Origin: Vicugna vicugna
Lineage: Eukaryota
NCBI GenBank assembly: GCA_013265495.1
Contig: MU058213.1
Coordinates: 868,001 to 932,000 of the forward strand
DNA: 64,000 nt
Direction: 5' to 3'
In this document: piece after piece, positions 1 to 64,000 of the stretch
Position numbering within the stretch: the first letter of the stretch is position 1
Layout: each line of letters starts with the position of its first letter
Notes under the pieces: model-generated
Databases searched by the model: none
What the model was told of the DNA's origin: nothing
The model's input: the letters and a program-made list of their open reading frames with translations, nothing else
Program-made: the position numbers and the translations under genes

Positions 1-730
1 AATGAATAATGGAACAGAATGGAGTCCACCAACAGGACCCTGCATTATATAGTGGCCTGGAGAACCAGAGTGGGTGCAAAAAGATAATTTAATAGAAGGT
101 CCCATTATGTGGAAGAAAAATACAAGCAAGTACATGGCAAACACTACATCCAAAAATAAACTCCAGATGGATTCATGATTAAAACTTAATAGTAAAATGA
201 GGAAATTCTCAGAAAAAAATAGGGGTAATAAAATAGGGATACTGTCTCTTAAATGTTGGTTTAGGAAAGAATGAGTTAAGATCAAAGGAGCACATCCATG
301 GACGGAAGAAATGTTGGATCTGAGGTCATCAGAATGGAAGATTTCTGTTCCATGAAGAACACCATTCACAAAGAAAGGCAACAGACTAGGAAATATATTT
401 ACAATTTAAAGAACAAATAATTAATATCTAGAATGTTAATCTAGAATATATAAGAAACTACTGTAAATTGGTTAAAGAAAAGATAGGAAATCTAGTTTTA
501 AATATTGGACAATTGACAAAGGAAATGAATAGGTAATTTGCAGATGGGGACACCCAAATGACTGGTTAGCACGTAAAGATATGTCAACTTTCTTAGTAGA
601 GAAATACAAATGAAAATGACATATCACTTTACACCCAGAAGATTAGCAACAATATTTAGGTTGAACAACATCACATGATGCCTAGGATGTGAGAAAATCA
701 GGACTTTTTTGCTCACTCAGCTGGTGGGAA
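1..730 (+). mobile_element. Old L1 ORF2 3' fragment (continues ~1040-1400)
   Basis: Degenerate L1 motifs (aatggaacagaat, aaaataaactccagatggatt, atatcactttacaccc, ctggtgggaa). Confidence 0.7.
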
Positions 731-735
731 CTCTA

Positions 736-1035
736 CAGGCATCCTTTAGTATCTAAGGGGGGTTTGGTCCCAGGGCTCCCAAGGAAATCAAACTCCTTGG
801 ATGCTCAAGTCTCTTGTATACAGTGGCATAGTACTTGCACGTAACCTACATACATCGTCCTGTGTGTTTTAAATAATCTCTAGATTACTTATAATACCTA
901 ATACAGTGTAAACACTATGTTAATAGTTGCTGGTTTTGCTTTTTTGGAAATTTCTGGAATTAAGAAATATGATTTTTGGGTCTGAAGATGGTTGAATCCA
1001 TGGACGCAGACCCTGTGGCTGTGGAGGGCTGACTG
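736..1035 (+). mobile_element. MER2-like TcMar-Tigger DNA transposon fossil
   Basis: ggatgctcaagt...tctctagattacttataatacctaatac...ggttgaatcc...ggagggctgactg; CAG/CTG ends flanked by TA. Confidence 0.85.
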
Positions 1036-2091
1036 TACTAATACTCTCGTTCTAGAGAGCAATTTGAGAATACTTAGTGAAAATGAGTTTAGGCAGAAAA
1101 ATTCTCACATAGTCACCCGAAGCAACAGTTAAGTAGATGTTCATCACAACACAGTTATATATCTCAGAGTTGGAAGCACTTAAATATCCATCGATGGGAA
1201 ATGAGCAAATAAAACGGGGTGTACGTAGAACGTGAAAGTGTACAGCTGCTAGTGGGATCTACTTGTATCCCTCAGAGAGACGTAAAAAACAATGCTGAAC
1301 AGATGCCTAGCATAGGTCTTATATATATTTTTAAACTCCGTACTTCAATACCATAGTTCATGGATACGAGCGTATGTAAATAAAAGTGTAAGATAAATTA
1401 CAAAGACATCCACTAAGTATGCACAAGGGGATATTTATGAGGTTGAGGGAAGTGGGATTTGGCCTGAAGAAAAAAGGGAAACTAAAAATATTAAAAAGGG
1501 CTTGACATGGCCCAACACTGGTAAGTGCCAGAAAAAGAGAATTATGGTCAATTCAATTTTGTGCACCTATTGTCCAAAATGATAACATAAAGAAAAAGAA
1601 AAGGCATGAAGTGTATCAGGACAGCTGCCTGATTCTCAGAGTCAAGAAAGGAATCTGAAAGTCTAACTACTTTCTTCTTTACATAAAATTTTTATTGAAG
1701 AATAGTATGATGTACAGAAAAGTACACAAATAGTAAGTGTATAGCTCAATGTGTTCTTACACATGGAACACAGCAATACACCCAAGTAACCACCACCCCG
1801 ATGTAGACAGAACATTTCCAGCATCCTCACACTGTCCATGTTCCTTCAAGCCATTACCCCTCAGAGATAACCACTGTTAAGACATCTATCACGATAGGTT
1901 AGTTTTACCAACTTCAGATGTTTTTATAAACGGAATCATGTATGCAACTTTTTGCACCTTGCTTTTTATATGACATTTATCCGCACTGTTGCATGTAACT
2001 ATATTCTGCTAATTTTTTGTTCTGTATAGTATTCCACTGTGTAAATATTCTACAACTTACTTATCCATTCTCTTATTGGGTTGTTTCAGTT

Positions 2092-2474
2092 TGTGGTGAT
2101 GAATTTCAGGGCAGGCCACCCCAGGATGTGCCACTCTGGTATGCAGATTATTTTGAGCTGAAAACAAGCAAGGCTCTAGAGACTAAGGAAGAAACTTTGA
2201 ACCCTTACTGCCTAAAAGAATTTAAGATAGGAGGCCTGTCCCAGGAAGGCACTATCACCATAGACAACTCTAGTAAAATATGAATTAGATGTGGGAGACA
2301 GGGAGGCACCTAGCAAGGTCTGTTTGCTCAAAGTCCTCCCTGTGTCCCACTGCCTTTGGATGGGCCAGTAAATATTCGTTTACCAAACATTAACTTTATC
2401 TTCCTGTAAATTACCTGACTTCCCTTTAGAGTCTCAGATCCCCCCTACTTCTTTCTCCTTTGTCCAGAGTAATA

Positions 2475-2506
<32 letters not shown>

Positions 2507-2650
2507 CACCTCATCCTACCTTGCTGTTTTTTTGAATTCTCGGATTCCCCAAGCTCACATAGTAAGTTTGATTTTTCTCCTGTTAATCAGCCGTCTTTCA
2601 TTTTAATTGCCAGCCAAAAGAACTAAGAGAGAAAACCTCCACTCCCCAAA
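2092..2650 (+). mobile_element. ERV1-type solo LTR (MER34-like) inserted in L1
   Basis: TG start, gccaccccaggatgtgcc...gattattttgagctgaa motif; interrupts L1 sequence ttgtttcagtt / ggctattatgaataa. Confidence 0.65.
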
Positions 2651-5206
2651 GTGGCTATTATGAATAATACTGCTGTGAACATTTAGTACATAGATCTTTT
2701 GCTGCACAGATATTTATGTATTTCTGTTGAGTAAATAAAAGGAATAGGATTGCTGGATCATTAGGTCTGAAAGTGCTCAACTTCAGTAGATAGTGCAAGA
2801 ATTTCTTAAACTTGTGTCAATTTCTACCTCTATCAACAGTATGCCAGATTTTCACCTGTTTAATATTCTCACCAAAACTGATACTTTCAGTTTTTTAAAT
2901 GTTTGCCTTTCTGATGAGTGTGTTGTGATATCTCATTGTGGTTTCAATTTGCATTTCCACGATGACTATTTGTTGACCATATTGGCATTCTCTTTTCCAA
3001 AATATCTGTTCAAGCCTTCAGGACACTCAAACTGCTCTTCAAACAGATTTACAGCAAGTTCTCTTTTCAGCCGCACATCACTTTCAGTGCTGTTTGCTGT
3101 CTCTGAGTTCTTTCCCCATCTCTGCCCTGTGAACTAGGCTGCTTCTGGTACTTCTGGGCTCCCCACCTCTGCCAGTTTAGGTTTCAATCTTCTTGGGTCA
3201 TGAAAATAAATGACACTTGTCATCTGTTTTTCATCTTCCAAAATTTGCTGTCACTTTTATTCCATTCTCTTTCTCTTATTGAAATTTTTTTAAATCATTT
3301 ATTGGTGCTTCAGGAGGAAGAGGAGCTCAATACAAGCATTGAATCCACAATCTTTACGTATTTTGGTCACACATCCTTTATCAGATATATGATTTGCAAA
3401 TATTTTCTCCCACTGTGTGGATTAGCTTTTCATTTCCTTCATGGTGTCTTTCACAGTGCAAATTTTCAAATTTTAAAGAAGCTAATTTATCAATTATTTT
3501 TCTTTTATGGATTACAATTTTGGTGTTGTATCCAAAACATCTTTGTCTAGCTTAAAGTCACAAAAATTTTCTTCTACAAATTTCATTGTTTTAGCTCTTA
3601 TATTCAGGATCATGATCCATTTTGGGTTAATTTTTGTGTGTACTATTGGGGTAAGGGTCTAAATTAATCTTTTTTTTTAAACATTTGGTTATTGAATTGT
3701 TCTAGTATCATTTATTGAAAAGAATTGAATTGAATTACCTTGGCAGCCTGGTCAAAAATCACTTGACCATAATTTCAGGATGTTCATTTCTGTTCCATTG
3801 ATTTATGTCAGTATTTATCCCAGCACCATCCACGCCTGTCTTGATTACTGTAGCTTCAAAATCATTGAAATTGGTAAGTGTAATTCCTCCAACTTTGCTT
3901 TCCTTTTTCAAAATTGTTTGACAATTATTCTGAGTCCTCTGCATTTTCATATAAATTTTTGTTTCAGCTGGTTAGTTTCTACCAAAAGCCTGCTGGGATT
4001 TTGTTAGGAGCTGTGTTGATTCTGTAGACCAATTTGGGGAGAACTGCCATCTCAGTAGCACTGAGTCTTCTAATTCATGGAATGTTTCCCTGTTTGTAGT
4101 TTTCAGTGTACAAGTCTTGCATTTCTTTTATTAAATTGATTCCTAAGCATATTATTCTTTTTGATGTAATTATGAATGACTTGAATGTTTTCTGAATTTC
4201 ATTTTCAGATTGTTTATTGCTAGTATATATAGTTGATTTTTGTATATTGATCTTATACCTTATGTCCTTTTTTGGATTCATGTATTAGTTCTAGTAAATT
4301 TTTTTATGGATTCCTTAGGATTTTTCAAGTATAAGATTATCATTTGCAGATAAATACACTTTTTACTTCTCTCTTTTCAATCTGGATGCCTTTAACTTGT
4401 GTGTATGTGTGTAGGGGTGTATGTCTCATGCACTGGCTAGAACCACCAGCACAATGTCGAATAGCAATGGTAAGAACAAATAGACATCTGCCTTATTCCC
4501 AATCTGAAAGGGAAAGCATTTGGTTTTTTGCCATTAACTATAAGTTTAGTCATAAGTTTTTTCCACAGATGTCCTTTATCAGGCTGAAGAAGTTCCTCCT
4601 ATTCCTAGTTTGTTACTATATATTTTTTTAATGATGAATAGGATTTTGTTAAATAATTTTTCTCTGACTATTGAGATGATCATTAGGGACTTGTTCTCTA
4701 TTCTGTTAATATGGTGTATTACATTAATTGATTTTTGAATGTTAAACCAACTTTGCATTCCTAGGATAGATCCCACTTTGTCATGGTATGTAATCCTATT
4801 TATGTGTTGCTGAAGTTAGTTTATAATGTTTTTTGCAATTTTTGGGGTAATTTTTTTGCATCTATTTTCAAAAAGAATATTGGTCTGTAGTTTTCTTTTT
4901 TCATGATGTATTTTGTTTGGCTTTGGTATCAAAGTTGGTTGGTATTATTTTTGTCTTTAAATATTTGATAAGAGTTACCAGTAAAGCCATCTGAGCCTGG
5001 GCTTTTCTTTATGATAAGATTTTAAACTACTCTTTTAACTTTTTTACTTGTACATATATTAAGTTTTATATCCTATTGAGTCAGTTTTCATAATTTGTAT
5101 CTTTTTAGGAATTTGTCCATTTCATTTAAATTGTTTAATTTGTTGGCACAAAGTCACTCATATTATTCTACTATAATTCTTTTCATTTCTGTAGGGTCTT
5201 TGTAAT

Positions 5207-5362
5207 GGGGCCAGGATGAGGGTGAGACAAGTGAGGTGCCAAAGGTGCAGAATTTAAGGAGGTGACGCACTCACAGGTGTTAGCCTTGTTTTTGCCTGAC
5301 TCTGCCTCTCTAAACTTCGCATCCTAAGTGCCCTGCTTGACTTATCTACTTATCCTGCTCAG
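5207..5362. mobile_element. MER96-like hAT non-autonomous element
   Basis: ggggccaggatgagggtgagacaagtgagg...gcagaatttaagg start with imperfect inverted terminal symmetry. Confidence 0.55.
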
Positions 5363-6146
5363 AAGTGATGTTCCCTCTTTCATTCCTGATTTTGGTAATT
5401 TCTTTTTTTTGTGTGATCAATCTGGGTAAAAGTTTGTCAGTTTTATTAATTTTTCATCATTTTCATTAATTTTCTCTCGTCTTTCTGTTTTCTATTTCAC
5501 TGATCTCCACTCTCACCTTTAGTATTTCCTTGCTTTTGCTTGCTTTGAATTTAGTTTGCTCTTTTCCCTAGGTTCCTAGGGTGTAATCTTAAATTACTGA
5601 TTTGACATGTCTTTTTTTTTTTTTTAAATAAAGGCATGTAAAGCTATTGATTTCCTTCTGTGACCTGCTTAGGCTACATCCCATGAACTTTGTTGCATTT
5701 TTGTTTTCTTTCAGTTCAAAATATTTTGTAATTTCCTTTGTGATTTCTTCTTTGTTATTTAGAAGTGTCATATTTAATTTCCAAATATTTGCAGATGTCG
5801 AAAATTTCTCAGTTGATTTCTAATTTGATTCCATTCTCTTGTGGTCAGAGAACATTCTTTATGTGATTTCAGTACTTTTAAATGCACTTTAAGACTTGTT
5901 CCATTGTCTTGCATATGATTTATCCTGAAGAATGATCTGTGTGCACTTGAAAAGAACGTAGGTAAAGTGTTCTATAAATGTCAGTTTAGATCAAGGTGGT
6001 TGATATTGTTTTCAAGTCTTCTATATTCTTGCTGATTCTCTACCTAGTTCTGCTACTAACTGAGAATAGAATATTGACAGTTTGGGGAGAGGAGGATGAT
6101 GGGAGCAGCTCCAGGCAAGAATGTCAGAATCCCAGTTGTTGCTGTT

Positions 6147-6472
6147 GTTTTTTAATTGAAGTACAGTTGATTTACAATATTGTGTTAGTTTCAGGTATAC
6201 AGCAAAGTGATTCAGTTATATAAACTCTTTCAGATTATTTTCCATTATACTTTGTTACAAGATATTGACTATAGTTCCCTGTGCTATATAGTAAATCCTT
6301 ATTCTTATCTATTTTTTGTGTGGTAGTTTGTATCTGTTAAACCCAAACTCCTAATTTATCCTTCCCCCAATCCCTTCCCTCTTTGGTAAACAGAGGTTTT
6401 TTCCCTATGTCTGTAAGTCTGTTTCTGTTTTTGTGTATAGATTCATTTGTATTATTTTTTTGATCCCACATT
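6147..6472 (-). mobile_element. Younger L1 3'-end fragment (cetartiodactyl type)
   Basis: tttttaattgaagtacagttgatttacaatattgtgttagtttcagg...atagttccctgtgctata. Confidence 0.8.
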
Positions 6473-7026
6473 CTCTTTTTCTTAGTTAGCCTAGCTAGAG
6501 GCTTATCAATTTTATTGATCTTTTCAAAGAACCAGATTTTGGTTTCCTCTATTAAGTTCCTGTCCTCAATTTCATTGATTTCTGCTCTAATATTTATTTC
6601 TTTTCTTTTGCTTACTTCACATTTAATTGTCTCTTCCCTTTTTGGTTTCTTAGATGACTGATTTTAAGTCATTCTTTTTTCTCCCTATTGTATGCATTTA
6701 GTGCTATAAATTTCCCTGTAAGTACTGCTTTCATTGCATCCCACAAATTTTGATAAGTTGTACTTTCATTTATATTTAGTTCAAAATATTTTACAATTTC
6801 TCTAGAGATTTCTTCTTCAACCCATGCATTAATTAAAAATGTGTTGTTTAATCTCCAAGTATTTTGGGATTTTCCAGCTATTTTTCTATCATTGATTTCT
6901 AGTTCTACTATTTTAATTCTATTGTCATCTGAGAGCATACATTATATGATTTCTATTTTTAAAAAAATTTTTAAACTTGTGTTTTATAGCTCAAAACATG
7001 ATCTGTGTTGGTGTATATGCTGTGGG

Positions 7027-7074
7027 TTTATTTATAAGACATTAACAAAAATCCTTTATAGCCATATCTTTATT
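7027..7074 (-). terminator. Distal polyadenylation signals (AATAAA at 7069-7074 and 7027-7032)
   Basis: Two tttatt hexamers on + strand at the boundary between unique AT-rich sequence and L1. Confidence 0.65.
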
Positions 7075-10000
7075 TGAACAGTTTTCTGTAATAGCTAGGA
7101 GAATACAGAATTAATGATGCACATTTACTAAGTACAACATTAGACAACTACAAATTTAGAGCGTAAATGTCAATCTGATATTGTTTTGGTTTTCATCTTA
7201 GCACTAGGTGATATCTATTGAAAATCCATGTTTCAAAGGCTTTTGTTGAATTATTAACTTACTTTTAAAAATTCCATGTGAGATATGCTGGGGTGGGTTC
7301 AGTTCAAAACTAGTGTTTGTTGATAATGCTTTTCACTTCTCAAGACTTTTTCTTCCTTTCTAATAGATGAATATTTTACCTAAGGACTTTTCAAAGATTA
7401 ACTATATCATGTTTTTCTATGTAGGTCAAAGCAGAATTCCTTTTCCAGATCCAACAAGGAAAAATATTTGAAAAACTGTAATGTTCAATATCATGGTAGT
7501 TAAAAGGCATATCCATTTCACAGTAAATTAACAATTAAAGTTAGTAAGTGAAATACAATACACTATATGTCATAAGCTCATTTCTGTGCAACATTGTTAG
7601 AGCAATTTAAATTTTCCAAGGACACAAGAAAGGTAACATTCCTCTAGGCTTCCACAAAAATACATAACTAGTAATCATAAATTATAACACATGTATCCAC
7701 ATTTAAAGGAAAAACTCACCATTTGTTGGAAAAAATTAAATGGCTCAAGTGATGTAAAGAGCCTGAAATGTAAGCTAAAACTTTAAAAAATATAGTAACA
7801 ATAAGATATTTGAAACTACTGACTCTGAAAAATGCTTGCAAGTGAACTGACCTACTAAGCATTGAATTATACACACCGGCTTCAATGCAAAAAACATTTT
7901 TCTTTCAAGTACTTCAAGCAACAATACAGTACTAACAATCTGTTAGTCATTTTCAGGCATTTTATGAATCTAATAACACCCATTAAATTGAGCTCATGAA
8001 CATTTCAGCTGGACCAAATTATAAAATAAAAAAATGTATAAAATGCATTTTGGCAGCTATTTTACATAGTGCTTTTAAGTTCCTGATCTATTGAGAAAAC
8101 TACTGTAGCTCCAGGTTGATTTAATTTAGGGTAATACAGTGGATTAGACTTTCTAGCACTTTCTTGATTTTACTTCATCTTTTATATAGCAAAAGGTTCT
8201 TAAAAAAATTTTTTTAACTAATGTCCATGAAAGGTTTTACAGTTGTACCCTTTAGCTTCACAAAGAAAAGTCGGCGGAAAGCAAGCCATTTAAGTATTAC
8301 CAAGAATCTAACTTATCTCTGTATTTTCCCACATGTTCATTTGCTTATTTGTGACAGAGCCTCCAAACTCGAGAACACTCTGTAAGCCCACATTTCACTG
8401 GCTCTGAGATTGTTGCTGCCTCAGAGTTCTCTCTCATACCTGTTTGGAAATAAGGGAAAAGAAAGGAAGGAGAAGTAACAGGGAGGGCCGGGGCGGCTGC
8501 TGGGGTCACGGGGAAAGGGAAGAAAGGGAGAAAGGAGGCTGCACCCACCCAAACCCTCACAACACCTTGACAAACTGGGCAAGATAGCCTTTCCAGGCAG
8601 GACATCCCCTTCACAGAGGAGAAGTTTCAGAGAACTTAAGGCAGCACTAGGAGGTGAGGGAGCAGGGGTTAAGGCGGCCCCCACAGCGCAGCCTGAGAAG
8701 AAATCACAAAGCATTTATCTACACATAGAGCCCCTCTGCACGCGGCGCACACAGCACACCTCCTGGCTCCAAAGGCGGCACCAGCAGCGTGCACACACGG
8801 TCACGTTCACACACACTGACTGGCTGGCACGCGCCTGCCCGCCGGGGAGGACGGCCCTCAGAGGGGCCCCAGGGGCGCGGCCCGCGGCTGCGGCTGCCCT
8901 GCAGGCTGCCCAGCCCACCTGGGGGCTCTGACGGCGACTCTGAGGGCTGCGTGTTGAGGGTGACCTTCCTCTTAACTCTTGGGAGGCTTTCAGGCTTCCT
9001 GTCAGGCTGGGACCGCCTGCTGTTGCTTCATGACCGAAACCCGGAGTACTGCCCCCTCCGGGGCGGCGGGGAGTGGGGAGCGGCCGTCAAACCTAGTCAC
9101 AGCGGGTAACTACCGCACAAAGGAAACCACTAGGCGCCCCATCTCGTTAGCTCCAAGAACTCGGGGCTCGGCACTTGGAGCTTCCACCTGCCAGCTGCCA
9201 ACTCTGATAAGGAAACAGAGCATCACTTGCTGAGTCAGGACACCGCATGGGTACCAGGAAGCAGAGAACGGAACCTCACGACTTTTTAAAGTCTCCTGTC
9301 CCCATGTGCCTTCGCTGCCACTGCTGCATGTGGTACAACTGCACAGCTGGAGGGCCGAGGGACCTTAGGCAAGGCGCTGACCTCTCTCTCTCTCAAGTTA
9401 TCATCAGCAAAGGATGGCAGTAGCTCCCCTTCTTACCTTCTGGGGCTGCTGTGAGGACACATTGGGTCACACAGAGAAAGCGCACTGAAGTAAAGCAGAG
9501 CCAGACACACGGTACTGTTTCTACACTGCCTTTCACCAGAACTGAAGGGCCACACGTGAAGTTTTGCTTTCTGTTTTATTCCAAACAGTTGAACTTATCC
9601 AAAGAGTCCTTGATTATACCTCTGGGGAATTCCACAGACTGCAGACTCTTGTGTGTGTGTGTGTGTGACAGAGAGAGAGCCTGTGAGGACATTGCAGGGT
9701 GGTGGCAGGTGCCTCTTTACCTAGAGTTACCAGGAAACCAATTTCTCACAACAATCACTATACTGAAATTCTAATAAAATAAAATATTTTCATAGCCCCT
9801 GCCATTGTTATTAAAAGACTTGATCTGTATTATACATAATTACTCACCCAGAAAGAGGCAACTCTCAATTATCCATTGTAATGAAGCAAATAAAAAAAGC
9901 AAATGACGCAAACTGACCCCAGTCCCCACATCTCCTATCGGCTGGCTTTGGAATATATATTTATATGCAATATTATATGCAGTTGATCAAAGTGTCAGGT

Positions 10001-12649
10001 ACATGGGGAATTTTTAAAACTTCAAAAGGAATCATGAAGCTATACTTCATGGATTTTACCCCATATTCACCTTCCTCGTTCATTATAGTTACTCTCAGGC
10101 AGACCAATGCCTTAACCTAAGAAAAGCTACAAGAAGGAAAACTTCTAATTTTTCAGCTTCGCTTTCCAAGGTGTGAGCTGAATCTCTGTAAGGTGAGTGG
10201 GGAGGAGACTGCTGAGAAGGGGCTATTGAGACAATGAACCATTGTTTTTTCCAAGATCTTTCTTTGAATTCCTATTGGGTGTCAAAGAGGAATTATGAAA
10301 AAGCAAATCAGTGATAATGCTAAAGGCTGTACTGCGGAGAAGTAAGAGTGACAAGAACTTGTGCAAAGATTGGTCTGGCAGGCCAACAGGGCAGCCGAGG
10401 ACTAACTCCATCCACTGCCTTCAATGCAGTCAGAGCAGGTGAGTAGACAGGCGATGGGATACATGGTTTGCTTGAGGGAAGGGGAAGAGTGAACAGATAA
10501 ATGGGTGGTAGATAGACTGGAGGGCTGGTGGAGATGTGTTTGAAGCTGGGTGAGAAAGTGTGGATGGACAGATGTAAGGGTGAGCAGTCCTCCAAGTGGC
10601 CAAAAGATACCCACAGTCAGCAGTATATCTTGCATTCGCAAGAAAGTAGTACACAGAGTGACTTTCCAGGACTTGGGGTTCCCTGGTTGTAAAGTATTTT
10701 TGTTATGACCAAAGATCTTTGGGCCACTAAGAGAAATTGATTCAGATCCCCACCTGGGGTTCTGGGTGGGCCTTGGGGGAAGCTGGCATGAGCCCTGAAA
10801 TACCATAATCTTTTGTGTGGCCATCCCCGAGACAGCAGACTCTGGCCCAGGAGTGGAACAGAGGCTCCAGCACTTCGCAGCAGGAAGATGGACGACAGGA
10901 GGGAGAGAAAGACCCAGAACGAGACACACTTCAGGACACGAGCTATCTGGGGGAAAGATAAGGGGCTGCAATGGCAGCGGAAGCTGAAGTGTGACATTGA
11001 AGACCCGCCAAGACTCAGGGTGTGCAAGAACATGCTGCCGAGGGCCGAGCTGGGAGAGGGCCTGGGAGGATTTCTAGGGCTGAGGGGCAACGCCTGCAAG
11101 CACGGTGGCATTTTTGAGGCTTCTCTCCCACCCAAGTCCCATCTATGCTCTTAGACTCTGATGCATTCAGTACTAACCAAATGTTTTCAACAGTTCATTG
11201 TTCACTGAAAACCACATGGACAACCAGGGAAAACTGAGAGAATCTGATGGAGTTAGTAGTGGTTTTGGTTGGTTTTACAAATGAATAAATGTATCTGACC
11301 TGAACAGAGCAGTTCACGATTCAGTAAAAATTACCTAAACTAATTAACTTTCTAAAAGCATGTAAGGAAATGTACATTTAAGAAATATAGCTACACAAAC
11401 CTGTGATTTTACATTTTACTGATCTGTCAGAATTAACAGGCACCAAACACCAGTCTTTCCACCAGGGGATGACCTGACTGAGTAACTGCAGCTCGTTTCT
11501 CTACGGTCCAAGTATTGAGGGGAGAGAACTTTAGATGTGGAAGGGACCTTAAGAAATAGCTAACACTCCTTATATAAATGAGGAATCTGAGGCCCAAATA
11601 AGTTAACAGACAGTATTTATCTTTTAATAACAATCTTTATCACTGATTTGAAAATGTTCTACTTCCATTAATAATATTGCACATATTTTAATAAGATGTC
11701 ATTTTTGTAGATCATCTAACAGTTAAGTTATATAAATCTATGATTGTAATTCAGAACCAGAGTTTCTAATGAAAGCTAAGAATTTGCTTTAGCACAACCT
11801 GAAACACTTACTGAATAAGATTTGTAGGAAAAATGGAGAATGTGTTTAACTGGGATTTCAGGATGAAAACTTACAGAATCTGGGTCTTAGTAAACCAAAT
11901 CCTCTGTAAAATTCAGCAATCTTCTTATATTTTTGTATAGGTCTTACAGTATTTCTAATGTGATGCTCTTTAAAGTATCTAGTGGTACTGAGGACATTTA
12001 TAGAAGTTATAAAGCCTAAAAAAAACTGAATCATAATTACTTATGATATACTTTCTTTTGCATAATTTATAAAATAAGACCTAAATCATGAAAACTCTGA
12101 TAATCCTCTCTAGATAGTGACTGAGATTAATTCTTAATAAATTAAGAAGAAAGAAACCCTGTCAAGGAATCAGATCTGGTAACTAAAAATCAGTCACGTC
12201 ACAGAACACGGAACCCTGATGTGATACCCACCAGGGAAAATTAATGAGCACATCAATGTAACACATTCCGAATAAATGACATCAGCAATAGCCACCCTGC
12301 CTAATCCTAGCCCTAAATGTCAACTTCTGTCATGTTACCTCACGACTGCCCAGTGTCTGCCACTCGTGCAGGTGGATCTGTAGATATGTGCACATAATCC
12401 AGTTAAAACTGTGATCTGATTGAACTGTAAACAGAGTTGATAAAAGAGAAGCTTATCACTGTAGTGTCTAACATGAATACCACTTACATTTTAAAGAACG
12501 TAGTATGTAGCAGCAATTTAAAATGCTCAGTAAACTACGGTATAGACAGACTTCCATGCGCTATAGCAAACCAACATTCTCTTAATATCTCTACATCATA
12601 GTGACACATAGAAGGGAGCTACTGGACCATTTACTTTACATATTGCCAG

Positions 12650-12655
12650 TTTATT
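12650..12655 (-). terminator. Candidate proximal polyadenylation signal AATAAA
   Basis: tttatt on + strand ~490 nt downstream of the stop codon. Confidence 0.4.
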
Positions 12656-13142
12656 TCTTTGTTTCTCTTTGACAGTATCAACATAATTGATTCCTAAAAT
12701 GACATGGTATGTACTCAATGGTAATTTTTCCTTTCAGTTCTTCTGGTTAGTGCACGGGAGGTTCCTTGTTGGTGCCTTCCTAACAACAGCTCATATTTGG
12801 AATTTATGTGGTTTTTTTTATATCATTCAGATGCCGTGGTAAGTATTTAAAATAAATGCTGTCAGCTGAAGACACATTTTTTTCCTTCCTTCTGTCATTC
12901 AACTGCAGATACCTAACTGACCAAGGATGAGTGTTGTTATAAAGGTAACACAACACGAAGGAGCCTATCTTCCTTTCCACGGTGATGGAAAGTATTCCAG
13001 GGAGATTTCCAGTCAATAACCCCTTGTTTGGGAGATGATCAGTACTATCTCTTCAAAAATGTGTTTTCAGTAGCTCACTTGAAATAATGGGTTCTTATTT
13101 CAGGCAAGAAATGCATTGTCAATGTTTGCCGTGATATCATTT

Positions 13143-13295
13143 TCAGACCCGTGATATGAATCCCAGGCCCAGGCTGGCTGGAATCTGGATGGTTTCTAGC
13201 GCGAGGGAGGATGGGTTAAAAGGAAAGGTGACAGGAAAGATGTGTTTAGCATCCATGAGCAGCTGAGGGGAGTCTTTCCTGTCTCGTAAACGCAT
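13143..13295 (-). CDS. MYO5A: Myosin Va terminal coding exon ([17 protein letters not shown]...LGFISRV*)
   Basis: 153 bp including TGA at 13143-13145; acceptor tctcag. Confidence 0.97.
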
Positions 13296-13508
13296 CTGAG
13301 AAGATTAAAAAAGAAAAACAAAAAAAAGCATCAATTTTATGAATCTATAAAGTTGTTTTTTTTTTTGCCAAAATTCTACCAAAGAATTACCAACTAATGA
13401 AAATGTTTACATTTGTTTTAAAATCACTTCATTTTTCCAATAAGGTGTTATCAAAAAAGTTAATACTCTATAAAAACAAGATAAAATTATATGCCCAGGG
13501 GACCTTAC

Positions 13509-13589
13509 CTGTATAGTACGAATAAATGATACAGAGACTCTTTCTTCAAATTCATTAACTGGAGTATACAAATTCAACACTTTGACAAT
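13509..13589 (-). CDS. MYO5A: Myosin Va penultimate exon ([27 protein letters not shown])
   Basis: 81 bp; acceptor tcacag, donor GTAAGG. Confidence 0.96.
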
Positions 13590-14044
13590 CTGTGAGAAAT
13601 AACATGATGAAAGTTTTTAGCATATTATCAAATATATGCTGGGTACAATCTGGAAAACTAAAAGGATCTCTGCATACAGTTCTACTCAGGGCTTGGTTAG
13701 GGCAAGAGAGGAGAGGGAGCTGGTCTGAAGGCCATTTACCTTTATTATTCAAATTTTTATAATAAGCATGTATTAATGTAATATACATTTTAAGAAGCAG
13801 TATAAATTTGAAAAAGCATGAAAAGTGACAGTACCCCCACTCCTATCCTCTCAAAGTGGCAACAGTTGAGTGTCCTGAGTATTCAGCTAGTCACTTTCTA
13901 TACATATTCTGTGTATGATCTATGTAAGATTTCTATGTTTTGAGATAAGTGATGAACATTAAAAAATCCAAGAGTCAGCACAGAACTAACTGGGCAAAAG
14001 GAAAGTGGGCATGTTTACGCATATGCCTTGTATTCCATGCAAAT

Positions 14045-14431
14045 TAAAAAAAAGCTGGGGTAGCAAACATATCAGTAAGATATATAATATTTATATCAGT
14101 AAGACTTTATCAAAATAGACTTTAAAACAAAGACTGTAACAAGAGACAAAAAAGACATTACATACAGACAAAGGGATCAACTCAGCAAGAAGATACAACA
14201 ATTATAAATACATATACACTCAACATAGGATCACATGAATACACAAAGCAAATATTAACACACATAAAGGCAGAAACTGACAGTAACACAATGAAAGTAG
14301 GAGACTTTAACACCCTATTTACACTAATGGGCAGATCATCCTAACAGAAAACCAATAAGGAAACACTGGCCTTAAATGACACATTAGATCAAATGGTGGA
14401 ATACACACACATACACACACATATACATACA

Positions 14432-14474
<43 letters not shown>

Positions 14475-17400
14475 CAAAACATTCCATTCAAATTCAGCAG
14501 AATATACATTATTTTCAAGTGCACATGGGAAATTCTCCAGGATAGGTCACACGTTATGCCACAAAACAAGTCTCAATATATTTAAGAAGACTGAAATCAT
14601 ATCAAGCATCTTTTCCAGTCACAATGCTATAAGACTAGAAGTAAACTATAAGAAAAAAAACTTGAAAAAACACAAACATGTGGAGGCTAAAAAATATGCC
14701 ACTGAACAACCAATGAGTCAAATCAAAGAAGAAATTTAAAAAATACCTAAAGACAAATAAAAATGGAAACACAATGATCAAGATCTATGGAATACAGCAA
14801 AAGCAGTTCTAAGAGGGAAGTTCGTAGCAATACAAGCCTACTTTGGAAAACAAGAAAAATTTCAAATAAACAATTAAACCTTTTACCTAAAGGAACCAGA
14901 AAAAGAACAAACAAAATCCAATGTTACTAGGAGGGAAAAAAAAGATCAGAGTGGAAATAAATGAAATAGAGACTACAAAACAAAACAAAACAAAAAACCC
15001 AAAACCTGAAACAAGTCAATGAAAGTAAGAGATGATCCTTTGAAAAGATAAACAAAATTGATGAACTATTAGCCAGACTCAAGACAAAAAGAGAAAGGGC
15101 CTAAATAAACAAAATCAGAAATGAAAGAGACGTTACAACTGACACTACACAAAAAAACCATGAGATTACTATGAATAATTATATACCAACAAAATGAACA
15201 ACCAGGAAGAAATGGAAAAATTCCTAGAACTGTACAATCTGTCAAGACTGAATCAGGAAGAAATAGAAAATAGGAGCAGACCGATGACCAGTAATTAAAT
15301 TAAATCAGTAATCAAAAAACTACCAACAAACAAAAATTTAGGACTAGATGGCTTCACAGATTATTTCTACCAAACGTAAGAGTTAACACCTAAATCTATC
15401 TCCTCAATCTGTTCCAAAAGAATTGAAGAGGAAGGAACACTTCCAAATTCATTCAACAAGCCCAGCATCTTCCTGATACCAAAACCAGACAAAGTCACCA
15501 CAAAAAAGAGTACAGGCCAACATCACTGATGAGCATAGTTGCAGAAATCCTCAACAAAATATCTGCAAACTGAATTCAGTTGTACATTAAAAGGATCACA
15601 CACCATAATCACGAGAGATTTATCCCAGGGATGCAAGTATGTTTCACTATTCACAAATCAATCAATATGATACACCACATTAACAAAGTGAAGAATAAAA
15701 ATCATATGATCATCTCAATAGATGTAGAAAACTTTTTGAGAAAATTCAATATCCATTTATGATAAAAACTCTCAACAAAATGCATACAGAGGGAATATAC
15801 CTCAACATAGTAAAGGCCTTATATGACAAACCCACAGACAACATCATAATCAACAATGAAAAGCTAAAAGCATTTCCTCTAAGATTAGAAACAAGACAAG
15901 GATGCCCACTCTTGCCACTTTTATTCAAAATGATATTGAAAATATTAGCCACAGAGATTAGACAAGAAAAAACAAGTGAGAAGAATCCAAATCAAAACAG
16001 AAGAAGTAAAACTCACTGTCTGCAGATGACACGATACTATACACAGAAATCCTTAAGATGCCACCAAAAGACTATTAGAACTAATAAAGGAATTCAGCAA
16101 AGTTGCAGGATAAAAAATTAATATACAGACCACTGGTGTTATTTCTATACATTAATAATAAACTATCAGAGAAATTATGAACATAATCCCATTTACAACT
16201 GTGTCAAAAAGAATAAAATACCTAGAAATAACTCTAACCAAAGAAGTGAAAGACCTGTATTTGGAAGAGACACTGATCAAAGAAACTGAAGATGATACAA
16301 ACAAGATGAAAGATATATCAGGCTCATAAATTGGAAGAATTAATATGGTTAAAATAAACATACTACCCAAGGCAACTACCATATTCAATGCAATCTCTAT
16401 CAGAATACCAAAGGCATTCTTCACAGAACAAAACAAATAATTCTAAAATTTGTAAGGAAACCCAAAAGACACTCATTAGCCAAAGCAATTTTGAGAAAGA
16501 AGTACGAAGTTAGAGGTATCATATGCCCTGATTTCAAACTATACTACAAAGCTACAGTAATCAAAACAGTATGGTACTGGCACAAAACCTGACACATAGA
16601 TCAATGGAATAGAAAGGACAGCCCAGAAAAAAAAAGACTCTTTCATGGTCAATTAATCTACAATAATGAGGCAAGAATATACAACATGGAAAAGACAGTC
16701 TCTTCAACAAATGGTATTGCAAAAACTGGACAGCTACATGCAAAAGAATCAAACTATTTTCTCACACCTCTTAGAAAAATAAACTCAAAATGGATTAAAG
16801 ACTTAAATGTAAAACCTTAATCTCTTAAAAGAAAACACAGGCAGTACATTCTTGACATCAGTCTTAGCAATATTTTTTTGGATCTATCTCCTCAGGCAAG
16901 GGAAGCAAAAGCAAAAATAAACAAATAGAACCACATCAAACTAAAAAGCTTTTGCCTAGTGAAAGAAATTATCAACCAAATGAAATGGAACAACATATTT
17001 GCAAACGATATATCTAATAAGGGGTCAATATCTAAAATACACAAAGAACTCTTACAACTCAAATCATAAAAACAAATGACTTGATTAAAAAATGGGTGGA
17101 GGACCTGAAAAGACATTTTTCCAAAGAAGACATACAGATGGCCAACAGGCACATTTTTCATGGCTCAGCATCACTAATGACCAGAAAAATCCAAGTCAAA
17201 ACCATAATGAGGTATCACTTCACACTGGTCAGAATGGCTATCATCAAAAAGACAACAAACAGTAAGTGTTGGTGAAGATTTGGTGAAAAGGGAGCCCTTC
17301 GTATACTGTTAGTGGGATTGTAAATTGGTGCAACCAGTATGGAAAACAAAACACTAATTTGAAAAGATATATGCACCCTTCTGTTCATTAAAGCATTATT

Positions 17401-17975
17401 TACAAAAGGCCCAGATATGGAAGCAATCTAAGTGTCTACTGATAGGTAAATGGATAAAGAAGATTGGTATGCGTGTGTGCACGTGCGCACGCACGCACAC
17501 ACACAGAGGAGTATGACTTAGCCACAAAAAGGAATGAAATCCTGCCATTTGCAACATGAATGGGGCTTGCAGACGATATGCTAAGTGAAATGTCATACAA
17601 AGATAAATACTGCAATATCTCACTTATGTGTGGAATCCAAAAAACAAAACAAAGAAAGAAACAAAAAAAAATGACAACAGACTCACAGATACAGAGAACA
17701 AATGGATGGTTGCTAGAGGGGAGGGGCATGAAGTGTGTGAAGCAGGTGAAGGGGATTAGGAGGTACAAACTTCAGTTCTAAAATAAATGAAGCATGGGCA
17801 TATGTCTACAACATAAGGAATACAGTTAATAATATTGCAATAACTGTATGGGGACAGATGGTTGCTAGATTTACTGTGGTTGTCATTTCACAATGTATTC
17901 AAATGTCAAATCACTGTGCAATATACCCAAAATTAACATCATATTATACATCAACTATATTTCAATTTTTTTTAA
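14045..17975 (+). mobile_element. ~3.9 kb 5'-truncated L1 (ORF2 plus 3'UTR), antisense to MYO5A
   Basis: ORF2 remnants ([57 protein letters not shown]) with many stops and frameshifts; L1 3' end near 17970. Confidence 0.93.
14401..14476. repeat. (CA)n/(TA)n microsatellite inside L1
   Basis: Direct reading. Confidence 0.9.
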
Positions 17976-18371
17976 AGAATTATCTTTCTTAAAGTAGAAA
18001 AGTCTAAAGAATCATTCAATTCTCAACTAATACGGAAAATTCTCTTATGGAGTACAAGCTCCACAGAATGCATAGAATGTACACCCTGTGAAACAGGGTC
18101 TGTTTTGTAGTGGTTTTATCTTAGTGTCTGGAACATTACACAGGATGCTGGAAAGCATGGATAACTATTTAATGAATGTTAACTGTGGATGACTGTGACT
18201 AATACTGAAATCTACTTTCTGGTAAAATCTTTCTTCAAGATCTGTAGTGTATCTCTGACACGCATGAAGTCAGCTCAGAGACAAGGGCAATAGCTAGATG
18301 CCTTCTTTAGTTCCCTAAAAATCACCTGTGATGAATGTTAAATCATTCCAGAAGAGGGAAAGGTGTTTTAC

Positions 18372-18546
18372 CTGGGCAGTAGTTAGAGCATTGCACATGG
18401 AACAAATGGCTTCTGCATCATCATCTGTTTTCTTTTTCACTTGCAAAAGCTGAGCAGCCTGAATGAGAGGTTCCAGGGTTTCCTTAGCTCCACTGTTCAT
18501 CAGATTCTTGTCACGCAGCCACTCTTCTAGCTGACTGACATTGTAC
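18372..18546 (-). CDS. MYO5A: Myosin Va DIL domain exon ([13 protein letters not shown]...LTTAQ)
   Basis: 175 bp; acceptor gcatag, donor GTAAAA. Confidence 0.96.
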
Positions 18547-19316
18547 CTATGCCAAAAAGAAGGGGGGTGAGTGCAACTTTACTGAATGTCATCAAACTCC
18601 AAGCTCCTGGACTGAATAGCAAGATTCTCACAAAGACCCTGCGCTCTGGCCTTCTTTGGGGAAGAGCCTGGGTGATGGAGGCAGGGGCCTGAAGAACCTT
18701 AGGGATGAGAGGCAAGAAGGGCATGTGGGGGCCGTGGGAAGAGACAAAGACCTCAGATATGGAGAGAGACACAAAAACTACACAGGTGCTAAGGTTTCAA
18801 AAGGTGGTCAAGCAAGTGACAGTTGTTCTCAAACAAGAGTGAGGTAAATGGACCCACAGTCAAGACTTAGTAATCAGGCAAAGGGGGGATTCACAGGTAT
18901 AAGCAGAGCTTGTAGAGAAATAAATTCTACGGCCTGAGTGGGAGGCATTATCCTCTTAACACTATCTACAATGGATGTGAGTCAGAATGGAAAATTTGAA
19001 GAGAATGCCAAGGTTTTCTGAGACTGAGTAACTACAGGCTTTTGTAGGAGAGATCCTTTTTCCCTCTTGGTGATTTTTCTAGCTGTTTTAAAATAAATTA
19101 TTTGCAAAGAAAATTCTATTATGCTAGTAAGGTTATGCAGAGGAGTAGCCGGACAAAAAATTGAGCACATCTTTTCTTAAAATAGAGAGGGGCATATTTT
19201 AAGCATTAGTAAAAGATCTAGTGGACGTGTTCTTATGGCCATAGGTGCAAAAAGATATTCTGTCAAAATAAATTTATTAAGTGCAATCAAACATTAGAAA
19301 TCTTCATTATAGTTCT

Positions 19317-19459
19317 GGGGGGAGGGTATAGCTCAAGCAGTAGAGTGCATGCTTTGCATGCACTAGGTCCTGGGTTCAATCCCAGTACCTCCTCTAAAAA
19401 TAAATAAATAGATAAATAAAACAAATTACCCCCCACCCCCCCAAAAAAAGAAAAAAAAA
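19317..19459 (+). mobile_element. tRNA-derived SINE (camelid Vic-1-like)
   Basis: ggggagggtatagctcaag A-box, gggttcaatccc B-box, A-rich tail; imperfect TSD cttcattatagtt / ctttattacagtt. Confidence 0.85.
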
Positions 19460-19809
19460 CTTTATTACAGTTTGATATTTTGTTATTGTAAAATTAAAAC
19501 ACACACAAAAGGAGAGAAGCAGCTATGTCATCTTTATGTGATTTTCACCATCTCTACTCCCTCAAATGAGTTAGCTTCACTTGGAGCTGGGTTCCTAACA
19601 AGCAGCAAGTTGAAAGGCACAGCCAGGAGCAATCACAAATCACAGCCAGTCAAGAGGAAGTGGCTCCATGTCTGGTCCTCTTCCCTTGCTGCTCGGCCAG
19701 GGGTGGCAGCCCTTGGGTGCACTGACCCCACACAAGCCATGGACTCTCCGCGCCCTGGCGGGCAGTTGGCCAGCATGAAGAGGCCAAGCAGGTGTTGGTG
19801 TTCACTCAC

Positions 19810-20092
19810 CTGATCTGCATGCCTTTACTCCAGGAGCACATGTCCTTCCGCAGGAGCAGGTTGTTCAGGGTGATGGCCCCCACGATGTAGAACATCTGCT
19901 TGACTACCTGCTTGATCAGCTCGGGGTCCATGCCATGCTGACACATGACCGAGTGGAAGGAGTTGAGCTGCCGCAGGATGGAGTCCAGTGTGTAGGTGCC
20001 CTCGTCGGCAATGCTAGAGGTTCGCTTTCTTAGTCCTGTGGGCTTCACCCCAGACACGCCCTGAATGGTTTCATGCTCCAGCATGCCAGACA
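19810..20092 (-). CDS. MYO5A: Myosin Va globular tail/DIL exon ((V)[10 protein letters not shown]...RKRTSS...KGMQI(R))
   Basis: 283 bp; acceptor ctgcag, donor GTGAGT; contains the RKRTSS phosphorylation motif. Confidence 0.97.
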
Positions 20093-20134
20093 CTGCAGGA
20101 GAAGTTCAACTGTCAGAAAAGATTTGGAAGGAAA

Positions 20135-20138
20135 TGCA

Positions 20139-20170
<32 letters not shown>

Positions 20171-20206
20171 TACACAAACAGACACAGACTCAGACACACA
20201 CACACA
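20135..20206. repeat. (CA)/(CG) mixed microsatellite upstream of exon acceptor
   Basis: gcacacacgcacacgcgcacacgcacacgcgcacatacac... Confidence 0.8.
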
Positions 20207-21988
20207 TTCAACTTTAGGAAAATGATTTGAGCATCAAAATAGAGGGAAAAGGAACTTCAAATAAAAGGGTTCCTAGATTTAAAACTTTAACAAGAGAATA
20301 ATTCTTAAATGCAAAAAATTACCGTCGAATTAGCAAATCTTAATGGCCTATTTTCTAAAATATGAAGCAACAGTCTTGTAATAGAACACATGTGTGGTAT
20401 CTAGGAAGGGCTTTTGAGACAGGCATGGAGCAGTCAGGATAAGCATTCTCCAGTAATGTCTGAGCCCCAGAGGCAAACAAATCAGGTAGCAAGAAAGGCA
20501 GGAGAACATGAGGTGCTCTTGGAGAAGACTGGGGAGAGGGCTGTGGGGCTGGAGAGCTGGGCCCTTCCTTGCCCTGAGCTTCCCAGAACAGCAGGGAGAC
20601 CTCAGGCTGCCCTTAGTCTCCCAGGACTTGGACCCCGCGTCTTGGGCACGCTGCTCCCTCCACTGTGCTCTCCTAGCATCTGGCTTATGCCTCCCAAAGG
20701 ACGGTTCTGGAATGCCCACCCCGTGGACTGGGAGCCCCCTGAGAGCAGGGGCCGTTCTCGATTCACTGTTACATGTCCTAGAGCTAAAGACAACTTCCAC
20801 AGACCCTCACACTGACTCAAAACATTTGTCACCATAAAATCACTGGGAGGTGGGGCTAGTGGTTTAAAGTGTGACACCTAAAGGTAAATTTCTTATTTAG
20901 CCAATAAAACCAGGCAAAAGTAGGAAAGAATTGGCTGAAGCTGACCTTCTCTGCATCTGTGTTACTTCTTGCATTTTAGCTGACCTAGGTTGCTTTAAAT
21001 TCATGACCTTTCAGGGGACAACTGAAGATATCATTGCCATCTCCCATGGCTTCCGCAATCTTCTAAGTTTCTAGTTGGTTAACTGTGGGCCTACAGTAGA
21101 AAATGGAATACCAGCAGCCCACAGAGGTGAAATGAAATGTGGAAAACACATGGATGAGGAAGAAAGGGTAGCTGGGAGTAGCCTTAAGAGGCTGTTGATA
21201 CTTTGCCTGAAGATAACATAGTTTGGTAATTTAAAATTAAAAAAACAAATTCAATGCATTCAAAATTAACAGCCGGCAATATGCACATGCCTCCTAATTC
21301 CTATTTCACACCTGCTACACATTCCAAAGGAATATAGGTAGCATGATACAAAAATACACAAGCAGACTGAGTGCACACATATAAAGAAAGGAACATGGAA
21401 TGACACATGTAGAAACACACACACACACACACCCTCAGTTGCTCATCCAATGAGAAACTGCTACTTAAAACCAAACTGCCTTTAACAACTCCACAGGCGC
21501 CATGAGATGCACACCTCAGCATGGAGCATCTGAGACCTGTTCTTGTTGCCATGGTACCTTCCCAGCCCTGTTACTGTACCCTATCAGGCAAAGTGCAAAC
21601 CCTTTCCAGCCTCCTTAGTTTTAGATGGGTCCCCAGGAAGCTCCATGTAGTAGTGCTCTGGACCAAAGTTTAACGTGTTTTTGAGAACTGGACGAGGTAT
21701 GAGGTCTACTGCTGGGTACAAAGTATAACCCCATCTTAAGGGAGAGATGTTACACGCTAGGGAGGAAAACTAGACACTGCCATCTCTATCATGTGGAGGC
21801 AGTGATTTTGATGGAGCCCACTTACTCATGGCTGGGATTCTGGGATTCTTCAGCTAATTTTGGGACTGAGTCCTACTGCTTTATGTTCTCCATATGAACA
21901 CATACTCTGAAACACGTGCCACTGATGGGCATCTACTGGTGGGCATTGAGATGGGCAGACCCCGACGTCAGCAATGCCCTGGCCTTAC

Positions 21989-22139
21989 CGATCATTGGCT
22001 GAAGGATGTTCTCTAACACCCGCACGAGCTGCTGGTAGATCTGAATGGCCAAGTCACTTAGCACCTGCCGGTACTCAGCCAGGTCAAAATTGGTGAGGCA
22101 GTGTTCATTCTGGCGAGACGTGTTGTGTTTCATAAAGCC
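21989..22139 (-). CDS. MYO5A: Myosin Va globular tail exon ([14 protein letters not shown]...LQPMI)
   Basis: 151 bp; acceptor ctccag, donor GTAAGG. Confidence 0.96.
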
Positions 22140-23029
22140 CTGGAGCCACAATGCAGAGTTAATGATACACACGAAATAAAATGTCTCCTACTTTGAGCAG
22201 CATCCGCATGCTCTTTTTTCCTTTCTCCAAAGAGCTTCCATCCATGCTACACATAAGTGCCAGGATAATCATTCTCAAATTCTGTGTGTGTTTGTTTCCA
22301 TCATGTCTCCCTTCTGCTTCTCAATAGCATTTGAATAATATCTAAACTTGGCAGCCTAGCATTTAAGCCTTTTCACTAGCAGTGTCAACAAAACAAGATG
22401 GGGGAACTTAATTTGAAAAAAAATTAAAGAGTGTTTTCACTTATAAAGAAACAGCTGGTTCACTGCCAAACACTAAATTATCTAAAGTACTAATCTCTTA
22501 ACTTTAGTTTACTATATATAGTCCATTTATAAATACTGCACCTTAAAGGCACACATAATCTTCTTAAAACAAAACTGATCAATTTCTACAGAGACTGGTG
22601 AATAAATAAAAAATTTCCCTGTATTATATTTCATGGTATCCACACATGATTCTCGGTTCAAGCTTAGAATGGAATCTTTTGGCAGTACTTGTTAAAATGG
22701 AAAGTCAGCTGTCTAGGCAGGTACTCTGGTCAGGGACTGCCCGACAAGAACAATTACCTACTTGATGGATTCTGCCCACAGTCAAGCATCTGCCTCCCTG
22801 CAACCTACTTACCAACATGGTCTAGAAGTGTGACTGACAGGACAGTTAATAGGCCCTCCGGGGGATTCTGGTCTGTCAGCCCCACCTGCTCAGGGACCAT
22901 GTCTTGCTCACATTTGTATTTCCCATCATCTGTCAGACAGTCCTCTGCTCCTAGTCTCCAGGTGCTCAGAAAGTGCTACTGCTCAGCTTCTCTGCCTGCC
23001 CTCCCAGCAAAGGATTGGGGGACTCGGAG

Positions 23030-23260
23030 AGCAGTGGTCAGGGGCACAGGCTCTCAGAGGTGGGTAGACCCAGAATCCCAGGTCAGCTCCTTACGGCTGA
23101 GAGTACTTGGGCAAAGGGATGAACCTAACTGAGCTTCAGTTTCCTCACCTGTAAAACTGGGTTATAACTCCTACCTTATAGAGATGTTATAAGTATTAAA
23201 TAACATAATGTGTAGCAAATGCTGTCTGATATATATGAAGCAGTCCTTAATAAATAGTAA
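23030..23260 (+). mobile_element. MIR SINE
   Basis: gagcttcagtttcctcacctgtaaaactggg core. Confidence 0.7.
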
Positions 23261-23753
23261 GTCCTAATAAATTACATAGTTTTGAAAGCAACTGATGAAC
23301 ACACCAACTGATGAGCTCACTACTGCATGCAAAGGCAAAACAGATTTTTGGACCAATCTAAAGAGACATGTCTTCATCACCTTTAATGTATTATGGCAAG
23401 CCAAAATTGACTAATTTCTTTAAATAGCTCAATATTCCTTTATTAGTCCTTGAAAAGCCCGCTTTCACATCTTTAAAAAAAGTTTCAGTGCTGGCAACTA
23501 TTCACTGATCAGTGCTCATTTTATTTCTGCTATGCTTTCTCATAATAAAAACTCCTGGAGGGAAGAAACTACGTCATTCCCCACGTCACTGTTTTGTAAA
23601 TAATACGCATCAAACAAAGATACGAACTTTCAAGTCACCTCTGAATTCAGGTTTCTAAATTAACAAATGGTTAAACATTTTGTGCTTTAAGGCTCTTCCT
23701 TAAAAGGTCAGGGAAAGTACAGCATGATGGTTTTATAGTCAAGGTTTTCTCAC

Positions 23754-23843
23754 CTCTTCTCCGCTGTACTGCTTCAAACAGTGCAAAAATCGGCATGTGT
23801 TAGAGAGCCAGAAGGAGACAGTTTCAAAATCATCACCTCTTTT
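23754..23843 (-). CDS. MYO5A: Myosin Va globular tail exon ([30 protein letters not shown])
   Basis: 90 bp; acceptor tttcag, donor GTGAGA. Confidence 0.96.
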
Positions 23844-23962
23844 CTGAAAGAGAGAATAAGCCTAAATTAGCTCTTTCTTTAGGGAAATAACAGCCTGAAA
23901 AAAACTGAACAGATACCAGAAGGCCCATTTCCTTCACTTACCATTAACAACAATTATAAAAA

Positions 23963-23999
23963 TAAGAGTCTCATGCTCTACCGACTGAGCTAGCCGGGC
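23963..23999 (-). pseudogene. Retroposed 5' half of tRNA-Lys(CTT) (tailless retropseudogene)
   Basis: Minus strand GCCCGGCTAGCTCAGTCGGTAGAGCATGAGACTCTTA matches tRNA-Lys-CTT nt 1-37 as recalled; flanked by identical 16-bp direct repeats at 23950-23965 and 24004-24019. Confidence 0.92.
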
Positions 24000-24874
24000 G
24001 CCGACAATTATAAAAATAAATCACATTGCAGCTGTAAAGCCTTACATCACTGCTAAAGAATTTCAACCACTGGGTTCACTGGTTGGTTGTTACTTTGCTT
24101 AGCATCCGTTTTCTTGCCGTTAGAAAATGATGCCCATTCATTCAGATATTAGCTTAGCAGTCCCTTTAAGCAGAAGACAATTCACCAAGCCACAGTTTAC
24201 CTAAACTCACTTCAGAGGGGAGGGTTACTGAAGGGAATCAGAAAGGACTAAAAGCACAAAAGGGAATCACAAATATTTGTGAAGCACTGAAACCCAGATT
24301 AGGTTAAAAATCTTCTCGATGATAAGACACAATTCTGAGCAGCAAATGAGAAACGGGGTGGAGGAAGTCCTGTGCAGAGCAGTGGAGAGCTTGCTCTTCT
24401 TCAGGACTGGGCCACATGTCAAACAACCTCTGCTAAATCAAAACAGGGATGCAAGACAAACACACTTCAGTTCAAAACAGGGATGTGAAACAAATGTACA
24501 CCCACTTTAAATGGTATCAAAAGGGTGTTATGTTCTAGGACTTACTCCTTTTTAATCTTTAAACAATTTGGTACAATTATTAGTCAAGTTAGATAAATGC
24601 CTTCTTGCAATTAAAATGAGAAGGAAAAAACTTCATGATCTGGTTTTGTGGCCTTTGTAGGAGTTGACTTAAGGAGCAGTAAAACTCGTAGTCTATCTAA
24701 ATGTAATACAGCATCAATACACCAAGAATTAAGTGAGTTACATTCAGAAGACATTCATCAATTTTTGAATGTAAATCTTCAGAAATTCCCCCACTTTAGT
24801 AACTGTAGAATGTGACTACACAGAATATCTGTGCAATAGGGACTGAGAACCAGCATTTTTCAAAAGTTATAACC

Positions 24875-25062
24875 AAGGGCTAGGGGGGTGAGTGTGTTTA
24901 ATGGGTACAGAGTTTCAGCTGGGGAAGGTAAAAAAGCTGTGGAGATAGATGGTGGTGATGGCTGCACACCAATATGAATGCACTTAATGCCGAAACTATG
25001 CACCGAAAAATGGTTAAATAGTAAATTTTTAGTTGTGTATGTTTTATCACAATTTAAAAAAA
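24875..25062 (+). mobile_element. L1MB-like 3' end
   Basis: tttaatgggtacagagtttcag...gatggtggtgatggctgcacacc...aaaatggttaa...cacaatttaaaaaaa. Confidence 0.8.
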
Positions 25063-25880
25063 TTGTTCACAAAAGACATCCTAGATTTGAGAGAATCCAA
25101 GAGGCATATTAACTGTTCACTCATCCGCATCCTAAAAGCTCTCGTTAAGTTAGATAATCAGACAGCAAAGTACCCGGAGCACATTCTCTTAGCTCCTCAC
25201 AGAAACAGTTGAGTTAAAACTAAGAATAATGTTCCTTGTTTCTCTAGAGTTGAGAGGATGATTATGCAATGTGACTCAGTGATTACTGGGTTATGTAGGG
25301 CTTTCTGTTCTGTTATATAATTTTGCTGCCTTTCCAAGTCCTTTCTCTCTGCTGAGCTTCCATGTGTTGCTCTCACATGGAACCAGGCACTTTAGGTAAC
25401 AAAAAAAATTATGGGGTGAGTTGGAGAATAATGAGAAGAAAAGCTGGAAGAGAAATTTTTATGTCTTATCAGACCTCTTTTTATATGAATGAGCTATGTA
25501 GTACTGAACTTATTTAACACCTATTTTAACTAGAGCATCATATTCCCTGTATACATGAACTTCACTAAGTATTTTTAATTTAGTTCTAAGTAAGACCTCA
25601 AAGCAGACTATTTCTATAAAGCAACTTAATTTATTCCACAATTAAATGCAGATATATTAAATTAATTTTGATTACTGTTCAACTTGAGCCCTGTTTTGAA
25701 AAAAGGCACACAGACACGTTCCAAGAACGCCCGTTTCCTACAATGGCAGTTACCAGTTACGATTGGAAAGTGGCTGTAACTGGCAACTAAGTGCTCAAGT
25801 GTAAGGAAGGAAAAGTACCCCTGTGCAGACTCTGTCATCATTAATGTGCATTATGAGATTACTGTTGAACATGAACTGAC

Positions 25881-26035
25881 CTTTAATACTTTTTTGATGC
25901 TGTTAATTGTTGATGTTAGCAACGACCTTACTTTCTGATCATCATTCAGGTAGTCAGCGTGTCGAACGCACATAAACAGGATATACGCTGGTAACCCTGG
26001 AATCAAATTGACTGCTACCCCACGTGGCTTCAATT
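25881..26035 (-). CDS. MYO5A: Myosin Va globular tail exon ((E)[17 protein letters not shown]...KKVLK)
   Basis: 155 bp; acceptor tttag, donor GTCAGT. Confidence 0.96.
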
Positions 26036-26219
26036 CTAAAAGAAAGAGGAAAAATAGTCTTACATAACATAGAAAGCCTTCATAAGGAATACTTTTTGAG
26101 ATATAAAAGCACAGTTGTCACGTAAGAGTTCAATCATTTAGGGTATATAGATCATATTAAAAAAAGCATATTTTAATAGCTCATTAAGTGGAGAAATTCT
26201 TGAAGCTATGCAGGGATAT

Positions 26220-27400
26220 ATGAATCTCAGTTGTCTATAAAATGACAACTCCCAAATTTCTATCTCCTGCCCTGACTTCTCCTTCGAATTCCAGTCTCCT
26301 GTATCAACTCACTTTGACACCCCTGCCCATCCCCAAACAAACTCCTTTTTTTTTCCAGTGTAGAGCACATTTTTCAGTTATACATGAACATATATATATT
26401 CATTGTTACATTTTTTTCTCTGTGAGCTACCATAAGATCTTGTATATATTTCCCTGTGCTATACAGTATAATCTTATTTATCTATTCTACAATTTTGAAA
26501 TCCCAGCCTATCCCTTCCCACTCTCTGCCCCCTTGGCAACCACAAGTTTGTCTCAAACAAACTCTTGATTCCCTAGGAGCCTGCTCTCCCAGGGGTTGTC
26601 CCATTTCAGTAAATGGCAGTTCCTGTCTTCTAGTTTCTCAGGTTATAAACCTTATCATCATCCTTGATGTCTTTCCTTTTCTCATATCACACATCTAATC
26701 CATCAACAAATCCTGTAGGCTCTCCCCATAAAATATATCCAGAATCCAACCACTTCTCTACCAGCTACCCTAGTCTAGGCTACCATCATCTTCTGGACCA
26801 TAGTGAGAGCTTCCAAACTGGTCTCCCTAATTCATCCCTTGCTCCCCAGTAGTTTTCCATACCACAACTGGGTTCAGAATTGTCATAGAATATAAGAAAA
26901 TGTAGGTCAGATCATGTCACTCTTGTTCTGAAAATCTAAGTAGCTTCTGACTTCACTCACTTATAAAATCCAAAATTCTCACCACGGCTGTGTGATCTGG
27001 CCCTGTTCCCCTTCCCAGCTCACCGTGCTCCAGTTAAATGGGTGTCCTCACTGCTGGCTGAACACCAGGCATGCTCGCACCCCAAGCCTATGCACTTTCT
27101 GTCTGGAATATTCTTTCCTTAGATATCAGCAAGACTTGTTTCGTTACTTCTTTTGGTCTCTGTCCAAAGGCCACCTTATCAGAGAGGCCCATCCTAATAA
27201 CTTTATATGAACTAGAACACCTGCCTTCAGTGTTTACCCTTTTCATCCCACTATTTGTTTATCTGGTTTTCTCTACCCACCCTCCTCCACTGGAATATAA
27301 ACTCTATGAGAATAGAGACTTTACTTTGTTCATTACTCAGTACCTAGAAAGTGCTTAGTACACAGTAGGAGCTCACTAAATGTTTCTTGAATTGATGAAT
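26220..27400 (+). mobile_element. L2 LINE fragment interrupted by a young L1 3' end
   Basis: atgacaactcccaaatttctatctcc...tcagatcatgtcactc...agtgcttagtacacagtaggagctcactaaatgtttcttgaattgatgaat. Confidence 0.75.
26345..26550 (-). mobile_element. Young lineage-specific L1 3' fragment
   Basis: Poly-T start, tttccctgtgctatacag and cccttggcaaccacaagtttgt motifs; TSD caaacaaactc on both sides. Confidence 0.8.
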
Positions 27401-27912
27401 CTTCGTTTTAACTCTTATGCTTAAAAACCAGTAGCTTCTTAACATTTTTGCTAAATGAAGATCACATTGAAATTTAAGCACCTCTGCACCTATATATAGT
27501 ACACAGTTGAATGCCATGAACCCTGGGAACATTAAATCAGGAATACTGCCGATCACATTGCTGTCACTCTGGTACCTGGGGGAGGAATATTATGCAAAGG
27601 CTGAAAGGAGAGATCTGCAGCGTTTCCAGTTCACAACTTACGGGCTGCATGCACTCCTGAACTACTTCCCACTCTCCCCTAAAATGTCTTGTAGAGCAAG
27701 TAGGCTCACATCTAAACTTAAAGGCCTTATGCTGCTCTGAAATACTTCTTTTATTCTTATTTCCTTTGTCAGGTCCTCTCCTTCCATTGCTGGGATCTTT
27801 TCCTTAATTCTTTTGTTTCTTCCCTATCACTAAACTGTTGTTCCTGACATACTTAGTCACTTACTTTCTAGGGAAGTAAGGAATTAATAGAAATTCAGGA
27901 ACTTAAATGGCC

Positions 27913-28130
27913 AGAGTAGTGATATTCAACTGTGGCTATACTTCAGAATCCCGACCGATTAAAACACACACACATGCACACGCACACACACACACACACC
28001 CCCCACGGACATGGCCAGGCTCCTTCTGCTAGACATTCTGATGTAGTCAGTCTGCAGTGGGGAACACACACCAATACTTTTCAAAAGCTTCCCAGGTTAT
28101 TCTAACAGGCAACCAGAGCTGAGAAGGCCT
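27913..28130. mobile_element. MER5-like hAT-Charlie element with internal (CA)n
   Basis: cagaatcc...attctgatgtagtcagtctg...aagcttcccaggttattctaa...gctgagaa. Confidence 0.6.
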
Positions 28131-28333
28131 GGCTTCAGGGGAGCCCAAGAGATGTCCCTGCTGTTTGACTGATGAGCATGATGTGGTCAGGAAGCTACTG
28201 CAGCACTATAGGCACAGTATGTGATGATGACTAAAGAAACCCGTGTTGAATATTTAATACATGAGTGACTAAGCTTTCCCACCACCGACACATGTACCAG
28301 AAAGACCTTTTATCTCACACAGAAAATACTTGC

Positions 28334-28480
28334 CCAGAATCAGGTTCTTAACAAGTTTTTGCTCATCTTCCTTCTTGTATTCCAGCATTCCTTGGAAATC
28401 CTTTTCTTTCCTGGGAATGTTGACTGGACGGATGGGTTCATCGATGATCTGTCCTGGAGATATGTTCTCCATCTGGCCCA
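28334..28480 (-). CDS. MYO5A: Myosin Va coding exon, start of globular tail ((V)[10 protein letters not shown]...KNLIL)
   Basis: 147 bp; acceptor atgaag, non-canonical donor GCAAGT required to keep frame. Confidence 0.94.
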
Positions 28481-30186
28481 CTTCATGAGAAACAGAAAGA
28501 AGAAAAATGTTTCCAGGTAGAAAAGATAAGAGGGTTCCATGTTCCTATAATTTTAAGTGAACTATGTAAAAAAAGAAACTTCCTGTATTTGCCACTTAAT
28601 TATCCCTTAAGTATTTTTTTTTTTGGTAAAATTGGGTGGATAGATGGCAAATTTATATGGTAATGTCACTCTGACAACTACTACTACTATCAACATCAAA
28701 GAAACTTATTTGATTCAAAAGCATTTTTTTTTGTAATAAGGTTTACTTTGTAATAAGATTAAATGTCCCCAAAGTGGTTTAGATTCTTAGTTAACTAATG
28801 AATATCAATCATAAATGTCTAAATATATTTAGATTTTAATTCACAGAAGGAAAAAAACAATATTCTATAAAGAGGTAGCCAGAGTATAAAAGATTCTCCT
28901 TTACTTTTAGCTCTACGAACCTAGTCATCAAAGAAAAAGAACATTTACTTTACATGTATCACAACAATCAGTTCCAACCACATCAAGACAGCTGGGAGAA
29001 GAGTGTCTCTTCACACTAGGGGATGTGAAAGGTACTACTTTTCACAAAGGCTCCATAAAGCAAAGAATCAACTTTCTCCTGTCACTCCCCATTCCCAAAG
29101 AAATCATGGACAGAAAAAACAACCTCTCTTTAGTAAGTTTCCTAAATATTATTCAGCTTTTGGTTTGTTTGTTTTTAGTAAAGTGCTAAAAGTTCTACCA
29201 CAAGCTTGCAACCATAAAAGTACAACCACTGGTTAACCACCTTTCAAGTATTTAATGATGCAGCTGTTAGAGAAGGACTAAGCTAAGGGTTAAAAAAGGC
29301 CTCCAATTTCATCTCAAAATTGAGAACTGAATGGGAACTGCAAAGGAAGGCAAGGGAATACATGAATTATGATGGTGTTTGTGGAGACATATGCTAGTAA
29401 GCAGATTTTTAATTCTTTTATCTGCAGGAAGTTGGGGAGGGAGGTTAAGAAATCTATTTAGGTACAGATTAAGTTTGAGTTCAGAGACTTTTGGCAAACA
29501 AACAAAACGCAGGTCAGATGCATTAGAAAGCTGAACACCGCTGACTCCATACAAGGCTATCAGCTTCTCCTGTCATTGGGCAATTTCCTGAGTTAGTTCT
29601 GGGAAGTCAGCTCCACAGGACGAGGTTACACAGAGAATACCAATACCTGCCAGTGCTCTTGCTTATGTGGCAGAGAGCCTGGTGACACTCGTCCACCTTA
29701 TGACGCAGCGTCACCACCGACTGGGACCACCAGCGCAGAACATCACCACCATCCATCAACATAATGATATCTAAGGAGTGATCATACTGTGATTGGACAA
29801 ATCAAGGTTGTGGCCATCCACCATAATCTAGCATTTCATGTGTGTCACGCAGTCTGGAACCACAGGAATAACTATCAAATGTATGCCTCTATAAGAGATA
29901 GGAGATTCAAACTATTTAGTGTTACATAAATTATATCTGGAGTCAGTTTAAACACAACACCATGAGGATCTCAGAATCCGCACACAGGGGCCTTCACAGC
30001 TCATGCACACATGCTGCATGTAAAACACAAGATAATAAAATCCCTGCCATCTATGTTACCAGTTGCTTTAAGCCACAGGAACAATTTCAAGAGGAGAAAC
30101 TCGGAGGAAACGGATTCAACACATTAAGGTTATCAATAAATGCACATATTTTGACTCCATGTAATTCAAAATGAATGTTTTAAACC

Positions 30187-30376
30187 TACTGATTTTATCA
30201 TATCTAAGGTGCCACTGATTATGAGATATATTTTATGTAACACTAAAGAAGGAAAAATATTGCCAATTAAATTACAACCCAACTGTCAAATGTCAACTGC
30301 TGTAAGACATATATCCTAATTTTAGAGATGTTAAAATGTGAAAAATTGTGCACCTCAGTATTTATGAAACACTCAG
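30187..30376. mobile_element. MER104/Kanga-like TcMar-Tc2 fossil
   Basis: tgtaagac...agagatgttaaaatgtgaaaaattgtgcacc...atgaaacac motif. Confidence 0.55.
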
Positions 30377-33094
30377 GTGACTATTTTAAGAGATACTATG
30401 TTTTAAAAGAAAGCTTCACTTTCCTTTTGCAAAATCTCCAACAAAGATATCTTTGGTTCTGTACAAAAATGTCAGAGATAAAATTTGCCATACTTTCATT
30501 AAAAATTCTGTCTTTGAATCCTTCCCAGAGATTAGAGTCTTTACAAAACTCACAGATAAAATATAGATGTCAGCTCAACATAACCTTGATTTGTTGAACA
30601 AATCATATACTAATTTAAATAAAATGTCAACCCTATGCAGTATCAGGAAAATACAAAGCCTTTTGGAAAGAAAGAAGCCAGAATATCACTCAGTTTTCAG
30701 ACTCAAGTGACCCTGGGGGTCATCTAATACAGACATCCTTCTAGAAAGATCTGAAGCAATTTCATTTTCTAGATTCTTTATACTTGAGAGAAAAACATTC
30801 CTGAAACTTTCTGTTCTAGAAAAAGAAAGGAAATTAGAAGATTAAAAAATTTTTTCCTCCCATTAGTACAGGGAAGATCTTGATCTCAGGTTTAATTGAG
30901 ACGGTCAAATGAATTCCTACAGAGAGAGTTTGTGAAAAATACGACACAAAAGAGAGAAGTCAGTGGTCCTCAGGCTTGGGCTCTAGTCTGTCTGGCGCCT
31001 AAGTGGCTGGAACACTGGAAGTCACTTATGGTTTCTGGGCCTCGGCTTTCTTCTCCTGTGAAGTAATTAACTGATTTCTAGAACTCTTTTAGATCTAAAT
31101 TCCCAAAGTCTATGAAAATTGAGATGGCACACCCACTCCTGGATTAAAATAGAGCACAAAGCAGATCAAATTTTGAAACACCCTCCACTTAGCTAGGTTA
31201 TTTCTGCTAAAAATTATGTATGTTGGTGTTAAAAAAAAAAGTCTTCATGGCTTCTAAAAATGTCTCCTTAATTAAGTGTAGCCCATAGGAGGAAGCAAGG
31301 GTGTCTCTATTTTAAACCGGAGGAATTTAAGTATATTATATACATTTAGAAAAGTATAAGAAAACTTTTAGGTATTAGAAGGTGCTCTGCTGTGCAAGGT
31401 TATCAGTGCTTTCTGTGCAGACTGTGGGGAATAAAGGACAAGGAAGAGAAAGACGTCAGGAGAGGCTGTCACCTTTACCCTTTGCCTCGGGGAGGGGAGC
31501 TATTCTGTGCTCAGCAAATGCTCAAGTCACATAAACCTACTTCATCTTTTAGACGTGGATCGTCTAACTCAACTTTTCTTATGAATAGTATGTCTTTTTC
31601 ACTTAATCTGTGAATTGCCTTCTCAAATGTACTTACAATTTAAGAACAAAGCTGGCAGGACAGTTTAACTGATGAGGTTGATTTCTGATTGATAATGACT
31701 TAAAACTGCTAACATCTTGAGATATTCTAGGCTATTTCATCAAGTAAAAATATACGTATCAAAGAAAGCTAAGTAACAATGGAAAATAATAAGTGGCTTT
31801 TCTGTTTATCCAAAGTTACACATGTATGGCAAAGGAAACATTAGAAATTTAAAAAATAATCTCACAGGACAATACCCTTAAAATCAGTTTCTTTCAAGCA
31901 AATACTCTTATCTAATTATCATCTCATAATTAATGCAGAGTTAAAGTGCACAAAGGCTCTCTGAATAAAGATTTTTAAAGTTCTGCCAATAGACATTACA
32001 CCCATGTGTGTGACTTGGAAGTTCAAAATTTTAATGTCATATGTGAATCACATAATGCTAAAGGATGATATAAAAATGACTGCAAAGTAATATCTGACTT
32101 CTAAACAAATATTTCAACATTTGTACATCCAAGGGAGTATCATGCTCTTCAAAGTAAACATCCATGTTGCCATTCCAAATATTTCTGAAGCTTATTTACA
32201 CATTCAACAAACATTGATGGAATGACTACGAAAGGTCAGACACTATGCTTATGTGTCTGTGTGAAAACGGGGGGAAATAAGAGGTGTCCCAATACGCAGG
32301 AAGTTCAGAGTACACTGAAGAAGCCAGTAATTCAAAGAAAGAAACTGTTAAAAATATGACAATGAAAACCACAAAAGACAGGAGCCAAGTTGTGGTGTCT
32401 GCAGGGTCTGACTGGGAGATCAGGAAAGGCTACTCCTGAGGATGGGACATATGACTCTGGTCTCAAAGGACAAGCAGGACTTGACTAAGAGAAGTGGGAA
32501 GATCAAACAGAAGCAACAGTTAAGACAGGCCTGGCTGGCTGGAGGAATGAAAGCCACACAGTTAATCAGGGTAGATTCTTCTGAACATTCCCAGTGATGG
32601 GCAATCTTCACCCTCTGAGCTGAGAAAGAATTATGCTGAGTAACATTCAGAGAAGAGATGGGCAGTCAGACTTCACAGTATCATTTCTGGTCAAAATGAT
32701 ACCAGCTTGCATAGGTTTGAAGGCAGTTCCACAGAGGGTCTCTAAATCCTTTGAACAATGAGAGCATTGTTGGAATAAGCCTCGAATGTGGCCTTAGCCC
32801 TGCTCACTGCTATGTCCCTGGCACGCACATCAATACTTACTGAAGGAACAAACACACTAATCCACAAAAGAAGAATCGTTTGTATATAATAATGACAACT
32901 GATGTCTAATTACTTCTCAAGGTGTTCTCCCATCATCATCATATACAAATCATGAGTTGTTTCAAAAAAAATCTTATTTCTTTACAATCATAATTCATTT
33001 TTTCTTACTGATTTCTTTTTGTTCTCCATCAGATGATAAATTCTTTGAGGACACAGACTCTAGTTTACTCCTCTTAGAATTCCTAATACTAAGA

Positions 33095-33350
33095 ATAACA
33101 GTAATAATAACTAAGTTGTATATAGCATTTACTATGGTCAGGAACTATACTAAATGCATTTCACAAATTACTTAATTAATCCTTAAAAACCATGTCAGGT
33201 ATACACCATTATCATTCTCATTTAACAGGTGGGAACACTGAGGCAAAGAAAGGTACAGTTAACTTGCCCAATATTAGATAACTAGTATTGGAAAAGCCAA
33301 GATTTGAACCCAAGAAGCTTGGCTACAAAATACATGCTCTTAACCTCTAT
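33095..33350 (-). mobile_element. MIR SINE
   Basis: cattctcatttaacaggtgggaacactgaggc...aacttgcccaa...gatttgaaccca. Confidence 0.7.
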
Positions 33351-33615
33351 GCTATCCTGCCTAGCACAGTGCCTGGCATACAGAAGATGGTCATTAGATG
33401 TCTATGGAATGAATTCTTTCTTCAGAAATTATTACTACCATGAAAAGAACATTTCCCCCTCACCTAGCAATGTAAATTCCCACTCCACAGGGGCTAGACT
33501 TGCTGAAAGTCATTTCTGTTATCATCCCTAATATTTGCATGCAAACCTACGAAGCCACTAGTACAGCAACACAAAGCCAAGATTCAGTAATTGTTATAAA
33601 AACAAGTTTAAATAC

Positions 33616-33709
33616 CTTCCAGTTCACCAATTTTTTTGGCAAATACTTTCAGTTGTTTTTTCAGTTTCCGGACAGTCTTATCTTGTTTTTCAAGTTGTTC
33701 CATCAAATC
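33616..33709 (-). CDS. MYO5A: Myosin Va coding exon ([11 protein letters not shown]...KIGELE)
   Basis: 94 bp; acceptor ctttag, donor GTATTT; phase 0 to 1. Confidence 0.96.
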
Positions 33710-34987
33710 CTAAAGATCAGAATGAGAAATATAACAGGAAGATCAAAATAGGCCTTCTAAAATGCCAGAAGGAAGGCAGACACAAAATCAGAGAAACAGC
33801 GTTTGTTAGTTTTACATAAAAGCTCCAGAAAAGCTCATTGGTGGAGCCCCACCCAGCTAAAACTGGCAGGAGATGGGGAATGCAGCTACAATGAAAGCGA
33901 AATGTTAAAATATACAATGCAATCAACTCCTTTACAGCGTGATGGATAGCAGGCTCGCTGGGGAGTCTTTCCTAGGAGACTCCACGTGGGCAAAACAATT
34001 AAATGCTCATAAAATATACTGTTAATCCAGGGGAAAGCTTTCTTTTAAAGAGGGAATGCGCAAAATAAATTTTGATGAATGCACACAAAGTTGTATGGGA
34101 AGTTTTAAGGATGGCTGAACTTTGGTACGGTCTTTTGACTGAGATCCATGTGTGTGAAGCACTGTCTCTATGAGACTCACCCATTAGTTTTAGAGGCTAA
34201 AACTAGTCCTGTGACGTAGGAAAAGTTAAGAAGCTTGGGGACTTAAAAGGTAAGTTGAAAAGTAACCACAGAGAAGAGGATAGGGAGCGGTCTGCAGACC
34301 AAGCGGCAGTGGCATGACAAGCCCCTAAACTCTTGCAGGTGATACAATTTTGCTTGTAGAGAAAAGAATTCCAAATGCTTTATGCAAAAAGAGAAACAAA
34401 AGCAGTACTTTCAAGAGTAGGGGATAGAAAAGTGTATGATAATTGGCTCTCTAATCAAGAACTCTTTCAAATGACAGGGAGAGTTAAAAGATTGATAATT
34501 AAGAAGTGGGCAACAGCAGCCTGGGAGTTCAGAAGGGAAATGAAACAGTGATATCTGTGGCTGTAATTCAGGTTATAGAGAAAAACAGCATTTATAAATA
34601 CAAATATCCATTCATTCTCCAGTTTAGACAGAGCTGATTTAGATACTAGACCAATGATTCAAAGGGAAGAGTTGCTAAATTTCAAAGTGCTCAGTTGTGC
34701 TTCTTGGATTTTTCTTTCTCTCTCAAATCACGTTTTGCTCCCATCACACTGCAAGCCTAGTGTTAATAACAAACCAAATGTGACAATGGACGCAAGACAC
34801 TGATAGAGGTGACACCACTGGCTAAAAGACAGCTGTGGGGGGAAACAGGTTTTGTGAAAGTTTGTGAAGAGACTTCCTGGGGCAGGGCGGGCAGGGCGGG
34901 CGGGCAGCGTGAGTTCTCCAGGTACAGAGGGCTAGAAGGAGCAAGGACAACGCCAACGACAACGAGAAACACTCGGAATTTACATAC

Positions 34988-35062
34988 AATCATCCGTTTG
35001 TAAAGTGAAATCCGATATGATTGATACTTCTTAGGGTCATCTGCATATAATTCCTCAAAATA
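34988..35062 (-). CDS. MYO5A: Myosin Va alternative exon F ([25 protein letters not shown]), melanophilin-binding melanocyte exon
   Basis: 75 bp symmetric phase 0 exon; acceptor tttcag, donor GTATGT. Confidence 0.95.
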
Positions 35063-37383
35063 CTGAAAAAACAGGCACAACGACATTTGTTTCTCTCTGT
35101 GTCTTGGAGGGGAATGCTACCTCTTGGCAACATCAATTTTTAAACATTTAACAACACAAATAATGACACTATATACATGCAAAAGGCTCTGACTTGTCAC
35201 CGGCCACTGCCCTCTGATTTTCCTAGTACTGATGACTCCCATTATCGATACACACACGTATTCTGACATGCTCACTGGAAACAGGCTATTTAGCGGGTAA
35301 ACAGAGCAGTGGGCCATAGTCCCCAGATAAGGTCGTTATTTCACTCCTCAGACCTCTTCACAAGTTGCTGCACCTTTTTGCTGGGGGAAGGCAAATAAAA
35401 TGAAAATGCGAATAAATGGCAAAGTGGGCGCTTTTGTTTGAAGCTGGAAAGACTGGTGAGAAGCTGTGTGCCTTCCTTCCCTGAAAGGCGGCTTAGGGGT
35501 GGCCTGCGAAGCATGTTCACTAGGGAAGGGAGGAAAAACCATCTCAGTGTTTGTGCTGGGGGGTAGGTGGGTGGGTAGGGTTTGCAGGGTAGAGTTTCCA
35601 AGAACTCCAAGCCTAGGCCCACTGCTACTTTAATAGTCTGCCCAAGCGCTTCCTAAACAAGTGCGCAGTTAATCCTGAGAAACCACAATGACTGTGAAAA
35701 AGCGCATCATTTCCTGTACATAAGTTTGAATCCGCTCTCCTGAATTAGGAGTCCGGGAGGCAGGAGAAGCAGCTGACCTACGAAGGTTTTTCCTAAAATT
35801 CAAACTCATTAACTAGATTCTACCAGCTTAGAATGTGGGGGCTTAGTTTATTTTTGTATTACCTAAAAAAATATTGAGAGGAAAATTAATAGTGCACACG
35901 AGGGTACAAGGGAAATGCTTAACCAACTTTGTGAAAAAAAAACCTGGGAATTTGCTACCCAGAAGCATATTCATTTCATGGTTTCACCTTATATTTTAAG
36001 ACAATCATTTGTAAGCACAGAATTTATATGCTGATCAATCATTATTATATTATATAGTATATTTAATCAATTCTTAGTCATTAAAGCATTGTTAGTTTAA
36101 CTTAAGCAACAATATACTTGAGAGTAATAAAACGACGTTTCAAAAATATTCCATGATTCAGAAGATCTTCTCCCACAAATCAGTGACATTTCAAGGCACT
36201 TTGGAAAGAGTCCAGACTCAACTCTCACCCACCTCTCCCATTCCTACAATGCAGCCTCACCAGCAAGCTGTCTTCAGAGGGACAGACTGGGAAAATACTT
36301 CTGAGTTCTGCTTCAAATTAATATAAAAGAATAGATGACACCAGAAAGCTATTTGTAATGTAAATGATTGCTAATGGGGTAATGGATAGGTAATCCAGAT
36401 TACTAAGCCTTCAGAGAAAATCTAATGACTATTATAGGTCATTAAAACCCTGAATTAAAAAACAAAAACCAAAACAAATCACTGTCAGTCCTACACAGCT
36501 TTTCTAAAAACTGGGCTGACACTAAAATATATATTTTTACATAGAAATATAGAATTATAACTTTTTGATGACTTTTAATTTAATAAGTATATTTATCAAA
36601 CAAGCAGATTTTTAAAAACCTGAAAATCTGTAATAGAAGTTATTTTGTGAGTGAGAAATACTTTAGAAAATATTTTCTGTAAAAGAAAGAAGGACAGAAA
36701 GGGAAAAAAGAAGAAAAAGAAAAAAACTTAGATTCTGTGTCAGTATTCAGAATCTGGCAAAGGAAAATATTTCCTCATTCACTGCCCAAGTTCTGTTAAA
36801 AAGAATCAAGAATATATAAACTTGAATCCTGACGTCCTTCCTCCCTGACCTGGGAGCTTCATCCAAGGTCAACCTAAAGCCCTGCTCTGGTTCTGCCAAA
36901 CGCCTTCCCCTGAACATGACTCTAATCCCATGGTCTGCTACAGATGGAGGCTGGGAAAGCCTCAGTGGTGCTTGGGGACCAAAGGCGAACAAAGCATGTC
37001 CTCAGTCTCCATTGTAACAACCATATAACCTCCTCGAATGGCAGAGAATCTGCAGCTGAAGTGGAGGAAGTGGGGCAGCTGAGTTCTGAGGACATCAGAA
37101 GCCCAGCACACAGACGGCTGGTATCTTCCAGACCCACCAAGTGAGGTCTGAGGATGCTCAGACGCGCCAGAGCCTTCTGTGAGAAACAACTCGAGTACCA
37201 CCTTTTCCATTTCTACCAACACAGCTGTGCTTTCCTTGCTCTGCCCCTGCTAGAGGAAGAGAGTAATCAGTGTGGGGCAGTGAGTGTTTCCCAGCTGGGA
37301 AAAATATCTGCTCAGAAAGAAAGCAGGGCCTCCCTGCAGGGCCAGGGCCGCTGCTGAGGCGTGGGGCGCGGGCGCTCCCTTAC

Positions 37384-37582
37384 CAGGTTCTCGTTGGTGA
37401 GCCGGGTGATCTCGTGCTGCAGGCTGGCCTCGATGCGGGCCTCCGGCGGCAGCTGCAGGTTCTGGGCCAGCAGCTGCTGCTGCCGGTTGTTCTCCTCCTT
37501 CAGGCTCTGGATCTCCCCGCGGAGGGCTTCGGCCTCATTCTCGTGGCTCCTCTTCTGCGACTGCAGCTGCGACTCCAGGAGC
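37384..37582 (-). CDS. MYO5A: Myosin Va tail exon E ([16 protein letters not shown]...LTNENL)
   Basis: 199 bp; acceptor cccacag, donor GTAAGG; phase 2 to 0; translated manually. Confidence 0.96.
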
Positions 37583-37904
37583 CTGTGGGAGAAGCCACAT
37601 GGGTAGAAAAAGGAGGTGACACTCGAGTCCCTACCTGGCAGCTGCGAGGCTCCATGCTCACTTGCAAGGGCAGGAAATGTGGGGACTCTGTAGTGTCTGT
37701 GTAATTTCTGACTTGATTAAAGTACAGGAACTTAAACAAGGGCCAAAAATGGAAAAGGATGCTCTCATATTTGCATCTTTCTGAATTGTGGACACTGCTA
37801 CAAATACAAAGTTCTCAAAGGTCCTGAGAAACAGGAGAGTTTTAGCTCTTTTGAAAGGTTCATAGGAAATGATGACTAAAATAATCAATTAAAAGATAGC
37901 TTTA

Positions 37905-38140
37905 TAAATTAGGAATTCGGGATTTGCAGATGCTAACTACTATATATAAAATAGATAAACAACAAGTTTATACCGTATAGCACAGGGAACTATATTCAAT
38001 ATCTTACAGTAACTTATAGTTAAAAAGAATATGAAAACGAATATATGTGTGTTCCTATGTGACTAAAGTATTGTGCTGTACACCAGAAATTGACACAACA
38101 TTGTAAATTAACTATACTTCAATAAAAATATATTTTTTAA
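37905..38140 (+). mobile_element. Young L1 3' fragment (cetartiodactyl/camelid type)
   Basis: gatttgcagatgctaactactatatataaaatagataaacaacaag...tatagcacagggaactatattcaat...aataaa; TSD aaaagatagcttta (37891-37904) / aaaagacagcttta (38141-38154). Confidence 0.85.
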
Positions 38141-39627
38141 AAAAGACAGCTTTAAACTGGCTTTCTAAGTTCACAAAATAGCATTTAAGTTGGCAAAGAT
38201 CATACCTTTGCCACAAAATAACTGTACTATGGAGGGCAAGATGACAAACTCCTGTTCTTATTAAATACGCCCTGAAGACTCAGCATCACCAACCGCAGGC
38301 AGAGGGTGCAACCAGGGTCCTGTTTCTATTTTCTACTTTTATCTCTGAAGGGCAGAAAGACTGGAGTGCTACTCTGAAATGCATACAGATTTACCCAAAT
38401 CCAGACAGCTAGTTCTAGAATTTCATATATGTATTTTAAATGTCATCTTCTCTTTCCCCATAAGCTTCCTTATCAGTAACAGAATTCTAACAAGACACGG
38501 TTTTAGAACATAAATGTTAGTGGGACCAACAAAAGTGACTATGCTTCTCTAAGCAAACATACAAGTCAGCTGTGCCATGAGTAGACTGGGGCATTGGCAG
38601 GGCAATACTGGAACCAGCTGGCACCCTCCCTTTACTGGGAACCCCCACTTCTACACTCACCCTCCTTCCCAAAGACAAGACAAAGTTATGGACAGGGATT
38701 AACCAACACACACAAAAAAAAGATGTTTTTTTATTCTGATCTCCTTGGTTACCAATCACTGGGCAAAACTCACTGAAGCCATTGAAACCAAACAGTTAAC
38801 AGTAGACTAAATATTTTAGTGATTTTAAAATTTCAAAAGGATTTGAACCAATAATAACAATGGTTTGTGATTAGAATAAAGCAGAATAAGTATTAAGATG
38901 CTTGAACAAATAGTCTATTAAGTATTTTTAAAATTTAATCACTAAAATCATATTTTTATGAGATTTTAAAGACATAAATATCCCTAGAGTAGATGAATGC
39001 CTATGTTAGAAAGGTGTTGCTGTATCAATTCTATTTGCTTTCCCCTAAACATATTTAACATGTTGAGTTTGGGTAATTATTTTGAACTGTAACAATGCAG
39101 GAAACTCTCCTGGTTTGTCGTTTCATAAACTTGAATTTCACAGCAAGCACACAGAATGCCAAATCATGTACTTAATACTGCGGTTAGGCACATGTGATAA
39201 TATATGAGAATGTAGCCACATTGTCCAGGCATATACATCCTTTAGATTGATCATTATTCCAAACAAGAAACCTCTAGTAAGGTATTAATCTCTCCTGCAG
39301 TAGTTTGGGCTTTAGTTGAAAGGCCTGGGTTTTCTTCTACTCCTAGTGAGATATTCACAAATTTTAGTTCTGAAGGGAACTCTGATAGCATCCTTCAGTT
39401 ATGGGCAGCAACTCCTCCATTCACCATCAACCCATTTCAGATTCAACAGCATCCCTTAGTGGAGAAGGTTTTAAAGAAGGTGTCTAGCTCGAGGTTCAAA
39501 GTTATACTGAAAATTTCCCAGGAAGACAATTAATATGCAAGAAATATAGACATTAAAATCAGGAGGCCACTGTTAGTAAGAAAAACAACAAGTTAATAAC
39601 ATTCCATTTTGAGGAGACAAATAGAAC

Positions 39628-39708
39628 CTGTTGGCTTGTTTTAACCCTTCATAAACCAGCCACAGCTCTCCATCCTCATTCAACTCATGGCAATCCAGAG
39701 CAGGTGAT
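39628..39708 (-). CDS. MYO5A: Myosin Va alternative exon D (SPALDCHELNEDGELWLVYEGLKQAN(R))
   Basis: 81 bp symmetric phase 2-2 exon; weak acceptor ggaag and weak donor GTTCTA. Confidence 0.93.
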
Positions 39709-40719
39709 CTTCCATGCAAAAGGAACAACGATGCAAAACACAAAGGGATACAGAAGGGTGATGAGATGATGACGGTCAAGAGCAGTACATGGTATTTCAC
39801 TATTTTATGAAGTCAATAAGACTGTTTTTATTAATTACAGATGATTTTAAGACATTACCACAAAAATTATTTTTGTTAATTTAAAAAAATGGGTAACATG
39901 TAATATCACATGTAAATGGGTTGGAATTAAAATAATCAAGGATCTAGAGCTATTTTTCCTGCAAAATAATAAATGACTAAAAAGGTGAGAAAATGGTTCT
40001 GTTTTTAACACTTTATCGAGCTAGCAGAGTGATCTTACATGTCACATACTATGTTAGAGACTAAACACAACAGTCATACACATGGAGAAGGAAAACCTCA
40101 GCTACTGCCTTCATGTGGCAATCTTCATAATTCATTTCAAAATGAAGTTTTAAGAATTCTGGGCAGGAATTTGTTTCAGCTTAATAAAATCTGGTTTTGT
40201 ATTTTTAAAATTGTTCTAAAAATTCTTATAGGAGTAACTTATAAATAAGAATATGTTCAAGTTCTCAGCTTTTATGATACAACTTTAAAAGACATTTTGT
40301 GTCAAAAATTAACTTTAAGACCCAGGGAAACTGATTTATATTAGAGGTGTGACACATTTTATGAATAATGTGGATAATTAACAAATAAAAAAGACAAAAT
40401 TAGTTATAGGTTTTTTCCTATCTAGGGTATAAAAATCATATATTTGAGTGTTTGCCAAGTGTCAGACACTGTTCGACATCCTCCCACATATATTACCGCA
40501 TTTAGTTCTCCCAGTAACCCAACACGTACCACACTGCAGGAGGCACTGAGGCTTAGAAGTAAGCTACCTGCGGAGGTCACACAGCTGGCAAGCAGTGGAG
40601 CCCAGGCTATCTGCCTCCAGAGCCCAGGTGCTCACTCCTCTTACTGGACTTTTGTCATTGATTCATGTTTACATAAAACAAATTTCAGAGAATGCTCCTC
40701 TATTTCTTTCCATCTGCTG

Positions 40720-41450
40720 TCTCTCTCTCTGGAGAGTGGATTTATCTACATGGTCTCAATTGTATTATTATATGCTGATGACCTCAACATTTATATCTCA
40801 GCCCACACATCTCTCTTGTTCCAGATCTATATTTTCAACTGCCTAATGAATTTCTCTCCTTGGATATCTTCCTAGCTCCTTAAATATTTGTAAATCTACT
40901 GATCATTTCCTGTACTTCTCCGCATCCCAGACCCAGGATCACAAAATGGCATTACTATATCCAATCAAGTATCCAAAGGAGACACTGCAGTCACTTCATG
41001 ATTCCTCCCCCTTCCCTCACCCATTGACATACAACACACTGCAAGGCTATCACTTCATCTTCTTACGTAGCTTTCAAAGTGTCCCATTTCTCTCAATCCC
41101 AACTGTCACTAAGTCAAAGTCACTATAATGAGTCATTCAGTTATGGTAATAACTTCTTGCTGGTCTTCAGGCTTTCAGCCTTGTTCCACTACTATCCATC
41201 CTCTAGCATAAAAGCCAGGGCCAGCTTTCTAAATTTCAAACCTCATCATATCATTCTCTTACTTAAAATCTTTAAACAGCTTCCACTGTCATTGGAGTGA
41301 AGTCCCAATTCTCCTGGCTGAATTCCCAAAAGCCTATAAACTCTGTGAAAGGAAGACCTGCATTTACCTTGCTTACTGCCATATTCCCAGTGGGAATGAA
41401 GTCGGCATGTAATACGTATCTGGTGATAGAATAGTTGGGTGGATGGATGA
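40720..41450 (+). mobile_element. L2 LINE fragment (preceded by MIR at ~40440-40640)
   Basis: tatgctgatgacctcaacatttatatctca...ccagatctatattttcaactgcct; ends ggtggatggatgaa. Confidence 0.6.
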
Positions 41451-42518
41451 ACAATGTAATACAGCTCTTTCTATACTAACACACTCTTAGATATAAGATA
41501 TGCTTATAATTTGATTCATCAATTTAAATTTAACTTAACCAAATACTTTTATAAGCATTCTCCACTCTTGCCCATAAAAGACAATAACAAGTACCTTACA
41601 TTCTGCATGGCAATACTCTGTAGTTTGTGAAGTATTTCTGTGTACCAATCCTGATATTGAGCATCAGACCTAAATGTACACTGATAATCTTTGCCGTCAT
41701 GACTGGCCATGCTCTTCTAAGCATGTAGTCTTGTAAGTTCAGAGTTTAATAGTCTAAAGACTCTGTTGGGAAGCAGGAGTGGTAGGAAGGCCAAGGCATC
41801 CTCAAAATGAGCCTTTACTCTGTCATAATCTTAGTTAAAGGGAAAGCTTTTGGGAAAGTTCAGTCATTAAGTAACTCTACAAATCCTGCACTCTCAGTCA
41901 GCCCACCCAAAGGCTCTTAAGAACGAGCTAAATGCTGACTACAACTTCATTCATGTTGAGCGTAAATGAGATGACGCCAGTTAGGATTATCTCAAAACAC
42001 CTAAGGAAACATGACAAAAACTTGGTCTCAAATATGAGGATCCCATCCTAGAAGTCATGGTACCCATCTAGAATCATGGGGCCAACACTGATGTGATTCC
42101 AGGTACTTCATAACTTCTCTTGACACTAAATTTCAATTACTGAAAGCTTCAGTTGTCCCTACAAATCTTCACAAATAACCACTCCGAATAACAAACGAAG
42201 GTGACTACCCAAAACAGTCCAACAGTGAACAACTGATTTCTTTCTCAAGGTAACTTCTCAAGGCCAACACTCTAAATATACAGAAATATAGTTCCTTGAT
42301 GTAAAGAACATTTCCCTTTCCATCTCTCATCTATAATGTTACCTTATATTATAAATGAGATTTTCACTGGAAATACATTAGAAACCTTGGATTTGCTTTG
42401 AAGGTCAGCTGATGTCTAAGAAAGCAATGCACAACACTTGGATTTGTACAAGAGGCTAGCTTGAGGATTAAAGACCAACATGATGAAACCAAAACGAATA
42501 AAAGAAAGATCAACTTAC

Positions 42519-42619
42519 CTGTTTGTTTCTTTCAAACCAATATATGCTTGTGCTATTTCACCTTTATCTTTCATTTTCTGTACATCTTCTAAAAGTATTG
42601 TGGAATCTGTCATCGTATT
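42519..42619 (-). CDS. MYO5A: Myosin Va tail exon C ([13 protein letters not shown]...GLKETN(R))
   Basis: 101 bp; acceptor cttcag, donor GTAAGT; phase 0 to 2. Confidence 0.96.
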
Positions 42620-42913
42620 CTGAAGGGGGAGAAGACACATTTCCACATTAAGACAACTCAAAAGCTTTGGACCACAGACAGCATTTTTCTTTACTCCAGA
42701 ATAGGGGGTTTCCATGTTGCACAACACCTCTGCCCCACCAGAGCTTCAGTCCTACCCCGGCGCAACTACAGAGGAGACTGAGGCACAGGCACTGAGAAAA
42801 AGAGGCATTTTCAGTCTCTCTCTTGAGAATCCCTAATGCTCTACTACAAAGGTGGTACAATTCTAGAGTAAATAAAATCACTGATGGGTCATGTGTGTTT
42901 TACACTATGTGAA

Positions 42914-42970
<57 letters not shown>

Positions 42971-43143
42971 GTGTCCTTTCTTGTTNNNNNNNNNNNNNNN
43001 NNNNNNNNNNNNNNNNNNNNNNNNNNNNNNNNNNNNNNNNNNNNNNNNNNNNNNNNNNNNNNNNNNNNNNNNNNNNNNNNNNNNNNNNNNNNNNNNNNNN
43101 NNNNNNNNNNNNNNNTATATATATATATATATATATATATATT
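42914..43143. repeat. (TA)n microsatellite spanning a 130-N assembly gap (42986-43115)
   Basis: Direct reading. Confidence 0.95.
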
Positions 43144-43774
43144 CAGTGTCCTTGCTTGGTTATTGTTCCAATGCTGTGTATATGCTTTTAAATATATATC
43201 CATATATCTATGTATCTATATCTGTAAGTATAAAGTACATAGTATATAGGCAATAATACTGAGCAAAGAGTCAATGGAATATACAAAGCTATCTTTCTAC
43301 TACTTATGGACCAATTATAATAAAACAAATGCTCTAATAAACACTAGAAGTTTAACATAAAGCTCCTTTTTCTATTAAAAACTCAGTATACAAAAAGTAG
43401 TGTTTAGATGACATGCTTCAGCAAACAAGTTTTTTTCCTCACATCTTTAGATATATATAAATGGGAAGGATTTAGCTCCTTGTAAATATCTACCATCTGC
43501 TGTTATTCAGTTCTTTTTTCCTCTCTCACAGTAGAGCATGGTACTTAAGCTTTTGAAATAAACATCTGGCAGGTCAGAATTACTAACGATTTTTATGGAA
43601 AAGACTTCTCTGCTAACATTTTTTTCGCTTTTCCTTTCTGGTCTAATCTGTCTGACAACCAATGCAATTTCAAAATCTTGCTTCTAGTCAGCCACTCTCT
43701 CTCTCTTCTAAGCCGGGGCAAGAACAGACAGTAAGAACAACTGCTCTGTAGCCTCTAAAGAACAGCACACTTTA

Positions 43775-43867
43775 GGGCGGTGGCCATACCTCAGTGGTAG
43801 AGCGCATGCTTAACAGGCATGAAGTCCTGGGTTCAATCCCCAGTACCTCCACCAAAAAAAAAAAAAA
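43775..43867 (+). mobile_element. Short tRNA-derived SINE (same family as 19317)
   Basis: ctcagtggtagagcgcatgct...gggttcaatccccagtacctccacc plus poly-A; TSD aacagcacactttag / aatagtacactttag. Confidence 0.85.
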
Positions 43868-45104
43868 TAGTACACTTTAGAACCCAAGGGGCCCATTCTA
43901 TTTGTCTAAATAGTATATAGCTGATCCTTTAGTCAACATTTACTCTAAAGCCGGGTCTCACAGAGAAGTTGAAATAACAGAATACACTTCAAATACCATG
44001 ATCTTAGAGACCAGTTCCAAGATAACTTTAATGCCAGTTAGAGACCCACAAATAGTTGCTTTTGAATTTCAAAGTTTATAAGAAACATACTTTTAAAAAA
44101 AAAATCTCACTTTTATCCTAATGCTGTCCTTTTGTGACTTTATAAATGCACACTTAGAGAAGACAAAACATAATCCGATAAAAGCTATAAACAAGAGCCT
44201 ATATTTTACTGAATTTTTAAAATCTTTACTATAAACACCACATACAGCAGTTCTTCAAGTAAGTTTTATAAATATTTGAGTGCACATTTCAAAAAAGAAA
44301 ATTTCTTTTTTCTCTTTTATTGAAAGGCAGACAATCTTTTTGTTCTATTCAGGGCCACACTGGGATTTTTAAGTTTTAAATAATAATTCAAAGAATCAGT
44401 TTCTATAATAAATAATGCTACATGTATTCTCTGATACCTGAGGATCTACACGAGGTGGTTTTGAACTTTCAGTGAACAAGGTAACTTGATCTAATGAACT
44501 AATCCACAAGAAAGGTGGTAGAAAGCAGCCAGTCCTTCCCTTACTCAGCCTACCTTAGCTAAGAAGCAGTAGCCGGGGCATGGGAGCAAACTTGGACTGC
44601 CGGCACTGGGAATGGCCTGACTCACTGCTCAAAGCGTCTCCACCAAGACAGTGACCAGAAGTTCTGAAAGGGTTGCACCACGTAGGAAAATCCCACCCTT
44701 CCCAGGAAGGGTGTGCTGGGCTCCTCAGGCTCCTCCTCGCCCTTGGCCAACAAACCCACAGCTGGTAGAAATGAGTGTGGGAGAGCCTGTGCTTCCGGTG
44801 TGCTCCAAGTTAAGGGCTTCCCCCCCTCACTTGAGGATGTCTTCCCAGAACTACCACTGTGAGTCACAGATCTGACTGTCAGCTAGAAGTCACGGAGGCC
44901 TCTCCATGATCCAGACCAGAGCCTATGGCATCCATTATCTTCCCACTGACCTCTCAAATAGGGAGAAGTCAAATAGGAAATTACCTTGTAAATATCAAAA
45001 TGACTTGGAGGCCAGAAAGCATCAGTTGCATATATTGGGGCAGACTTATAAACTATTAGGATTAAATAAAAGTATTACTAAAATTAAAAAAAAATTATAA
45101 TTAC

Positions 45105-45113
45105 CTTGTCATC
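45105..45113 (-). CDS. MYO5A: Myosin Va alternative microexon B (DDK)
   Basis: ttttcag|GATGACAAG|gtaatt with long U-rich tract upstream; lies between exons A and C as known for the neuronal isoform. Confidence 0.93.
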
Positions 45114-46404
45114 CTGAAAATCACAAGTCAGCAAGCACAAAAAAAACAAGAAAAAACACAAATGGAGAAAACAATAAACCCTTAGTTTCATAAATAAATT
45201 CCATCAATGAGTCCCCATCAGAACAGATAAAAGCAAACAATGAAAACAAACGTGACTTTTTCTCCTAAAACCTGGTAAATAAATCAGTATCCACAGAACC
45301 GGCATGAAGTGCACAGGAATATATATTTATGTAATGGTATCTCTTAATTCTCAGGAATAAGCTCTTAAAATTTTTTTGAGTTGTTTTCATTTTTCTAATT
45401 ATAAAGTGTTGGTGAGGATGTGAGAAAATGACCCTCCTGTTAATCTATCTGGGTGAAATTCTTATCCTAGGTCTAGGAGTTCTAGTAATGCCTTGATAGG
45501 TTACGGGTCTGAGTGAAGCCTCCCAGAATACTTGTGGAGGCGAAGCAGGCAAACTAGACGTGGCTGGGCTGGATCATTATCTGGCTCACGATGTCACTCA
45601 CCACTGCCCTGCAAGGAAATTGTGAAATGACAGAAATGGAGTGGGACCTATAGTCCTGGGTTTGAAAGGTCTTAATCAGTGTCCTGGGCATTTTTCCTAA
45701 GACAGAATGAGCTGATGCTATGTGCAGGCTGGGAGCTTAGCAGGGACCTTGATTAGATGGGGCCAGCCCATTAGGGGCTGGAGAGAAGCTGTCACCTGGA
45801 GCATGTGAGATGGGTGGGTGAGAGTGTGTGATATCAGAACTACGTGAGCTGGATTGTTTTTAATATTCCTCTTTCATTTTTCTTTCCATTAACTTTTACT
45901 AAAGTTTCCTGTGAGAATACCAGTTCTCACAGGGAACCAGGGCAAGGAATCCTAATTTTGGACTCTGCTCCAGCTAGCATGCAGAGGGAGCCTTGTCTCT
46001 CGAGGACAAATCACAGTGGTCGTCATGGGAACCAAATGGAGCCAGCCTCTGGGAAGGTGAGATGCACAGGGCTGGGTCAAAGGAGAGAGTCCCCTTCTGG
46101 AACCCTTCTCATTTCAGACTTAAAGGGTGTGCAATGTGTTTTAAAATAAGGAAGTCCATTTTTTTTTTAACATAACTCCACTTATTACTGGGATTTTCCT
46201 GCCTCCCTCCCCAAGGTTATTGAGTCAGATATCTTGTTTCCAGAATTGGATATTTTCAGGATCAGTGCTGATCCCAGGTGTGAGCTGCCGTTATCAAACA
46301 CAAATGTTATGTGCCAGGCTGGGTATCTTTGTCCCATGCAGACTCACCATTTCCAAGAGAAGTGCTCTCAGATCTTGCAGGCATCCCATTCATTATATAT
46401 CACA

Positions 46405-46775
46405 GTCTTTTAAAAATTGAATTATATTGACATACAACATTGCATTAGCTTCATTTGTACAACATAGTGACTTGATAGTTTTACACATTATGGAATGATC
46501 ACCAGGATAAGTCTAGTTACCATCTGTCACCATATAGAGTTATCATCGTGTCACTGACCATATTCCCTATGCTGTACATTACATCCCTGGGACTTGTTTT
46601 AACTGGAAGTTTATACCTCTTAATCCCCCTCACCTATTTCACCCAACTCCCTTCCCCCTTCCTCTCTTGCAACCACTAGTCTATTCTTTATATCTATGAG
46701 CCTGCTTCTGTTTTATTTTTTAGATTCCACATAAAAGTGAAATAACATGGTATGTGTCTTTCTCTGTCTGACCTA
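46405..46775 (-). mobile_element. L1MA-like 3' end
   Basis: ttgacatacaacattgcattag...atctgtcaccata...tagattccacataaaagtga. Confidence 0.8.
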
Positions 46776-47560
46776 CAGTCATTTTTTTATGTGGCTTGTT
46801 GTGCAGCTGGGATACTTGATTGCCTAATTCTCGGTAACACTTTGATGCATTAACATGGGCAGAGACACTGACCAGGTTTCAAGATGATTACTAAGACTCC
46901 CTCTGATGTCAAATGACAAAAAGGCCCATTTCTCACCAACACATGGCAGTGTTGGATCTCAAATTTCCGGAGGGCAGGGAAGGACTTCAAAGGGCCGTCT
47001 ATCTCCTCCAGTATGGATACTTTCTGTGCAATCACTAAACACAGCCCCTCCCTGCTGAGACAGCTCCCATTATTAAAGAGAACTCCCTGGAGGGAGCAGA
47101 AATCCTCTCCCCGTAAATTCTATTCACTGATCTCATTTCTCACCTTTTCATGTGCCACCTCTCTGGTTAAACAGGCTATTTTCAACAAATATTTTTAAAC
47201 TGTATTTAATGTTTTCCCATAGCAAGGCAATTAATGGATCTTTGTATTTAATAGCATTTTATTTTTGATCAGAATTTATCATGGCCAGATTACTACAAAA
47301 ATATTAATTTCAAAAGCCCTTTGCTCATGAGTGAGGGGTCAAACTCTGGAGAGCATTTAGGATTTCACTTGCTTTTTGCTCACTTCCATTGGTATTTGCA
47401 ATAGTTTTAAAACAACACTGAGTTGTTTTTTTTAATGATGATATCCTCAATTAGACTAAAAACGCTCCTAAGTGTTTGCTTCGTTATAAATTGGAGGGCA
47501 AGGATACGAAGAAAGAGGCCAGTCCCCAAACACCCACTTTGGCCCCTTGCTCAAGCTTAC

Positions 47561-47788
47561 CTTGGGTTGGATGGCCTCTTTCTGGCTCACCAGCTGAGAC
47601 CTCAAGATGAGGACTTCTTCCTTGCGGACATCGAGCTCCTCACTCACAGAGGTCAGCTGCTCCATGAGGACTCGGTAGGCTGGTGCCCCTGGAGCGGTCA
47701 CCTCTGGGGCACTTTTCTCACTAAGGGCCTTGCGTAACTCATTCAGTTCATTTTTCAGCTTCTTGTTTTCTGATTCTAGTTCTTGACG
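47561..47788 (-). CDS. MYO5A: Myosin Va tail exon A ([10 protein letters not shown]...KEAIQPK)
   Basis: 228 bp; acceptor atacag, donor GTAAGC. Confidence 0.96.
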
Positions 47789-48994
47789 CTGTATGAAGAG
47801 GCAAAGAATAGTTCATCACTGTCATCCTCAGCTTTACATCGGAATGCTTATCTTCTCCAGAGACAGTAGACGAATTCTACTGGAAAAGATCCTCAGAGCT
47901 ACCCTAGTGATGGGCTCCCCTGGTTCTACTGGGAAACCTGCTCTGCAAATTAAGAAAGTCAACATCAAGTGGAATTGAGCAATGTGAATGGCAGTGTGGT
48001 TCATCAACCCAAATTCCAGGGCCACATTTATTCCAGGCCTGCCCAGGGTGTGTTCACAGGCCTGGAGAGACTGCTGAGTCCCAAGGGGTGAGTTTAGCCC
48101 AGCCCTAAGAAGCCCAGGTTTTTTATGGATAAATATAAGGGCAAGTATAAGGGTCCAGCTGGTCAGGTTATTTGCAATGAGTGGCCCAGCAGAGCAGATC
48201 CCTGAAATCTTGAGTAATATCCTCTATTTCCTTTGTAAAGCAGAAGGGAAAGACCACTGAAATTTTAGGCTTTTAACTTCTAATAAAAAGATTATGTATC
48301 ATTTAAACTAATAAAATTCTCTACAGTGTTTTGATAATAACAAACAATATACTTCTGCAACTTCTTTCCTGTGTGACATGCTTGTGAAGCTGCTGGCAGA
48401 AGCCTTGAGAAGTGGGAGGACAGGATGGGCCACTTCTTCCTTCATCCAGATGGACACACACATCCTTTACCCTCTCTACACTTCCACATACTACCGACCA
48501 TCCTCACGTCACCAGTTAGCGCTGCCCTTTGTATGCTCTGCTCAAATGGGAACCCAGGACAGAGTTCTGACACTAAACACTATTTACTGACACTAAAATG
48601 CAACGTCAGAGGAGACTGGCTGGGAAATAGTGAAGCAGACAGGCATTTAAGAGCACCATGCTGATTTATCTAGCACATGGCCTTAAGGCCTTATGACAGT
48701 GCAAGTGAGACAATTTGGTGTAATGATAAAATATTCTACTGTTTCTTCCAGAGAAGCATTCTTGGTTTTGTAGCACATCTCAGAACTTTGAACCTGTTAT
48801 AGTAAGACTAAAGTACTTGTTTTCTTCTAGTTTAAGAATATATAACCCTTTCTTTCATGAATTAATCCATTCTTATGTGAAAATGAATGCTCCTTCCTAT
48901 TTCCAATTTCCCATCAGCTGGTAATCAGATTTGCATTGCTCATTTCTGCAACAGGAAACATGAATGTCTTTACTTTGACACCTAAGTGCTGATG

Positions 48995-49171
48995 CAGGGT
49001 TTCCTAAACTTTAATGTGCATCAGAATCACCTGGAGGACAGATGGCCTGGCTCCACCCTCCAGAGTTTCTGATTCAATAGGTCTGGTTTGAGGCCGACAC
49101 ATTTGCATTTCCAACAAGTTTCAAGATGATGTTGATGCAGCTGGTCCAGGGACCACATTTTGACAAACACT
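48995..49171 (+). mobile_element. MER5A hAT-Charlie element
   Basis: gcatcagaatcacctggagg...agtttctgattca...tttgcatttccaacaag...ctggtccagggaccaca. Confidence 0.85.
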
Positions 49172-50699
49172 AAGCTAACTGGGGATTTTGTGATCTGGGC
49201 TTCATTTTTAACCTACTATAGAGAATGTTTTTACTTGTCTATTTTTGTGTGAGGCAGGCTGAGGGAAAAGATCTGGAGATCAGATTCCACCCCATTCCTT
49301 GGCCTGTCCCATCCCATTCCATCCCATTCTCGTCTTGTATGACCATATCATTGTTTGGTCTTCTAGAAAGAGCAGAAAAGGCAATGGAGAGACAACCCTT
49401 TGCTGCCACCCTTTTCTTTTCCCACAGACATAAATACTACCCAAGTAGTACTTCCACTGAAGGAGCGAAAGATTTATCATGTCATAATTTAGGAAGGGTA
49501 AAAGGGTCCTTCAGGGTATTTTAAAAGTAAATATTATATTTGGGGGTAAAAACTAGTTTTCAAACAAGTAATAATAGGAACCTAGGGTGTTTAGGAAGAT
49601 TTCTATTGTCTGGAGACCTGGATTCAAAATCAGATTTTACCAACTGGTAGTAAACATCTTAACAGTTCTAAACCTCAGTTTATTCATTTTTGAAAAGGAA
49701 ATTAAAAACTTATCTCAGAAGTTGTGACAATGACTAAATAAGATACAGTATAAAGAAAACTTTTCAAACTGTAAGGTAAATGCTAAGTCTTATCAGTCAG
49801 GAGTTTATTAAGTATCAGTGGAAGTGTTCTAACTATCTTCAGGGGAAGGAGCTGATCAAAGAACTACAGCTTTGGTCAGGGTACTGGACAGACATTCTCT
49901 ATACCAACGTGCCATACAGCCTGGAGAGGAAGCACTGATCAGCATTTCTGGACTACAGGACGTGGGAAATTCACAGAAGACAGGGTCCTATTAACGTGCA
50001 TAAATTATGTCCCAAATCACAGTATTAGGAAATAATATATCCAACTAGACTTAAAGCAATATTAATGAAAACAACGCAAAACTTCATGACAATTTAGACC
50101 CCAAGAATTCTTAAATATACCTAACAGCTTTAAAATAATGAATTTCCTTGTGTTGTTTTGTGGCTTTTCTAATCTTTAGCCATTCTAGACTATAGTCTGC
50201 AAAAGCAAAAAAGGTTTAAAAATTGACATGAACAGAAAATATATGAGAAAAATACATTTAAGACTAATAAACTCATTAGTAACCTAGGAAACTTAAAGCT
50301 GGGGGTGACTTGATAGCTGACAATCTGATAGTTCAGACTTCGAGGAGCTCAAAATTTTGATTCTGGAAAGCAGAAGAAGGAGCCAGGTGGGGCACAGCCT
50401 GCTCTGAATCAAGGGATGGGACATTTTATTTTCCTCCCTTTAACTACATTTCTCAAGTTACCCAAGATGCTTTGTATTTCAGGAACTACTGTTCCTAACC
50501 AGTGCCTTTTCCCGTGCTCATCTGCTCTGGTCACACAGCGGCAGCTCATCCCTGTCCAGTTAGATGTTGGCCTTTAACTATTAAGAAGATACAACTTCCT
50601 GCCTCCATCCTCCTCCCTCCAATTATTTTTTAAAAGGTATGCTAGAATGTTTCTTCTCTGCAAACTAATACCTAGCTATCTTTCTCTACAGACATATAG

Positions 50700-51170
50700 T
50701 TTCACTGGGGTTTGGTGGTTAGAGCATGGGGTTTGGAACCGGAGAAACCTATGTTCAAATCCTGTTCCTGTCAGTTTCTAGTGGGGTCACCTTAGGTAAG
50801 TTACTTATATTTTTTAGCGTCAATTTCTTCATCTATAAAATGGGTAGAATGCTTACTCGCAGGATTGTTGCTAAGAATTAAAGCATATATTTAAGTGCTT
50901 GTATTTAAAAGGACGACGATGAGAGCTGCCAACATGTGGTGGGTACTTAGTATGTGCTGGGCAATGTTTTAAGTAGCTTACATGAAATACTTCATATAAT
51001 TCTACAGACAGTTCTGTGAGATAAATATTATCATTATTTCCATTGTATAGATAAGAAAACCAAGGCACAGAGAGAATGTATAACTTCCATAAGGCTACAT
51101 AGCAGCAGATCTGGCATTTGAACCCAGGCAGTCTGACACTAGGGGCTATGTCCTTTACTACCTTCTCTAG
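50700..51170. mobile_element. Two MIR copies in opposite orientation
   Basis: gttcaaatcct...atttcttcatctataaaatggg (+) then atagataagaaaaccaaggcacagaga...atttgaacccaggcagtctgac (-). Confidence 0.7.
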
Positions 51171-51393
51171 CCTCCAATGGCAGCTGCTGCTCCTTCTTCT
51201 GCTTAGACTGAACTCTAGCTTGTATGAAAGAGAATCCAAAAAAGGAAACAAATCAAGGCTAGAAGTAATGCCTGAATAAGGCTTAAGCTAGGGCCTTCAG
51301 TGGCCTTAAGGACGTTCTCTGAGAAAAAGAGGCACTGAGTGGGTCTCTTGCCAAAACAAGATATTCAAGTCTTGGGCAGGAACTTCCCATTAC

Positions 51394-51447
51394 CTTGAGT
51401 GACTCATATTCTAGTTCAGCACCTCTAATTTGTGGTTTTTCTTCTTC
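51394..51447 (-). CDS. MYO5A: Myosin Va coding exon (EEEKPQIRGAELEYESLK)
   Basis: 54 bp; acceptor ccttag, donor GTAATG; read manually, not in ORF track. Confidence 0.95.
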
Positions 51448-51681
51448 CTAAGGAAAAAACACAGAGTTAAAAAAACCTTGTAAATAAGTAGTTATATTTT
51501 AATTGTCACATTTTTACTCTTGGACTATTTCCTTGCTCTGCAGAAACAGTGGGGAGAGTTTAGCCCTCATCACCTGAACCAAATGCTGCTTGGCTGAAGT
51601 ACTGCTAGACTGAGTTTCCACTAAAGAAGAGACCGTAAAACTTGCTTTGCCGCGGCCCACGGGTGGGAGAGCACCACGCAC

Positions 51682-51825
51682 CTTTGCCTTACTGCGGAGC
51701 ATCTGCTCCTCCTTGCGGTCCAGCTCATCCTGCATCACCTGCTTCTCCTGCTCCAGCTCTGTGACCCGCTTCTGGAGCTTGAGGAACAACGACATGTCCA
51801 GAGGCACCTTCTTCTCACTTGGTTC
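51682..51825 (-). CDS. MYO5A: Myosin Va coding exon ([18 protein letters not shown]...RSKAK)
   Basis: 144 bp; acceptor tttag, donor GTGCGT. Confidence 0.96.
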
Positions 51826-51879
51826 CTAAACCCCAGATATCACAATGGTCAAGATGATTCGGAAGATGTACAAGCCAAC

Positions 51880-52640
51880 GAGAAAATGATCAACAGCCAG
51901 AGAAACAGGCAAACTTACAGGAGAAATAGAAATGCCCAAAGAATAAACAAGTAACATGTCCAATCAGCTAATAAATGGAGAAATGCAAATTAAACAATGG
52001 TGATGTACTACTTTTCCCTTATTAGACTGGCAAAGACTGAAAGGATTAATAAGGCCATGTATTGGTATCATTGTCTTATATGATATTATTGGAAATAGAG
52101 GTAAGCCTTTTAAAAAGGCAAGTTAGCTGTGTTTGTTAAGATTTAAGTATGTATAGCCTTTAACCTAGCAATCTTTGTTTAAGAAGCAATTCTACAGAAA
52201 TACACAAATACACACAAAATATATGGGAAAAGGTGTTCACTGCGGCATTTTTAGTAACTGCCAAAAAGTGAAAAGAACCTGAATGTTGGTCAATAGAAGA
52301 ACTGCTTAAATAAATTATGGTATAGTCACACTCTGAAATACTTAATAGTTGTTAAAAAGAATGAGGTGGATCTATATGAGTACATAAATTGCTCTAGATA
52401 AAAGTATTAAGTGAAATACACAAGCTGCAGTACAATATTTATATTATGATCTTATTTTTGTTAAAAAAAAACACATGACTTAAATATAACTAGCAAAAGG
52501 CATACAAAAATCTAGAAGGCCATCAATGGTTATCTTAGATAATGGGAGGTGCTGTGGGAAAGTTTCACTTTCTGCTTTGTACATTTGTACATTTGAATTG
52601 TTTACAATGAGCATGTACTAGTTTTGTGATTAGGAAAAAT
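51880..52640 (+). mobile_element. Ancient L1ME-like 3' fragment
   Basis: gagaaatgcaaattaaacaa...attagactggcaaaga...taaataaattatggtatagtcacac...tttacaatgagcatgta. Confidence 0.6.
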
Positions 52641-55600
52641 TATTTTTGAAAAGGTGAAATACTAGCATAAATATCCTGAGGTCAGACACAGAGAAAACTA
52701 AAAAAACAAAACATAGATAGCCCTTAATAAAATGAAAGGTAACCGAGTAGCATTTTAAAAGCATGTTAATTGGTTCTAAAACAGAATCACAGTGAGAACT
52801 ATTAGGATAAAGATACACTAACAAAGGTAAGTAGAATGAAAAACTAACCACCATCATGGACGTTTTGAGCGTGTCATGATTGTTTTACCTTGTTACGTCA
52901 GGTCTGAACTTTTAATAAGGTAAGAAGAGAAAGAATTGTATCTTTAGATTTAAGGAGAGGATAAAGAGTCTCTTTTTGTAAGAGAGAGAGAATGGTAATA
53001 ATAACTTATTTATTTAATTAAACGGTCAAAGTATAATTCTTAACTGATCAGTAAATATTATATATCCAATTGTCAATTTAAAAAATTTCTTTCTCTGACA
53101 TAAAAGCAAAGTAAGCTTTTATAGAAAACTTAAGAAATAAGAAAAGTACAAAGAAGGAAAGTGCAGGTATAATCTCATATCCAGAGAAAACCCACAATGT
53201 TTGTCCAGTCTTTTTCCTATAAACTTAAAGAACTGGAATAATATTTTCATCATAATTATGTGTTATCTTTTAAAATTAGGTTTGTATTCTAATTATTTTC
53301 CAAATTTACAATATATTTGAAAACAATTTTTAATGGCTGTATTGACATGTGTACCACCATTTGCTCATCTTACTGATGAGCATTGAGAGTGTTTCTAATT
53401 TCTTGCTATTGAAATATGTTAAAATAAACATCCTAGGACATACCTATCTAAACATTAACATTTTTAAGTATATGAAATTGGTTGGGCCTGTTTATACTTG
53501 CATCAGCAACCATCATCTTTCTTGGAACAGCAATGACTGTTACCATTAAAAAAAAAGGCTCAGCTGATAGATCAGTAGTGGTATTTCATTACTGTTTTCA
53601 TTTATATTTCTTTGCCTTTTGATGAGGTTGAATAATTAGCATATTCATTAGCATTCTTTGGTCTTTTGTGAACTCTTAGCAGGGCCAAGTTCAGTATTAT
53701 TCAAGTTCTGAAAAAACACCTAAGAAGAATGAACTAAACTAAGAAGTGGGGCATTTATAGGCTGTCAGGGTCGCTTATCTACAAGCTAGTTAGACCTGGA
53801 CTTTTTCTTACCATCCACTTTTGTAATGCTCAACAGTAAGAAAAAGTTTAGGTATATGATCTTCACCATAAAATCTGGCCTGACTTAGCAGAACAGAGGT
53901 ATCATCCGGCCTGAATATGAAATTACTACAGAATTTCAGTCATGTAAAAACTCATTTCTATATATCCCACAAATACTTATATTTTAGTTCATTTATAATG
54001 TAAACATTCCATCAAATGTGTTTTAATGTTTGTTCATCTATTAATGATGTGTCCCTGAAGTTTTTAATTATTTAATCCCTTTTTATACCATAATAGAAGC
54101 CTTCATCCTATGAATGAATATAGTAGTTCACTCATTGTACCTAAACTGTCATCATTTGGGAATCATTCTTCTCAGCCATGAGTGGGCATTTTTGTTGAAA
54201 AAGGAACCCTCTTATTAAAATGGGGTGACTCCTTAGATATCAGCTAATACTACATAAAGAATTGGTTAACTGCTATAGATAAGCACAGAATTCTATAGAT
54301 GGGAATATTAAGATAGGAGACAGAACACAAACTGTAACACTTGACAACTGCAAAATTATTTGAGGCATAACGATTGGTAATGATTTAAGAGTACTCTGAA
54401 TGGTGACCATTCTTATCCCTAATGACACGTACAGTTAAATAGATACTGTCCCCTCTACACCACATGCATGAGAAGGAAGACTGGACCATCTGGCTCAGAG
54501 AAGAGTCTGGGGTTTTGTTTTATTTTCCTTCCTTTTTAAGGACTTTATCATCTGGAGCTTTTCCAAGAAAGTGGAGCTTTCGCTGAACTAAAAAACAACA
54601 GTCTCATTTGAGGAAAATCAGTTAGATAACAGAATGTATTTATAAAATTACCACCACAGGCCTGGCAGTCATCCTAGGATCATTGCTAACAAGAGCTGAG
54701 AAAGTTGCAGCGACGCTTTCCCTGGATTTGACAGGTGTGAGGGAGCTCGAGAGCAGAAGCAGAACTGAGATAATTAGTGCTACTAAGACAGGGGCCTGGC
54801 AGAGCAGGGAGAAGCAATGGTTCCAAGAAAGGAATCCTCAGACCACGAAGATGATGGAGGTGTGGGAGGGCTGCAAAGCAGGAGGAGCTGGTCGGTGCAT
54901 TCTCCAGGGACTTCTCTGGAGCAAAGAAGGCGCCATCGTGGCTTGTGAACGCCAAACCACGGGTTTGGCAAAACTAGAGACATTAATTCTTTTTTTTTTT
55001 TAAACACCAAATTTTGCTATTTTTTGCTGTTACTATTACATGACTGAGGTTGGAATTCTGTGTCCCAAAACTGCCTATCTATTTTAATTTTTAAGAAATC
55101 AATTCATAAACAAGACTGGTTCCTTTATTTTCCTGGCACTGGATTCTAAAAATGTTTCTTTGGAATATTACACATAGGAATTGAAAGTTTTCCTTTAGTT
55201 TATAAGCGGCAATTTGTAAACCTGGCAGGTTCAGAGGCAGGGGCAGGAAGAAATGCAAACCTGGAGGTCATAAGTAATTAGAAGTACAAAGGCACAGCCA
55301 CAGTCGCAGTCTGATTCATCTCTCCTGCCCAACTTCCCTTTTGAGAATCAATCTCTTTCCCTATTACCAGTTGAATAGATTTCCATCTTTCAGCTCCTGA
55401 CCACGCCCAGTCAGAACTGTAGCGTGGTCACTGGAAGCCTGTTCATCAGAGCAAAAACATTTACTTATTGAACACTTGCTATGTGTCACTGTTGCAAGTG
55501 TTTTGTAAAAATTAACTCATTCAATCTTCAAAAGACTCTTACAAAGTAAGATAATAATAGCACCATTGCCTCACAGATGAGGAAACTGAGACACAGAGAG

Positions 55601-56365
55601 ACTGAGGCTAACATCATGGACACATTCCAAGGAAGAGAGTTACTGTAATCTGTCCCACGGTAAAGACAGCACTCCTAACCAAAGCCAGCCCCACCTCAGA
55701 TGCATGTACTCAGTCACGAGGAACCAGGACGACTAGTTCGGTGAACAGCCTTCCTCATCACTGAGAGAAGACCTCCAGATCATGACCTGCTGCTGGTGGT
55801 CAGTGCGTGTGAAGGGCAGTAACAACACTCTAAGATCTGCCTGTGATTTCTGGAGTAAAATTCATACTTCGTTATTTAAAAAAACAAAAATGTACTAAAT
55901 CTCACTCTAATCTATCGCTTAACTTGAAAAAAGACTTAACAGAAAACAAGTGAGAATTAGAAATGAAAAGTTACTCCTCCCCTCAAATCTGCAAGAATTT
56001 GAGGAAAACTTGAAAAGAGCAGAAACTGACAAAAAAAAAATGTTGCTAGTAAATATTAGGTAAAGCATGCAAGAGTTTTTGAGTTTAAAAATTAATATTC
56101 TCAATCAAAACTACCAACAAGAGGCCTCTTTGCCCTGAGTCCAACACAACACAATCCGCAGCAAACACACCCTCTTTGTCAGGCTTCTCCCTCCCAAGCA
56201 GGAGCTGCTCAAGTGGTGCTACACTGACATGGAAAGTTCATAAACCCACTTCCTTCGGACTACGGGGAGTAAGCACTCCAATTGAGACAAACAGAATGCA
56301 ACCCTAAAACCTTCATATCCGCTAGAGGCTCAGAAGTTATCATTTTAAATCTTCAAAGTCTGATT

Positions 56366-56791
56366 GTGTGGTAGCCTCCAAAGACAGCCACCAACGATTC
56401 CTCCCAACACAAATGACTTTCTTTTCATTAAGAGCTGGAGTCTGTTCCCCTCCTTTGAATGGGGGCTGGCTGTGGACTCTGCTTTGATCATAGAATGTGG
56501 CAGAGCTGACACTGTGCCAGTTCTGGGCCTGGCATCTTCTGCCCTTTCACCCTTAGAACCCACTCACCACACTGCTGAAGAGGGGACCCACATGGAGAGG
56601 CCCAAGGAAGAGAACCCCACACCCAGCTGAATGCAGGGAGGCACTCCAATCAACACCATGGGGCAGGGGGGAATAGGGGGCAGAAGAACCACTCAGTCAA
56701 AACCCAAAGAATTGTGAGCAATAATAAATTCCTAGAGTGTAAAACCACTAAATTAGGGGTGGTTTATTGCACAGCAATAGATGACTGGAAC
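56366..56791 (+). mobile_element. MLT1 (MaLR) solo LTR
   Basis: tgtggtagcctccaaaga...ggagtctgttcccctcctttgaat...tagaatgtggcaga...aataaa...cagcaatagatgactggaaca (TG...CA). Confidence 0.8.
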
Positions 56792-57834
56792 AATCTTTGC
56801 CGTGCTACACACTGGTCGTACTGCTGTGTCAATGGTTCCCAGACTAATGCCAGCTGCAGACAGAAATGGGGCTGGAGGACTGCAGTGTAGACCCCCTGGG
56901 TGGGAGGAGGGAGAGTGTGGAGGTCTGAACAGACAAGCCTCAGTTAGAATCCCGGCTCCGCCACTTACTAGCTGTGACCTCGGGCCAGTAACTCAGCCCT
57001 CTTGTATGTATGATTCCAATGACATGACGTTCCAACTGTGTGACACTTCTTTAAAAAAATGAACAAAATGAGATGGAGAAACTTTTCATTCTTAAGTTAA
57101 ACTAAGATAAGAAAGGAAAGAATCATTTAATTTTCTTCATCTGTTCTGCCAGAAGCAGTCTCTTCCTGACTTGGCCATTTTCTAAGAATATGACATAAAA
57201 ATAGATGGGTTGTACCTGAATTACCTATTACAGAAACTAATATTACATTTGAAAAGAAGATCAGAGAATTGGTCTGGAAACAACCTAACAAAGTCACTGG
57301 ACTCTTGGAGTTACATTAATGTGTCATTTTGATCTCATACTATGTAACATAAAACACTAAGGCAGATTTATAAGCTGTTTCTCATGCATTTTTGTGGGAG
57401 GGAATTTGTTGGTAAAAACTGTCATCAGATAGGCAGCAGTTTTGCTAAACTCTTAGGCATTGGTACTTATAATATTCTAGGACAAAGGGATTACTTTTAA
57501 AATAAATTACCTCGGTCGGAAATAAATTCATGACAGGCCATATTTTTTACATATAGAATATGTTAAGGTGCAAAAGGGAGTTGCAAAAGGGGAAATCTGG
57601 TCCTCAAAATTACACTAAAAATCAAAATTAAAATGTCTTCTGACAAAAAATATATGCAATCAGTGTGTATGTACACAGCTAGTTAAGCACCTGTAAGTCA
57701 TTTATGAAGAATAAGCAGTTCAAAACAAGTGTTATAATTGATGGACACATGGGGTCTTCTCTGGAATAGAAATGTTCTCTGTTAATAGCAGCATGCTCAC
57801 ATCCTACTTTTATTGACAGGTGTCTCAAAGGTAC

Positions 57835-57948
57835 CTCGGTCCTTGATGGGATGTCTTCTGTTTCTGCAATTTCAGAGCTAAAGGTGTATTCGGACTCATT
57901 GCTACTGTGGGTGGAGTCTGTTCTCTTATGTCCAGGCTTAGGCACATT
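57835..57948 (-). CDS. MYO5A: Myosin Va coding exon (PEST-like region; [16 protein letters not shown]...PSRTE)
   Basis: 114 bp; acceptor ttgcag, donor GTACCT; in frame with neighbours. Confidence 0.96.
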
Positions 57949-58967
57949 CTGCAAGATAAATAGCCAGAAAGAGTTAACACAACATAATTAAATAATTAAA
58001 CCAGGCATAGTTAAGCCAGCGTTCACCTTAACTTGGTTCTAATCTCCACTCACTGACTCGCTGTTCTCATGCCCATATGGTCTGCTCCATCTTGACAAAC
58101 TCCTACAGAAGAGTCACCTTCTGAGCTCCTCAAAGAAGGAGAAAGATGCACCAGGAGGGCATGGTGAGCACAGTCACAAAGCGAAATGCTTGAATGAAAA
58201 CCATCTGTGATCATTGGCAGAGTCCCCTTGGGTTTTTTAAGTTGTGAGTGGCCAGTCACACCGGGTGACAGACAGGTATGATGCCTCCACATCCAAGCTC
58301 TGACATCCGAGTTGCAATCAGATAAAACATAGGATATGTCTAACGCCAGCATAATCATTTTACTGCACTGTATGTGGGCATAAATGGTAAAAATAAAAGG
58401 AGGGGTAGGGGTTCCCACATAGGTGACTACAATTTCTATTAGTTTTATGCAGGAAGTTGAATCTCTGGAGTCAGCAGTGGGAAGGATTAGCGTGCAGGAG
58501 AGGTAAGAAAGCTGTTGACGAATCCTGGGAAGATCCTTGGATTATTAACTCAGAAAGTCCAGGTGACACTTTTATGACATGTAGTACCTATCAGTTAGTG
58601 TTCAGAAAGCTTGTGGGGAACAGAATAAGGAATCACAGTCTTTTTCTTTCTGTAGGAGAAGAGATTAGAGAATGGCTTGGAGGAAGAGGAATAAGAAGGC
58701 TGGGTTTGAGCCCCTCACTCCTAGAGAGCCCCAGCAGGAGAGGTGGAGAGGTTCAGTGGCCTGGATCTTGCAGGTTACAAATCCTGAGAGCTTCAGAAAG
58801 GCCTCTGATCTTTCTGATCTGTCCACTTTCCTTGACTCCTTCCCAGGTGCAGGAAAAGAGCCAGAAGCCACAAAGTGCTTCTTTGCCTCTTTCCTCCCAA
58901 CATCCAGGCTTATAGAAAATAAACCCATCTGTACAACCACAAGGAAGCCAGACTCCAGGGGCAGCTT

Positions 58968-61900
58968 TTCCAACAGCAGTGCATGAGGGTTCCCTTTTTA
59001 CTACATCCTTGCCAACACTTGTTATTTGCTGTCTTTTTAAGAATAACCACTCAGAGAGGTGTGAAGTAATATCTCATTGTGTTTTTAATTTACATTTCCC
59101 TGAAGATTAGCAATGTTGAACATCTTTTCATGTGGTCTGTTGGCCATCTGTATGTCTTCTTTGGGAAAATGTCTATTCAGATTTTCTATTCATTTTTTAA
59201 TCAGGTCATTTGTTTCTGATTTGAGTTGTACGAGTTCTTTGTATATTTTGGATAATAACTCCTTATTAGATATATTGTTTGCAAATATGTTCTCTGATTC
59301 AGTAGGCTGCTTTTTCATTTTGTTGATAGTTTCTTTCACGTGAAAAAAACTTTTTAGTTTGGTGTAGCCCCAGTATTTTTATTCTTTATATTTGTTTTTG
59401 TTTCCCTTGTCTGAGGAGACAGATACACAAAAATATTGCTGAGACACATGTCAAAGAATGTACTATGTTTTCTTCTAAAAGTTTTATTGCTTCAGATCTT
59501 ATTACATTTTAGGTCTTTAATCTATTTTGAGTTTATTTTTATAAACAGTGTGAGAAAGGAGTCCAATTTAATTCTTTTGCATGTAGCTGTCCAGCTTTTC
59601 CAACACCATTTATTGAAGAGACTGTCTTTCCTCCTTGTATTTTCTTGCCTCCTCCATTGTAGATTAACTGACAGTGTAACTGTGGGTTCATTTCTGGGCT
59701 CTATTCTGTTCCATTGGTTGATGTCTCTGTGCCAGGACCATGCTGTTTTGATGACTGTAAGTTTGTGATACAGTTTGAAACCAGGCAGCATGATACCTCC
59801 TGTCTTGTTTCTCTTTCTCAAGATTGTCTTGGCTGTTTGGGGTCTTCTGTGTCTCCATACATATTTTAGAGTTACTTGTTCTAGTTCTGTGAAAAATGCC
59901 ATTCGTACTTTGACAGGGATCACACTGAATCTGTAGATTGCCTTGGGGAGTACTGTCATTTTAGCAATATTATTTCCTCCAATCCAAGAGCACAGTATCT
60001 ACAAGCACAGTTTATTTTTTCATTTGTTTGCGTGGTCTTCAATTTCTTTCATCAGTGTGTTACAGCTTTCCAAGTATAGGTCTTCTGCATCCTTAGTTGA
60101 AATTATTACTAGGTATTTTATTGTTTTTGATGTGATTGTAAATGGGATTTTTTAAATTTCTTTTTCTGACAGTTCCTTTATTAATGTACAGAAACACAAC
60201 AGATTTCTGTATATTAATTTTGTATCCTTCAACTTTACTGAATTCGTTTATAAGTTCTAATAGTTTCTTGGTGGTGTCTTTAGGATTTACTATATATGGT
60301 ATCATATCACCTGTAAACGGTGACAGTTTTGCTTCTTCTTTTCCAATTTGGATTCCTTTTATGTCTTTTTCTTCTCTAATTGCTGTGGCTAGGACTTCCA
60401 ACACTATGTTGAATAAAAGTAGCAAGAATGGGCATCTTTGTCTTGCTCCTGATCTTAGAAATGCTTTCAGATTTTCACCATTCAGTGTGATGCTGACAGT
60501 ACGTTTGTCATACATGACCTTTATTATGTAGAGGTAGGTTTCCTCTATATCCACTTTGTTGAGTGTTTTTTAATCATAAATGGATGTTGAATTTTGTCAA
60601 AAGTTACCCATTCTGCGGCTCTATGTCTTTTGATTAGAGCACTCAGTCTATTTACATTGAAAGTAATTATTGATAGGTATGTACCTATTGCCATTTTGTT
60701 AGTTGTTTTCTGTTGTTGTTTTTGTTTTGATCCTTTCTTTTGCTCTTTTCCTTTGTGACTTGATGACTATCTATAGTGCTATATGTTTCTTTTTGTGTGT
60801 GTATCTATCTATTATATGTTTGTGGTTACAATGAGGTTCACACAGACAACATATAATAATAATGATAATAATAATAATATCACATATGTGATTATTTAAA
60901 TTTGATGATCTCAAGTTCAAACACATTGTAACAACCATGCAGTTTTAATTCCCCCTTCCACAATTAATGTTTTTGGCATCCTATTCTACTTCTTTTTGTT
61001 TTGTGTATCTCTTAACTACTTACTGTGGATATAGATGATTTTACTACTTTTGTATTTTAACCTTCCTATGAGCTTTATATGTGGTTGGCCTACTACCAAA
61101 CTATATGTTTACCTTTACTAGTGAGATTTTTCCTTGCATAATTTCCATATTTCTAGTTGTGGCCTTTTCTGCTTAGAGAAGTCCTTTGAACATTTCCTGT
61201 AAAGCTGGTTTAGTAGTCCTGAACCCTTCAGCTTTTGCTTGTTTGTAAAACTCTTTTTGTCTCTCATTCAAATCTGAATGATAGCCATGCTGTGTAGAGT
61301 ATTTCTGGTTGTAGGATTTTTTGCTTTTATCATTTTGAATATATATAGTGCCACTCCTTTCTGGGCAGCAAAGTTTCTGCTGAAAGTCTGCTGATGGCGT
61401 TATGGGATTTTCCTTTTATGTAACTGGTGCTTTTCTTTTGCTGCTTTGAAGATTTTCTCTTTAATTTAAATTTATAATTTTTACCATTTTAATTATAATG
61501 TGTCTTGGTGTGGACCTCTTTGGGTTGATCTACTTTGAGACTCTCTTTATTCCCTGGACCTGGATACCTGTTTCCTTTCCCAGGTTAGAAAAGTTTTAAG
61601 CCATTATTCCTTCAAATAAGTTTGCTGCCCCTTTCTCCCTTCTCCTTCTATGATCTCTATAATGCAAATGTTGTTATACTTGATATTGTCCCAGAGATCT
61701 CTCTTAAACTATCTTCATTTTTTAAAATTCTTTTTTCTTTCAGTTGTTCTGAATTAGTGATTCCCACTACTCTGTCTTCCTGTTCACTAATCCATCTCTG
61801 TACCATCTAACCTACTGTTGATTCCTTCTAGTGTATTTTTAAAATTTCAGTTACTGTATTTTCAGCTCTGTTTGATTCTTCTTTATATTTTCTAACTCTT

Positions 61901-63155
61901 TGTCAAACTTCACACTGTGGTTCATTCACTCTTCTCCTGAATTCATTGACCATCTTTGTGATCATTACCTTGAACTCTTCATTGGGCAGATTGCTTATCT
62001 CCATTTCACCTAGTTCCTCTTCTAGGGTTTTGTTTTATTCCTTCATTTGGAATATACTCCTCCATCTCCTCAGATTGCCTATTATTTATGTTTATTTCTG
62101 TGTATTAGGTAGATTGTTTATGGTTTCTGATCTTGGAGAAATGGCCTTATGAAGGAGACATCCTATGGGCCCCAGTTGCACACTCCCTTTTAGTCACCAG
62201 ATCTGTATGCTCTAGGGGTGCCCCCTACGTGGGCTGCACGGGCCCTTCTGCTGTGGCAGGGATGACTTCGTGGATGCGCTGGTAGGTTGGGCTGGCTTCC
62301 AGCCCGGTTGGCTGCCAGCTCCTGCCCTGCGTGGTGACTGCCAGCCAGCTGGTGGGCAGGTCTGTGTCCTCATGTGGCAGGCTTCATGGCTGAGGATGTG
62401 TCTCAAGGCTGATCTTGGCTTACTGATAGGTGGGCCAGTTTCAAGGGCAGCTGGATGGGGGGCTCAAAAGGACCTGGGGCTGGTGCCAGCCCACTTGTGA
62501 GAGGGCAAGCCTCTGGCACTAATTGGCAAGCAGGAGGACTCCAAGATGGCACTTGCCAGCAGCAATGTCCTTCATGGATGCAGATCCCAAAAATGGCTGC
62601 AGCCAGTGTCTATGTCCCCAGTATGAGCAACAGTGGCCTCATGCCCTGCAGAAGGCTCTCTAAGGTTACAAAGGGGGTCTGACCCAGGCTCCTTTCAAAT
62701 TACTGCCTCTGCACTGGGTCTTGGAGTGTGTGAGATTTTGTGTGAGCACTTTCTGAGCAGAGCCCATTCCCTATAGCCCTCTGGCTTTCTTGCACACAAG
62801 ACTCACTGGCCTTCAAAGCCAGGCATCTGGGGACTTGTCTTCCTGCTGCAGGACCCTAGGGCTGGGGAGCATGATGTGGGGCTCAGACTCCTCACTCCTT
62901 GGGAAGAACCTCTGTAATTGTGTTTATCCTCCTGTTTGAGGTCACCTATCTGGGGTGTGGGTCCTGACTACACTTTGTCTCCACCCCTTCTTCCCATCTT
63001 GTTGTGTTTCCTTTTTTTATATATTTAGTTGTGTGAAATAGTTCCTGCTAGTCTTCAGGTCATTCTTACCTATAGTTGCTCCATAAATAGTTGTAACTTT
63101 GGTGCGCCTGTGGAAGCAGTTGAGCTCAGGGTCTTCCTATTCTGCCATCTTGGCT
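58968..63155 (-). mobile_element. L1 with 5'UTR, ORF1 and internally deleted ORF2, 3'-truncated; same orientation as MYO5A
   Basis: 5' CCAAGATGGC (YY1-type) at 63144-63153; ORF2 remnants 58968-60690 ([36 protein letters not shown]). Confidence 0.88.
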
Positions 63156-63787
63156 ATATTGCTCCAAATTATCTTGCTTTTTATAACAGATATTTCAGAG
63201 CATTTCTGGCCATTTGTGCCATTAGGTTATGTTTAAGTCCGATAGTTGTAGGAACAAGGGAGCTAGAGAACTCTTCGTTTCCAGATAGTAGGATGAATGG
63301 AACAGGGAGGGTGTGCAGAACTATTAAAAAGTACAAAAGGTACTTTGGTAGATGTAGGAGAGTCCTCGAAATGGAGAACATAATATTATGAATAAAGGCT
63401 GAAATTTTCTTTTTGTAGGGATATGTCTTTGAAATTATAAAAACTATTAGAGAAGATACTTGCTTATATAAATATTTCCTTTATAGGCAAATTTTACATT
63501 AAATCATTCAATAAAACAAACCAGTATATTGACTTTATACTATCTTTTAGTCCAGTCTTCAAAGTGTTTGAGTTTACAAAACATTTATGAATAAAGTGAT
63601 CTGACTTCCAGATCTGCTTTAAAACAATCCATTGGGTGGCATGGGATTGTGGGTAGAATGAGGAGCAGAAATGTACTAACCATTTTGGGTACATGGCATA
63701 CATGAGGGTTCATTTTACTATTCTGTCTACTTTTGTATATGTTTAAAATTTTCATTAAAAAAAAAGGAACAAAACTCTTGGACTCAC

Positions 63788-63936
63788 CACCATCAATGTC
63801 ATCTCTTCCTTGAGGTCATCATATCGTTCTTCTAAGCGACTGAACTCATTCAGAAGGTTCTGATATCTCAGCCTTTCATCATTAAGATCAAGTTCCAGTT
63901 GTTTTGTTTCTTCTACTAGCTTCTTCTCCATAGTCT
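63788..63936 (-). CDS. MYO5A: Myosin Va coding exon (coiled-coil; (E)[12 protein letters not shown]...EEMTLMV)
   Basis: 149 bp; acceptor ttctttcag, donor GTGAGT; translation matches myosin Va; phase 1 to 0. Confidence 0.97.
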
Positions 63937-64000
63937 CTGAAAGAAAGGAGAGGGAAAAGCATACCAAAGATGGCTCCACAGAACACATGAGTACAAACAT

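Follow-up and report, generated by a model that had tools for sequence, protein, structure and literature searches.

A tailless retropseudogene of precursor tRNA-Lys(CTT) in an intron of MYO5A

Tailless copies of tRNAs and the MYO5A element

Tailless retropseudogenes derived from tRNAs have been described by Schmitz et al. (2004, as cited) and by Noll et al. (2015; PMC5322556), and the relevant parts of PMC5322556 and PMC4476161 describe both the tailless class and its dependence on L1. The human entries in the supplement of PMC5322556 include 28 copies of tRNA-Lys(CTT) and 9 of tRNA-His(GTG); among 21 of the 28 Lys-CTT rows, 16 entries are 36-39 nt long. Pre-tRNA retropseudogenes are noted in a section of PMC4476161, and part of PMC2912911 deals with human- and chimpanzee-specific tailless copies of noncoding RNAs. 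The class, including its human Lys-CTT members, is therefore already known, and the locus reported here is an additional member.

Our analysis covered a 64-kb stretch of DNA (the window), in which an element of this class lies within an intron of MYO5A (Table 1). Like the published tailless tRNA retropseudogenes (PMC5322556), the element is complete at its 5' end and truncated at its 3' end within a loop, carries no A tail, and is enclosed by a duplication in the range of 8-35 nt with short complementarity at the junction; precursor sequence is allowed in that class too, and the human Lys-CTT entries are of about the same length. It differs from them in lineage and locus, the A run of their TT/WAAAAWW motif is missing from its target, and a probable source gene could be traced through its leader. 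The 3'-truncated snRNA retropseudogenes of Doucet et al. (2015; PMC4476161) are described, in the sections on their formation, as arising in the way that we propose below, through template-choice priming at a purine patch that is single-stranded and follows U, but their template was an snRNA whereas ours would be a pre-tRNA. The tRNA-half/LINE-1 chimeras presented in parts of 10.1101/2025.02.02.635956 also hold a copy of tRNA nt 1-37 inside one duplication; however, they are joined, mostly in antisense, to L1, whereas the MYO5A duplication encloses no L1.

Finally, tRNA-derived SINEs are likewise of tRNA origin and mobilised by L1, but they retain both boxes of the promoter, have an A-rich tail and are able to re-amplify, whereas the MYO5A copy has neither the B box nor a tail. 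Two full-length SINEs of this kind, with A-rich tails, are present in the window at 19318-19440 (+) and 43776-43870 (+). ARAGORN calls them tRNA-Ala and tRNA-Val; we rejected them as true tRNA genes and take them to resemble the camelid Vic-1 family, a name that part of PMC8605555 did not confirm. The window also contains long inverted arms at about 15500-17150 and 59100-60600 (71-92% identity), consistent with two opposite L1-like fragments, and a run of N at about 42986-43115 between two (AT)n arrays, with flanking sequence repeated 175 nt apart, which is probably an assembly gap artefact.

Table 1. Coordinates of the element and of the surrounding MYO5A features in the window
Feature	Position	Strand	Remarks
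MYO5A exon downstream of the element, 90 nt, C-terminal tail region	23754..23843	-	30/30 amino acids identical to myosin-Va chains in PDB
MYO5A intron, about 2.04 kb, phase 0, holding the element	23844..25880	-	upstream exon (26035-25881) predicted on the basis of splice motifs and an open frame
Target-site duplication, 3' copy relative to the element	23950..23965	-	first 3 nt are also tRNA nt 35-37 (junction microhomology)
tRNA-Lys(CTT) nt 1-34	23966..23999	-	acceptor 5' strand, D arm with A box, 5' anticodon stem, into the loop
4-nt pre-tRNA 5' leader	24000..24003	-	identical to flank of tRNA-Lys(CTT) gene on contig C8969 (L004/L017)
Target-site duplication, 5' copy relative to the element	24004..24019	-	formal length 16 bp, reduced to 14 bp by a nick between tRNA nt 36 and 37

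Structure of the element and its setting in MYO5A

The two copies of the target-site duplication were identical at 16/16 positions, and no oligo(A) tail was found; the tRNA sequence passes straight into the duplication, as had been predicted. Apart from an (AT)n run and the N gap, the 64-kb window contains no other perfect 16-mer repeat with a spacing of 20-150 nt. The minus strand between the two copies consists of 38 nt, namely the 4-nt leader and tRNA-Lys(CTT) nt 1-34, and nt 35-37 are common to the insert and the downstream copy of the duplication. The 41-nt insert originally proposed thus stands as the length of the match, but only 38 nt of it are unique. The tRNA part does not differ at any position from a tRNA-Lys(CTT) gene that ARAGORN calls elsewhere in the genome, which confirmed the assignment to this tRNA.

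Measured against the definition in PMC5322556, which calls for an almost complete 5' end with at most 20 nt of precursor sequence for tRNAs, the element begins at nt 1 behind a leader of 4 nt. The definition further includes a 3' truncation of at least 10 nt and a length of at least 30 nt (37 of the 73 nt are present here), a duplication of 8-35 nt with at least 70% identity (16/16), the absence of an oligo(A) tail, as found here, and truncation in a loop with 2-18 nt of complementarity to the target (here the end lies in the anticodon loop and 3 nt are shared). Assignment to the tailless tRNA retropseudogenes is thus upheld on these structural points, and the element is a real, well-formed and ordinary example of this known class, derived from pre-tRNA-Lys(CTT).

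Because the B box and the 3' half of the tRNA are absent, the insert cannot act as a working tRNA gene. Neither ARAGORN nor Rfam at its gathering score called a tRNA on the insert; a weak match to the Rfam tRNA model (23914-23999, E 1.3) fell below that score. The Rfam E-value matches to YrlA, SAM-V and snoRNAs near the element were far under their gathering scores and were attributed to chance. We also rejected a functional tRNA gene or a tRNA-derived SINE, which would have A and B boxes, a cloverleaf or SINE body and a terminator or A tail, as only nt 1-37 are present.

The element lies in sense orientation to MYO5A, 107 nt upstream of exon 23754-23843, in agreement with the predicted distance of about 110 nt from the acceptor, and the identity of this exon to myosin-Va (Table 1) supports the assignment of the gene. 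The peptide of the upstream exon is one that we take to be MYO5A as well. A near-consensus, strong donor-like site on the minus strand (23936-23944, with G/GTAAGT at 23942) lies 8 nt beyond the element; the gene strand of the window has three such 7-mers in all. Candidate exons of 36-83 nt that use this site would grow with the insert to 90-137 nt, and the insert brings three extra AG sites. The element could in this way alter MYO5A splicing, for example by forming a bigger poison exon, but we regard such an effect as very improbable. The acceptors near the element are weak (6-10 pyrimidines in 17 positions versus 13 at the true acceptor), the candidate exons built on 11 upstream AGs carried an in-frame stop in 10 of 11 cases and a frame shift in the remaining one, and the insert left intact the branch-point-like motifs that lie 14 and 24 nt from the true acceptor. 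A strong-looking alternative acceptor occurs at 23894 (minus strand), 51 nt upstream of the true one, and splicing to it would lengthen the exon by 17 codons, among them an in-frame stop. As judged from these motifs, no effect of the element on MYO5A splicing is evident. The element is probably neutral and persists by drift, neutrality being our default assumption and not a result; nothing points to a consequence of every pre-mRNA carrying a copy of a tRNA half.

Source gene, route of insertion and age

The exact 38-nt sequence occurred four times in the 2.03-Gb assembly, and a reversed control sequence did not occur at all. In addition to the MYO5A site, it was found on contig C8969 within a complete tRNA-Lys(CTT) gene and in two independent half-copies, each with its own duplication of 16-18 bp. 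The C8969 gene comprises a full tRNA with a T run 5 nt downstream and has His and Gly genes in its vicinity. Of the 15 tRNA-Lys(CTT) copies of full length, this gene alone matched the leader over 4 nt, and the other 14 matched at most 1 nt; a match of this length has a control frequency of about 4% (3.8%) against 15 genes, and the comparison extends to the genes present in the assembly. The leader shared with the two half-copies recurs in one more, L025, which gives three other independent insertions with it (L013, L016 and L025). The C8969 gene is thus the probable source of the MYO5A insert, a good but not certain assignment that the sibling copies strengthen, and it appears from these shared flanks to have given rise to at least three other insertions. 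The reading of the four extra bases as a pre-tRNA leader pointing to its source locus was therefore borne out by the comparison with tRNA genes.

Our search of the genome used tRNA-Lys(CTT) nt 1-34 with up to 2 mismatches, to which copies shorter than 34 nt or more diverged are invisible. It returned 60 matches, comprising 15 full-length copies and 45 halves, and the flanks of all 60 were examined. A T4 run was present within 40 nt of 13 of the 15 full-length copies; the two others, L011 and L045 (the latter with 7 mismatches), are probably pseudogenes. Two of the halves, L050 and L053, duplicate one event, which leaves 44 independent halves among the 45. The halves ended at nt 37-39 in 43 of 45 cases, and 41 showed a clear duplication of 8-21 bp, with a mode of 16; the four without a convincing duplication, one of which (L063) may abut nt 1, were excluded from the counts of spacers and target sites. 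This class of retrocopy is common in the genome, as the proposed scan for similar insertions of tRNA halves with duplications showed.

A spacer of 2-13 nt separated the duplication from nt 1 in all 41 halves with a clear duplication. The spacers matched the flank of a gene over at least 4 nt in 19/45 halves and over at least 3 nt in 33/45, and because these values exceed those at control positions (3.8% and 12.5%, respectively), we regard the spacers as real leaders. RNase P trims the 5' leader from pre-tRNAs. Since the MYO5A insert has a leader, as do 41/41 Lys halves with a clear duplication, its template would have been a precursor that RNase P had left untrimmed, and not a mature 5' half of the type found in stressed cells or sperm; the link to abundant mature Lys-CTT 5' halves that the original prediction implied is accordingly not supported. 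A retrocopy of a mature half would start at nt 1 without a leader, and was rejected on account of the gene-matched 4 nt. The insert could still descend from a mature half if these four bases had been added without a template, and mature-type copies do occur in the same genome (13/19 for His and 6/17 for Gly-TCC). However, the four bases equal the flank of one gene and recur in the three insertions named above, and none of the 41 Lys halves starts at nt 1. The absence of mature-type Lys halves is meaningful because the same method detects such copies for other tRNAs. We therefore consider a mature template extremely unlikely for the MYO5A insert, and on these flanks it may be regarded as largely refuted.

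The target sites of the Lys halves had T at -1 in 38/41 cases and A at +1 in 40/41, resembling the L1 site. Against the motif TT/WAAAAWW, which in PMC5322556 is a tendency and not a filter, the MYO5A target fits at positions -2 to +1, but its A run is missing, which counts against an L1 origin and agrees with the original remark that the nick falls short of the canonical L1 site. T at +2 occurred in 7/41 target sites, the MYO5A site included, so the unusual target is typical of the family. Involvement of L1 in the MYO5A insertion is most likely, to judge from the target sites.

We consider it very likely that the element is a neutral tailless retropseudogene formed when a nuclear precursor of tRNA-Lys(CTT) underwent target-primed reverse transcription. 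As suggested by the length of the duplication and the site bias, L1 ORF2p would have nicked an AT-rich site, and the freed DNA 3' end would have annealed near A37 to 1-3 bases of the anticodon loop. Reverse transcription would then have proceeded from nt 37 to nt 1 and through the leader to the first base of the transcript, and cleavage of the second strand 14-16 nt away would have produced the duplication. The nick position is ambiguous, and a nick between nt 36 and 37 would make the true duplication 14 bp; it cannot be fixed more closely because Gly-TCC targets match up to 5 nt of the loop. The snRNA copies behave in the same way, since the passages on them in PMC4476161 note that a longest-match duplication takes in T's and shifts the apparent nick.

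The template may instead have been a 5' precursor fragment already cut by an anticodon-loop nuclease, which would lead to the same class by another route. The end points are indeed very sharp (nt 37-39 in 43/45 Lys halves and nt 36 in 18/19 His halves), nt 36 is given in part of 10.1101/087106 as the RNase L cut position in tRNA-His, and the relevant section of 10.1101/2025.02.02.635956 favours pre-cut halves for the tRNA/L1 chimeras. However, His copies with leaders of 18-20 nt stop at nt 36 just as the mature-type copies do, whereas the site choice of RNase L, according to the same part of 10.1101/087106, requires matured tRNA. Moreover, the targets of the Gly-TCC copies themselves match the loop, as priming predicts, and the passages of PMC5322556 on 5S and U2 report that no truncated intermediates were found. 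We therefore ranked internal priming of an intact precursor ahead of the pre-cut fragment, to which we assign a possible but clearly smaller share.

The insert and its duplication contain no mismatch, and all 4 CpG are intact. This pristine state is no proof of polymorphism, because 6/45 Lys halves were equally clean over tRNA nt 1-36 and the duplication, and the bound on age reaches 4-16 My. If rates of 1.5-2.5e-9 per site per year are assumed, and 8-15 times these at CpG, the 95% upper bound was 6.6-16 My; the rate of 5e-9 implied by part of PMC8605555 gave 4.2 My. The probability that the element would still be pristine after 5 My was 0.10-0.39.

Among the 24 best-ranked DNA runs, 19, with five organism labels, held 0.96-0.98 of 52 sampled words of the filled site. 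Thirteen of these 19 were flagged as a possible source, and the other six represented three studies and two labels. With an empty allele, 57 of 471 words would be missing and a share of about 0.88 would be expected, and heterozygotes would score fully; the chance that an empty allele would lose at most one of the 52 words was P = 0.007, and at most two, P = 0.033. The low-share runs, at 0.58 (organism G), 0.71 (a sample that also gave 0.98) and 0.00 (three runs), count neither for nor against presence. DNA runs of five organism labels thus appear to hold the filled site, which points indirectly to an insertion shared across taxa. A very recent insertion still segregating within the species would account for the lack of any mismatch and for the intact CpG, and a ranking that places the best holders first would hide non-carriers. 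Nevertheless, the shares in the 19 runs, the six unflagged ones included, exceed that of an empty allele, and the pristine state retains an appreciable probability at 5 My. Polymorphism of the MYO5A insert is therefore disfavoured and seems to us quite unlikely, and the description of the element as very recent and possibly polymorphic is unproven.

Template maturity across tRNAs

A search with tRNA-His (L065-L091) gave 27 matches, comprising 8 full-length copies and 19 halves, of which 18 end at nt 36. Thirteen of the 19 have 0-1 nt before nt 1, and the other six carry leaders of 18-20 nt, which match a gene flank over at least 8 nt in 5/6 cases. Four His halves have a clear single G at -1, and four others are ambiguous with the duplication. 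Mature tRNA-His carries an added G-1, as described in part of 10.1101/087106, and a G at -1 is encoded by none of the 8 tRNA-His genes; at least 4 His halves thus keep what would be the enzymatically added G-1, outside the sequence of all 8 genes. The difference between Lys and His in leader versus mature start was highly significant (Fisher p = 5e-9).

For tRNA-Val, 30 of 39 matches were examined, and 15 were halves; 14 of these had a duplication, and spacers of 3-7 nt were present in 13/14. The 5' part of tRNA-Gly(TCC) gave 127 matches, twice the Lys-CTT count, and the first 20 exact matches of the 127 contained 17 halves, 6 abutting the duplication and 11 with a leader of 2-6 nt. Several Gly-TCC copies (L122-L141) share one recurring leader of 4-5 nt, suggesting one dominant source gene, and one Gly half (L126) sits inside a copy of a SINE family also present in the window. 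The tRNA-Glu query had 46 matches. As read from their flanks, the Lys-CTT halves derive exclusively from leader-bearing precursors (41/41) and the Val halves nearly so (13/14), whereas Gly-TCC is mixed (11/17 with a leader) and the His halves are mostly of mature origin (13/19).

That both processed and unprocessed tRNAs serve as templates of retropseudogenes is stated in the relevant part of PMC5322556. Our literature search found no paper on the split between precursor and mature templates for each tRNA or on a fossil G-1, which is weak evidence that none exists; Schmitz et al. (2004) lay outside that search and may already give such counts for each tRNA. The sole fresh point of our analysis is this template maturity at the level of the family, with His halves mostly mature and some with G-1, as opposed to Lys precursors, and the contrast across tRNAs is the only lead worth following. 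Lysine tRNA carries the t6A37 modification. Modifications of mature tRNAs, such as this one, might gate L1 priming, and the leaders might map the germline transcription starts and activity of each gene; that this is both true and unreported we consider doubtful. More generally, tailless tRNA halves may preserve, as fossils, the maturation state in which L1 can copy each tRNA in the germ line, a view whose boldest forms are rather unlikely.

By itself, the MYO5A locus is of little importance. The insert nevertheless provides its lineage with a clean presence/absence marker and clearly exemplifies the copying of a nuclear precursor tRNA by L1, and intronic copies of tRNA halves can draw small-RNA reads during mapping, which should serve as a warning. 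If the contrast in template maturity holds in other mammals, genomes alone would reveal for each tRNA whether L1 used a precursor or a mature template, and this would bear on the place at which L1 ORF2p encounters its templates and on the choice between cleavage and internal priming.
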